DNA of 64,000 bases from an uncultured delta proteobacterium (lineage in GTDB: Bacteria; Desulfobacterota; Binatia; UBA9968). Where the stretch lies: NCBI GenBank assembly GCA_963745035.1, contig CAVUVW010000013.1:1504001-1568000 (forward strand). The letters are read 5' to 3'. Numbering within the stretch: position 1 is the stretch's first letter; the number at the start of each line of letters is the position of its first letter. The translations under genes and the position numbers were made by a program. Below are positions 1 through 64,000 of this stretch, piece after piece. The notes beneath the pieces were generated by a model. The model was not told the DNA's origin. It saw nothing but the letters and a program-made list of their open reading frames with translations, and did no database searches.

Positions 1-277
1 TAGAAGCCGTTGCCGATCCGCGGGATATCATGGGCGGCGCAATCCACGGCTCGGTGTTGTCCAACCATTTTTCCAGGCTGGTTGAGCACTACACCGGACA
101 ACTCCCGCGCTCTGTCCCCGAGCTGAAACCGATCAAGGGAAACTCGCCCTCTCCGACCCGAAGCATTACGTCGAGCTGATTCTACAAACGGCTCGGCGGA
201 TCCTCCGCGCGTGCTTGCGCCGCCGTCGAAAGATCCGCCGAGACTTAGCGGTTTAAAACTAACTAATGATTCACACG

Positions 278-664
278 CTACTCGCGACTACGCGAGGCGG
301 CGACGATGGCAACGATCACCACTGCCAGCACGCCCAATCCAACTAGGAGCGCGATGGTCGGGTCCATGCCCATCACCTCTCCGCCCGAAGGACCCGACGG
401 TCCTGCAGGCCCTCGCGGACCCGGCTCGCCAGCAGGCCCTGCCGGCCCCTGAACGCCCTCTCGCCCCTCCGGTCCTGGCCGCGCCCGCTCCTGATTTTTC
501 TCCTGACCTTGGACGCGTATGTCAAAGTTGCTATCTCCCGCGCGGCCTTCGACCGACGCCTTTCCTTCATTCTTTTGCGGCGAATCTTGCGCACCGACTA
601 AATAGGCAGATCCAAACGCAAAGAAAAGAAGTAAAACACCGATCAGATATCCTCGTGTTTTCAT
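278..664 (-). CDS. Small exported collagen-like protein with C-terminal membrane anchor
   Basis: ATG at 664 after AAAGGAGGG RBS; signal peptide MKTRGYLIGVLLLFFAFGSAYLVGA; ~10 Gly-X-Y triplets (GPEGREGVQGPAGPAGEPGPRGPAGPSGPSG); C-terminal hydrophobic helix followed by basic residues. Confidence 0.75.
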   Translation of the reverse strand: MKTRGYLIGVLLLFFAFGSAYLVGAQDSPQKNEGKASVEGRAGDSNFDIRVQGQEKNQERARPGPEGREGVQGPAGPAGEPGPRGPAGPSGPSGGEVMGMDPTIALLVGLGVLAVVIVAIVAASRSRE

Positions 665-881
665 GATACACCCTCCTTTTGCGAACAATTCAGATCTTGT
701 AGGCAATTGGAGCAAAAGGTGTGCCCTTAGTAGGACAACGACGTGAATTCAAAGACTTAGAGGTGGTATAAAAGTGTCCTTCCGCAAATTCGCTGCGGCT
801 CAATCGCACCTGTTCAGTGAATTCAGACTTACTGTTGAAGCCAAAACCATACGGTGGAAATGTCGCTAAAAACCGGAAGCC

Positions 882-919
882 TTGCCACTGATCGAACAAT
901 TTAATACACTTGTTTTAAA
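882..919 (+). promoter_or_regulatory. Sigma70-like promoter overlapped by a putative TetR operator
   Basis: TTGCCA (882-887), 17 bp, TACACT (905-910); imperfect palindrome TTTAATACACTTGTTTTAAA (900-919) covers the -10, just upstream of the tetR ATG at 923. Confidence 0.6.
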
Positions 920-922
920 CAT

Positions 923-1576
923 ATGTCTAAACTTGAACCGGTAACGTCAGATACAGAGGATCGTCTCCTTCAAGCCGCTGGTGAAGTATTTGCCGAGCAT
1001 GGCTACAGAGCGGCAACCGTACGGCAAATCTGCGAGGCGGCGGGAGCAAATATAGCAGCGGTGAACTATTACTTCGGGGACAAAGAAGGACTGTACATGG
1101 CAGTTCTGCGCTCGGTCTCCAAAGTCAATGCAGAAAAATATCCGCCACACGCGATCTCGGGCCGCGAGACCGCGCCGGAGCAGGAATTGCACGCTTATAT
1201 TCGTTCCCTGCTACAGCGCATTTTTGACGAAGGGCGTCCCGGCTGGCACATTAAAATCATGGGGCGCGAGTTGATCGAGCCGACGCACGGCATCGATATG
1301 ATTGTGGAAGAAGGAGCCCGTCCTTATCACCAGGCGCTGACAGCAACCGTCCGCGCCCTGCTCGGGCCGGGCGCAAACCCAAACGCTGTCCGTCTTTGTA
1401 CGTTAAGTATTTTAGGACAGTGCGCCTACTACCACCATGCTCGGCAGGTGATCCGCCGGCTTTACCCCGAACAGCGGTACGGCGAGGAAGATATTGAACA
1501 ATTGGCGGAACACATAACGACCTTTTCTCTCGAGGGACTAAGACAATTTACGCAAAGGAGACCCGACTCGCCGTGA
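923..1576 (+). CDS. TetR family regulator with CerR/DUF1956-type C-terminus (CecR/YbiH-like)
   Basis: N-terminal HTH (AAGEVFAEHGYRAATVRQICEAAGANIAAVNYYFGDKEGLY); C-terminal SILGQC...HITTFSLEGL; precedes RND pump genes. Confidence 0.9.
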   Translation: MSKLEPVTSDTEDRLLQAAGEVFAEHGYRAATVRQICEAAGANIAAVNYYFGDKEGLYMAVLRSVSKVNAEKYPPHAISGRETAPEQELHAYIRSLLQRIFDEGRPGWHIKIMGRELIEPTHGIDMIVEEGARPYHQALTATVRALLGPGANPNAVRLCTLSILGQCAYYHHARQVIRRLYPEQRYGEEDIEQLAEHITTFSLEGLRQFTQRRPDSP

Positions 1577-1752
1577 AAGTCGTGGCTGTCCGGCAAGCGC
1601 CGAGCACGGGACGGATTTGTAACGGATGCGACAAGAAACGACTTCAAGGAACCTGCGGCTGAACCAGCGCGTGAGACGCCATCGATGATCTCACGCGATC
1701 CAACATCTCGCGAACGCAGGATCGATACGATCGACGAGCAAGAGGCTAACCA

Positions 1753-3009
1753 GTGAGAGAATTTTTCCGTCTAGTGTGCGAGAAACCAACGCTCTCGGCA
1801 AAGAATTCTTTGACCTGGACGTGTCAAAAGTTTTTGCTTCCCGTTGCAATCACGGCACTCTTGGCTACAGGCTGCGGGGATCGCTCAGCGACAGCCCTCC
1901 CAGGAAATGACGATGCGCCGCGCCAGGTAAAAGTCGCTGAAGCGGTCACCGCCAAGGCAGCGCGCGTGGTGAGCGCCACCGGAACGCTCGCCGCAGACGA
2001 TCAGTTCGTGCTGGGCACGAAAGTCATCGGGCGCGTGAGCGAAATCGCGGTCGATCTAGGCAGCCGCGTGCGCAAGGGGCAGGTAATCGCGCGCATCGAT
2101 CCCAGCGATTATCGGCTCCGCGTCGATCAAGCAGAAGCCGCTCTCCAGCAGGCGCGGGTGCGCCTCGGACTACCGGCCGAAGGAACCAGCGATCGGATCG
2201 ATCCCGAGCAAACCTCGCTGGCGCGCCAAGCAGCGGCCACGATGAAGGAAGCGCGCTTGTCCCACGATCGAATGGCGGAGTTGTGGAAAGGGGATTATAT
2301 CGCGCGCGCCGAGCTCGACGCGGCGGTCTCGAAGCTCGCGGTGGCGGAGGGCCAGTATCAGGCCGCGCTCGAGGAGATTCGCAATCGTCAAGGAATGCTC
2401 GTCCAGCGTCGTTCGGAGCTCGAAATCGCACGTCAGCAGCTCGCCGATACCGCTATCGTGTCTCCCACCGACGGCGCGGTGAGCGAGCGGCAAGTTTCTG
2501 TGGGTCAATACCTGGCGGCGGGAGCGCCCGTGGTCACACTCGTGCGCATCGATCCGCTGCGCTTGCGGCTCGCGGTTCCCGAACGTGAGGCTGGAGCCGT
2601 GCGTGTCGGGCAGCCGGTGGAGCTTACCGTCGAAGGCGATTCCGCCAAGTACCCGGGTCGGGTGGCGCGCCTGTCTCCGGCCTTCGCTGAGAACAATAGA
2701 ACCTTACTGATCGAGTCTGAAGTGCCGAATGAAAAAGGCATACTTCGCCCCGGATCGTTCGCCAAAGCGGACATTGTTATCGAGGCCGGCCAGGAGATCG
2801 TCACCGTGCCGCGCGACTCAATCATCACGTTTGCCGGAATCGAAAAAGTGCTCATGGCGGTGGACGGAAAAACTGTCGAAAAGCGCGTGCGTACCGGACG
2901 CCGGATCGGCGAGCAGGTGGAAATCACCGAGGGCATCGTTGCCGGCAATCAAGTCATCGTTCGCCCCGGCAACCTCGTCGCAGGCGCTGCCGTGACGGTC
3001 GTGAACTGA
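1753..3009 (+). CDS. RND efflux periplasmic adaptor (MFP), lipoprotein
   Basis: LATGC lipobox; lipoyl/barrel motifs (GRVSEIAVDLGSRVRKGQ, SPTDGAV, LRPGSFA); stop overlaps the next start; exact start uncertain. Confidence 0.9.
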   Translation: MREFFRLVCEKPTLSAKNSLTWTCQKFLLPVAITALLATGCGDRSATALPGNDDAPRQVKVAEAVTAKAARVVSATGTLAADDQFVLGTKVIGRVSEIAVDLGSRVRKGQVIARIDPSDYRLRVDQAEAALQQARVRLGLPAEGTSDRIDPEQTSLARQAAATMKEARLSHDRMAELWKGDYIARAELDAAVSKLAVAEGQYQAALEEIRNRQGMLVQRRSELEIARQQLADTAIVSPTDGAVSERQVSVGQYLAAGAPVVTLVRIDPLRLRLAVPEREAGAVRVGQPVELTVEGDSAKYPGRVARLSPAFAENNRTLLIESEVPNEKGILRPGSFAKADIVIEAGQEIVTVPRDSIITFAGIEKVLMAVDGKTVEKRVRTGRRIGEQVEITEGIVAGNQVIVRPGNLVAGAAVTVVN

Positions 3010-6000
3010 TGCAAAAGCTCGCAGAAGTTTCCATCCGGCGTCCGGTTTTCGCCTCGATGATCATTCTGGCGCTCGTGGTCGTCGGCGTGGCGAGTTATTT
3101 CCGCCTCGGCGTAGACCGCTTTCCGTCGGTCGATTTGCCCAACGTCTCGGTCCGCACTACCTTGCCCGGCGCCTCTCCCGAAGAAATCGAAACCATAATT
3201 TCCCAACCGATTGAAGAGGTAGTCAACACCGTCGAAGGAATCGACGAGCTGCGCTCCGTGGCCGGCCGGGGAACCTCGTTCGTCATGGCGACGTTCAACC
3301 TCGACCGCGACATCGACGTCGCCGCCCAGGATGTGCGCGATCGGGTCGCTACGGTTCTCAATCGTTTGCCGGATGAAGTCGACCCTCCGGTCATTTCGAA
3401 GTTCAACAACGAAGATTCGCCGATCCTCACCCTAGCGGTTTCCGGCGACCGGTCGCTGCGCGAGTTGACGGAGATCGCCGACAAGATCGTCAAGGTGCAG
3501 CTCGAGCGTTCCGTCGGCGTGGGCGAGGTTCGCCTCGTCGGCGGCTTGGAACGCGCCATCAACGTTTGGATAGACGCGGACCGATTGGCCGCTTATCAGA
3601 TCCCCATCACTGCGGTGCGAGACGCCATCCAGCGGCAGAATGCTGATATCCCTGGCGGTAATGTGACGAGCGGCGCGCGCGAGCAAGTGCTGCGCACCAT
3701 GGGAAGGATCACCGACCCGGAAGCTTTCAATGATTTGGTCATCACCACCGTGAACGGATCGCCAATTCGCGTCCGCGACATCGGCCGCGCCGAAGACGGC
3801 ACGAAGGAACAGCGCTCTCTTTCGCGGCTGGACGGCGTGCCCACCGTCCAGCTTCAAGTACGGCGCCAATCGGGCGCCAATACGATCGCCGTCATCGAAT
3901 CCGTGAAAGAAAACCTTGCGCGGGTCAGTCGACAGCTTCCCGGGGACGTGAAAACCGAAATCATCCGGGACCAGTCGCGTTATATCTACGCCGCGCTGCA
4001 CGAAATCAATCTGCATCTGATCTTGGGCAGTATCCTCGCGACCTTGGTCGTGCTGGCCTTCATGCGCAATTGGCGTTCTACAGTGATCAGCGCGGTTGCC
4101 ATTCCCGCTTCGGTGATCTCGACCTTCGGCATGATGTGGGCGCTCGGCTTTACCCTGAACAGCGTCACGATGCTGGCGCTCGTCTTGATGGTCGGGATCG
4201 TCATCGACGACGCCATCGTCGTACTGGAAAACATCTTCCGCTTTGTCGAAGAAAAGCGCATGAGCCCGTTCGAGGCCGCGCGCGCGGCGACCGCCGAGAT
4301 CGGCTTGGCGGTCATGGCGACGACGTTCAGCCTCGTCGTCATCTTCGTTCCTGTCGCCTTCATGTCCAGCATCTCCGGACGGTTTCTCTATCAATTCGGT
4401 CTCACCGCCGCCGTCGCGGTGCTGGTCAGTCTCTTAGTCTCGTTTACGCTCACGCCAATGATGAGCGCGCGCATGCTCCGCGCCGAGGACGCGGCGGAGG
4501 GCGAGGAATCTCATTCCCGAAAGGGATTTTACGCCTGGATCGACCGGCACTACGAGCGCATGCTGCAGTGGTCTATGGCCCATCGCGTAGTCGTTATGGT
4601 GTTCGCGGCGCTCGTGGTGCTGTCCTCTCTTCCTCTCTATACGCTGGTTCGGCAGGAATATATTCCCAGCGACGTCGACGAAGCGGAGTTCGAGCTCAAT
4701 ATCACCGCGCCCCAAGGGACCAGCCTGGCGTCCATGGACGAGATCATGCGCGCCGTGGAGGGCGAATTGCGGGCTGTTCCATTAGTGCGGCTAATGCTCT
4801 GCGATGCCGGCGGCGGCTTCGTGAGCGGCGTCGGCACCGGTGGCTGTTATGTGCGCATCGCGCCCCACGATGAGCGCATATTTTCCTTTACCCGCCTTTG
4901 GCGCGAGACCCTCAACGGTCAACCCTGGGTCGCCTTCCGCAGCACTTCGCAGCGCGACGTGATGCAGCAAGTCCGCGCCGGCCTCGGTAAATTCACGGAT
5001 CTTCGGATTTCTGTGCGCAACCTACCGTCGTTCAATATCGGCGGCGGCAACTGGGATATCGATTTCGTTCTGCGCGGTCCGAACCTCGAAGCGCTCGCGG
5101 CCTACGGAGAAGAACTGCGCGTCCGCTCGCAAAAGCTCGGCATCATCGATGCCGATACCACTCTCAAGCTCGACAATCCGGAATTGCGCGTGGTGATCGA
5201 TCGCAAGCGCGCCGCCGATCTAAACGTGGACACCGAGCACATCGCCTCAGCGTTGCGTCTGATGGTCGGCGGCGATGAGGAAGTGTCGCGCTTTATCGAT
5301 CCGTCGGTCAACGAGGAATATGACGTGCAATTACGCTTGTCGCAGCACGATCGAGAAGATATCGGCGCCATCTCCCACCTCTACGTTCCGCGCGCGGGCG
5401 CCGGTCTGGTGCGGCTCGACAATCTGGTGTCGGTCGCGCCGGCCATGAGCGCGTCCCGGATCGACCGCCTGGACCGCCAACGCCAGGTGAGCCTACGCGC
5501 TCAAATCGCGCCGGGATTCGCGCTCGCCGATCGCCTCGAAGCGCTTCATCAAGCAGTGCGCGAAATGAATTTACCTCCCGAATACACCACCAGCGTCTCC
5601 GGTCGGGGGCGAGAGCTCACGCGCACCTATAGCCAATTTCTCTGGGCCTTTTTGCTTTCGATCATCTTCATGTACATGATTCTCGCTTCCCAATATGAGA
5701 GCACGATCCACCCATTTACCATTTTGCTCTCATTGCCGCTGTCGATCCCGTTTGCGCTTTTCTCGCTCTGGGCTACGGGAAACACGCTGAATCTCTATTC
5801 CGCGCTCGGCATCCTGGTGCTCTTCGGCGTGGTCAAGAAAAACTCGATCTTGCAGATCGATCATATGAACAGACTCCGCGAGCAAGGCATGGAGCGGCTC
5901 GCCGCGATCATGCGCGCCAACCGCGACCGGTTGCGTCCGATACTGATGACCACACTCGCTCTGGTCGCAGGGATGCTGCCCTTGGCGCTTGGATCCGGTC

Positions 6001-6209
6001 CCGGTGCCGAAGAAAGGCGGGCCGTTGCAGTCGTCGTGATCGGTGGGCAAACCCTGTGCTTGCTCCTTACATTGCTCGTCACGCCCGTGGCGTATTCGAT
6101 GTTCGAAGATTGGGCGAAAAGTATCGATCTCAAACGCGCGCGCCGCGCCGGCCGCTTGTGGGCCGAGCGCTTGCGTCCGTCGTTCGCTCGGCGAAAATCC
6201 GTGGAATAG
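3009..6209 (+). CDS. RND efflux permease (AcrB/HAE1 family)
   Basis: 1066 aa; RRPVFASM start, GIVIDDAIVVLENI, VVKKNSIL and RLRPILMTT motifs. Confidence 0.95.
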   Translation: MQKLAEVSIRRPVFASMIILALVVVGVASYFRLGVDRFPSVDLPNVSVRTTLPGASPEEIETIISQPIEEVVNTVEGIDELRSVAGRGTSFVMATFNLDRDIDVAAQDVRDRVATVLNRLPDEVDPPVISKFNNEDSPILTLAVSGDRSLRELTEIADKIVKVQLERSVGVGEVRLVGGLERAINVWIDADRLAAYQIPITAVRDAIQRQNADIPGGNVTSGAREQVLRTMGRITDPEAFNDLVITTVNGSPIRVRDIGRAEDGTKEQRSLSRLDGVPTVQLQVRRQSGANTIAVIESVKENLARVSRQLPGDVKTEIIRDQSRYIYAALHEINLHLILGSILATLVVLAFMRNWRSTVISAVAIPASVISTFGMMWALGFTLNSVTMLALVLMVGIVIDDAIVVLENIFRFVEEKRMSPFEAARAATAEIGLAVMATTFSLVVIFVPVAFMSSISGRFLYQFGLTAAVAVLVSLLVSFTLTPMMSARMLRAEDAAEGEESHSRKGFYAWIDRHYERMLQWSMAHRVVVMVFAALVVLSSLPLYTLVRQEYIPSDVDEAEFELNITAPQGTSLASMDEIMRAVEGELRAVPLVRLMLCDAGGGFVSGVGTGGCYVRIAPHDERIFSFTRLWRETLNGQPWVAFRSTSQRDVMQQVRAGLGKFTDLRISVRNLPSFNIGGGNWDIDFVLRGPNLEALAAYGEELRVRSQKLGIIDADTTLKLDNPELRVVIDRKRAADLNVDTEHIASALRLMVGGDEEVSRFIDPSVNEEYDVQLRLSQHDREDIGAISHLYVPRAGAGLVRLDNLVSVAPAMSASRIDRLDRQRQVSLRAQIAPGFALADRLEALHQAVREMNLPPEYTTSVSGRGRELTRTYSQFLWAFLLSIIFMYMILASQYESTIHPFTILLSLPLSIPFALFSLWATGNTLNLYSALGILVLFGVVKKNSILQIDHMNRLREQGMERLAAIMRANRDRLRPILMTTLALVAGMLPLALGSGPGAEERRAVAVVVIGGQTLCLLLTLLVTPVAYSMFEDWAKSIDLKRARRAGRLWAERLRPSFARRKSVE

Positions 6210-6242
6210 GAACTTCCTGCAGTAAGCTGCCGTCCGAAATCC

Positions 6243-6273
6243 GTCATTCCCGCATGTTTTAAGCGGGAATCCA
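6243..6273. repeat. REP-like palindrome, GTCATTCCCGC...GCGGGAATCC family (half element)
   Basis: GTCATTCCCGCATGTTTTAAGCGGGAATCCA between convergent genes; same family at 13183 and 30919. Confidence 0.7.
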
Positions 6274-6346
6274 GGCGGCTCCGGAAATGAATCCCGATAA
6301 CAGCAGGTCTAAGGAATCAACCCACCGGGATGGAAGCAAACCAAAC

Positions 6347-7390
6347 TTACCGTCCTGGCAAAGGATCGGCCCCCGCGAGCTTGTTGAAGATCTCCACCGC
6401 CGCGGCGTCGCGCGGCAGCTCGCGCACCACTTTTTCCAGGGCCTCAGGCATCAGCGGCGTCGGGGGCTCGCCGGAAACTTTCTGATACTCCTTCGAAAAC
6501 TCCGGATCGCTCAGCGTCTTGCGCATGGCTTCGCGCAAAATCTGCACGCGCTCCGCGGGCACGCCGGGCGGCAGGAAGAAGTTTTGCCCCGCGAGGCGAA
6601 AGGCGCGGAACATCTGCAATATTCTTTTCTCACGGTCCGACTTCGCGAAAGTTTCCAGTTCGGGCGCCTGGGCAAATTTCGGATGGCGCTCGCCCTTAGG
6701 AATCTCGATGCCGGCGTGGATGTCGATCAACCCTTTTTCGAGCCACTCGCGGTTGCGCCGGATCATTGAGTCGCCGGTATTCACCCGCGCGTCGGCTTCG
6801 CGCCGATCGATCGCGACATCGATCTCCGGGCCGGTAAAGCCAACAACGAATTTGGGATCTTTCAACCCGAGTATATAAGCAAAGAGCCGCCCGGTGATGT
6901 AGACCGGATGGCCGACGGATTGGCCGCCGATCCGCACTCCGGTCGCCGCGCGAAGTTTGTCCATGGTGTCGAGCCCGGCGTGCCGATGGGTGATGAACAG
7001 ATAGTGCTGCGCGCTGTCGGGCGTGCCTAGATAGATGAGCTTGTCGATATCGTACTGCACTCCGGTCGCGCCCAGCACCGCGTTGGTGACCAACGCCGCG
7101 CCCATGCTGCCGACGGTGAGTCCGTCGGGCTTGGCAACGCCGTAGATGTGGTTGGCCGCCTGCCGTCCGCCGCCGGCGCCCATGTATTGCATCACGATCG
7201 TCGGGTTGCCGGGGATATGCTTGCGGAAAACGTTGATCACGCCGCGCGTTCGCAAGTCCGCCGATCCCGCCGGCGGCCCGCCGAGAATGACCGTGATCGT
7301 CTTGTCCTGATAGAAGGGAGTCTGGGCTCGGCTCGATTCACCGAAGAATAGACCCAGGATAAATACAGCAGTGACAATGATAACCTTCAT
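6347..7390 (-). CDS. TctC/Bug family tripartite tricarboxylate transporter substrate-binding protein
   Basis: PFYQDKTITVILGGPPAGSAD, HIPGNPTIVMQYMGAGGG, KPDGLT motifs; signal peptide. Confidence 0.88.
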   Translation of the reverse strand: MKVIIVTAVFILGLFFGESSRAQTPFYQDKTITVILGGPPAGSADLRTRGVINVFRKHIPGNPTIVMQYMGAGGGRQAANHIYGVAKPDGLTVGSMGAALVTNAVLGATGVQYDIDKLIYLGTPDSAQHYLFITHRHAGLDTMDKLRAATGVRIGGQSVGHPVYITGRLFAYILGLKDPKFVVGFTGPEIDVAIDRREADARVNTGDSMIRRNREWLEKGLIDIHAGIEIPKGERHPKFAQAPELETFAKSDREKRILQMFRAFRLAGQNFFLPPGVPAERVQILREAMRKTLSDPEFSKEYQKVSGEPPTPLMPEALEKVVRELPRDAAAVEIFNKLAGADPLPGR

Positions 7391-7473
7391 TCGGTTCGCT
7401 CCTTCGCTGTAAGAAATTCCCCCACGCCGCGTGGCGATGGCGTACCTCGCTCATAACACTCGATTTTAGGAAA

Positions 7474-7551
7474 TCACCGCGGAGTCGCGGAGCACGCAGA
7501 GGAATGCCACTGTAAAATTAGTTCTCTGCGTTCTCAGCGTCTCAGCGGTGA
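7474..7551. repeat. Inverted-repeat element, CACCGCGGAG...CTCTGCGGTG family
   Basis: Imperfect hairpin with 9-nt periodic arms; related copy at 26353-26425. Confidence 0.65.
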
Positions 7552-7585
7552 ATGATTTGTCTTTCGGTTGCCTCCGCCCGCTGAA

Positions 7586-8560
7586 TTATTGCCCCCGCGC
7601 GCCGCCCAACTCACGCCGAGCCTTCTCGAGAAAGCTGAAGTCGCTGATCTGCGCGACTGTAAAGGGTTGGGCCACCTTCGAATCCTCGCGCACCAGATCG
7701 ATCATGAGCTGCAGCCCTTCGGGCTTGATCGTCATGTCGCGCAGCACGCCGCGGTTGAGTTGGCGGAGCATCTCGCCGGCGAGCTTTCGATCGGTGAGCC
7801 GCCACTGCTTCATGATGATGTTCACCACTTCTTCGCGGTTGCGCGGATCGAGGCTGAAATAGAACCCGCGCAAGGTGGCCCGCACCATGCCGTAGACTTC
7901 TTCGGGACTCTCCTGGATCTTTTTCACCGATGCGCCGAAGCCGTTTTGCGGAAAGCTCAGCACGTCGCCCAAAAACAACAGCTCGCTAAAGCCTTTTTCC
8001 GTGGCGAGAATATTTTCCGGCACGCCGAGCAGCGCGGCGTCCACCGCGCCCGACTCGAGAGCGGCCAAGCGGTTGTCCCGAAGCGGCACGACCGTGACGT
8101 CGCGGCCCGGCTCGAGGCCGAAGTGCTTGAGCGCGGCGTCCGCCATCAAGGTCGCCGTGCCGCCCGCGGTGCTGCCGCCGACTTTCTTCCCTTTCAGATC
8201 CCGGGCCGCGCGAATATCTTTTCTGACGATGAAGAATTGCAGAGGCCGGTCGACGGCGCAGGCAAGAATTTTGGCCGGCGCGCCGCGCACGATGCCCTGA
8301 ATGATGCCGTTCACCGCCGCGCTGTAATCGAGATCACCGCGCACGAACGCCGCGTTGACGGCTTGGGTGGACATGAAAATCGTTTCGAGATCGATGCCCT
8401 GATCTCGATAAAATCCCTTGTGAAAAGCGGCGTGAAAAGGCAGGAAGCCGATGTTGGTCGATTGGATGCCCATCCTGACTTTCTTGGCCGGCGTTTGCGC
8501 GAACCCATTCGCGCCGGCGACTACCAGCCAAAAAATCAGAAACGGCAACACAAGAAGCAT
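7586..8560 (-). CDS. NitT/TauT (SsuA/THI5-like) ABC substrate-binding protein
   Basis: Signal peptide; KGFYRDQGIDLE, DLKGKKVG and DFSFLEKA motifs. Confidence 0.88.
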   Translation of the reverse strand: MLLVLPFLIFWLVVAGANGFAQTPAKKVRMGIQSTNIGFLPFHAAFHKGFYRDQGIDLETIFMSTQAVNAAFVRGDLDYSAAVNGIIQGIVRGAPAKILACAVDRPLQFFIVRKDIRAARDLKGKKVGGSTAGGTATLMADAALKHFGLEPGRDVTVVPLRDNRLAALESGAVDAALLGVPENILATEKGFSELLFLGDVLSFPQNGFGASVKKIQESPEEVYGMVRATLRGFYFSLDPRNREEVVNIIMKQWRLTDRKLAGEMLRQLNRGVLRDMTIKPEGLQLMIDLVREDSKVAQPFTVAQISDFSFLEKARRELGGARGQ

Positions 8561-8686
8561 TATCGAAACCTCGAAGCGACGCCATTCTTACAATAACTCT
8601 CGTGTTCCAGCAAGGTTGGGTGCTGGCTCATCTGATCTATCTAAACGAGGTGCTAAGCCGAAGAGTTCAAGATGGCGCAGCTTATC

Positions 8687-8713
8687 TGTCATTTCGAGCA
8701 AAGCGAGAAATCT
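8687..8713. repeat. REP-like palindrome, TGTCATTTCGAGC...GAGAAATCT family
   Basis: TGTCATTTCGAGCAAAGCGAGAAATCT; reverse-oriented copy at 38863-38888. Confidence 0.6.
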
Positions 8714-8894
8714 TTCCTAGTGAGACCTGAAGGAGCATAGTCAGCACAGAACTAATCCCATGTGCATCGAAGAACTTTCTACGGCTGCGCGGTAATCTGA
8801 TCTGGACATCCTATCGTGCGTGGAGTATCAGAGCGGAGCCGCCCGGGTAAAGTTTTATCTACTGGCGCAAGTCCACTTTTGGGAGCAAACCGCG

Positions 8895-9887
8895 ATGAAA
8901 ACATGGCTGTTGACACTGGCTCTTCTGTTTTCGCTTTCGATCTTCTCCGTTGCATCGGCCCAGGACAAAAAACTCACGACCGTAAATCTCGGGTACTCCG
9001 CAATCAGCGGCAGCTTCGCGCCGCTCTGGGTCGGCTTCGACCAAGGCTTATTCGCCAAGCACGGCATCGATCTAAAAATGGCCTACATCCAGGGCAACCG
9101 CGTCATGCTGTCGGCGTTGACCGCCGGCGAGATTCATATTTATCAAGGCGGCGCCGAAGGGTTGATCCGGCTCGTCTCGGGCGGCGGCGACGGCATTTTC
9201 GTCGCCACGCAGTACAACTTCGTCGGCCATTACGTGCTCATGACCGATCCGAGCATCACTCGCCTCGAAGATCTGCGCGGCAAAAGACTCGCGCTCGATC
9301 CCACCAGCCCAACTTACGGCTACATGCTCAAAGTGCTGGAAACGGTGGGATTGAAGAAAGAAGACGTGAGCTTCGTGCAATTCGGCACCGTCGGGCAACC
9401 GGAGCGCGCCATGGCAGTCATGCGCAAACAGGCGGCGGCAACCATTCTCACCGCGCCGAATACCTACGCCGCCGAGAAACAGGGCTTGAGAAAATTTTCG
9501 ATCATTCGCGACCTCGGCATCCGCCAGTTGATCACCGTCAGCGCGACGACGAAAAGATTTCTCCGCGAAAGACGCGAAGTCACGGATGCGTATCTGCGCG
9601 CCTATGTCGAAGCGCTCGCCTACGTCAAGGCCAACCGCGATGTCACGATGAAAGTCATCGCCAAATACACCCGCCAGCGCGACCCGGAAGTGCTCACTAA
9701 ATTCTACGAAGACCTCGTGCCGGACCTGCCGCGCATCCCCTACGTCGACGACGTCTCGGCCCGCGCCACCGTCGACGCGATGCAGGCCCAAGGCCCGCCG
9801 CTACCGAAGGTCGATGTGAAAGCGCTTTACGACAATGGCCTATTGAAAATAATCGAGGCGGATTTAGACCGCGATAAGCGGCGGTAG
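8895..9887 (+). CDS. NitT/TauT ABC substrate-binding protein
   Basis: ATG 8895 after GGGAG; signal peptide; GYSAISGSFAPLWV...GLFAKHGID; DLRGKRL. Confidence 0.88.
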   Translation: MKTWLLTLALLFSLSIFSVASAQDKKLTTVNLGYSAISGSFAPLWVGFDQGLFAKHGIDLKMAYIQGNRVMLSALTAGEIHIYQGGAEGLIRLVSGGGDGIFVATQYNFVGHYVLMTDPSITRLEDLRGKRLALDPTSPTYGYMLKVLETVGLKKEDVSFVQFGTVGQPERAMAVMRKQAAATILTAPNTYAAEKQGLRKFSIIRDLGIRQLITVSATTKRFLRERREVTDAYLRAYVEALAYVKANRDVTMKVIAKYTRQRDPEVLTKFYEDLVPDLPRIPYVDDVSARATVDAMQAQGPPLPKVDVKALYDNGLLKIIEADLDRDKRR

Positions 9888-9933
9888 CTGCTGAGAGTGA
9901 AAACCCGGATGCAACGTTTTTGTTTCAGCCGAC

Positions 9934-10335
9934 CTATAAATGAGAAAAGAACGCGGGGGCTTCCTGCCACCTGTCGTTCAACCCGTCAACATAGGTAATT
10001 GGTAATTTGGAAAGTTCTTCTTCCGTGACGCCCTCGAGGCATCCAACGTTGACGCCGTACATCTTTCCGATCGGTGTCTCGTTTCCGACGCCGAAGGCGC
10101 GGACGCCACAGTGCTTACAGAAGAAGTGCTGGTTCTTCCTCGTGTTGAAGAGGTACTCGGTCATCTCGTGCTCGCCCGCCAGCAACCGGAAACCGTCGGG
10201 CCTGGCAACTGCTACCCAAAATCTGTTTCTTCTGCAGATGGAGCAGTTACACCTGTAGGTGCTCGCCGTAAGGTCGAGATCAGCTTCGAACCGAACTGTT
10301 CCGCAGTGGCAACTCCCCTGATATGTTTTCATCAT
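9934..10335 (-). CDS. GFA / CENP-V family zinc protein
   Basis: GSCHCG, CNCSICRR and FCKHCGV motifs; ATG after GAGGGAG. Confidence 0.9.
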   Translation of the reverse strand: MMKTYQGSCHCGTVRFEADLDLTASTYRCNCSICRRNRFWVAVARPDGFRLLAGEHEMTEYLFNTRKNQHFFCKHCGVRAFGVGNETPIGKMYGVNVGCLEGVTEEELSKLPITYVDGLNDRWQEAPAFFSHL

Positions 10336-10573
10336 CTCCCTCGGCCCATGTGTGAAATAGTATTGATCCGTGGCCGGCCTAACGTATCGGTTGAGAGGGG
10401 CGAGACCAGCGAGCAAGTAGCGGCCGTAATCGAGGCAACTCCGCCCAAAGGAATATTTGCCACGCAAACCCATGCGAAGGAAGGATCATCGTCAGTCCGA
10501 ACATTAAACTAACGCCTCAAAAGCCCACTGACTTATCTCGCTAACGATTTGAGCCATTGCCCCACGTGAGAGA

Positions 10574-11686
10574 TCAAGAGGAGTGTGCTTCGGCCCGACG
10601 CTGCTCGATGGAGTAGCGCACGAGCGCAGCGTAGCGGTAGATCACGTGGGCGAATTTGCCGTAGGGCGCGGTTATGAAAAATCCGGCGACGAAGCCCAAG
10701 TGGATGACCAGCAGTGTTCCCATGGCGGAAGTTTCGCGGAATGCCAACAGCAAAAGTCCGGTGAGGCTGGTCGAAAATAGCAGCACGAGAAACGCCACGT
10801 CCATGTTGAGCATGGTCGAATCGGCGGGCGCGCGGTCGCTTTGCCATTTTAGATAGAGCAATCCGGCCGGACCGATCAACAGGCCGATGCCGCCGAGAGT
10901 GCCGAGAACCACCGGTGCGCTGAAGTAGGGATAAGGTGCCTGCCAGCCGAGGAAGTGATCGTAGAAAGCCGCGATCGTAGTTGCGGCCAGGTCGAGCAGA
11001 AATCCGAAGAAGGTCAGGTGGTGATACCACATCCGCGAAAGTGAAAAGCTCTCACCGGGATAGTTGCAGCCGGCGCCGCCACCTTTCATGTAAGCCAAAC
11101 CGAAAGCGTCTTTGGTCGCGCGCCAAAAAGCCGAAAAGTCGACCAGCTCTGTCGGCCGTCCGCCGGTTTCGCGCCAGAAACGTATCGTCCCTATCGCAAA
11201 AACTCCAAAACCGTAGAGCGCGATGAGCGATGGCGGCACGGTCATCGCGACAAACGGTACGACGCGGTAGAACGCGCCTTCGCCTAGATGTATCGCGAAC
11301 AGCGCATCCGGACCTTGGAACGCGAGCACAAGTCCAAGAATCAGCACGATGGAAGCGGCGGTGATCAGAGTCACTGCCATGGCGTTATGTTTAAAGAGGC
11401 TCGACAAGATCGCCGGCCAGGTGAACTCGCGATAGGTATCGGTGCGCAGCTCGGCCATCAGCTTGGGAATATTCACGCCGAACTCGTGCGGCGGCGCGTA
11501 CTGGCAGGCGTAGTAACAGTCGCGGCAATCGAAACAGAGATTGGCGAGATAAGTGAGATCGGCTTTGGTGAAGATCCGCCGCTGCTCCATCGCCGGAAAA
11601 ACCGCGCAGTACCCTTCGCAGTAGCGGCAAGCGTTGCAGATCGTCATCTGCCGCGCGCCATCTTTGATAAGATCAGAATCCGGCAC
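10574..11686 (-). CDS. tcuB: Tricarballylate utilization 4Fe-4S membrane protein
   Basis: CNACRYCEGYCAVFPA and CFDCRDCYYACQYAPPHEF motifs; TM helices; PYGKFAH; overlaps tcuA stop. Confidence 0.93.
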   Translation of the reverse strand: MPDSDLIKDGARQMTICNACRYCEGYCAVFPAMEQRRIFTKADLTYLANLCFDCRDCYYACQYAPPHEFGVNIPKLMAELRTDTYREFTWPAILSSLFKHNAMAVTLITAASIVLILGLVLAFQGPDALFAIHLGEGAFYRVVPFVAMTVPPSLIALYGFGVFAIGTIRFWRETGGRPTELVDFSAFWRATKDAFGLAYMKGGGAGCNYPGESFSLSRMWYHHLTFFGFLLDLAATTIAAFYDHFLGWQAPYPYFSAPVVLGTLGGIGLLIGPAGLLYLKWQSDRAPADSTMLNMDVAFLVLLFSTSLTGLLLLAFRETSAMGTLLVIHLGFVAGFFITAPYGKFAHVIYRYAALVRYSIEQRRAEAHSS

Positions 11687-13071
11687 AGCGCGCCGCCTCC
11701 CGCCCGGCGATTCTACCGAACACCGAGCCGATGGTGAGACCGAAGCCTGCGAGATAGCCCCGGCCCAGAATGTTTCCGGCCATCACTTCGCCCGCCGCGA
11801 AGACATTTTTCGCCGGCCGATCGTCCTGCATGATCACCTGTGCTTGCTCGTTCACCGTTACGCCTAAATAAGTAAAAGTAATTCCCGGCCGGAGCGGATA
11901 GCCGTAGTACGGCGGCGTATCGATCGGGCGGGCCCAATGACTCTTCGGCGGCGTGAGCCCTTCCGTGCGGCATTCATCCAAACTCCCAGGATCGAACTTC
12001 CCGGTTCGCACGGAACGATTGAATGCATCGACGACTTCCGAAAGTTTGCCCGAATCGATTTCCAACGCCTTGGCAAGGTCAGATATCGAACCCGCTTCGA
12101 CCGGCGGAAACACCGACGGCATGAAGTGCGGCAATCCTTTGGCATCGACGATGGAATAAGCGATCTGCCCGGGCTGTTCGGCGATGAGCTTCCCCCAGAT
12201 CGCGTAGCGCTTCGGCCAGAAATCTTCGCCCTCGTCGTAAAACCGCTTTACTTCCTTGTTGACGACGATGCCGAACGGCACGCTGTCCAAGCGCGTCACG
12301 ATGCCGCCGTCGAATTTCGGCGCGCGCGCATCGAGCGCCACGGCGTGGCAGCCGCGCGGATCGCCCTCCGGTTTGGCGCCGTGTTTGAGCAACTCCTTCA
12401 GCATGCCTCCCTTATTGTGCGGCGTGCCCCGGATGATGAAATTGTCCGCGGCGTCGCCCCAGTATTCCTTCAGCCAGGGAATATTTGCTTCAAAGCCACC
12501 GCTGGCGACGACGAGCGTCTTCGCCCCGTATTCATTTGACGCGCCATTCCGACTCGCCACAGCAGAGGCAAATTGGCCATCGATCATTTTCAATTCACGC
12601 ACCTCGGTTTCATAGGCGACCTTCACGCCCAGCTTTGTCGCCGTGTCATAGTAGGCGTTCATCATCGCCTTGCCGCCGCCGAGCATGAACAGATTGCTGC
12701 GCGTGAGATGGAGCGTGCCGCGCAGCGGCTTTTGCCAACGCACTCCGTTGGCCGGCATCCAATCGCCCAGCGTTTCGGATTCACGAATGGTCAAGCGGGC
12801 CAGGCGCTCGTTGGTCGCTCCGCCGGTAACACCGAGAAGATCTCGCCAAAATTCTTCTTCAGTCGTAAGCGGCGGTGACGAACTCGGTGGCGGCGCGATG
12901 CATGTATCGGATATCGCGCGTGTGGCGGCTATTGCCGCCGCGAAAATCTTTGGTCGCGCATTCGAGCACGAGCACGCTGGCCCCGGCGCGCCGCGCCGTG
13001 ATCGCCGCGCACAACGCCGCGTTGCCGCCGCCGACGACGAGCACGTCGTAATGATGATTTGGATCCGGCAT
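11673..13071 (-). CDS. tcuA: FAD-dependent tricarballylate dehydrogenase (one frameshift near 12860)
   Basis: DVLVVGGGNAALCAA, GGNSRHTR, DARAPKFDGGIVTRLD, WPKRYAIWG, GNILGRGYLAGFG; ORFs 12859-13098 and 11673-12794 join by one indel. Confidence 0.92.
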
Positions 13072-13182
13072 CGAAGAATTCGTTTCCTTAAAGCGCATTC
13101 ACCACGAAGTAAATCATGACCTTACGCTCGCCCACAGAGAATCAAAATGGGGAGTTCCCACGGACGATTCTCTCCGCCACTC

Positions 13183-13255
13183 GTCATTCCCGCGCACGCG
13201 GGAATCCGCTTTGTTTTGTCAAATCGGCCTGGATACCCGCTTTCGCGGGTATGAC
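13183..13255. repeat. REP/REPIN-like doublet (GTCATTCCCGCG...GCGGGTATGAC)
   Basis: Two inverted short palindromes separated by a spacer, forming a long hairpin. Confidence 0.75.
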
Positions 13256-13315
13256 GGAACCCAACCGCTACCCCATCATCTGCTGCAATTCCGCACCCGT
13301 ACTTTTCGAAGGAGC

Positions 13316-13403
13316 GCACAAAGGGCACGAAGAATTGGATCAGCGGGTTTAAATGCCGCCTCCTCCAGTCGAGACCTTCGTGTTCTTCGTGCCTTCGTGG
13401 TGA
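13316..13403. repeat. Inverted-repeat element, CACGAAG...CTTCGTG family
   Basis: GCACAAAGGGCACGAAG ... CTTCGTGTTCTTCGTGCCTTCGTGGTGA; related arms at 37826-37852 and 38072-38092. Confidence 0.55.
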
Positions 13404-13497
13404 GTTATAACTTAGTCGATGGCGCATTCACAACGAGGCGCTTTGACTTACGCTCGCCTTCTACGCTATGCAAACTGCAGCGAACGGGAGGAGATTC

Positions 13498-14616
13498 ATG
13501 ATGAACCGCCATTCGAAACGACTATGGGCGGCATTATTTGTCGCGGCATTTCTTATCATTCCAAGCGTAGTCCATTCGGCCGAGGCGCCGGAAGATTGGA
13601 AGAGAACCATTGAAGCGGCCAAGCGCGAAGGCAAGGTCGTTGTCGGCGGTCCGCCCACCAGCGTGCTACGGCAAAAATTCAAAGAGACTTTCGAGAAGCG
13701 CTTTGGCATCGAGATGGAGCTCCTCTCCGCGCCGGGGCCGCAGAACGCGTCGCGCGCCATGTCCGAGTTCAAAGCCGGCGTTAAGTATTTCGACGCGCTG
13801 CACGGCGGCTCCGGCACGCTCGAGCCGCTGATGCGCGAGAACGCCCTCGCGCCGTTCATGGATTTCGTCATTCTCCCGGAAGTCAAAGACCCCCGCCAGT
13901 GGTGGGGCGGGCACATGTGGGAAGACAACATCAAAACCAATCGCTTCATTTACTCGTACTCCGCGGATTTCTCGACTCCACCCTTCTACAACGCGGATCT
14001 CGTCAAGCCCGACGAAGTCAAATCGTACGACGACTTTCTAAATCCCAAATGGAAAAACAAGATCGGGTTTTTCGAGCCGCGCATTCCCAGCGCCGGCCAG
14101 GGGTTGTGGGGATTCTTGATGAAGATCAAGGGCAAGGAGTTTTTACAGAAGCTTGTCAATCAGGAATTATTCATCAGCCGCGACGGAAAGCAGCTCGCCG
14201 ATTCCATGTCCAAGGGGAACCTCGCTTTCAACCTCGGCCAATCGCAGCGCTTCATCGAGCCTTATTTGAAAGCTGGAATTCCGATCAAGCCGCTCAACAA
14301 CATCAAAGAGGGTCTGAGCGGCAGCAACGGCTTCGGCACGGTCGCGATCATGAAGAACGCCGCGCAACCGAACGCGGCGAAGGTCTACATCAACTGGTTG
14401 CTCGGGAAAGAAGGCCAGGATCTCTACAGCCAGGCGCTCACCCAAGGCACGCGCCGCCTCGATGTCGACACCAAATGGCTGGCTAAGTTCGATTCATCGG
14501 CCGCCAAGGACGTCATGACGCCGGAAGAGTTCGAGAAAGTCCGTTTCTACGGCGAAGACATCATCAAGAACTGGCGCGAGCCCGGCGGCGAATTCGCGCG
14601 TCAGATCATCAAGTAA
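13498..14616 (+). CDS. Extracellular solute-binding protein (Fe3+/AfuA-like family)
   Basis: WKRTIEAAKREGKVVVGGPP, LNPKWKNKI, PNAAKVYINWLL motifs; signal peptide; GGAGG RBS. Confidence 0.85.
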   Translation: MMNRHSKRLWAALFVAAFLIIPSVVHSAEAPEDWKRTIEAAKREGKVVVGGPPTSVLRQKFKETFEKRFGIEMELLSAPGPQNASRAMSEFKAGVKYFDALHGGSGTLEPLMRENALAPFMDFVILPEVKDPRQWWGGHMWEDNIKTNRFIYSYSADFSTPPFYNADLVKPDEVKSYDDFLNPKWKNKIGFFEPRIPSAGQGLWGFLMKIKGKEFLQKLVNQELFISRDGKQLADSMSKGNLAFNLGQSQRFIEPYLKAGIPIKPLNNIKEGLSGSNGFGTVAIMKNAAQPNAAKVYINWLLGKEGQDLYSQALTQGTRRLDVDTKWLAKFDSSAAKDVMTPEEFEKVRFYGEDIIKNWREPGGEFARQIIK

Positions 14617-14696
14617 GCAGATCAAAAAGCGGCCCGGGCGTGGTGGCACAATAATGCCCGGGTGACTTTGAAATATAGCCATATTCTAGATATATT

Positions 14697-14954
14697 GTGT
14701 CCATGAACATAGTCAATGTCGCCACCTTAAAGGAAAAACTTAGTTATTATCTCCGCTTGGTTAAGAAGGGAGAAGAAGTTATCATCATCTCCCATCGCCA
14801 TCCGGTTGGCCGCATACTTCCCGCGGCGGCCGAAACGCTTCAAATTCGCCAGCCTCGCCGGCCGGTGAGTAACCTGTCGTTGATCAAAGGCATACGGCTA
14901 AAGCGGTCATCCTCCGCCGTAAAAACATTGTTGGAAGATCGCCGGCGACGATGA
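14697..14954 (+). CDS. Phd/YefM family antitoxin
   Basis: VNVATLKEKLSYYLRLVKKGEEVIII..HPVGRI; ATGA overlap with the PIN gene. Confidence 0.88.
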   Translation: MSMNIVNVATLKEKLSYYLRLVKKGEEVIIISHRHPVGRILPAAAETLQIRQPRRPVSNLSLIKGIRLKRSSSAVKTLLEDRRRR

Positions 14955-15367
14955 CTGTTTATCTGGATACCTCCGTTATTCTCAGGATCCTATTCCGCGA
15001 AGGCAACCCCGTTTCCGTCTGGAAAAAATGGGACAAAGCATACAGCAGCGCTTTGTGGCGCGTCGAGGCGCTAAGAACCACAGATCGCTTGCGCCTCACT
15101 CAGGAGATCACAGATATCGAAGTGGCGGCTCTCGTGCGCGAGATTCAAGTCATCGACGACACTTTGGCCATCTGCGCCATCGATGAAAAAATTCTGCAAC
15201 GCGCGGGCGAAACCTTTCCTACTGTGGTTGGAACGCTCGACGCGATTCATCTGGCCAGTGCGCTTAAAATCCGTGAGATCGACGCCTTGGATGCGCTACT
15301 AACTCACGACCTTCAGCTCGCCACAGCAGCGAGAAGCCTTGGATTCAATGTCATTGGCGCTGCGTAA
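14951..15367 (+). CDS. vapC: VapC/PIN domain toxin
   Basis: VYLDTSVIL, TLDAIHLASA and THDLQL PIN motifs. Confidence 0.88.
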   Translation: MTVYLDTSVILRILFREGNPVSVWKKWDKAYSSALWRVEALRTTDRLRLTQEITDIEVAALVREIQVIDDTLAICAIDEKILQRAGETFPTVVGTLDAIHLASALKIREIDALDALLTHDLQLATAARSLGFNVIGAA

Positions 15368-15414
15368 AAAAGAATCGCTGCCATGACCGTGCTTCTCATA
15401 GAGGGAGATTTCCG

Positions 15415-16133
15415 ATGCGCTACGAGCTTTACTATTGGCCGTCGATCCAGGGCCGCGGCGAGTTTGTTCGTCTCGCGCTCGAAGACGCGGGCGCCGACTA
15501 TGTCGATGTCGCGCGCAAACCGAAAGGCATGGCGGCGATGGAGCGGCTGATGGAGAGCCGCTCCATCGACCATCCGCCTTACGCGCCCCCGTTCTTGAAA
15601 GCCGGCAAGCTTCTCATCGCGCAGACCGCGAACATCCTTTTGTATCTTGGACCGCGGCTGGGTCTGGTTCCAAACAGTGATCCGATCAGGTTGTGGGCGC
15701 ACCAGCTCCAACTCACGATCGCCGATTGGGTCGCCGAGGCCCATGACACGCATCATCCGATCGCGAGCAGTCTTTACTACGAGGATCAGAGAGACGAAGC
15801 CAAGCGGCGCGCCGCTGATTTCACCGCCGAGCGCATGCCGAAATATCTCGGTTACTTCGAAAGAATACTCAAGCGCAATCCGAAAGGAGGCGAGCTATCT
15901 TCTTGGGAAAAAGGTTTCCTATGTCGATCTCTCGTTGTTTCAAGTGATCGAAGGCTTACGCTACGCGTTCCCGCGCGCCATGGAGCGGCTCGAAGCCAAA
16001 CATCCGACTGTCGATCGCACTGCGCGATCGCATCGCTGCGCGGCCGCGATTGGCTGCGTATCTCTCATCGGAACGTCGCATCGCTTTCAATCAAGATGGC
16101 ATCTTTCGCCACTACCCCGAGCTCGATGATTGA
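15415..16133 (+). CDS. Glutathione S-transferase (frameshifts near 15895 and 16015)
   Basis: YELYYWPSIQGRGEFVRLALE, APPFLK, AQTANIL; C-terminus FNQDGIFRHYPELDD lies in a shifted frame. Confidence 0.85.
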
Positions 16134-16190
16134 GGATTGCCAAAGCCGCTGATTGGTTTACATTGAAAAACTAATCAAGGAGGTCCAATC

Positions 16191-16850
16191 ATGGCAATCG
16201 AACTTTACTGGGGCAGCGGCAGTCCGTTCGCGTGGCGCGTGATGTTGACCCTCGAAGTGAAAGGGCTCGCGTACGAATCGAAGTTGCTGGAGTTCTCCAA
16301 AGGCGACCACAAAACGCCGTCCTATCTACAGCTCAATCCGCGCGGCAAAGTACCGACGCTCAAAGACGGCGAGTTCGTTGTCTACGAATCGCTTGCCATG
16401 ATGGCTTATCTCGATCGCAAATATCCCGATCCGCCGCTCTTCGGTAAAACTCCCGAAGAGACAGGTCTCATTTGGCAAGCGCTATCGGAATGTGAGTCGT
16501 ATCTCGTTAGCGCCGGCGACAAGGTCGTCCGGCCGCTCTTCTTCGGCAAGGGCTTGGACAAGGTCGATGAAATTCAACAAGCGGCGCAAACGATTCGCCA
16601 GGAGTGGAAATCCATCGATGCGCGCCTCGCCCGATCGAATTGGCTGGTCGGCACGCAGATTTCCGCGGCGGATATCACCGTCTTTCCCGTGGTGCAATTG
16701 CTTTTACGCGCAGCGTCCAAAGAGGCGGCCCAGCCGCTTGATCTGGGGTTGATGCCTTTGTCGCAAACTTATCCGAATCTCGCCCGTTGGGTTCGGCAAA
16801 TCGAAGCCCTGCCCGGCTACGAGCGCACCTATCCACCCCACTGGCGATAA
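16191..16850 (+). CDS. Glutathione S-transferase family protein
   Basis: WGSGSPFAWRV, LNPRGKVPTL, YESLA, ISAADI, TYPPHW; AAGGAGG RBS. Confidence 0.92.
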   Translation: MAIELYWGSGSPFAWRVMLTLEVKGLAYESKLLEFSKGDHKTPSYLQLNPRGKVPTLKDGEFVVYESLAMMAYLDRKYPDPPLFGKTPEETGLIWQALSECESYLVSAGDKVVRPLFFGKGLDKVDEIQQAAQTIRQEWKSIDARLARSNWLVGTQISAADITVFPVVQLLLRAASKEAAQPLDLGLMPLSQTYPNLARWVRQIEALPGYERTYPPHWR

Positions 16851-16889
16851 TCGATTCGTCCTCGATTTCGCAGACCTCGCGGAGGTCCA

Positions 16890-17866
16890 ATGCACCATCT
16901 GGCGGAATTTATCAAGCGAATCCTTCTCGTCTTGATCATATTGATCGCGGCGCCAAGGCGACGCCGCGGAACGCGCCAAGCTCACTCTTGGCTATTCCAG
17001 CACCGGACCGACCGGCGTTGGATTGTGGGTGGCAAAGGACATCGGCGCTTTCGACAAATACGGCGTCGACCCCAATCTTGTTTTCATTTCTTCCGGTCCG
17101 GTGATGGTTCCCGCGCTGATCGGCGGCGACGTCCAGGCCGCCGTCGCCGGAGCGAACGCGGTGATCGCCGCGGTGCTCGGCGGCGCGCCGATCGTATCGG
17201 TAGCGAGCCTCGCCAATCGTCCCTATCTACGACTTTGGGTTCACCCCGAGGTTACTCGCGTCGAAGAGCTGCGCGGCAAGACTTTCGGGGTGTCCCGCTT
17301 CGGCGCGACGACGGATAATTTGACGAGAATTCTTCTGCGCCGGGTCGGCCTGGAAAACGCCGTGACCATCCGCCAGCTCGGCGGCACGCTCGAAGTCGGA
17401 CTCGCTTTTCGCCACCGGCAGATCGACGGCGCGGTTCTCGCGACTCTCCGCACCGACGTGCCGCATCGAATTTTGATCGAGCTCGCCGAATCGGGCATTC
17501 AATATTCCATGGGGCAGCTCGCTGTCTCGCGTGACTTTCAACGCCGCTCTCCGGACACGCTCGAGAAAATCATGCGCGCCTACCTCGAAGGCGTTGCGGT
17601 AGTGCGCGACCCCAACCAGAAAGAGCGCGTGCTCAAGACATTAGTGCGTTATACGCGGCTCAAGGAAAGCAAGGCGATCGAAGAGATCTACAGCGACGCT
17701 TTCAAGTACGTCGATCGCGTTCCACGCGTCGAAGCTGAAGCTGTTTCCGCGACGTTGGAATTCATGGGCAAAAAAGGCCTGCCGGTCGAAACCTTCGCGG
17801 ACAATTCCATCATCGACCGCTTGGTAAAGGAAGGGTTTCGTCGATCAGCTGTACAAAAAAAGGTAG
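16890..17866 (+). CDS. NitT/TauT ABC substrate-binding protein (frameshifted)
   Basis: GGAGG-ATG 16890; LWVAKDIGAFDKYG, ELRGKTFGVSRFG, DNSIIDRLVKEGF; indels near 16960-16990 and 17835. Confidence 0.8.
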
Positions 17867-17871
17867 TCGGC

Positions 17872-18753
17872 CTAGCAATTACAGCGCAGTGAAAATTCGT
17901 TTTCTCTATCGAGCAGCGACTCGCCGATCGCTTGATGATCGGCGACATGGCGCGAGACCGTGCTCAATCCTCTGCGATAGAGATCCTTGACCTCTTCTTC
18001 CCAGTCGCGCCGGCCGTTGCCGGACCACTGAAACGGCAGCTCGAGGATTTTCCAGGGAGGGACAAACGCCGGGGCGGAGGCCAGCGCCGCGCGCAAGATT
18101 TCACGCTGGAGCTCCGGCTCATTGGGTTTTCCCGCAGGACAGCCTAGCGGAAAGTCCAGAAACACCGTGCGCGGCGGCTTGAAGGCCATGCTGACCTCCC
18201 ACAGCGTGCTCATCGAGAGCGTGGGCAAACCTCGCGCTTCGAGAGCCCGCGCGATCAGTCCGACGGACCGATGACAGGCGGGTCAGAACGGGAAGAGAAA
18301 AACCAGGTCGACGCCTTGGCGGTCAAATTCGTCCTTGATAGCGGGAACGGTGGTCTTTAGCAGCTCGGTAAATTTGCTGATCGATCCCACCATCGAAACG
18401 GCTCGCGGAGCGAGCCCGCCGATAACGCCTTCGGCTTCCAGCTCGACCAGCCGGTCGCGCGGAAACGCAACGTTCATATCTTCGAGAGCCCAGCGTCGAA
18501 CCGGCGTCTGATGGGCGATCGTGAGCTCCGAGTAGGGCGTCCGGCGATCGATCAGGCGGTAGGACAGATCATTGGTTTCATTCAGAGGAGCGTCGTCGCG
18601 CAATTGAACGCCTGCGCTCGTGAAGATACCGATGGTCGATTGAGAAATGGGCTTGCGCAGCGGCGTGAGCCGGGGCGGCGCAAAATTGGGCTGCCGGGGA
18701 TAAGGCTGCGGCGCCATGAGCTCGGTCATGAATTGGACGTAGCTGAACGGCAA
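17872..18753 (-). CDS. PrdB/GrdB-like (glycine/betaine/D-proline reductase B family) selenoprotein, UxxC motif
   Basis: ORFs 18283-18753 and 17872-18228 are in the same frame and separated only by TGA (18285-18283); read-through gives VDLVFLFPF-U-PACHRSVGLIARALEARGLPT...KPPRTVFLDFPLG; N-terminal motifs TSAGV and DMNVAFPRDRL match the family. Confidence 0.85.
18246..18282 (-). promoter_or_regulatory. Putative bacterial SECIS element
   Basis: Directly 3' of the UGA: CCCGC-CUGUC-AUCGGUCC-GUC-GGACUGAU-CGC-GCGGG, with an 8-bp upper stem and a G-containing loop. Confidence 0.7.
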
Positions 18754-18943
18754 AGCGTTCCCTCCTCACAAGGTGGAACGATTCATCAATACGTCCATCG
18801 CAAGACCGCAGTCAATCGATCTTCTCAGGACTTGCTCCAAGCCTCCTCTTGACTCACCGTTTGCGCTTGTCTTACCTTGCGCTTGGCTGTCGTCTGTCTA
18901 TGATGGTCTGGAAATTCCGCCGGCGAACGGGAGAGGAAAACAC

Positions 18944-20080
18944 ATGATGGAGAACACGCTGCTCGATGCCGACTCGCACGTGAGCGAGCCGTTGAATCTT
19001 TGGCGGGAACGTCTGCCGGCAAAGTACCGGGACATCGCTCCGCACATGGAGACGGAGTATCAGGGCCGTCCCGGCGCCTGGTGGTTCATCGAGCAAGATC
19101 GCCAGCCGCACAACGTGATCTTGGGCTTTGGGGCGAACAAATCGCTCGAAGAGCTGCAGCAGCTATTGAAAAGTTTTTCCTACGCCGGAGCACATCGCGG
19201 CGGTTGGGACCCGGCGCAGCGAGTCAAAGACATGGACCAGGACGGCGTCGCAGGCGACATTCTCTACACGACCTTGGGCTTTCGCATGTTCTGGATCCGG
19301 GACGCTGGATTTCAAAGAGCCTGCTTCCAGGTTTACAACGACTGGCTCGCGGAATTCTGCGCCCATTCGCCCAAACGTCTCAAAGGCTTGGCGCTCATCT
19401 CGCTCTATGATCCGAAGCAGGCGGCCGAAGATTTAGCGGCCTGCGCCAAAAAAGGCTTGGCCGGCGCGCTGGTTTGGGCTTCCCCGCCGGAAGAGCTGCC
19501 ATTCTATTCGGAGGACTACGATCCCTTCTGGGCAGCCGCCCAGGAGCTGTCGATGCCTCTCAGCCTGCACGAATTCGCCGGCTTTCAGTGGGTCGATTGG
19601 GATTCGAGCGCGAAGAAACGAACCATAGCCGCCGGCATCAATTCGCAGGAAGTGGAAAAGACTTTTTCCACTCTGATACTCTCCGGCGTACTCGAGAGAT
19701 TTCCCCGCCTCAACGTGGTCTCGGCGGAGTTGAACTGCGGTTGGCTGCCCTACTTTCTCCGCCGCCTGGACGAGCGCTTCGAGGCGCGCGGCGTTCGCGT
19801 TCACGGCAGCGCCTTCGCTACGAAATTGACGCTCAAGCCGAGCGAATATTTTCGCCGCCAGCTTTACGCGACATTCATCGACGACCGCTTCGGCATCGCG
19901 CATCGAAATGACATCGGCGTGGAGAACTTGCTCTGGTCATCGGACTTTCCCCACAGCGCGACGTTCTGGCCCCATTCGCGGGAAAAAATCGCGAAAGACT
20001 TCCAGGATGTCGGCGCCGAGGACAAACAAAAAATTCTCTGGCAAAACACCGCAAAACTGTACCGCTTCGACGTGGAATGA
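18944..20080 (+). CDS. Amidohydrolase 2 family protein
   Basis: DADSHVSEP, DMDQDGV, YDPFWAAA, GVLERFPRL, WSSDFPH motifs. Confidence 0.9.
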   Translation: MMENTLLDADSHVSEPLNLWRERLPAKYRDIAPHMETEYQGRPGAWWFIEQDRQPHNVILGFGANKSLEELQQLLKSFSYAGAHRGGWDPAQRVKDMDQDGVAGDILYTTLGFRMFWIRDAGFQRACFQVYNDWLAEFCAHSPKRLKGLALISLYDPKQAAEDLAACAKKGLAGALVWASPPEELPFYSEDYDPFWAAAQELSMPLSLHEFAGFQWVDWDSSAKKRTIAAGINSQEVEKTFSTLILSGVLERFPRLNVVSAELNCGWLPYFLRRLDERFEARGVRVHGSAFATKLTLKPSEYFRRQLYATFIDDRFGIAHRNDIGVENLLWSSDFPHSATFWPHSREKIAKDFQDVGAEDKQKILWQNTAKLYRFDVE

Positions 20081-20207
20081 CGGCGACGCGTTGTTGATCT
20101 CAGCCGTTGGAAATTCCTCTGTCTCCCCCTTTTTGGGGAAAAACTGCGGACCATTCCGAAATATTGAGTTGTGTTCTTGCGCGGGAGGATTTTAGTCCGT
20201 GGGTTAT

Positions 20208-20274
20208 TACCCCTCTTTGACAAAGAGGGGTGAGGGGAGATTTCTCACTGATCACCAAAAATCCCCCTCAATCC
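20208..20274. repeat. REP-like element, CCCCTCTTTG..CAAAGAGGGG family
   Basis: Hairpin CCCCTCTTTGACAAAGAGGGG followed by GAGGGGAGATTT...AAATCCCCCTC. Confidence 0.55.
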
Positions 20275-20312
20275 GGCCTCGTGCCCTTTTTACTGAAGCT
20301 CGCACAGATGCT

Positions 20313-20342
20313 TTGACAATTACTGAACGCAAGACTAAGAAT
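20313..20342 (+). promoter_or_regulatory. Putative sigma70 promoter of the LLM-VOC-SBP operon
   Basis: TTGACA (20313-20318), 17 bp, TAAGAAT; about 30 bp before ATG 20372. Confidence 0.45.
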
Positions 20343-20371
20343 CGAACGATCACCACAACGAGGGAACCCGC

Positions 20372-21460
20372 ATGCAGTTCGGGCTTTTTTCCAACGGCGA
20401 AAGACACAATCAAGTCGCCAAGGTCACCTACGACGAGGATTTGGCCGAAGTCATTCTGGCCGATGAGCTCGGCTTACAGGAGGCATGGATCAGCGAGCAC
20501 GGAACGTTCGTCAGCTTCCACGCGCCGGACCAACTTCCCTGCGCCGATCCGTTTATTTGCAAGGCCGCGGCTCTGACCAAGCAGATCCGCATGGGGCCGG
20601 GCATCCGCCCGCTTCCCTACTTTCATCCTTTGCAGGTCGCCACCGACGCAGCGGTCTGCGATCACCTGACCAACGGCCGCTACATGGCCGGCTTCGGCGT
20701 CGGCCTCCCGGGCAAGACACCGCAGCGCGGCAAGCTTCCCGGCGATACCCGCGCCATGACCCGCGAAGCGATCGAGCTGATTCTCACCGCTTGGACCGCG
20801 ACCGAACCGTTCGACTGGCACGGCGAATTCTGGCAAGGCGAGCAACTGCACATCATCCCCCAGCCCTTGACCAAGCCGCACATGGAAGTCGGCATGGCTT
20901 GCTCGCGCAGCGAGGGAACCCTCGAGCTGACCGCGCAAAAGGGCTTCATTCCGCTCATGAGCTGGACGCCGCAATCCGGACAACTCAAAAACATGATCGA
21001 AATCTACCAGCGCGCCGGCGAGGAAGCGCAACGCCCCGCGCCGCGGAGCCGCGTGCGCGTCGCGCGCATGATCTACGTCACCGACTCGGTGGCGCAAGCC
21101 AAGCGCGATCTCAGCGGCATCGACCTCGGCGCCGCCAAAGTGACGCGCCGCCTCGATCAATACATTCCCGCAGGCGGCGCGCGTGACGACTTGACGATGG
21201 ATTACATGATCGATCGCGGCGCATTTTTCTGCGGCGATCCCGACACGGTCTATAACCAAATCAAAGAGCTGTACGACGAAACCGGCGGCTTCGGTGTTTT
21301 GCTTCTGCTCGCCGGCAAAGATTGGGGCAGCCACGAGCAGCGGCTGCGCTCAATGCGGCTTTTCATGTCCGAAGTTGCGCCACGGCTGACGCGGCTGAAT
21401 CCGGCCGCGGCGGCACAGAAGCAGTCCCCGATAGAATCGCATAGCTCACGGAGGTCATGA
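20372..21460 (+). CDS. LLM class (luciferase-like) flavin-dependent oxidoreductase
   Basis: ADELGLQEAWISEH, LPYFHPLQVA, DHLTNGRY, SMRLFMSEVAP motifs. Confidence 0.9.
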   Translation: MQFGLFSNGERHNQVAKVTYDEDLAEVILADELGLQEAWISEHGTFVSFHAPDQLPCADPFICKAAALTKQIRMGPGIRPLPYFHPLQVATDAAVCDHLTNGRYMAGFGVGLPGKTPQRGKLPGDTRAMTREAIELILTAWTATEPFDWHGEFWQGEQLHIIPQPLTKPHMEVGMACSRSEGTLELTAQKGFIPLMSWTPQSGQLKNMIEIYQRAGEEAQRPAPRSRVRVARMIYVTDSVAQAKRDLSGIDLGAAKVTRRLDQYIPAGGARDDLTMDYMIDRGAFFCGDPDTVYNQIKELYDETGGFGVLLLLAGKDWGSHEQRLRSMRLFMSEVAPRLTRLNPAAAAQKQSPIESHSSRRS

Positions 21461-22257
21461 TGTTCGCTCACATCAAACACGCAGCGATTTATACCCAGAA
21501 CCCGGGCGCGATGATCGCCTTCTATGAAAAGATTCTAGGCATGAAGCGAATCACCACCGCGGTGACCGAAGCCAATCGCGGCCACATCAGCGACGGGCTC
21601 ATCGGGCTGGCCGTGCTCGCAAGACGGCCGGGAATTCCGGGAGGCTTGGATCATTTCGGCTTTGAAGTCGACGATATCGAGACGGTGCTGCAAAGAATCA
21701 GAGACAAGTATCCGAAGACGATCATTACAAAAGGGCTTGAGAGAGTTCCGTTCGCGGTTTTTCGCAGCCACGACCCGGCCGGGGCACAGTTCGATATCTC
21801 CGAGCGCACCCACGAGAAAGTTCGCGAGGGTTACAAGGAAGACGGTTGGGATCAACCGCGCCAGTTCAACCACGTTGTGATTCGCGCCGCCGAGCCGAGG
21901 CAAATCGCGGAGTTCTACCAGGAAGTTTTCGAGCTCTTCGAAGTCAAGGAACCGCCGCTCGGCGATGCCGTCTGCCTGAGCGACGGCAAGGTTCGCCTGC
22001 TTATCCTGCCGACGAACAACAGCTCCTATATCAGCATGCGCCAGGGCCTCGATCACATCGGCTTCAAGGTCGAGAGCATCGAGCAAGCCAAGAAGGATCT
22101 CGATGCGCTGGCCGGTTCTGTGCCCGCGTCGGCAGCCAAGGATATCGGCGCCGGCATTTTCGGACATTTCACGAAGGCGGACATGGCAGCGTGCAAGATC
22201 GGCCAGTACGCCCTGGCCGATCCCGACGGCGTCCTGCTGGACTTTTCAGAAAACTGA
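21457..22257 (+). CDS. VOC/glyoxalase family protein (tandem domains)
   Basis: IKHAAI, GLDHFGFEV, GLDHIGFKV and DPDGVLLD motifs; ATGA overlap with the LLM gene. Confidence 0.85.
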   Translation: MMFAHIKHAAIYTQNPGAMIAFYEKILGMKRITTAVTEANRGHISDGLIGLAVLARRPGIPGGLDHFGFEVDDIETVLQRIRDKYPKTIITKGLERVPFAVFRSHDPAGAQFDISERTHEKVREGYKEDGWDQPRQFNHVVIRAAEPRQIAEFYQEVFELFEVKEPPLGDAVCLSDGKVRLLILPTNNSSYISMRQGLDHIGFKVESIEQAKKDLDALAGSVPASAAKDIGAGIFGHFTKADMAACKIGQYALADPDGVLLDFSEN

Positions 22258-22264
22258 TTGCGAC

Positions 22265-23222
22265 ATGGCGAATCCGAATCGAATCCGGATACTGTGTATC
22301 CTCGTCGGCGCTCTTTTGATCTGCGTTCCCGCGCCGGCGATTGCGCAGCAGCTCAACCCAGATTCATATCGGCGTGCCGACCAACACGGTGACTTGGTTC
22401 CCGCTCTACGTGGCGTGGAAGAAGGGAATTTTTCAGGAACAGGGCATCGAGATGCTGCCGGTCACGATGTCGGTGCGCGCTTCCCTTGGGGCTTTGGCGT
22501 CACGGCATATTTCCTACATCACGCCTCTCGGTTCCTCGATGACGGCGATCGCCAACGGCCTTCCCGCCAAAGTGATCATGATCTTCGCGGTGCGATCGCA
22601 TCACGTCCTCGTCTCCAAACGTGAGATCGTTGCGCCGAGCGCACTGCGCGGTCACGGCGTCGCTATCAGCCAACCCGGCGGCACGGTCCACCGGCAGTTC
22701 CTCAAAATTCTCGAGCACTACAAGGTCGATCCCAAAGACGTGAAGATGATCAACTTGGGGGAAATGCCGAACCGCGCTCTCGCTCTCAAAGCCGGCACCA
22801 TCGACGCGGCGATGTTGAGCGTGCCCTACGATCTGTTCATGGAGAAGGACGGTTTTAGACCGATCGCCTATCTGAAGGATATCCTGGAGTTTCCGCTTCT
22901 CGGATTGATCGCCCATGACGAGCGCATAAGAGAAAGACCGGACGAGGTCAAAAAAGTTTTGACCGCCGCGCTCAAGGGCATCGCTTATACCAAGACTCAT
23001 CGCGAAGAGGTGCTGCCACTGCTGAAACAGTTTGTCGGCCTGCCGACGGTCGACATGACCCGCAAAACCTATGACGTGATCAAAGAACTTTGGCCGGATA
23101 ATGGAATTCCGTCCGACAAGGGACTGGCGATCGCTCTGAGCATGGCCGACGTGCCGCCAAACTTTCCTCCTGCAAAGATGGTCGATTGGTCGCTCGTCAG
23201 GGAGGCGGCGAAAAGCCGCTGA
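22265..23222 (+). CDS. NitT/TauT ABC substrate-binding protein (frameshift near 22350)
   Basis: Signal peptide MANPNRIRILCILVGALLIC in one frame; FPLYVAWKKGIFQEQG...DWSLVREA in the next. Confidence 0.82.
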
Positions 23223-23266
23223 AGCAAACCGTTACGCCGTCGCACTCCACGGAAACTCGCTCGCAT

Positions 23267-23797
23267 TTATTTCTCCGCCGGAAACCAGCCCTGCTGTTTG
23301 ATCAAGCCACGCAGATATTCGATTTGTCCCGCGTGGCGCGTGTTGCAGTTGACGACGCTGGCCAGGCGAATGCTCAACGTCGGCAGCGGTTGATACTGCG
23401 GTTCGTCGAGCACGCGATTCAGATCGGCGTTCGAGACGCTCGCCAGATAGCTCTTGGTTTGGGCGAACACCGCGTCGAGATAGTCGAGCAGCAGCGGCTT
23501 GTCAGAGACCGTAAACGCCTCCACCTGCGCTCGCGTCTGCCTGTGGCCTGAGCCGTAATCTTTCGGATCCGCCGGCATGTGGAAGCGCGCATGCCAACCC
23601 TCGGCGATCCACAACTGCGGGCGATCCAACAGTCCGGAAAAGTTGGCATCTTGGACACGCGAAAGGTGCCAGACGAGCCAGGCGATATGCGGCCTGGGCG
23701 GGGCGAGCAACTCTTCCGGCGACAGATCCTTCAGCGCCTCGCGCACCATGTCGCGCACGCGCCCTAACGCATCTAGAACCAATCCGGCGGCTTCCAT
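23267..23797 (-). CDS. DinB family protein
   Basis: IAWLVWHLSRVQD and RHAGQIEYLRG motifs. Confidence 0.85.
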   Translation of the reverse strand: MEAAGLVLDALGRVRDMVREALKDLSPEELLAPPRPHIAWLVWHLSRVQDANFSGLLDRPQLWIAEGWHARFHMPADPKDYGSGHRQTRAQVEAFTVSDKPLLLDYLDAVFAQTKSYLASVSNADLNRVLDEPQYQPLPTLSIRLASVVNCNTRHAGQIEYLRGLIKQQGWFPAEK

Positions 23798-23982
23798 CCG
23801 TGACTTCCTCAAAGGCTATTATCGGTTTCACACTATCAGATGCCGGGTGGGTGCGGCGAGATGCAAGATCGCTTTTCAGTTAGCCATTCAAGGAACATCC
23901 CCCACTTGACGGCCATGATGCACCTGCCCTATCGTGCCGCTAGGTCGCCGGTCGCCCACCAACCCATCACAAGGAGGCAGTT

Positions 23983-25503
23983 ATGGGATTTCTTACCGCC
24001 GAGGAGCTGAATCAGTTATCGCCCGCCGAGACTTCCGCCTATCCATCGCCCATACCGACGCAATCGGTTTCGAGCGACGAATTCATGCCCGCGCCACAGA
24101 GCGAAAAGCAGCGCGAGTTCGAGGCGCGTATCAAAGAATTCGGCGGCAAGCTGGCGCGCCGGCAAGGCATGTCGCGGCGCGCCTTCTTCAAGACCGCCGC
24201 GGGCATGGCGGCGGCATTCGTGGCGATGAACGAAACCTACGGCCGCCTTTATGACGCGAGCCGGGCCGAGGCGGCGATTCCTGAGATGGCCGGCGAGCGC
24301 GCCAAGGCGCTGGCCAATCAATTCGTCATGGACATGCATACTCACTTTCTGCGCGACGATACGCGCATCACCAACTTCGTGCGCCAGCGCGAAGCCGTGG
24401 GAAAAGCCGGTTGGAACCCAGCGCTGCAAGGCAAGCCGCAGACCATCGAAGATCTGAAGTTCGCCAATTATTTTAAAGAAGTGTTTCTCGACAGCGACAC
24501 CAAAGTCGCGTGCATCAGCGGCTCGGCGTCGGAGGATCCGCGCGACTGGTTTTTGACCAACGAAATGAAGTTCGACGCGCGCGCCAAGGTCAACAAGGAA
24601 GCAGGAACGAAGCGCATGTTTTCTCACGCGATCATGACGCCGGGCCGGCCGGGCTGGCTCGACAAGGTCGATGAGGAGATGGAAAGGCTCAAGCCCGATT
24701 CGTGGAAGGGCTACACCATCGGCGACAACACCAACAAGCATTTGTCCAAGCATCCCTATCGCCTCGACGACGAAAAGATCATGTATCCGTTCTATGAACG
24801 GCTGGTGAAGTGGAGCAAAGACCATCCCGGCGTGGTCAACGTCTGCATCCACAAGGGACTTTTCCCGCCGTCGGTCGAAGGAAAATTCCCCCATCTGGTC
24901 GGCTACTGTCACGTCGGCGACGTCGGCAAGGCGGCAAAGGATTGGCCGCAGCTCAATTTCATTATTTACCATTCGGCTTATCGTTGGGCCGGTGGCGGCA
25001 CCGCCGAGGACGCCTGGGGCCAACTCAACCGCACCGGCCGTATCGAGTGGGTAAACGATCTCGCCGAAATCCCGGCGCAGTACGGCGTGAAGAACGTCTA
25101 CGGCGACTTGGGGCAGATTTTCGCCCAAAGCACCATGGCCGATCCGCGCGTGTGCGCGTTCATGATGGGAACACTCGTCAAAGGACTCGGATCCGACCAC
25201 GTCGTGTGGGGCTCGGATTCGGTCTGGACCGGTTCGCCGCAGTGGCAGATCGAAGCGCTGCGCCGGCTGGAGATCCCCGAAGAGATGCAGAAGAAGCACG
25301 GCTTTAAGCCGCTCGGCGCGGCGGACGGCCCGGTCAAGCGCGCTATTCTCGGCGAGAACAACGCGCGGCTCTACCAATTCAACCCGCAGCAGCGCACGTC
25401 GTTGGAAAACGACCGCTTTGCGCAGCTCAAAGCCGATTACGAAACCAACGGCGCGGCGCGCAGCAATCTGACCTACGGTTACATTTACAGGCCCAGGGTC
25501 TGA
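23983..25503 (+). CDS. Amidohydrolase family protein with Tat-like motif
   Basis: SRRAFFKTAAGMAAAF; DMHTH, SWKGYT, CIHKG, WGSDSVW..SPQWQIEA; AAGGAGG RBS. Confidence 0.88.
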   Translation: MGFLTAEELNQLSPAETSAYPSPIPTQSVSSDEFMPAPQSEKQREFEARIKEFGGKLARRQGMSRRAFFKTAAGMAAAFVAMNETYGRLYDASRAEAAIPEMAGERAKALANQFVMDMHTHFLRDDTRITNFVRQREAVGKAGWNPALQGKPQTIEDLKFANYFKEVFLDSDTKVACISGSASEDPRDWFLTNEMKFDARAKVNKEAGTKRMFSHAIMTPGRPGWLDKVDEEMERLKPDSWKGYTIGDNTNKHLSKHPYRLDDEKIMYPFYERLVKWSKDHPGVVNVCIHKGLFPPSVEGKFPHLVGYCHVGDVGKAAKDWPQLNFIIYHSAYRWAGGGTAEDAWGQLNRTGRIEWVNDLAEIPAQYGVKNVYGDLGQIFAQSTMADPRVCAFMMGTLVKGLGSDHVVWGSDSVWTGSPQWQIEALRRLEIPEEMQKKHGFKPLGAADGPVKRAILGENNARLYQFNPQQRTSLENDRFAQLKADYETNGAARSNLTYGYIYRPRV

Positions 25504-25592
25504 GGAGTTGGAGCTTGGCGGCGCCGCGATTCAGGGGGCGCCGCCATTCAACCCGGCGCGCAGGTCAAGCAATCAGTTTCTATGCGAACACC

Positions 25593-26285
25593 GTGGCAGA
25601 TGAATTAAAAATCCTCAGCGCGGGCGCGGTAAAACCGGGACTGACCAAAGTCATTGACGCCTTTCAGCGCGATCGCGCGGTAAGAGTTCAAGTCTCGTTC
25701 GCAACCGCGCCGGCGATCCGCAAGCAGATCGGCGCAGGCGAAATACCCGACGTCGTGATTGCGCCGGCAGACGTGGTCGCGGAAATCACTCGATCGGGAA
25801 AATGCGTCGCGGGCGCCACTGTAGTTATCGGTCAAATCGGCGTCGGCGTTTTCGTCCGAGACGGCGAGCGGCTGCCGGGAATCGCCACGGTCGAAAGCTT
25901 CAAGGAGTCTCTGCTCAGCGTAGAATCCGTCGTTTACAACCAGGCTTCGACAGGGACTTATCTTGAGGCGCTTTTCGAATCGCTCGGCATCGGCGCTGCG
26001 ATCAGGGGCAAATCGACACGCTATCCCGATTTCGCCACCGTCCTCGATCACGTCAGCAAAGGCATGGGCCGAGAAATCGGTCTAGGCGCGACCACCGTGA
26101 TTATCGAAAACGAGAAGCATGGAGTAAGATTCGCCGGGCCGCTGCCGGCTGAGATTCAGAACTACACATCTTACGTCGCGGCGATCACCGCCGAGAGCGA
26201 CGCAAGAGGGACCGCCCAGCAGTTCATGCGTTACATCGCATCTCCGGCGGCAAAATCTCTTCTAACCGCCGCCGGCATTCAGTAG
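25593..26285 (+). CDS. ModA-like (molybdate-type) substrate-binding protein
   Basis: LKILSAGAVKP, STGTYL and GPLPAEIQNYTSY motifs; start uncertain (ORF is open from 25515). Confidence 0.8.
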   Translation: MADELKILSAGAVKPGLTKVIDAFQRDRAVRVQVSFATAPAIRKQIGAGEIPDVVIAPADVVAEITRSGKCVAGATVVIGQIGVGVFVRDGERLPGIATVESFKESLLSVESVVYNQASTGTYLEALFESLGIGAAIRGKSTRYPDFATVLDHVSKGMGREIGLGATTVIIENEKHGVRFAGPLPAEIQNYTSYVAAITAESDARGTAQQFMRYIASPAAKSLLTAAGIQ

Positions 26286-26352
26286 CGGAGCTCGCCAACT
26301 CGACTCGCAATCTTGCGCGGTTAAACAACGGCACCGATGATCTCGGATAAGT

Positions 26353-26425
26353 TCACCGCGGAGGCGCGGAGGACGGCGAGGAAAAGAGTAAAAAGATCTC
26401 TGCGAACTCTGCGCCTCTGCGGTGA
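26353..26425. repeat. Inverted-repeat element, CACCGCGGAG...CTCTGCGGTG family
   Basis: Related to 7474-7551; lies between convergent genes. Confidence 0.65.
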
Positions 26426-26431
26426 GCGGTA

Positions 26432-26947
26432 TTACCCAGCCGTTTCAAACGACAGCGTTGCGTAGCGCATGAAGACGCCGCCGCGCGGCTCTCCGAGCGG
26501 GCCGTTCGCCACCAGGCAGGCGATGACATGCTTGGTTCCCGGCGCAGCCTTGGTGTCTACTTCTACGCGCTGCGGTGCATTGATGCCCACGATCGCGCCG
26601 GTGGCGCGGTCGATCCTGCCGTCGATCCACACCTCGCCGTAGTTATCGACGTTGGTCTCGAACCAGACGCGGAACCCGGCTACATCGACCCCGTTCACTT
26701 TTTCCGGCAGCTCGACCGTAATGCGGTACCAGGCGAAGGTGAATCCTTTGGAGATGCTTTTGCGGATGTTGGCGCACACCTCCCACTTGGAGTCGTCGTA
26801 GTCCGGCAAGCGGGCCGGAGTGTTCGTTAGCTGCGCGGTAAGACCTTCGTTCGGTTGGCCCGGCACCAGTCCCTGGCCGACGCGCCACTGCCCTTTGATT
26901 TTGCGGCGGTCTTCGGCATTGTTGAGATCCAGAGTGATTCTCGGCAT
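26432..26947 (-). CDS. Hypothetical protein, galactose-binding/GH2 N-terminal-like jelly-roll
   Basis: DYDDSKW, AWYRITVELP and VDNYGEVWIDG resemble GH2 sugar-binding domains; GGAGGG RBS. Confidence 0.6.
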   Translation of the reverse strand: MPRITLDLNNAEDRRKIKGQWRVGQGLVPGQPNEGLTAQLTNTPARLPDYDDSKWEVCANIRKSISKGFTFAWYRITVELPEKVNGVDVAGFRVWFETNVDNYGEVWIDGRIDRATGAIVGINAPQRVEVDTKAAPGTKHVIACLVANGPLGEPRGGVFMRYATLSFETAG

Positions 26948-27092
26948 AACGCCCTCCTATCGCTCGATGATTTCTTCCTGCCGCAAGCACTGCCCGTTGC
27001 GAAATTGACTGGTTCCGCAACTCCGCGCCGCTGCGACAAAATCCAATTGTCTTTCGTCGCCGGGAGCCGGAGTGCCCGGAAAAGATATTCGG

Positions 27093-27719
27093 TCAGATGC
27101 CGCTCTTCCGGATAAGATTCTTCTCTTGCAATGTTTTCATGACGGCTTCGACGTAAGACTTGATCGCCGAACGCACGTTCTCCGGTTCCGTCGTTTTGAT
27201 CGTAGCGGTCCAGACAACGTCGTTTTTGCCCATGTCATGAAGCGTCGTTTCGGAAACATACTCGTTGTAACGGTAGACGCTCGGCGCGCCGCCGAGGCCG
27301 TGCCACGAGGCGCCGACGTTGGAGCCGAAAATTCCGAAGGAGGTGTACGGGAAATAGCCCGGCCCGTATTGAGTTTTTTCCTCGACTTGAATCAGCCGGA
27401 CGAAGAGCGCCGCGTCCGCGCTCGCCGTTTTCGCGGCCTCTTTGATCTTGTTTTCATCGATCTTCTCGTTCTCCGGGACAAATCGATAACTCGGCAGCGC
27501 ATCGACGCCAGCCGCGCGAAGCTGCGCGACAAACTCATCTTCAAAGTTGCGCCGCACGCTGGTGTCATCGCCCAAACCGCCGATCATGACGCGCTGAAAT
27601 GAGCCCGATGAGTATGCGGGATTGCGCCACTCGCTGACGATGGGAGTGGCGGCGGAGCAGCCGGCCAAAAGCAGCAAAAGCAACACATTCGCGATACTCC
27701 ACGACGAGGCTTTCATCAA
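27093..27719 (-). CDS. Hypothetical lipoprotein (DUF4136-like)
   Basis: LLAGC lipobox; RRNFEDEFV...VVWTATIKT. Confidence 0.7.
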   Translation of the reverse strand: MMKASSWSIANVLLLLLLAGCSAATPIVSEWRNPAYSSGSFQRVMIGGLGDDTSVRRNFEDEFVAQLRAAGVDALPSYRFVPENEKIDENKIKEAAKTASADAALFVRLIQVEEKTQYGPGYFPYTSFGIFGSNVGASWHGLGGAPSVYRYNEYVSETTLHDMGKNDVVWTATIKTTEPENVRSAIKSYVEAVMKTLQEKNLIRKSGI

Positions 27720-27764
27720 TCTTTCACCTTCCGATCGTATTTTATCGCGTGAGAATGCGAAGCG

Positions 27765-28749
27765 CTACGGCTTCCAGCCGCTCGTTTTCAATTCCTCGTT
27801 GGCTTTTTTCACGAAACTCAACTCGAAGATATCGGCGACTTTGATATCGCGCTGCACTTTGGTCGTGCGTTTCATATCGTCGATCATCGATTGCAACATC
27901 TTGTCGTCGCTGAATCCTTCCTTGAGTGTCAGCCGGGTTTGAATATCATAGATCGAGCCGACCAGCTCGCGATCTTTCATGCGCAGGTTGTCCATCATGT
28001 ATTTGATGGCCGCCTCCCGCCTCGTGACAAAATAATTCAGTCCCTTCAGTGACGCGCGCACGAAGCGAAAAATCTTTTCCGGGTTCTGCTTGATCTTGTC
28101 CTGGGACGTGGCCAAGCCGCCTTCGACCAGGTTGGCGTACTCGCTCGCGTTCGCGAGTTTGCTGAAGCCTTCCTTTTGCGCCCGCAGGCTCATCGCTGTA
28201 TTGAAAAGGGTCGCTGAAATCGCCTTGGTCTGGAGCGCCGGGAAGCGCACCTCGTCTCCGCCCATCACGACGAGGTTGACATCCTTGGTCGGATCGATGC
28301 CGTTTTTGCGCAAGATCTCGCGCGCCACCACGGCGAGGGATCCTTCGGGCGACATGATCGCGATGTTCTTGCCGCGCAGTTGGGAGACCGATTTGATCTC
28401 CGGCGACGCGATCAGATCCCATCCCGGCTTGTCCTGAAACACCGTAACCAGGCGCACCGAAACTCCCCTGACCGCCGCTGCCAGCGCGCTGCCGGCGTTG
28501 GTGAAAAAGTCGACGTCACCGGCGAGCGTCGTTCGAATGGCGATTTCTCCGCGAATGCTGAGCAACTCGACATTCAGCCCTTCTTCTTTGAAGTAGCCTT
28601 CCTTCTGCGCGATGATGAGGGAAAATACCGAGGTGTTGAGCGAGGGATAAGCAACACGCAGGTTGTCGATCGCGAACGCGGGTGTCGTTACACTCGCGGA
28701 TAAGACAATGCTCAAGAAGAACCGCTCTAGTTATCTTCATGCGCTTCAT
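27765..28749 (-). CDS. NitT/TauT ABC substrate-binding protein (frameshift in signal peptide)
   Basis: AQKEGYFKEEGLNVE, QLRGKNIA and FELSFVKKA motifs. Confidence 0.85.
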
Positions 28750-28939
28750 ACCAATCTCCTCTCACACTGAGTCGCTAAGCGCCGCAACTGTCCTGCCTTT
28801 TAGCTCGCAGATACGCTTCGGTCAAACGAAACAGCGCGCCGCGCGCGGAAAAAGCGTCTTGTCCCCGGCGCCGAAGTAGTCAAAGCAAGTGCCAGCCCGC
28901 AACCCACGGATTATCGAATCGTCCGATAGCATCTCCGGA

Positions 28940-28978
28940 AACGTTTTGAACGGCTTGAACGATTGGAACGGTTGGAAC
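28940..28978. repeat. Short 9-nt-period tandem repeat ((N)3-TTGAAC/TGGAAC)
   Basis: AACGTTTTGAACGGCTTGAACGATTGGAACGGTTGGAAC; related arrays at 41256-41333 and 42925-42956. Confidence 0.55.
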
Positions 28979-28981
28979 AGT

Positions 28982-29680
28982 TCAGCCGATTGTCACCGCC
29001 ACCCGAAACCCATAGTCCGCATACTGCAGATGAGGAAGCAGAGAGCTGCGCGCCGCGCAGCGGCTGAATTGCACGCGATGCCGCCACGAGCCGCCGCGCG
29101 ATGCGCGTCGCTTGCCGGACGGGGCGCCGCGCGGATTACGCTCGGGCGAATACCGATAATAGTTGTAATCGTACCAGTCGCTGCACCATTCGTGCACCCC
29201 TTCGCTCAGATCGTAAAGATCGAAATCATTCGGTCCATTGGCTCCCACCGGAAGCGGGCCGCCTGTTTCCTGGTTGCATCCTCTGAGACTCTTTTCCCAC
29301 GGCGGCTCGTCGCCCCATGGATACGCCGCGCCTTCGCGACCGCCGCGCGCGGCGCGCTCCCATTCAGCCTCGGTCGGAAGTCGAAATTCCTGTTGGTAGC
29401 GCTCGCACAGCCAGCGGCAATAAGCCACCGCATCGTTCCAGCTCACCCCAACCACCGGCTGATCCGCTCCGGAAAATACCGGATCACGCCAGAACGGCGG
29501 CGCGGGATAGCTCACCGCTCCGAGGAATTTCGCATACTCGCGATTCGTCACGGGATACTTGCCGATGGCGAAGCGATCGACCCACACACGATGGAGCGGG
29601 CGCTCATTGGCCTGGCCGCTCTCGCTACCCATGAGAAACCAGCCGCCTGGAATCGTCGCGATGCCCGGCGGCGCAGTCAT
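28982..29680 (-). CDS. Formylglycine-generating enzyme (SUMF1/FGE-sulfatase) domain protein
   Basis: GGWFLMGS, PVTNREY, RLPTEAEWERAARGG, GVHEWCSDWY, RGGSW and GFRV motifs. Confidence 0.9.
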   Translation of the reverse strand: MTAPPGIATIPGGWFLMGSESGQANERPLHRVWVDRFAIGKYPVTNREYAKFLGAVSYPAPPFWRDPVFSGADQPVVGVSWNDAVAYCRWLCERYQQEFRLPTEAEWERAARGGREGAAYPWGDEPPWEKSLRGCNQETGGPLPVGANGPNDFDLYDLSEGVHEWCSDWYDYNYYRYSPERNPRGAPSGKRRASRGGSWRHRVQFSRCAARSSLLPHLQYADYGFRVAVTIG

Positions 29681-29781
29681 TTTTCACGTTGTTCAGTTAA
29701 TGGCGCGGCCAAAGCACTGTCAAGCCGACGATTGCAGTCGCCGGCAAGATTGCCGTATAAGCGACAGGAACGGAGGTAGCG

Positions 29782-30850
29782 ATGACGAAAGTTTTCTTGA
29801 TCGAAAGCGGCAAGGCGGCGGTGATTGTTCTGGTCGCCGTGCTCGCGGCGGTAAGCTTCGGCGGCGCGGCGCGAGCACAGCAAGCGCCTTTTTACAAAGA
29901 TAAGACCATTCGCATCATCGTCGGCTTCACTTCCGGCGGGCTTTACGATCAGTATGCGCGTTTGCTCGCGCGCCATATGGGGAAATACATTCCGGGCAAT
30001 CCGAATATCATTGTACAGAACATGCCCGGCGCCGGTTCACTCACTTCGACGAATTATGTTTACAGCGTCGCTAAACCTGACGGCTTGACCCTCGGCATGC
30101 CCGGCAGCGGTATCTATTTGGATCAACTCCTCGGCCGCAAGGAAGCGAGTTTCGACGTGGCGAAATTGGCGTGGCTCGGCAGCATCGACCAGCGCGATCT
30201 GGTGCTTTACATGAGAGCCGACGCGCCGTGGAAATCGCATCGAAGACGTAGTGAACGCGAAAGAGCAGCCGAAATGCGGCGCCACCGGCACTTCCGATCT
30301 CACTTCCATTCTGACCAGCATCATGGATGAAACCCTTGGGGTGAAATTTCAGGAAGTGCGCGGCTATCCGGGCGGAGTCGAGATCGATCTCGCGCTCGAA
30401 AAAGGCGAGATTCATTGCCGCGGCACCGGCATCACCACTCACTTCGCGCGCGAGCCGTATTTTACCTGGCACAAGACCGGCTTCGATCGCCACATCATCC
30501 AGACCGGCGCGAAGAAGGATCCGCGTATGCTTGACGCGCCGACGTTGATCGAGCTCATGGACAAGAGAAAAACTTCCGCGTTCAGCCGGAGCGTCGCGAA
30601 GGTCATGCTGGTATCGGCGACTCTGGGACGGCCGATGATGACTACGCCCGGCACGCCGCCCGACCGCGTCAAGATCCTGCGGGAGGCCTACCTCAAAGCG
30701 TTCAACGATCCCGAAGGCATTCAGGAAGCCAAGAAGAGCCGCCTCGATCTCCAAGCACTTGCCGGCGCCGAAGTGGAAACACAGATACGTGAGGTCATGA
30801 ACCAGCCGAAGGACGTCATCGAGCGGGTAAAAAAACTTTCGGCCGAATAG
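29782..30850 (+). CDS. TctC/Bug family substrate-binding protein (frameshift near 30240)
   Basis: FYKDKTIRIIVGFTSGGLYD, PGNPNIIVQNMPGAGS, GYPGGVEIDLALEKGE. Confidence 0.87.
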
Positions 30851-30918
30851 CTAAACCGCCCTTGGCTTCAAGCAGAGGGAATTCTGAATTTGTTGACTGG
30901 AAGTAGACTCATAATTCC

Positions 30919-31000
30919 GTCATTCCGGCGGAAGCCGGAATCCAGACGGGTTTGAACTTGAACTGAAACCAACTTGGATGCCGGCCTTCGCCGGCATGAC
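30919..31000. repeat. REP/REPIN-like doublet (GTCATTCCGGCG...GCCGGCATGAC)
   Basis: Same architecture as 13183-13255; lies between convergent genes. Confidence 0.75.
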
Positions 31001-31056
31001 GAACTCTCATTTCGCCTAAAGGCGAGGGGCTTTAGTTTTATAGCAGCTTGTTAGAA

Positions 31057-32010
31057 TTATCTGCCCGCCGCCAATTCCTTCACCGCCTGCCGAGCAAAGG
31101 AGAAGTCGCGGACCTCGTCGAGCGGCCGTTTTTTCTCGGCGAGGCGATCCATCTGAAACTCGATTTCCGCATCCGTCATCTGCCCGTCTTTCGCGAGCGC
31201 CTTGAGCTCGACATCATAGGACCGCCCGGCGATCTCGGCTGACTGCGGCACGAACTTGTTCATGATGCGGATCGTTTCGTCCCGGTTCTCCTCGATAAAC
31301 CGATTCGCCTTCAATGTGGCGCGGATCGTGCGGCGCAGCACCTGTGGGTTTTCTTTGATCAAACGATCCGCTGCAAAGAGGCCCGACGATGGCACGCCGG
31401 TTTCCGGCGGTCCGGAAATCGGCCTGAGGCCCATTTTCTGCAAGGTCAAATCGTAGGGCGGCGGCACCGAAACAGCCTGCACCGCGCCGGTGACAACCGC
31501 CTGAAACCTCAGCGAGGGATCGCCCACGGCTACGGCCTGAACCAGATTCGGATCGAGCCCTTTCATGCGCATCAACTCTCTCCCGATGATATGATCGCCG
31601 CCGTTGACCGCCGTCACGCCCAATTTCTTGCCTTTCAAATCTTGAATGTCCTTGATGATCTCCGGGCGCACCATCAAGTAGTAGACGCCTTTCTTGAGCA
31701 GGATGAAGACCGTCTTCATCGGCAGACCCTGCACCACGCCGCGAAACGTACTGACGAACGAGGTAGTGAAAGTCACGTCGCCGTTCAGCACCGCCATGGC
31801 GCCGAGGCGGGGATTGATCTGGATGAATTCGACTTCCAAGCCCTCCTCTTTGAAGAAGCCGCGCTCCTGAGCGACGTAATAGGAAGTATTCGTATTGCTC
31901 CGGCTCGAGAGCGAAATGCGGACCTTCTGCGTTTGCGCGTGGAGCAAACCGCCGATGCCAAGCAGCGTACACACCAGACAAACGCCAGCGATAATTTTCG
32001 CCATGATCAT
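31057..32010 (-). CDS. NitT/TauT ABC substrate-binding protein
   Basis: AQERGFFKEEGLEVE, DLKGKKLGV and DFSFARQA motifs. Confidence 0.88.
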   Translation of the reverse strand: MIMAKIIAGVCLVCTLLGIGGLLHAQTQKVRISLSSRSNTNTSYYVAQERGFFKEEGLEVEFIQINPRLGAMAVLNGDVTFTTSFVSTFRGVVQGLPMKTVFILLKKGVYYLMVRPEIIKDIQDLKGKKLGVTAVNGGDHIIGRELMRMKGLDPNLVQAVAVGDPSLRFQAVVTGAVQAVSVPPPYDLTLQKMGLRPISGPPETGVPSSGLFAADRLIKENPQVLRRTIRATLKANRFIEENRDETIRIMNKFVPQSAEIAGRSYDVELKALAKDGQMTDAEIEFQMDRLAEKKRPLDEVRDFSFARQAVKELAAGR

Positions 32011-32163
32011 TCGCCTCCCTAACCCGAAATGGACTTATGCAGCACGTCCCGCAATGCGCCACTGAACGGGTGATTACTAGGCCAGTGAGCGCGAGCGGTC
32101 AAGGACGAATTTCACCATCCATCTTTACAAGCTCCGGATATTTGGCCTAGAGTCGAAGCGACT

Positions 32164-33190
32164 ATGATGGATCTGGGCAGTCGAACCATTTTGCTTGTCC
32201 TGCTTCTCTCGGTCTCGGCGTGGGCCAATCCCTACCTGCCTAAACCCGGCGACCGGCCGGCAATGATCCGCGTTGCAACCTCCGCGGTCACGGGCGGATT
32301 TGTGCATCTCTACGCCGGACTCGATTATGGAATTTTCGAGAAATACGGCCTCAAGTGCGAGCACATCTATATCCGCGGCTCAGCGCCGACGCTTTCTGCG
32401 CTCGCGGGCGACCAAGTCCAGTTCAGCTATGGCGCGGCCGACGGCAGTCTTCCCGGGCTGGCCACCGGCGTCGAAGCAAAGGTCGTCGCTTCGCCTCTTG
32501 TCAAGCTTCCCTACGTCATGGTCGCGCGCAAGGAGATCCGCCGGCCCGAAGACCTCAAAGGCAAATCCATCGGCGTTACCCGGCCGGGCGACTTGAGCGC
32601 GCGCCTGTCACGCCAAGTCGTGAGAAAAGTCGGTCTGACGACCGATGAAGTGACGATCCATCCGATCGGCGGCAGCCAAACGGAGCGCTATCAAGCCATG
32701 GTCGGCAACGTCGTTCAAGCGATCCTCGTCACTCCGCCCCTGGATGTCCGCGCCAAGCGCGACGGCTTCAACGTCATCTACCGTCTGATCGATCTCGAAA
32801 TTCCGTTCATCTACAGCTCACTGCTCACGAGCCACAGGATGCTGCGCGAACGGCCCGAGACCGTGCAGCGCATGGTCGCAGCGCTCGCCGAGGCGGTGCA
32901 CTTCGTCGAGAAAAATCCGGACAAAGCAAAAGCCGCCATCGCCAAAGCGATGCGCGTCAAAGACGAAGAAGCGCTGCAATCGTCCTATAACGTGTACGCC
33001 AAAGAAATCGTCGACCGCACTATGAGTCGTGCCGGGCAAATCTGTCAGCGAAGCCGTCGATATCGCCCGCGAAACCGGCACCGTAGTTAGAAGAAAACCG
33101 GAAGAGCTTTACGACAACAGCTTCGTCAACAATCTGGAGAAAAGCGGCTTCCTCAAGGAGCTTTGGGGCAGCGAAAATTACCGGCGATAA
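32164..33190 (+). CDS. NitT/TauT ABC substrate-binding protein, tandem copy 1 (frameshift near 33025)
   Basis: NPYLPKPG, GIFEKYGL, DLKGKSIGV; C-terminus YDNSFVNNLEKSGF lies in a shifted frame. Confidence 0.85.
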
Positions 33191-33323
33191 ATATTTGCAA
33201 TCTCGAACGGACTATCTCCGGTACCAAACCCTGGCTAGCATCCCCTTTGTGCATACGGAGGTCCGAGTGGCTATCAACTCGAAAACGATCTTTACAAGCC
33301 AATCCTGTTTGTCTAATCCTCGC

Positions 33324-34338
33324 ATGAAACTAGGAATTATCGCTTCCTTTCTTCTTGGCCGCCGCTTTCGCCAATCCCTATCTTCCCAAGCCGGGCGAAA
33401 AGACGCTTTCGATGCGCGTGTCCACCTGCGCCGTTTCGGGTGGCTTCGTGCATCTCTACACCGCCCTCGACAACGGCCTGTTCGACAAGTATGGCATCAA
33501 GCTGGAGAATATCTTTATCCGCGGCAGCGCCCAGAACCTGACCGCGCTCGCGACCGACGAAGTCCAGTTTACCTATTGCGCTTCCGACGCGATTATCCCC
33601 GGCATGGCCGCAGGCATCGAAGTCGAAAATCGTTGCGTCGCCGCTGGTGAAGCTGCCGTATGTTTTGGTGACCCGCAAAGAAATCAGGCGGCCGGAGGAT
33701 CTCAAGGGCAAAGCTTTGGGCATCGCCCGCGCAGGAGACTTGAGCGACCGGCTGTCGCGCGCGGTCGTAAAAAAACTCGGCGTTGCCCAACGAAGCAGTA
33801 ACGATTCGGCCCATCGGCGGCAGCCAGGGCGAGCGCTATCAGGCGATGGCCGCCGGCATCGTTCACGGCGTGATCATCACGCCGCCGCTCGATGTCCGCG
33901 CCAAGAACGAAGGCTACAACGTCATGTATCGCCTGATCGATCTGAACATTCCGTTCATCTACAGCTCGCTCCACACCAGTCATAAAATGCTGCGCGAGCG
34001 TCCCGAGATCGTCCAGCGCATGGTCGCCGCCTTCGCCGAAATCGTCCATTTCGTCGAGAAAAATCCCGACAAGGCCAAAGCATCGATCGGCAAAGCCATG
34101 CGCACCAACGATCCGGCAAGCGCTGCAATCCGCCTACGACGTCTACGCCAGGGAAATCCTCGACCGCACCATGGTCGTCCCCGGCAAGGCAGTCGCCGAA
34201 ACCATCGAGCTCGCCCGTCAAGAGGGCGCTCCGGTCAGAAGAAAGCCGGAAGAGATCTACGACAACACTTTCGTCAACAATCTGGAAAAAAGCGGATTCA
34301 TGAAAGAGATCTGGGGAAGCGAAAATTACAAGAGGTAA
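33324..34338 (+). CDS. NitT/TauT ABC substrate-binding protein, tandem copy 2 (several frameshifts)
   Basis: Close paralog of 32164-33190 (NPYLPKPG...YRLIDL.IPFIYSSL...VEKNPDKAKA). Confidence 0.82.
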
Positions 34339-34359
34339 ACGCCCGGATCGAGTACAAGC

Positions 34360-35312
34360 TCACCGTCCCTGCACCTTTCTTAGCAAACTCATATCCTCCA
34401 AATCATCCGGCGTGAAAGTCTTCGCGACTTTCAATGCATCGCGGTAGATCTCGATCTCTTTTTCCACCGCGGCGCGCGGCTTGGTGCCGTCTTTGCTGAA
34501 GCCCAGCATCTGCGCGGCAAAGGCTTTCTCGGCCAGCGCCAAATCGATCTTGTGGTAGGTGGAAACGTACTGAACCACTTCGTTGCGATTGGCCGGATTC
34601 ACAATGTAGTTCATCGTCCGGTGCAGCGCCGCGATCATGCCGTAAACTTTTTGCGGCGTTTTCTTCACGGTTTCCGTCGCGCTGACCAGTCCGATAAAAC
34701 TCAGGGGTGCATAGGTTCTCGCTTCCGCCAGCTTCACGTAACCTTTCGCTTGCAACTCCTCCACGTACGGCGGCGCGAGCAACGTCGCCGCGACTCTCTT
34801 CGTGACCAACGATTGGATCAAGTTGTCGGTGACCTGCAAGCCGAGCAATGTAACTTTCCCGGCTTCGATCCCATTGGCGCGGAGCATCACATTGGCCGAC
34901 ATGCCCACGGCGTCGGTCAACGCCGTCACGCCGATGCTCTTGCCGACCAGATCTTGAATCGATTTGATCTCCGGCTGCGCCAGCAGCACATGCACGGGGT
35001 CCTGCTGGACGTAGAACATGCGTCGCAGCGGCAAGCCGCGCATGATCGCCGAAGTCGCCGCTCCGGTGGTCGACGAAAAGTCCAATTCGCCGGCCACCAG
35101 CGCAGCGATCGCCGTGGGCGGCGCCATCATGACGAGCTGCGGCTCGATCTGCTCGGCGGCGAAGAAACCTTTATCCTTGCCGAAATAGTACGGCATGATC
35201 GACAAGCTCTTCGATGGCATATGAATGGTCACCTTTGTCGGAGCCGAGGCGGCGAAAACCGGCTGTGCTACAAGGACCCATGCGCAAGTCAGCGATCACA
35301 CGCAGACAACAT
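34360..35312 (-). CDS. NitT/TauT ABC substrate-binding protein (signal peptide frameshifted)
   Basis: GGGAGG-ATG at 35312; KDKGFFAAEQIE, DLVGKSIGV and DMSLLRKV motifs. Confidence 0.82.
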
Positions 35313-35350
35313 CGAACCTCCCACATCATCAACGATCGTTCATCTCGCCT

Positions 35351-35942
35351 CTATTCATGAAACCGGCTCGCCGCCGCTGCGGCCACTTCCTTGACAGCCG
35401 GCAACGGGCAAAAGCCTTGCGCTTCCACGGCGAAAACCGGATTGAACTTGCTGCGGAAATTTTCCAGCGCGATGATCGCCGCCAATTCGACCAACTCTTC
35501 TTCCGAAAAATGCCGCTTTATCCGATTGAAAAAGCGATCCGTCACCCGTTTGTTCGTGTAAGTCATTCGCTCGCATAATTCCAACGCGAGCTTTTCACGC
35601 GCCGAAAACAGCGGGCTCTTTTTATAGTCGCCGAGAGCCGCTTCCACTTTTTCCGCCGACGCACCGTTGCGCATCCCACTGGACGCGTTGATGTCAATTC
35701 AATACGGGCACCCGTTGATGCTGGCGGCTTTCATGCACAGCAGATGGCGCAGATCGCCGCTGATCAGGCCCGACGCGAGAATCCCCGCTTGCAGCGCCTG
35801 GACGCCTTTTTGAATTGTCGGCCGCAGGCCATAGACTTTCGCCGTGTTCAGAATCGAGCCGTATTGCCTTTCTTGTTCTTCGAAGATCTTTTCGAGTCTC
35901 TTCGGATGCTTCATCCTTGGTGACGCCTTTGATGCGCAACAT
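35351..35942 (-). CDS. AhpD/carboxymuconolactone decarboxylase-like selenoprotein, CxxU motif (one frameshift near 35890)
   Basis: ...LRHLLCMKAASINGCPY-TGA(35701-35699)-IDINASSG-MRNG... continues in frame into ORF 35351-35674 (FSAREKLAL, FSEEELVEL, ENFRSKFN); the TGA occupies the second Cys of the AhpD CxxC. Confidence 0.82.
35670..35698 (-). promoter_or_regulatory. Putative bacterial SECIS element
   Basis: 11 nt after the UGA: CGCGUCC-AGUG-GGAUGCG, a 7-bp stem with a G-containing tetraloop. Confidence 0.65.
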
Positions 35943-35963
35943 GCCATTCTCCTGTTCTGCCGT

Positions 35964-36924
35964 CTAACGGCCGAGTTTGAGCAGGCTCGCCGCCGTCCCG
36001 CCGAGCATGCCTGCTTTGATTCTTTCATCCAGCGGTAAACGCGCGAATTTCATCGATATATTCCTTGATGCCGTCCACGCTCTTTCCTTGCTTTGGATCG
36101 CTGTTGTTGAAGTTCTGCGGATAGTCAGTGGCGAAAACCAAGCGCTCCGGCTTGATGCCTTCCAGCGCGCAGCGCAGCGCAATCGGGCTGCCTTCGAAAC
36201 CGGCCATGTCGAAATAGAGCCGGTCAAAATAGTCATCGAACGATTTGGGCAACTTGAAGCGATAGGACGAACGAGAGATTCGCTCTTTGTAGCCTGCCAA
36301 GCCGCCGCCGAAGTGAGCGAAGACAAACTGCAGATCGGGATAGCGTTCCACCACGCCGCCGGCGATGAGCCGAGTAACCGCCACACCGAGGTCGAACTCG
36401 CGCGTGAGAATCACGGGCAGCATGTAGTCTTGCATCAAACTATAGCCCTTGGGCGACAACGCCGGATGCACGAAGATCGGCACGCGCAGCCTGTTCATTA
36501 GATCGTAGAACGGCGCGAACTCCTTAGCATCCAGCGAAAGGCCATTGACCTGCGAAGAGATCGTCACGCCCTTCAAGCCGAGCTGGCTGACGGCACGCTC
36601 GAGCTCGCGTAAACCAGCGTCGCCGTCCAATACCGGCGCATGGGCCAGACCGACGAACCGGGCGGCATAATCCTTTTGCAGCCGAGCCGTGCAGTCGTTG
36701 AGCAGTTGGCAGTTGTCCAACGTCGTATCCCAGCCAAGAATGCAGCTTTGGACGGCGATGTCGATGCCGGCGCGATCCATGTCACGGAGCTGCGCTTCCA
36801 TGTCGAACAATTGCGAATGCACCGATGCATCGCGCGTGCGCACCGCTTCTTTCCTGGTCGGATCCATCCCGAGGCGCCGGCCCAATTCCGCGGGAATGTA
36901 GTGATGCTCGAAGTCGATGACCAT
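35964..36924 (-). CDS. Amidohydrolase 2 family protein (ACMSD/decarboxylase-like; frameshift near 36040)
   Basis: IDFEHHY, PIFVHP, AHFGGGL, FATDYP; true C-terminus MLGGTAASLLKLGR lies in another frame. Confidence 0.87.
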
Positions 36925-36948
36925 CGCGCCTTCCTCCGCCAATCTCGT

Positions 36949-37812
36949 CTAAACACCGTATACGATGTTGTCCGATTCTGTAATCAAGCAAACCGGCATA
37001 TGGGTTGTATTTCGCGCGTAGCCGATTTTACCCCGGCTATCTATCAAAATGATGCCCCCGGTGCTTTGGATCCTTTCGTCTTCGAGATACCTCATTGCCA
37101 CCTTGGCCGCCGTCTGAGCGTCGAGGCCCTCCTGCAAATGGCCGACAGCGCTCTTCGCCAACAGAACCCGGATAATGGCTTCACCATGGCCGGTTGCCGA
37201 AGCAGCGCCGTAATCGTCGGCATAGGTGCCGCAGCCAATCAGCGGCGAATCGCCAACGCGGCCCGGAAGCTTATTGAAGATGCCGCCCGTAGAGGTGGCG
37301 ACGGCAAGATTACCTCCGGAATCGAAGGCCACACAGCCGACCGTGCCTTGTTTGCTTTCCCAGCGCTTTCTTTCTCGCTGGACGATGAGCGATTCCGGCG
37401 AGCATTCCGGAAGCCCGCTTTGGCGCGCAAACAGCAGCGCCCCCTGCCCTGCGAGCATGACGTGGCGTCCGTCTTCCAAGATACGGCGCGCCACTTTGAT
37501 CGGATTCTTGACACCTGACAGCGCCGCCACCGCCCCGGCGCGAAGCGTCCGGCCGTCCATGATCGCCGCGTCCGTCTCGACTTGGCCGACGCTGTTCAAA
37601 GTCGATCCGGTGCCTGCGTTGAACAAAGGATCATCTTCGAGCACGACCACCGCCGCCTCAGCCGCGTCGAGCGCCGAGCCGCCCTGCTCGAGGATGTTCC
37701 AACCGGCAAGCGCCGCGTGCTTGCAGCCTTCGAGACGTGCGGGAAGGCTATCGTCTTTGATCGGCCCGGCGCCGCCGTGGACGATGATCGCCGGCCGATA
37801 TTCCACAGTCAT
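36949..37812 (-). CDS. iaaA: Isoaspartyl peptidase / L-asparaginase (Ntn hydrolase)
   Basis: IVHGGAG, LEDDPLFNAG, GTVGCVA, ATSTGG, GRVGDSP and TGHGE motifs. Confidence 0.9.
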   Translation of the reverse strand: MTVEYRPAIIVHGGAGPIKDDSLPARLEGCKHAALAGWNILEQGGSALDAAEAAVVVLEDDPLFNAGTGSTLNSVGQVETDAAIMDGRTLRAGAVAALSGVKNPIKVARRILEDGRHVMLAGQGALLFARQSGLPECSPESLIVQRERKRWESKQGTVGCVAFDSGGNLAVATSTGGIFNKLPGRVGDSPLIGCGTYADDYGAASATGHGEAIIRVLLAKSAVGHLQEGLDAQTAAKVAMRYLEDERIQSTGGIILIDSRGKIGYARNTTHMPVCLITESDNIVYGV

Positions 37813-38106
37813 GAAGATTTCCTAACGCCACGAAGCACACGAAGATTACGAACGAGTTCATGGTTGCGTATGACTATAGTTCAAAAATCGCGTGGTCTGC
37901 GCAAATGAGTCAAAAGCTGATGGCACGGGGAACGGAAAATTCCTCTCGTTATGGCGCAAAGCCCGCCAAGCTTAGAGCTCGTAAGTTTCTTCATTCCTAA
38001 ACTCCGAACTTTGCGCCTTGGCGCCTTTGCGGGAAATATTCTGGGATTTGTCGCGGCTCTCCTGTGCTGTGCCCTTCGCGGCCTTCGTCGTGACGACCGT
38101 TCCTTT

Positions 38107-38733
38107 CTATCTGAGCTCCCGCAGCACCGCCCGGCACGGGGCGCCGTCCGAACCGGCCAGTTTGACCGGCGGACAAAAAAGCTCGTAGCGTCCCGGCGGA
38201 ACTTCCGCGAGATCCACGCCTTCGAGTAGAATCACGCCATGATCGAGAAAGGCGCGATGGACGGGAACTTGCTCGTTCGCTGCCGCAGCCGACAGATAAT
38301 CGAGGCCGACCAGCTTTACGCCTCGATCGACCAGCGCTTTCGCGCCATCGACCGAGAACGGGGCAAAGCTCGCGTCGTAGTCCCCCTTTTTCAAGAGTTG
38401 GGAGTTGCGCGTCTTGAACAGCACGCGGGTTTCACCATCGATGCCGGCCCTCGCCACATCCGCTGCCGTGATGTGAGTGCCGCATTCGACCGCGCATACG
38501 CGCGCAGGACCGATAAATAAGTCCAGCGGCAACTCCTCGATGGTGATGCCGTCGGATAGGAAATGAAAAGGCGCGTCGACGTGCGTGCCGGCGTGGACGC
38601 TGGTGTGGATCGAAGACGAATTATTGGTGTCGCCGCGGCTCATGCGCTTGCGCTCGATCAATTCGAGCGGTTGCGCGGTTACCCAACGGATCGACTGCGG
38701 AGAAAGCGTCAAAGAAATATCGTATATCTTCAC
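38107..38733 (-). CDS. Cyclase family (kynurenine formamidase-like) metal hydrolase
   Basis: HAGTHVDAPFHF, GLDYLS and DGAPCRAV motifs; GTG after GGGAGG. Confidence 0.88.
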   Translation of the reverse strand: MKIYDISLTLSPQSIRWVTAQPLELIERKRMSRGDTNNSSSIHTSVHAGTHVDAPFHFLSDGITIEELPLDLFIGPARVCAVECGTHITAADVARAGIDGETRVLFKTRNSQLLKKGDYDASFAPFSVDGAKALVDRGVKLVGLDYLSAAAANEQVPVHRAFLDHGVILLEGVDLAEVPPGRYELFCPPVKLAGSDGAPCRAVLRELR

Positions 38734-38862
38734 GGCTCGACCTCCCGTTCGGATCTTATGCGAGGCGACACTGTGTGACAAGTCCATTACCACAGAACTC
38801 AAACCAATCGATCTATTTCACATTGCATAACGCCCACAGGCAATCGTAGTCAAAGACAGAAG

Positions 38863-38888
38863 GATTTCTCGCTCCGCTCGAAATGACA
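38863..38888. repeat. REP-like palindrome (reverse-oriented relative of 8687-8713)
   Basis: GATTTCTCGCTCCGCTCGAAATGACA. Confidence 0.6.
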
Positions 38889-38944
38889 ACGCCGTGATAA
38901 CGAGGATCGACAAACACGAAGTTACGATATGATCGTTCTGGTCT

Positions 38945-39827
38945 CTACTCATCGCCCGAAGTGAATGGCGAAATTACCGAGCGACGACACTGAGAATGCC
39001 CGCCACGATTTTCCAGTTGATCGATTCCACGCCGCGCAGGAAGATACGCGTTTCGATCAGCGACCACACCGGATAGCTCGCCGCGATCGGCGCGACAATG
39101 ACGACCCGGCCCAGGCTGATCGCGGTAATGATGAACAGGATGGAAAAGGTTTCGAACAATCCGGTGGCGATAAATGGCGCGATCGCCGCCCGGTTCCAGA
39201 CCAGTCGCTGGGACTGCGGCGAGACCGCTAAATAGATGAGAAATCCGCCCAGCGATACGGCGCCCATGAGAGCGGAAAAGAACAGCGGCTCGTTGGCCAT
39301 CGTCAGCACGTAGCGGCGGATGGGATGATTCATGCCCGTGAGCAACGCGGCCGCGATCGGCAGCAGCAAATGCCAGCGGCGAAAGTCGCGCAACTGCTCT
39401 TCCGGTTTCCACGAAACCAGGACGATCCCGCCGACGATCAACACGGTTCCGAGAAGAATGAGCAGCGAAGTCTCTTCGCCGAGAATCGTCACCGCAATGG
39501 CTGCGCTGAATAGCGGGCTCACCGACTGCAGTGCGCTGCTGCGCGAAGCGCCGATCTTTTCGACACCCGTGTAAGCGAACAGACGAACGCCGAGCTGAAA
39601 GATGCCGACAAGAGTAGAAAAGCAAGATTCCCGCGAGCGGCACGGCGTGGACGCCGCCGGTCACGAACACCGCCGCTCCACAAGAGGAGATTCTGCATCA
39701 GAATCGACACCAGGGTGACCGTGGTGGGCGTCGAATAGCGCAGGCCGACTCGCGCCGAAACCAGCGCCGAGGCGTAGAGGATGGAGGTGATGAACGCGAG
39801 AACCTGAGCGGTCGCCTCGGAAGTCAT
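38945..39827 (-). CDS. EamA/DMT family transporter (frameshifted)
   Basis: Multiple TM helices across ORFs 39519-39827 and 38974-39522; SPLFSAAIAVTILGE and APIAASYP motifs. Confidence 0.8.
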
Positions 39828-39920
39828 GTCAGAGTAAATTTTTGCGTCGAGACGTTACCGCGATCACGGGATATTGCGGAATGGATCAGACTGTGTCGCA
39901 ATACTACAAATGTCATCGAT

Positions 39921-40047
39921 GTCATGCTGAGCCTTCGGTAGGACTCAGGATAAACTCGTGCGACGCATGCTATTTTCCAGCAGCCGACAAAAAAGCAGAA
40001 TCTTCGGCGGAGTTATCCTGAGCGCAACGAAGGGCCTCAGAATGACA
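39921..40047. repeat. REP-like composite (GTCATGCTGAGC...CTCAGAATGACA)
   Basis: Inverted ends GTCATGCTGAG / CTCAGAATGAC with an internal CTCAGGATAA / TTATCCTGAG pair. Confidence 0.55.
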
Positions 40048-40148
40048 CTCTCACATAATCTCCGAGAGAGAAGATCAAAACACAGCAGCTTCGGAGAGAA
40101 AACAACGCTAGCAGTGACTGCGCGGAGAAAGCGTTCAACGGCTAGTCT

Positions 40149-40718
40149 TCAGCTCTTCGCCAATGTTTGTCGAAACTTTTCCCGTGTGCTCGATGCTATA
40201 CAGGCGCTGAAAATTTTCCGGATAGGCTTCCCCGGGTTCGACCTTTAAGAGTGACGAAGATCGGGCCTTCCGATTTGAGAATCTCGGGCAGCTCGCGTTC
40301 CCACTCCGTCAAATCGGCAGATCTCGTAGGTCTTGCGATAGCCGGCGGTCTTCGCCAATTCAGCGAAGCGAATCTGTCCGGCGCGCGGCGTCGGAACCGA
40401 GCCATTGGTTTCGTAGCAGCCGTTCTCGCACAGGCAGTGAATGTAATTTTTCGGCGCCTGATTGGCGATCGTCACCAGGCTGCCAAGATTCATCAGCAAG
40501 CTGCCGTCGCCGTCGAATACGACGACTTTCTTGTCCGGGCGTCCGAGCGCCAGACCCAGCGCATGAGACGATCCCTGTCCCATCGCGCCGACGAAAGTGT
40601 AGTTCAAATCGTTCGGCTGGATATGCGTGATTTCCTGCGCGGCCATGTAGACCGCGACGACGATCTCGTCTTTGCGCTGGCGCGCGAAGGCTTTCAGCAT
40701 TTCATCCCGCTTCATCAT
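40149..40718 (-). CDS. ThDP-dependent decarboxylase beta subunit (ComE / phosphonopyruvate decarboxylase-like; frameshifted)
   Basis: GAMGQGSSHALGLALG; ThDP motif DGDGSLLMNLGSL...ENGCY. Confidence 0.82.
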
Positions 40719-40720
40719 GG

Positions 40721-41232
40721 TCAGCGCGGCTCCCTTCCGATCAAGATGGCGCTCGGCGACGAGTTGGCGAAGGACTTCTCGATCACCTGCCCGATTTTTT
40801 GCGTATCGGCGTCGCGCTCGATCAAGATGATGCTCGATGCCCATGACGTCGAGAATCGGCTCGATGATCTTCACGCCGTACTTTTTCGACTGCGTCGGCG
40901 CCACATCCGGCTCCTTACCGAGCAAGCCGACGACCATACAGACCGGGAAATGGCCTTCGACCGCGACGCCGCGGATGGCATTGATCGAGTCGAGAAACCC
41001 GGTGTACTGCATCATCAACACCGACTTGTGGCCGGCGGCGTAAAGCCCGCTGCAGATCGAAACACCTTCATCTTCCTTGCACACCTGCACGACATGAAAT
41101 TCAGGATCGGCAAGCAAGCCTCTTGAGCAAATAGTGACTCGTCACGCGATCCGGCAGCGCCACGACGAAGTGAATGCCGGCGCGTTTGAATTCTTTCTTG
41201 ATCGTCGCCGCCGTGAGTGGATAGTCCGCCAT
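40721..41232 (-). CDS. ThDP-dependent decarboxylase alpha subunit (ComD-like; frameshifted)
   Basis: VVALPD...VCKEDEGVSICSGL...MMQYTGFLDSINA. Confidence 0.8.
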
Positions 41233-41338
41233 GGTTCCTCCCAGTCAAAACGTCCGTTCAAGGTTCAACCGTCTCAAAGTTCAACGTTAGTCCGGATCTC
41301 CGACTTTGAACGTTTGAACCTTGAACTTTGAACAGCCG

Positions 41339-42863
41339 CTACGCGACCTCCTGCACGAAATCGGCCAGCCGCTCGCCGATCATGATCGACGTCAAGTTCG
41401 TATTCGCCCGGCTCACCACCGGCATGATCGATGCGTCGCCGACCCAGAGATTTTGCATGCCGTGCACGCGCAGGCGCTGATCGACGACGGCCATCTTGTC
41501 CGAAGCCGGGCCCATTTTGCAGGTGCCCGACGCCGTGGTGGTAGCTGTCGTAGGTCTTGCGCGCGAACTCGCCCCAATCTTCGCCCGGCCCGGGTTGAAT
41601 CAGCGGGCCGTAGTATTCTTTGATCTGCGGCCGGCGCACCAGCTCGTCGATGAACTGCATGGATTCGACCATCGCCTTCAAATCTTCCGGATGTTCGAGC
41701 ATGCAGGAATCGATGCCCAGCTGATCGTGCGGATCGGCGCTCTGGAGAAAAACCCGGCCGCGGTTGCGCTGCTCGAGCAGATGCGACGAGATCGGCATCA
41801 TGCGCTTGAGGCCGGTCACTTCCGTCGGCGGCCGCATGTTGATGTGAAAATTCGCCGCCTCGCTGATCGGATTTTTGCGGATGATCAGGCGAAAGCGCGG
41901 CACGACCCAGTCGACCTTTGGATTCTTTCGGCCCCTCGTAGGTCATGAACACCACCGGGTGGTCCTGATAGTTCTCGCCGATGCCGTTGAGCTCATGCAC
42001 GAGCGGGAATGCCGTGTTTCTTGAGCTCCGCCGACGGGCCGATGCCGGAAAGCATCAGAATCTGCGGCGAACCGTAGACGCCCGAGGTGACAAGAATCTG
42101 TCCGCCCAGCGCCGTGTGCATCTCGCCTTCGCGCTCGTAGTTGACTCCTTCGGCTTTCTTTCCGGCGAGCTTGAGCGAATGCACCTGTGCTTGATCGATG
42201 ATCGTCAAATTTTTGCGCCCGCGCGCCTGATTCAAATAGGCGATCACAGTGGATTGGCGTTTGCCGTCTTTAATGTTGTACGGCGACGCGCACACGCCGT
42301 AGGGTTCCGCCACGTTGAGATCCGGACACTTGGGCAAGCCCATGCCGTAAGCGGCGTTGAGAAACGCCTTGACCGGCGGCGCCGCGTCCCCTTCCATATC
42401 GAGCGTAAAGTTGCGCTTGACGTAGAGCGGCCCGTCTTTGCCGTGGATCGGGACTGTCGGGATAATCCTGATCCGACTCGATCTTTTTCATGAACGGCAA
42501 ACATTTCTCATAGGTCCAATCGGGATTGCCCGCGGCCACCCATTGATCGAGGTCGTAGCGCTGCGGCCGCAGCACCGACATCACGTTGACCGACGAGCCG
42601 CCGCCCATGATGCGCCCGGCGAGCGCGTAATAGGTGCTGCCATCCAGATGACGCTGGGTCGGATACATCGCGACGAAGTCGGATTCCAAAAGCAACCGCG
42701 TTTGCTTCGAGGCATCGGCGACCAACTCCGGCAGCGGCCACGGGTCCGGTCCCGCTTCGAGCAACAAAACTTTGCGGTTCGGATCTTCCGAAAGCCGCAT
42801 CGCCGCCACGCAGCCCGCCGACCCGCCGCCAACAATGATCACGTCATACTTCTCGTCCGCCAT
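41339..42863 (-). CDS. GMC family flavoprotein oxidoreductase (choline dehydrogenase-like; several frameshifts)
   Basis: [44 protein letters not shown] and [12 protein letters not shown] across joined ORFs. Confidence 0.88.
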
Positions 42864-42969
42864 TAATGTCTCCTGATAAATCCTGACAGCTGCTCCTGTT
42901 GTTCGTTTTTCTTAGTCCATCCGCTTGAGCGCTTCAACCGTTTGAACGGTTTGAACGTTATCTGCTCAC

Positions 42970-43422
42970 TCATCCTTGCTCGCCAAGTCCCTTATGCAAG
43001 CGCTTCGTGAACTCCTGCAGGATCAACGTCGCCGTCGCACGCAACACCATATCGCCGAGGATACCGAGCCGGCCTTTGATCTTCACGTCGGCCTTATAAT
43101 CCATCTGCGACGTGGTGTCCGAAACCCGGCGCAGATCCACGGTCATGTCGGCGTTCACGGTGCTTTTGGTCACCGTATCCGTTCCTTCGGTCCGTACCAC
43201 CATCTGCTCCGGCGGCCGGCTTTCGACAATCGTTGAGCGAAAATTGAATTTTCCCGAAATCGGCCCTACGTTCGCCGAAATAATCCCATCGAAGGTCTTA
43301 TCGTCGATCTGCTTGACTTCGTCGATACCCGGTAAGCAGGTGGAAAATTTATTGATATCGATCAAAAAGTCCCAGGCTTTCTCCGCCGAAACATCGAGAT
43401 CGATCTTACCGTCAAGAATCAT
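42970..43422 (-). CDS. CoxG / SRPBCC family protein
   Basis: WDFLID...CLPG...VGPISGKF...GRLGILG. Confidence 0.85.
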   Translation of the reverse strand: MILDGKIDLDVSAEKAWDFLIDINKFSTCLPGIDEVKQIDDKTFDGIISANVGPISGKFNFRSTIVESRPPEQMVVRTEGTDTVTKSTVNADMTVDLRRVSDTTSQMDYKADVKIKGRLGILGDMVLRATATLILQEFTKRLHKGLGEQG

Positions 43423-43643
43423 CGTGTGGATCGCTCCTCAGACAAATTCACGCGCGATCTTATGTGAGAAAAAAACGCGTGACAAGTCCGGATCAAAAAT
43501 TCAGTTGCCAAGCCCACCGGACTTATTCTAAATTGAAGCCGCCCTTCAGAGCTGGATGATGCCGCTTCGGTAAGACCACGATGCTCGCAACCTACGCTCT
43601 CCCCAGTCCAAATCAGGATTCTGTTGACAGCAAGAGGTTCTAG

Positions 43644-45682
43644 ATGCCGAGACTGCAAGGTACGAAGAAGTACTGCGCTCACGCGTTACGGCTTGTGACA
43701 ATCCTAGCTTGGCCCGTCTTACTGGAGGGGCAAACCACCGCGGGCTTGAGCGTTTCAATTACCGGTGCGAGGGTGGCGGCCGATCACCGCCCGGTTGTAA
43801 CCTTCAAACTGAACGACTCAAGGGGAACGCCGCTTGACGTTACCAATGTCGATGGGAACAGCCTCAAATTTACCATTGCCGTTATCAAGGAGGAGAAGAG
43901 CGGCGCGACGAACTATCACAACTACATCCTTACCAAAGTCAGCGGCAAGGAATTCGTCTTCCGAGGCGAACCCAAGCAACCGACGCTTGCCGAAACGCTT
44001 CAACCGCATTTCGACCAGGGCGGCACCGTGACCAAACTCAAACCCGGTCTGTTCAATTACACTTTCAAGACCGCGCTGCCGGCAACTTACGATCGTAATG
44101 CCACTCATGTCGTCGGCGCAGAGTCGACTCGCGAAAATGGCAGATACGTCGGCAATGCGCTTTTCGAATTCATCCCATTCGGCGGCAAAGTCAAAACCAG
44201 CCGGTCGGTCATCGATACCGCCTCATGCAACACCTGCCACGAACCCCTCAAGGCGCACGGCGGCACGCGGCACGAAGCGAGCTATTGCGCGCTTTGTCAC
44301 ACCTCGCAACTTACCGATCCGGAGAGCGGAGAAAACCTCGATTTCAAAGTTCTCGTCCACAGAATACATCGCGGCAAGCTACTGCCGAGCGTGCGTGAAG
44401 GAAAACCTTTTTTCACGGTGGGAGAAAATCAACGCGTCAGCGATTATTCGACGATCCGCTATCCGCAAGTGCTGATGACCGACGGAACGCACAAGGATCT
44501 GAGAAACTGTAATGCTTGTCACACGAGCTCGGCGCAGACCGACCATTGGAAGAGGTTTCCAAGCGTGGCCGCGTGCACTTCCTGCCACAGCAATGTTGAC
44601 CTGGCGACCGGCAAAAACCACAAGCTCGGACCGGCGGCCGACGGGACCTGCATCGGCTGCCATCCGCCGGACGGACCCGAGTTCGGCCCGTCGATTACCG
44701 GCGCGCACACGTTCCCTGGAAATTCAGCGCAACTTCCGGGTGTCGTCTTTGACATCTTGAAGATCACGGACAGCCAGCCGGGCAAGAATCCGCTGGTCAC
44801 ATTCAGCCTCAAAAACAAAAAGGGCGAGCCGCTCGATCCGACAAAGATGCCGAATCTCCGGCTCGTAGTTGCGTGGCCAACCACGGACTACAAAGTTGCA
44901 GTCGAAGAGGACGCCAGAAAAGCTCAGGCGGCGGGCAGCGGCGTGTACACGCTTCAGATTCAACTATACAATTCCTAACGACGCCAGCGGTTCGGGCGCC
45001 GTCGGTATCCAAGGGTTCACCTTCGTCGATCTGAAAAAGCCCAACGGCGAGACCATCAAGGGACAAAGAGACGTGGGATTCAACGTCGTCAAATACTTCT
45101 CGATTACCGATAAACAACCGGTAGAACGACGCAAAGCGGTCAAGATCGAAAACTGCAACGTCTGCCACTTGAAACTAGCGACCCATGGTGAAGCGAGGAA
45201 CAACAGCGAATTTTGCGTCATGTGTCACAACGCCAGCCAGAACCGATGGAGATAAGCGAAAGGCGGCCAAAGGCACCGAGCCCGCCGAGAATGTCCATTA
45301 CAAGAGGCTCATTCACCGGATCCACACGGGCGCAAACCTTGGAGAATCATGGATCGTGTACGGCGGTACCCCCGCAAAGCCTGGACCGATCGAGTTCGGC
45401 GACATCCGTTTTCCAGGCGATCGGAGAAATTGCGTCAAGTGTCACGTACCCGGCGCCAATGAATTGCCGTTGCCCGCGGGATTACTGGCGACGATCATTC
45501 CCCAAAAAGACGGTAGCACGACAGCGCTCCAGCCGATCACCAGCGCCTGTATCGGATGTCATACTCAAGATCACGCCAGGCTCCACATGGATACGATGAC
45601 CGCATCCAATGGCCAGGAAAGTTGCGTGACATGCCACGGCGCCGGCCGCACGTTCGCGGTGGACAAAGTGCATCAAAAATAG
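43644..45682 (+). CDS. OmcA/MtrC family decaheme c-type cytochrome (frameshifts near 44955 and 45240)
   Basis: Ten CXXCH motifs (CNTCH, CALCH, CNACH, CTSCH, CIGCH, CNVCH, CVMCH, CVKCH, CIGCH, CVTCH) in two pentaheme blocks, each preceded by a beta domain; HGG.R and HRIH.G motifs; N-terminal signal. Confidence 0.9.
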
Positions 45683-45809
45683 AAGGGGCCTACGGATTGC
45701 CGAAGAGGATTTCCCGCGCCGCACTGTGGTGCGCGCGCGACGAAGGCTCAGCATCTAGAGCGGCGGGAAAATTTATGACCGGTTAATTTGGGCAGTTGGC
45801 CCACTTAGG

Positions 45810-46100
45810 TCAATCCCTGATCTCGTACTCCCGCTCGTTCAAAATAATTTTCCCCGAGACCGGCATGCGTTTACGCATCGAGTTGACCGTGTGACAGCCC
45901 TTATCGGCGAGCTGCGCAACTTGAATAACCCTTTCCACCGGCGGAGCGGTCTTGATGTTAAAAAAATAGCTGAGCCCTCGCGCAGCTTGTGAAAAATACT
46001 CCATTTCGAGATCGTCGCCACTGCCGCTTTCGCCAGCGCCACGAGGCTTGGTCGGCGGCGCTATTGCTAACGGAGCCCACTTCGCTCATTGGCAGAATCA
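45810..46100 (-). pseudogene. Possible OsmC-like C-terminal fragment
   Basis: FNIKTAPPVERVIQVAQLADKGCHTVNSMR resembles the OsmC C-terminal Cys region; the upstream part has two in-frame TGAs and no clear start. Confidence 0.35.
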
Positions 46101-46253
46101 ATAGCGTCCGTGGCTCGGCGCGTCTCCAGCGTCAACGCCGATCTGGCTTAGCTTGAGACCGCTGAGAATCCTTTTTATGGAGCCCGTCCGTCAAGATTTA
46201 TAGCTTGCTTTCAATGGCCGTCCAAATATATTCTCACCCATGCGTGACGCGCT

Positions 46254-49200
46254 ATGATCTGCCCGCAGTGCCAATCCGAAAACTCTAATATTGTCGCCTT
46301 TTGCGACCAGTGTGGAACACAGCTGGAAGCACCCTGCCCACGGTGCGGCGAGCCAAATCGGCAAGGAGCCAAATTCTGCAGACGCTGCGGTCAAGCAATC
46401 GGTGAAACACCCGTCAGGTCTTCTCCCCTCAACGTCGGGACACCGGCACCCGATACCTATGTCCCAAAACACCTCGCTGAAAAGATACTGGCTTCCCGCC
46501 ACAAGCTGGAAGGAGAACGGAAACAGGTGACCGTTTTCTTTGCAGACATAAGAGGATCGACAACTTTAGTGGAGGGGCTCGATCCTGAAGAGGCTCAGAA
46601 GCTAATCGACCCGGTTCTGCGCATCATGATGGACGCAGTCCACAAATACGAAGGGACTGTGAATCTGGTCGCAGGCGATGGCATCATGGCGCTGTTCGGC
46701 GCACCTTTAGCGCATGAGGATCACGCGCTACGTGCATGCTATGCGGCGCTGGCCGTGCAAGAAGAGATGCGTCGCTACCGACAAGGGCTCGGCCAATCCG
46801 AAGAATCGGGCCTACACATCGGCGTGGGAATGAACTCTGGCGAAGTCGTGCTCCGTTCGATCGATACTGATCTCACCATCGACTACTCGGCTATAGGCTA
46901 CACTACGCATCTCGCAGCTCGGATGCAGGAGCTCGCAGGCCCGGGTATCGTTCTCATGTCGTCCACTACGCTGCGGCAAGTCGAAGGCTTTGTTCAGGTT
47001 GAATCCCTCGGTCCCGTGCAAGCCAAGGGTATTTCGCAGCCGTTCGAGGCTTATTCGCTCATTGGTACAACCTCCGCCCGCACCCGCTTCCAAGCTGGTG
47101 TGGGTCGTGGGTTGACACCGCTGGTCGGACGCAACGCGGAAATCGATATTTTCAACAAACTGGTCGAGCAAACCGCGGCGCGCCACGGCCAACATATTGG
47201 CGATGGTTGGCGAGCCCGGTATGGGAAAATCGCGTTTGGTCCACGAATTTACGCGACACCAGCTGCCCGCCGGCTGGCTCGTCTTGGAAGGCGCATCGGT
47301 GTCTTACGGCAGGGCTACCCCATTTTTTCCACTGATCGAAATGCTGCGCCGCTACTTTCAAATCATCGCCGGCAATGGACAGCAGGAAATTCAAGAGCGA
47401 GTGGTCAATTATGTTTTGGAATTGAGCAACATGCTCAAAGATGCCATTCCACCAATCCTTTCATTATTCGGAGCACTCCCGGAAAAAAACCATTCGCCGC
47501 CCTCCGGCGAGCCGGATTGGCTATCAAAACATCAAGATGTAGTCGAGATGGTCAAACGATTCGGCGCGATGGATCCACAACAGCGGCAGCGCCGTATCTT
47601 TGATGCGGTAAAGCGGGTACTTATCCGTGAGAGTCAGCGGCAGCCGTTGCTCATCGTTTTTGAGGACCTGCATTGGATCGACAGCGAAACGCAGGCATTT
47701 CTCGATGGCTTCGTAGAAAGTCTGCCCTTGTCGCAGATTCTTCTCCTGGTGGATTACCGCCCCGAGTACAGTCACTGCTGGAGCGATCGTTCATTCTATA
47801 GCCATCTTCACGTGGATCCGTTAAATCCCAGTAGCGCGGAAGAACTCTTGCAACACCTGTTGGGACGCAACCAGGACCTCCTGCCACTAAGGCAGTTATT
47901 GGCGGAACGTACCGTAGGAAATCCTTTTTTCGCAGAAGAGAGCGTGCGTTCTCTCGCGGAAGAAGGAGTTCTGCTGGGCGAGAAGGGGGCCTACCGGCCG
48001 AGCCTGAAAATTGATGAGATCCGTATCCCGAGCACCGTGCAAAACGTCGTGGCGGATCGTATCGACCGATTGTCTATTGCGGAAAAACATCTGCTGCAGA
48101 CCGCCGCCGTCATTGGCGTAATTGTTCCCTTACCACTACTTCGTGCTGTTGCCGGGTTGCCTGAAGATGAGCTGCAGGGTCAGCTTGCTCACCTCCAGGC
48201 CGCCGAATTTCTCTATGAATCAAACCTTTTCCCCCAGTTGGAGTACAAGTTCAAGCATGCTCTTACCAATGAAGTGGCCTACGGGGCTTTGCTTCACGAG
48301 CGCAAAACTTCTTTGCACGCAAAAATCGTGAGCGCGCTCGAAAAGAGCGTAACCGACAATTTGCGCGATCACATTGAAACGCTTGCTCATCACGCTTATC
48401 AGGGAGAAATTTGGGAGAAAGCCGTAGGCTATTCGTGGCAGGCGGGCGGAAAAGCCTCGCAACGTTCGGCGAATCAGGAAGCACGAGAATTTTTCCAGAC
48501 CGGTTTGAGGGCGTTGGAGCATCTTCCGCAGAGTCGCGCCAATCTGCAACTGGGCGTCGATCTTCGGTTAGAACTTCGCAATCCCCTTTATTTTCTCGGC
48601 GAGTTCGATGAATTACACCTTCGCCTACGTGAAGCCGAATCCATGGCGCAAAGACTTTCAGACGATCGTAGACTGGGACGAGTGGTCAATCTTCTAACCT
48701 CGTACTATGGCCTTGTGGGGAAGCACGATCGCTCCATCGAATTCGGGACGCGTGGCCTAAAAGTCAATCGAGGCGACGTGGAGCTGAGTACAGCTACCCT
48801 CTACTATATGGGCGCAGAATCCCATCTCGTCGGGCAATATGAACAAGCGATTGCCTTTCTCAAGCAAGCTCTCTCAGTCACGGAACTGGAGCGCTTCAAA
48901 TACGAACGATTTGGCACGGCATTTCCCTTATCGGTAAGCTGCCGAATTTGGTTAGCTCAATCGTCGGCTCAACTCGGGCGCTTCAAGGATGGTAAAGCGA
49001 CTGCCGGAACGCGATAGCAATCGCTAAAGAAGCCGTCCACAACTCCAGTCTTGCTTACGCTTATATCAGTCTGGGATATGTTTATCTCGTTCAAGGAAAT
49101 ATTGGTTCCGCGATAAAGGCATTAGAAACCAGTCATGAGATTTGTGGCACCAATAATATTCAAGTATTGATGCCTCACATCGGCTCAAATTTGGGCTATG

Positions 49201-49693
49201 CATACGCTCTCGCCGGACGCCTTGATGACGCTCTGCCCCTAATGGAGAAGGCCGATAAACAGTCGGAGCTGATTGGCCGTAAATCAGCATGGGCATTGCG
49301 GCTCGCTTGGCTGGGTCACGCAAGTTTGTTAGGGGGTCGGCTCAGCGCAGCACGAGAGCAAGCGGAGCGCGCCGTGGCTTTGGCCATGGATACCGGTGAA
49401 CGCGGAAATGAAGCGTGGGCGCGTAAGCTCTTGGGGGACGTTATCAAGAAAAATCATCAGGCCCCATAGAAGCCCTTACACATTACGCTGAGAGTATGGC
49501 ATTAGCGACAGAATTAGCCATGGGCCCACTTCAGGCACAAATTCACTTGAGTCTAGGACGTTTGCACCGTCGTGAGGATCAAATCGAGAAAGCCAGCGAT
49601 GAATTATCTATGGCTCTCACGTCTTATCGCGCGATGGGAATGTCTTTCTGGATAGACGCAGCGGAGCGCGAACTCAGCACTTTAGTTCATTGA
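46254..49693 (+). CDS. Double zinc-ribbon / class III adenylate-guanylate cyclase / AAA ATPase / TPR protein (frameshifted)
   Basis: Four CxxC pairs at the N-terminus; FADIRGST, GDGIMALFGAP, HLAARMQ; GEPGMGKSRL Walker A; FEDLHWID; GNPFFAEE; YKFKHALT; TPR-like tail. Confidence 0.9.
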
Positions 49694-49714
49694 CGATTAA
49701 AGAGGGCACTCGCC

Positions 49715-52700
49715 ATGATTGTTGAAACGCAGAAACAATCGAGCGTTGTTGCGCCAGCAGGGTCTCAAGTTACGCCCTCCAATCCTTTTATCGAATTTTC
49801 CAAGCACGATATCGAGCAGTCGATCGGCAGCCGGTTTCAACAAATAGTTGACCGAGATCCGTCGCGAATTGCAATTAAGACACGAGAACCGACTCACGAC
49901 CTACGGCGCGTTAAACAAAATGGCGAACCGGGTCGCCCATGCTCTTCGATCGGCAAGCGGTACCAGCAATGAACCCGTTGCGTTGTATGGAGGAAACGAT
50001 GTAAGCACAATTGCCGCGATCCTGGGCGTTGCCAAAGCCGGTAAAATTTATGTTCCTCTCGACAAGTCGTTTTCCGAAGCATGGACGAAGTTCATCCTTG
50101 AAGATACACGGGCAAAGATCGTACTTACCGGAAGTGGCGGGCCAGAGGCAATTAAACCATGGCTACGATCTGAACACATACTAATCGACTTCGACTCACT
50201 CGATCCCCATTTGAGCGAGGAAAATCCGGTTGGGACGGTTTCCCCCGACGATCTTTTACAGATTCTCTACACCTCCGGAACAACGGGCCAGCCGAAAGGA
50301 GTGATGGATAACCATCGCAACATGCTTCATAACACGATGAGATTGACGAACGTGGCGCATATTTCGCCAGATGACCGCATGACATTGGTGCGTCCGCCCA
50401 GCAGCGGCGGGGGGCTGTGTAATCTGTACCTGAGTTTACTGAACGGCTCGGCAATATACCCGGTAAACATTAAGCGCGTAGGATCGACAGCAATCGTGGA
50501 TTGGCTCCGGCACGAAAAGATTACAATCTTCCATTCCCGTGCAGCGAGTATCGTCGTTTTGTCCATCAACTGACTGCCGAAAACACATTTCCTGGTTTGC
50601 GCATCATTCGGGTGGGCAGCGGTCAGCTCTTCGACAAGGACGTGGAGTTATTCAAGCGCTATTTCCCCGACACTTTGCTGTTCCACACTTTTACGTGCAC
50701 GGAAATTCACATCTATCGAGTTCTTTTTCTGAGTAAAGATTCGCAAGTTCCCCGCGGCGCCTTGCCGGTAGGCTACGCAGTCGAGGATGTAGAAGTCTTG
50801 ATTCTCGACGATTCGGGGAACCCGCTCGGAGTAAACGAGATCGGCGAGATCGCGATTCGCAGTGCTCATCTATTCCGAGGGTATTGGAATAATTCGGCGT
50901 TGACGGATGCCGCATTTGTCGGGAGGCCAAATGACCACGGTGAGAGACTTTTTCATACCGGCGACTCCAGCACTACAGCTGGATGGCTGCCTTGAATTTT
51001 TGGGGCGTAAAGATTTTCATACTAAAGATCCGCGGCCACAGGATACACGCAGAGGAAGTTGAGTTGGCGCTGCAACGGTTGGCGGAAATAGGTCAGGCTG
51101 TGGTGACGTCGTACAAAGACGATTATGGCGATGAGCGGCTAGTGGCGTATGTTACACCATCCGGCAGCGAGTTTCCGACGACAAGTGCAAATCCGCAGCT
51201 CGCTGAAAGAATCGCTCCCGGATCATATGCTGCCAAGTAAATTTGTATTTCTTGAGAGCTTGCCATTAACTGCTAGCGGCAAAATCGATCGTCGGGCATT
51301 ACCAAAACCTAACTTACAACGGCCCAAACTCGTCACCCGTTTCAGCGCACCAACCACGCCGGTAGAATCCGTGCTCGCCCAGATCTGGGCAGAAACTTTG
51401 GGCCTAACCAGCGTGGGAGTCCACGATCTTTTTTTCGATCTTGGCGGCGACTCAATAATCGCCTCGCGAATCGTTTCGGCTATCGGCCGAATTTTTCCCT
51501 GGGAACTTACGTTGGCGGAGTTTTACGACACTTGCACCGTGGCACAGACTGCGGAATGGCTGAATCGAAAAGCACCGAGTCCAGAACAGGCGGAGAGAGT
51601 TGCCCTTTGTATTTAAGAGTGCAGTCGATGTCTCCCGAGGAAGTCGAAACCGTACTAGCCGATGAACGGAACAAACGACAAAGACTAACGAAAGCCCAGC
51701 ATCTAGAAAAGGCTAGCGCATTGAACCAAAGAGATGAGCTATATATTTATCTTCTAGAGCGAGAGGGATTCGAGCGACAGCCCAAATTTACCGTCCCACA
51801 CAGGGAAAATCATGATGCTCCGCCTCCTTTGTCGTTTGCCCAGGAACGTTTCTGGTTTCTAGATCAATTCGAGCACGCCCATCCTATCTATAACGGTTGC
51901 AAAGCCGTTCGGCTCATTGGCCGACTGAACATCGAGGTTTTGCAGGAATGTCTTAATCTAATCGTGCACCGGCATGAAGTTCTGAGGACTACCTACCCTG
52001 CTCGGGATGGTAAGCCGATCGCGCGCCTTATACCCTCCTGTTCCATCGAAATTCCGATTGCAGACTTCGGAGAACATCCACAAATTCGAGCTACCCTACA
52101 TAGTTCAAGAATTGACTCGAAAAGAGTGGCTGCAGCCAATAAATCTCGCGGAAGAGTTACCAATCCGTTCGCGATTGTTCAGATAGACGATGCACACTTT
52201 GCTCCTCTTGACGCTGCATCAAATCGCCTCTGACAGTCAATCCGTGCCGATATTTTATCGCGAACTATGGACCGCATACAAAGCTAAATTGCACGGCAGA
52301 GATCCTCAGTTGTCGGCGCTGCCGATTCAATATGGCGACTTCGCCAGTTGGCAACGCCGGCGTGTTTTAACTGACGGTTTTAAGGCGCACCGTGAATACT
52401 GGCGTCAGCGACTGAACGGATCGCCGCCAGTTTTGAACTTGGCTGCCGACAAGCATCGACCTCACGTGCAAAGCTTTGACGGATCGAGGTTGCCAATTCA
52501 TTTCACTCAGCTGATGCAGCAAAAACTTAAGGTATTGAGTGGAGAGAACGGAGTTACGCTCTTTGTAACGTTGCTTACGGCATTTAAGACTTTGCTCTAC
52601 CGTTATACCGCTCAGACGGATGTCCTAGTCGGCTCTCCCATGCTGAATCGCGGACTGTCCGAATTGAGAAAACTTGATCGGGTCGTTTCTCAATACTCTT

Positions 52701-55700
52701 AGTGCTGCGCACGAACTATGCGGACAACCCCAGTTTTCACAAGACGTGCTCCGACGAGTCCGGAAGACTTGTAGAGACGCATTTGAGCACCAAGAATTTC
52801 CGTTCGAAAGGATAGTTCGCGGAATTACGACCCCAGCGCGACTTCAGCGAGACCCAATTTTCAAGTCATGTTCTCTTTCCAAAACGCGTGTTGACACCGG
52901 AGCTTAAACTGGCGGGACTTCGATCCGAAGCAATCGAAGTTGACAGCGGCATGACAAAATTCGATCTAACCCTGTCGCTTGTTGACAAGGAAAATGAAAT
53001 CGGCGGCCATGTTGAGTACAGCACCGACTTATTCAATCGCAGAGACGATCGAGCGTATGGTGGGACATTTTCAAACGCTGCTTGAATCCATTGTTATCAA
53101 TCCTGCCCAATCGATCGCCACATTACCCATACTCACCGGAGCCGAACCGCGCCCGGATAGCGCATCGAATTGAACGACAGAACCGCCGAGTACCCCAAGG
53201 ATAAATGCATCCACCATCTTTTTGAAGCACAAGTCGAGCGCAGCCCGCAAGCCATCGCCTTGGTATTTGAAGATAAACAGATCAACTACCGAGAGTTGAA
53301 TCGCAAAGCTAACCAGCTAGCGAATCACTTAATCACGTTCTAGGCATCGGCCCGGAAAAATTCGTCGGCATTTTCGTCGAGCGCTCCATCGAGATGGTGG
53401 TTGGGTTGTTGGCGATACTCAAAGCGGGCGGCGCCTATGTGCCGTTAACACCAGCGTATGCCTAAAGAGCGGCTGCGTTTCATGCTGGAAGACTCCCAGG
53501 CATCGGTACTGCTCGCCACGAAAGACATAATTAGAAGCGAGAATTGAGGATTGAGGGTCACGCAGTTGCCAGGGAGATAACGAACGGTGGATATTCGGCG
53601 ATCGAAAATTTCCATCCTCCACCCTCGACCCTCGATCCACAAGCTCCAGAGTGGGTTTGCCTCGATCGCGACTTGGCCAAGTATCGAGCAACAAAGCAGT
53701 GACAATCCATCACTTACACTCCAGTCTCACAACCTTTGCATACGTGATCTACACCTCCGGCTCTACTGGGCAGCCGAAGGGAGTGCAAATCGAACACCGC
53801 TCGGTCATTAATTGCCTTTCCTGGGTTTTCGGCACACAGATTAACCTTACGCTGCAGGATACGTGGCTGGCAGTCACGACGATTTCTTTCGACATCGCCG
53901 CTCTGGAGCTTTATTTGCCGCTAATCACAGGGGCAAAGCTTATTTTGGCCAATCGCGACGGGGGTATCGACGCTGTTCAGCTACTCGCGCGAATCAGAGC
54001 TTCGGGAGCGACGGTGATGCAGGCGACTGACCATCGATGTGGAAGCTTTTGTTTCCAACGATTGCGAAACGTCCCGGCAAATTCACGATCCTCTGTGGCG
54101 GCGAAGCGTTATCGCGTCAGCTAGCCGACTGCCTATTGGATGGCGGCGCAGATTCCGTTTGGAATCTCTATGGACCCACGGAGACGACGATCTGGTCGGC
54201 GATCTACCGAGTTGAACCCAGTGATCGACCCGTTTATATCGGGCGGCCGATCGCCAATACGCAGATCTATATTCTCGATAACTACCTGCAGCCCGTGCCC
54301 ATCGGCGTACATGGTGATCTCTATATCGGCGGCGACGGCGTGGCGCGCGGTTATCTGAACCGTGCCGAGTTAACCGCGCGGAGAAAGATTTTGTTCGTTA
54401 TCCGTTCAGCGACGATCCCTGATGCACATCTCTACCGAACCGGCGATCGCGCTCGTTATCGTCCCGGCGGCAATATCGAGTTTCTCGGGCGCAGTGACCA
54501 TCAAGTCAAAATCCGCGGCCGCCGGATTGAGCTTCGGCGAGATCGAAGCCGCGATGGTTCGACATCCGTCGGTCAAAGAAGCCGTCGAGATAGTAGCGGC
54601 TCATGATCGTGGCTCGTCTGAGGAAAATGAATTGATAGGTTATGTCGTCAGCCGTCACGACCCCGCGCCGACCGTCGGCGAACTGCGAAGCTTCCTCCAG
54701 GAAAAAGTTCCTGAATACATGTTCCCGTCGTTGTTCTTATCTTCTCGACGCCCTACCGCTCACTCCCAACGGCAAGGTTGACCGCAATGCCCTGCCGCCA
54801 CCTGACGCAAACAAACTTACAATCGACAAAGGAATTATTGAGCCGCGCAGCGAGTTGGAGGAACTGGTCGCCCAAGTCTGGCGAGAAGTGCTCCAAAATC
54901 GACAAATCAGTATCCACGACAACTTCTTCGAACTCGGCGGACATTCCCTCCTGGCTACTTCAGTTGCCGTCGCGCGCTTGCGCGCGAACTTCAATATAGA
55001 TCTCCCTCTTCGCAAGTTATTCGAACTGCCCACAGTAGCGCGATTGGCGGATCATCTGAAAGTGTCCGCCGGCATGACCGGGGCCTTCGCATCCCGCCAA
55101 TAGTGCCGGTACCCCGTAATCGACCCATCCCGTTGTCATTCTCTCAGCGTCGGCTTTGGTTCTTGGAAAAGCTTGATCCTGGGTTACCGGGTTATAACAT
55201 GCCAGCGGCGTATGAAATCAAAGGCGCGTTGAATATTTCGGTCTTGCGGCAAGCACTAAACGAAGTCACTAGTCGGCACGAATCTTTGCGTACGCGTATC
55301 GTCGAAGTGGGCGGCCATCCCTATCAAGAAGTCGTTTCCACTTTAGATTTTACCTTAAGAGTCGTAGAGCTTACTGATCTGTCCCCACCGCTCGCTAGGC
55401 TCGAGGTCGAGCGGCTGGCGAGCCAAGGATGCGTGGGCACCGTTTGATTTAGCAACGGCCCCGCTGTTGCGGGCGAAACTCTTGCGATTGAGTGAAAACG
55501 ACATTGCTTGCTGATCCTCGAATTTTGGCCAGTATCGTGTCGGATGGTTCCTCCGTGGTTGTATTCTTCGAGGAATTGGCAACGCTTTACGGATCATTCC
55601 TAGAGGGAAAGCCTTCTCCGCTCAATCCCCTCCTAGTGCAAATATGCAGATTACTCCGTTTGGCAAAACGAAATGCTTCAAGAAGGCCCCGAGATTAGCT

Positions 55701-58378
55701 TGCAGCTTCAATATTGGCGGAAGCAACTGGAGATGTGCCAGTCTTCGCTAAATCTGCCGATCGACCACCGCCGTCCTTCGTTGGTGAGCTACCGCGGGGC
55801 GAAGCAGTCCGTTGTGCTTTCCGCCGAGCTTACCAGACGGCTCAGGGAAATAGGCCGGCAGGAAGGCGCCACAACGTTTATGATTTTGCTCGCGGTTTTT
55901 ATCTTGCTGCTCTCGCCATGGCTGGCCAGCGAGATCTCATCGTGGGGGCTACGATCGCCGGCCGAAACCAGTCGGAAATCGAGAGATCGATAGGATTTTT
56001 TATTAACGTTTTGGCGCTTCGAGCGGAAATTCCGGCTGACATTACGTTCCTTGAGTTTATACAGCAGGTAAGGGAGACCTGCCTTGATGCGTATACTCAT
56101 CAAGACTTGCCTTTCGAAAAGATCATCGAAAAAGTCAAACCGGAACGCGAATTCGGCCGCCAACCGCTGGTGCAAATGTTGTTCAATTTGGCCGATACCT
56201 CAGAGCGGCTTCTCGCGCTGCCCCGCTGCGACGTCGTCAAGTTTGCGCCGTTCGCGCTCGCGGCAAAATATGAACTCGTGTTGTCTGCTCCCGAAGTCGA
56301 CGGGAAAATCCAATTGAATATTGTCTACAATACCGAGCTTTTCAGTGAAAGCCGGATCATTGCCATGCTGCGCCAATTTGAGTTCCTGTTGTCTCAGGTT
56401 TCATAGAACCCAACAGAAAGACTTGATCGATTATCGCTCGTCGCTCCATCTTCATGCAGCGATATTGCCGGACCCTAGGAAGGCTTGGGAGAAACCTGGC
56501 AGGGCCCGTGCATGACACAGTAGCGAGCATGGCTCTGCCGCCCCTAATCACCTGGCAGTTATCGATACGAACGGGTATTGGACCTACGCGGAGATCGACT
56601 CATAGCCGTCTGATTACCGCTTACCTGGCAGATATGGAAATTCAACCTCGAGACTTGGTCGCGGTCTATGCTCATCGAAGCGCGACCCTTGTGCCGATCT
56701 TACTAGGGATTTTGAAAGCGAGTGGGGTCTTCCTTATTCTGGATCCGGCATACCCGCTGCTCGGTTAATGGATCTTTACGTGTCGCTCGGCCAAGGGGCT
56801 GGATAGAAATGGCGGGGGCCGGCCCCCCGGCCAAGGAGCTGCCGATTACATCGACAAACTTGATTTACGCTGCCGGATGATCGTGCCAAATAGCAAACAC
56901 CAATGGCTAATCTGCTCCGGGAGATTCACCTCAAAAGGCATTTCCGGAAATTCTCGCAGACGTCCTGCATATGTCGCATTTACCTCCGGGGAGACTGGGG
57001 AACCCAAAGGGGTGTTATGCTGCCACGGGCCGATGACCCATTTCTTACCGTGGCAAGAAACGAGATTCATCACCGCTCGAACGATCGATTCTGTTTCTGT
57101 CTGGCCTTGCCTACAATTACTTGCAGCGCGAAATATTTACCGCGTTGTGGCTAGGAGCGACGGTATGTCTTCCCGGCCGGAAATCGTGGAATCCCGGCTC
57201 ACTAATAGATTGGTTACAGCAAAACGAAATCACAATTCTTCACCTCACCCCGGCTTTAGCGGAATTCTTAGGAACGTTCACGGGCCAGCTGTTAAACTCG
57301 GTGCGGCGTATTTTCTGTGGCGAGGATGTACTTACCAAACAAACGCTGGCCGTCCTCCGAAAGCTTGCCCCAACGCCAAGATCACAAATCTGTATGGCGT
57401 GACAGAGACCCAGCGTGCATCAGGATACTTCGAGATTCCAGAGGGGATTTTATCGCAAAACAGATGCAAAGGAAATTGTTCCACTAGGACGGGGGGTTGA
57501 AGATGTTCAGTTCCTGTTGTTAACACCGAATGGAAGATTGACTGGGATTGGCGAAATCTGCGAACTGTTTGTCCAGTCCACACCTTGCGTTGCGATATAT
57601 CAACGATGAGCAGCTCGCTCGGGAAAAATTTTTGGTCAATCCATTCGGAACGGCGGAGACCGATCGGATGTTCCAGCCGGGGAGATAGGTCGATATCTGC
57701 CAAATGGAGATGTCGAGAGGGTGGGACGCAACGACCACCAAGTCAACATCCGCGGTTTTCGCGTCGAACTCGAAGAAATTGAAACAATCCTAAAGCAGCA
57801 TCCAGTCGTCACCGACGCCGCCGTGATGATGCCGCCTTCCGAGACGGCGCCTGTAACAAAGAGGGCGAGATCTAAACCGTGCGAGAACCTGGTTGCATAC
57901 ATAGTTTCGAACGAAGAAGACTCCCAAAGCTTAAGGGACCTAGTTCATTCATATGTCCGGCTCGCCTCCCCGATATATGGTGCCTTCACGGCAAATCTAT
58001 TGCAAGCGATTTCCGCTAAATCCCAACGGCAAAGTAGATTATCGCGCGTTATCTGCGATTCCTCGACCCGAGGTTGAACTTTCCACGTCATCCATTGCGC
58101 CACGAAACCCTGTTGAAGCAAAAGTGTGTAATATTCTCGCTGAAGTGCTTGGCCAAACGAAGATTGGAATGGATGAGAACTTTTTCCGCCTCGGCGGACA
58201 TTCCTTGCTCGCAGTTCAAGCGGTCGTGCGTATCCAAGAGTCATTCGGCATTACATCGATTTGCGCGTGTTTCTCGATGCGTCACGATAGCGGCGCTCGC
58301 ATGGGAAATCGACCTTCGACTAAAAGCAAAAAGCGCGGCGCCAAATGAACAAGATAATGGCCGAGAGGAGATTGAGTT

Positions 58379-58382
<4 letters not shown>
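49715..58382 (+). CDS. NRPS 1: A-T-C-A-T-C-A-T (heavily frameshifted; may be more than one gene)
   Basis: A3 motifs [33 protein letters not shown]; T motifs LGGDS, LGGHS, LGGHS; C starts LSFAQERFW and LSFSQRRLW; ends in the docking motif GREEIEL*. Confidence 0.88.
53015..54959 (+). repeat. ~1.9 kb direct repeat copy 1 (C-terminus of C domain, A, T)
   Basis: Near-identical to 59773-61699, from AGTACAGCACCGACTTATTC to CATTCCCTCCTGGCTACT. Confidence 0.9.
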
Positions 58383-63209
<4,827 letters not shown>

Positions 63210-63217
63210 CCGCGGTT

Positions 63218-64000
63218 ATGGGGGCTATCACTATGTTACACGCAATCTTGTACGGAATCGTGATGATTGTTTTGGTGGCATGTTCCGTGCCAAAATCAGC
63301 GACCTGGTTGCCGGACGAGCGTACCGGACTAGGTACGGGAGAGGGATCTTTGTTTTTCGGCAAGAGGCTTCCGATAATAGGTACGGGAAAGGGATTTCCG
63401 CTTTTCGATAACAGGCTTCTGATAAAAGGTATCGAGCGCGTAATTAAGCGGCCGCTCGACACGCATAATGTATCGAGCGGAGAATTTGATCTCTATTATT
63501 TTATTCGCAGGCCCGTTAACCGGAGGGGGGCTAAAACTGTTCTATTCATCGCGGGCGGGCCGGGGTTTTTTAATCCCGGACCCTTCGAGGATTTGACGAT
63601 GGCTGATTTCTTGCTCCAGAATGACGAATACAACGTGGTGCACTTTCATCCGCGAGGCGCAGGATTCAGCCAAGTTCCGCCGAACAATTATTATGACAGG
63701 TTCCTCAAGACTTCTTACGTTGTAGAAGATATCGAATCGATTCGCGAGGACTTAATCAGACTGGGATTTCTCGATCAGGACGGTCGATGGGACGCAGTTA
63801 TCGGCTACAGCTACGGTACCGTTGTGGCACAACAATATGCGGGCACGTATCCACATAACGTCAAAAAAATGCTTCTAATTGGAGTCCAATCGCGGCATCT
63901 GTTTGAGAGTACCAATGAAGCCTTTTCGCAAATTATGCTTGAGATTCGTGATACAAATCGCTATACGCTCGCGACAATTCTTCAGTCGTCGGCGTTTGAC
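63218..64000 (+). CDS. Lipoprotein alpha/beta hydrolase, S33 prolyl aminopeptidase/TAP-like (partial, runs off the window)
   Basis: Not in the ORF track because it has no stop; translation gives lipobox IVLVAC, FIAGGPG, HPRGAGFS, VEDIESIR and nucleophile elbow GYSYGT. Confidence 0.82.
   Translation, partial: MGAITMLHAILYGIVMIVLVACSVPKSATWLPDERTGLGTGEGSLFFGKRLPIIGTGKGFPLFDNRLLIKGIERVIKRPLDTHNVSSGEFDLYYFIRRPVNRRGAKTVLFIAGGPGFFNPGPFEDLTMADFLLQNDEYNVVHFHPRGAGFSQVPPNNYYDRFLKTSYVVEDIESIREDLIRLGFLDQDGRWDAVIGYSYGTVVAQQYAGTYPHNVKKMLLIGVQSRHLFESTNEAFSQIMLEIRDTNRYTLATILQSSAFD

Follow-up and report, generated by a model that had tools for sequence, protein, structure and literature searches.

A gene on the minus strand of the window, i.e., the whole 64,000-nucleotide stretch of DNA analyzed here, probably encodes a stand-alone selenoprotein of the PrdB/GrdB superfamily that is distinct from PrdB, is produced by recoding of an in-frame UGA to selenocysteine (Sec), and would act as a UxxC reductase recycled by its own C-terminal cysteines, with Sec as the older state of the active site. 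A probability of roughly 70% was given to this joint reading. Sequence comparison confirmed positions 17872-18753 as a real, mis-annotated single selenoprotein gene, the features of which are listed below, where A1 denotes an alignment of 16 homologs with cysteine (Cys) in the Sec column.

17872-18753, minus strand: PrdB-like selenoprotein gene with TTG start (18751-18753), Sec codon (18283-18285), and TAG stop (17872-17874), 293 residues
18761-18767, minus strand: GAGGAGG, Shine-Dalgarno-like and predicted from sequence, 7 nt 5' of the TTG start
18283-18285, minus strand: in-frame TGA, U157 of U-P-A-C-H, with TGA in 21/21 Sec-form orthologs and TGT/TGC in 35 Cys-form loci
18274-18276, minus strand: codon of C160, the presumed resolving Cys of UxxC, invariant in A1
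18254-18272, minus strand: SECIS-type hairpin with an 8-bp stem, a GUN loop, and a 10-nt spacer after the UGA, also coding for H161-R-S-V-G-L-I167
18139-18141, minus strand: codon of C205, in FLDFPLGCPAG, invariant in A1
17875-17883, minus strand: codons of C291-N-C293, the terminal motif, invariant in A1

Translation of 17872-18753 (minus strand) with TGA read as Sec gave 293 residues with one internal TGA and the motif LFPF-U-PACH, the product reading DLVFLFPF-U157-PACHRSVGLIARALEARGLPT around the Sec site, FLDFPLGCPAG further on, and FSLRCNC at its end. The sequence-only reading had joined two ORFs through a single TGA into one 293-aa protein containing FPF-U157-PACH, FPLGCP, and a terminal RCNC, and this was borne out by a single frame carrying the complete motif, by FPLGCP at residues 201-206, and by RCNC preceding the stop. 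Under translation table 11 the gene was split into a 156-aa and a 118-aa ORF, and the public protein collection held it solely as an unnamed 156-aa piece; the annotation is hereby corrected, the database entry being a fragment of a 293-residue protein. A promoter and terminator scan for the gene detected neither element. The TGA was checked against other sequencing and stood in contigs from three sequencing runs of three studies (X1, X5, and X15) that span 18283-18285 with no deviating letter listed, this evidence consisting of contigs rather than raw reads and one run possibly being the source sample. RNA-labelled runs covered small shares of the window and included one 145-nt contig within the gene (X16, 18074-18218), possibly from DNA carry-over.

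Homology searches identified 312 homologs and, among the 120 listed, most were 292-294 aa long with 56-65% identity and uninterrupted ORFs. The TGA column corresponded in A1 to an invariant Cys within an invariant P-F-C-P-x-C-H. A full-length ortholog with 63-87% identity was present in 7 of 40 related genomes, each with exactly one TGA at the U157 site, and a scan of species-representative genomes yielded 54 loci comprising 18 with TGA, 35 with TGT or TGC, and one partial locus. Homologs with TGA and homologs with Cys at column 157 were both found, the Cys homologs being single ORFs rather than two separate genes, and the TGA was kept at the same codon in all 21 distinct Sec-form orthologs with frames open on both sides, apart from an extra in-frame TAA in the copy at public locus L037 (identical to L022 and to the ortholog of genome G005, one of the seven). 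A frameshift was observed in the acidobacterial Cys form at L082, and these two cases represented occasional decayed copies or assembly errors. From ortholog pairs with unsaturated dS, dN/dS was 0.07-0.17 for codons 158-293 and 0.05-0.23 for codons 1-156; by these estimates the frame 3' of the TGA is under purifying selection.

Bacterial SECIS elements follow the rule, as in the description of bSECISearch, of a stem-loop that lies a short distance 3' of the UGA and has G/U at its apex. The hairpin CAUCGGUCC-GUC-GGACUGAUC (18254-18272, minus strand) agrees with this rule in having an 8-bp stem near the UGA and a GUN loop that begins 18 nt 3' of it, and at 3 nt this loop is on the small side for a bacterial element. 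A strong hairpin directly after the UGA had been claimed from the sequence; its presence was upheld and it was conserved in the Sec forms, but the single-sequence fold was unremarkable (76-nt z = -0.88, with 32 of 200 shuffles folding equally well). Across the 21 distinct Sec-form sequences the stem was paired in 168/168 cells, including a compensatory change from U-A to C-G in L023 and changes from G.U to A-U in L067, L069, and L079, and pairing fell to 0-53% once the 3' arm was shifted by one to three columns. Covariation was thin, as six of the eight pairs were invariant and the observed score was reached by 20 of 500 shuffles. More than 6/8 paired stem positions were found in none of the 35 Cys-form loci, and the mean local folding energy was -9.8 kcal/mol in Sec forms vs. 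-2.8 kcal/mol in Cys forms. The hairpin-coded peptide was fixed as H-R/Q-S-V-G-L-I/V in the Sec forms; the Cys forms were variable between the conserved His and I/V-A, most of them reading H-R-A. The hairpin was therefore considered convincing on the comparison of orthologs, chiefly the Cys-form control, the single sequence alone being insufficient. Its occurrence in all Sec forms examined and in no Cys form makes this a clean natural experiment within one orthologous group. The hairpin region matched no SECIS-type family in Rfam, and two Rfam matches on the plus strand (19019-19102 and 19162-19200) were dismissed as unrelated, outside the gene, and below gathering.

The genome contained selA, selB, selD, and tRNA-Sec. 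The three sel genes were clustered on contig C17 (315264-319742) with scores above curated cut-offs, selD had an in-frame TGA and thus coded for a Sec-containing SelD, and the tRNA-Sec (anticodon tca) was located on the same contig (371273-371367) approximately 52 kb from the cluster. With the Cys homologs, the TGA in orthologs, the hairpin tracking the TGA, the purifying selection, and the Sec machinery taken together, UGA-157 is a predicted Sec codon, and the earlier proposal of a hidden UxxC selenoprotein of the PrdB/GrdB superfamily stood on the TGA/Cys column, the hairpin, and the machinery. That the TGA is instead a true stop, with two genes, a pseudogene, or an assembly error behind it, is exceedingly improbable. 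Gene callers do give a 156-aa product and one ortholog copy (L037) has its additional TAA, but against this stand the TGA at that codon in 21 loci, flanked by open frame on both sides apart from the extra TAA of L037, the Cys in that column in 16 aligned proteins and 35 loci, a hairpin accompanying the TGA in 21/21 Sec forms and complete in 0/35 Cys forms, the purifying selection 3' of the TGA, and the concordant contigs of three studies. The comparative data and the agreeing contigs rule out sequencing error, pseudogene, and two separate genes for practical purposes.

Placement of the 293-aa protein in the superfamily was based on profile and profile-free searches. The best model was PrdB TIGR04483 (E = 3.8e-40 over residues 25-243), scoring 137.8 bits vs. 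a cut-off of 300, and PF07355 (GRDB; 19.5 bits, cut-off 22) and TIGR01918 (34.7 bits, cut-off 65.45) were likewise below threshold, TIGR01918 being one of several weak GrdB-type NCBIfam matches along with TIGR01917, NF040794, and NF040795. A profile-free search against 1.84 billion representatives returned 1349 clusters at E <= 0.001 and 373 at E <= 1e-10, and among 30 rescanned proteins (29 hits of this search plus the window genome's own paralog) P0172 alone was a true PrdB (453.2 bits), the others being PrdB-like and below the cut-off. Judged from these searches, the PrdB-like superfamily is large and mostly unnamed. The core in common with P0172 comprised D62, R66, H81, D92, D149, U157-x-x-C160-H161, E172, and R195; the corresponding signature DRHDD-CC-H-ER recurred across 87 full-length superfamily representatives, of which 57 had Cys at both 157 and 160. 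Superfamily homology was therefore clear despite the scores below cut-off, given the E-value of the PrdB model and the core residues in common.

The protein resembles PrdB of Clostridium sticklandii and Clostridioides difficile in its U-x-x-C-H motif, core residues, and insertion of Sec via an in-frame UGA, but differs in being without a PrdA partner and below the 300-bit cut-off, and in adding C205 and approximately 50 C-terminal residues that end in CxC. It belongs to the same superfamily as GrdB, GrdF, and GrdH (selenoprotein B of the glycine, sarcosine, and betaine reductases), as seen in the weak model matches, although those proteins are about 430-450 aa long and are encoded beside PF09338 partners whereas the 293-aa protein corresponds to the C-terminal catalytic part and is partnerless. 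Searching the PDB by sequence found no solved relative and Foldseek gave no PDB match at E <= 0.001, the best VIA-align Z of 8.3 was to generic Rossmann/flavodoxin-like alpha/beta domains and within the stated background of the tool, and the ESM Atlas queried with a Cys homolog returned the same family alone, under automatic names. The AlphaFold2 model was an alpha/beta domain with a mean pLDDT of 81.4 and a pTM of 0.83.

Domain fusions were observed in distant relatives, including an AMP-binding (adenylate-forming) domain with a PrdB-like domain (P0238 and P0267) and HTH_3 with a PrdB-like domain (P0154); transfer of function from these fusions was dropped because 27-36% identity was too distant. 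One member among P0238, P0267, P0154, and P0199 had a weak match to PF24696 ("UGSC family") immediately C-terminal to the Cys/Sec site, a hint of remote relatedness to marine UGSC selenoproteins.

Beyond the window, the genome encoded four long GrdB-like paralogs with one TGA each (C27:168027, C11:122401, C15:302964, and C13:702273), five genes of the GrdE/PrdA type (PF09338), each adjoining a long GrdB-like paralog and two with matches spanning a TGA (C11:123980 and C15:300967), and a grdA with a TGA at C13:1654710. Taken together, these genes suggest that the genome encodes several clusters for Grd-type reductases and a large set of selenoproteins. It also encoded a second PrdB-like selenoprotein that stands alone, of approximately 257 aa and with the motif PY-U-PFCH (C13:1804681-1805448; locus L015, 1501-2271), being 33% identical to the 293-aa protein and lacking both C205 and the CxC tail. 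Most of the 40 related genomes encoded a counterpart of this second protein; these counterparts aligned along most of the query at approximately 30-38% identity, and each contained one TGA or more.

The question of a partner was addressed through the gene neighborhood. The PrdB-like gene was monocistronic, divergent from an Amidohydro_2 gene (18773-20080), and convergent with a gene for an NMT1-type binding protein (17023-17892); further neighbors included a luciferase-like monooxygenase, a two-domain glyoxalase-fold protein, GSTs, a DinB/MST-like protein, and a Phd/PIN pair. The earlier statement that no prdA, grdA/C/D/E, or thioredoxin gene is adjacent held in a Pfam scan of 15 ORFs (10574-26285), which contained none of them, and the best match to PrdA (TIGR04480) in the genome scored 38.9 bits vs. 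a cut-off of 700 and lay on another contig. No PF09338 gene was near the PrdB-like gene, as all five sat by the other, long GrdB-like paralogs, and PF09338 had no match in five Cys-form genomes (three Acidobacteriota, one Lustribacter, and Amycolatopsis pigmentata), with the five matches in the window's own genome as the positive control. Across 56 loci no neighbor was conserved between phyla and neither a thioredoxin-type nor any other partner adjoined the gene. The protein would therefore stand alone and, with no pyruvoyl partner and with Cys-form genomes in which PF09338 was not found, the comparison of genomes indicates that it is not a D-proline reductase subunit.

The alternative that the protein is simply the B-type subunit of some Stickland-like reductase, working with a distally encoded PF09338 pyruvoyl proprotein and the GrdA from C13:1654710, was weighed in this light and is rated quite improbable. 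Its catalytic core does agree with PrdB, and the genome does hold five PF09338 genes and the TGA-containing grdA, but every one of those PF09338 genes adjoins a different, long GrdB-like paralog, the Cys-form genomes had zero PF09338 matches against five here, the score was far under the PrdB cut-off (137.8 vs. 300 bits), and the clade carries an extra C-terminal extension. The preferred reading of a stand-alone protein distinct from PrdB was retained.

Several neighbors were considered as partners and rejected. Amidohydro_2 adjoined the PrdB-like gene both in the Syntrophobacterales-type genus and in Acidobacteriota, but the window and acidobacterial copies were only about 22% identical and not orthologous; the window's Amidohydro_2 was 38% identical to paralogs of its own genome and 83-89% identical within the genus. 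NMT1-type binding proteins, the acidobacterial cytochrome c and PQQ dehydrogenase, and an OsmC-like gene (two loci) were lineage-specific and without a link. The sequence-only reading had described the surroundings as aerobic and catabolic, which fitted the amidohydrolase, luciferase-like monooxygenase, and glyoxalase-fold neighbors and the four COX1-family matches in the genome, but sat less well with a selenoprotein-rich lineage related to Thermodesulfobacteriota, Syntrophobacteraceae, and delta proteobacterium MAGs.

The close relatives of the protein formed a clade with the hallmarks of 293-295 residues, PF(U/C)PxCH, GCPAG, and a terminal CxC. C205 was missing from true PrdB and most superfamily members, and a terminal CxC was present in 4 of the 87 full-length superfamily representatives, these being the four nearest to the query. 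The C-terminal extension of approximately 50 residues was modeled as a helix (250-276) followed by the tail ending in CxC, with pLDDT below 50 for the last nine residues (41-48 for the tail), and the position of the tail was not placed by the model. As the C-terminal CxC was invariant in the clade, the earlier idea that the enzyme may be self-resolving through it appears reasonable; the reductive C-N or C-S cleavage suggested along with it would be a candidate chemistry. Mammalian thioredoxin reductase (GCUG) and class I ribonucleotide reductase offer an analogy, as each has a mobile dithiol or selenolthiol at its C-terminus that passes electrons between a buried redox center and an external partner. 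A similar role may apply to C291-x-C293, judging by its invariance and the low model confidence of the tail, although the folds of both enzymes are unrelated to that of the 293-aa protein.

The same residues might instead bind a metal (Zn or an Fe-S cluster), with C205, C291, and C293 joining C160 and H161 in a structural or redox-tuning/sensing site rather than a dithiol relay. Five invariant Cys/Sec residues with one invariant His, and the confinement of the terminal CxC to this clade, would suit such a site; it is nevertheless considered unlikely, since P0124, from a close cluster, kept the terminal CxC yet lacked C205, and the tail was predicted to be flexible.

Under the preferred reading of a relay through the C-terminal cysteines, UGA-157 would be recoded to Sec by SelB at the conserved hairpin 10 nt downstream, and the product would be a cytoplasmic selenol/thiol-dependent reductase. 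U157 would serve as the nucleophile attacking an electrophilic center of a small substrate, C160 would resolve the adduct to give a Se-S bond, and the flexible C291-x-C293 tail, perhaps with C205, would re-reduce this bond with equivalents from the cellular thiol system. In this scheme the protein would be a UxxC selenol/thiol reductase whose own C-terminal cysteines recycle it. In D-proline reductase, the PrdB Sec attacks the alpha-carbon of D-proline bound to the PrdA pyruvoyl and is re-reduced via PrdC, according to the available part of the source (PMC11229817). As the 293-aa protein would have no pyruvoyl group, its substrate would have to be electrophilic itself or activated otherwise. 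PrdB U151C is given as inactive in that part of the source (PMC11229817), in contrast to the natural Cys forms of the CxC-tailed clade, which implies a chemistry that tolerates sulfur.

A farther-reaching joint reading is put forward only tentatively, as a possibility. It would make the CxC-tailed clade a self-contained, pyruvoyl-independent reductase and a new enzyme type of the GrdB/PrdB superfamily, in which U/C157-C160 reductively cleaves a soil metabolite and the protein's own C-terminal dithiol arm recycles the site, Sec being ancestral and Cys arising with loss of the SECIS on the move into aerobic Acidobacteriota, Eremiobacterota-type lineages, and Actinomycetota.

The Sec forms were found in MAGs labelled delta proteobacterium, Thermodesulfobacteriota, Syntrophobacter(aceae), Binatia, Tectomicrobia, and a few Acidobacteriota, and the Cys forms in Acidobacteriota, Lustribacter/Vulcanimicrobiota, Rubrobacteraceae, and Amycolatopsis. 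Among 400 other genomes sampled across the same phylum, none was found to contain an ortholog at E <= 1e-70, so the distribution of the gene is patchy. The window itself was detected in metagenomes that several studies had obtained from soil and rhizosphere. In a quick maximum-likelihood tree of 55 rows, from which L037 (extra stop) and L082 (frameshifted) were excluded, the Sec forms were basal and paraphyletic with the Cys clades nested among them, and at least three state changes were required. The tree was rooted on the paralog from the window's own genome (33% identity), the very long branch of which leaves the root unsure. This topology and the near-identical hairpin across the Sec forms favor Sec as the older state and Cys as derived; Cys forms without the hairpin would then have arisen at least two times in aerobic soil phyla.

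Related proteins have been counted in environmental surveys since 2005, and this protein is a further member of that known kind, the stand-alone "PrdB" UxxC selenoproteins, as far as the accessible parts of those papers describe it. In the Sargasso Sea, proline reductase prdB (42 genes) ranked third in abundance among the selenoprotein families and was tabulated with the thiol-dependent redox selenoproteins that have UXXC (PMC1088965), and the GOS survey listed 235 PrdB selenoproteins and 110 Cys homologs, its accessible text being silent on "PrdA" (PMC2398784). Proline reductase selenoproteins were also attributed, in the available portions of two papers, to Anaeromyxobacter, Geobacter uraniumreducens, and the Olavius delta-1 symbiont (PMC1794560 and PMC1976440), and reviews from 2022 and 2026 contain the entry, in the portions available, solely as "D-proline reductase, TIGR04483, UxxC". 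The novelty claimed for the protein in the sequence-only reading was therefore overstated, as UxxC PrdB homologs outside Stickland fermenters were already catalogued in 2005 and 2008 in the portions available (PMC1088965 and PMC2398784). The Sargasso Sea and GOS families share with the 293-aa protein the occurrence of UxxC PrdB homologs in oxygenated, non-fermenting habitats, but the accessible text of these surveys pools all PrdB homologs and mentions no CxC-tailed clade, and their sets are marine whereas the CxC-tailed clade comes from soil and rhizosphere lineages. Among the accessible texts of the literature, no paper was found that sets partner-less PrdB-like forms apart or describes the CxC-tailed clade, although supplements may list members.

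Within the large "orphan PrdB" family, the biochemistry of which is unexplored, the present data delimit a clade that is amenable to study. Cys forms occur in the cultured actinomycete Amycolatopsis pigmentata, as two copies (L080 and L083), making genetics and enzymology feasible, and the CxC extension, the hairpin-Sec link, and the cultured Cys-form hosts offer a reasonable entry point to the function of partner-less PrdB-like proteins, a question that has stood since the first counts in 2005, going by the accessible parts of the surveys.

Further observations concerned the neighboring genes. Amidohydro_2 (PF04909) had 153 matches in the 7.4 Mb genome, a very large expansion that included 18773-20080 and 23983-25503 in the window. 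Several acidobacterial loci (L045, L053, L059, L062, and others) shared a gene string of a small secreted CxxCH-heme protein, with the heme motif at its C-terminus, the Cys-form PrdB-like protein, Amidohydro_2, a diheme cytochrome c, and a PQQ dehydrogenase. Within the window, a VapBC-like pair (14697-15367, plus strand) encoded a Phd/YefM-type antitoxin (85 aa) and a PIN-domain toxin (138 aa) with a 4-nt overlap. It was followed by a GST-like ORF (15415-16152, plus strand) in which the GST C-terminal model matched residues 110-157 only and the last approximately 80 residues looked out-of-frame, so that this ORF may be frameshifted, and then by an intact GST (16191-16850). The NMT1-type ORF (17023-17892, plus strand) began at profile position 8 with no evident signal peptide in its first residues, and its 5' part was overlapped by an arginine-rich 142-aa ORF (16890-17318); its 5' end may reflect a wrong start or a frameshift.
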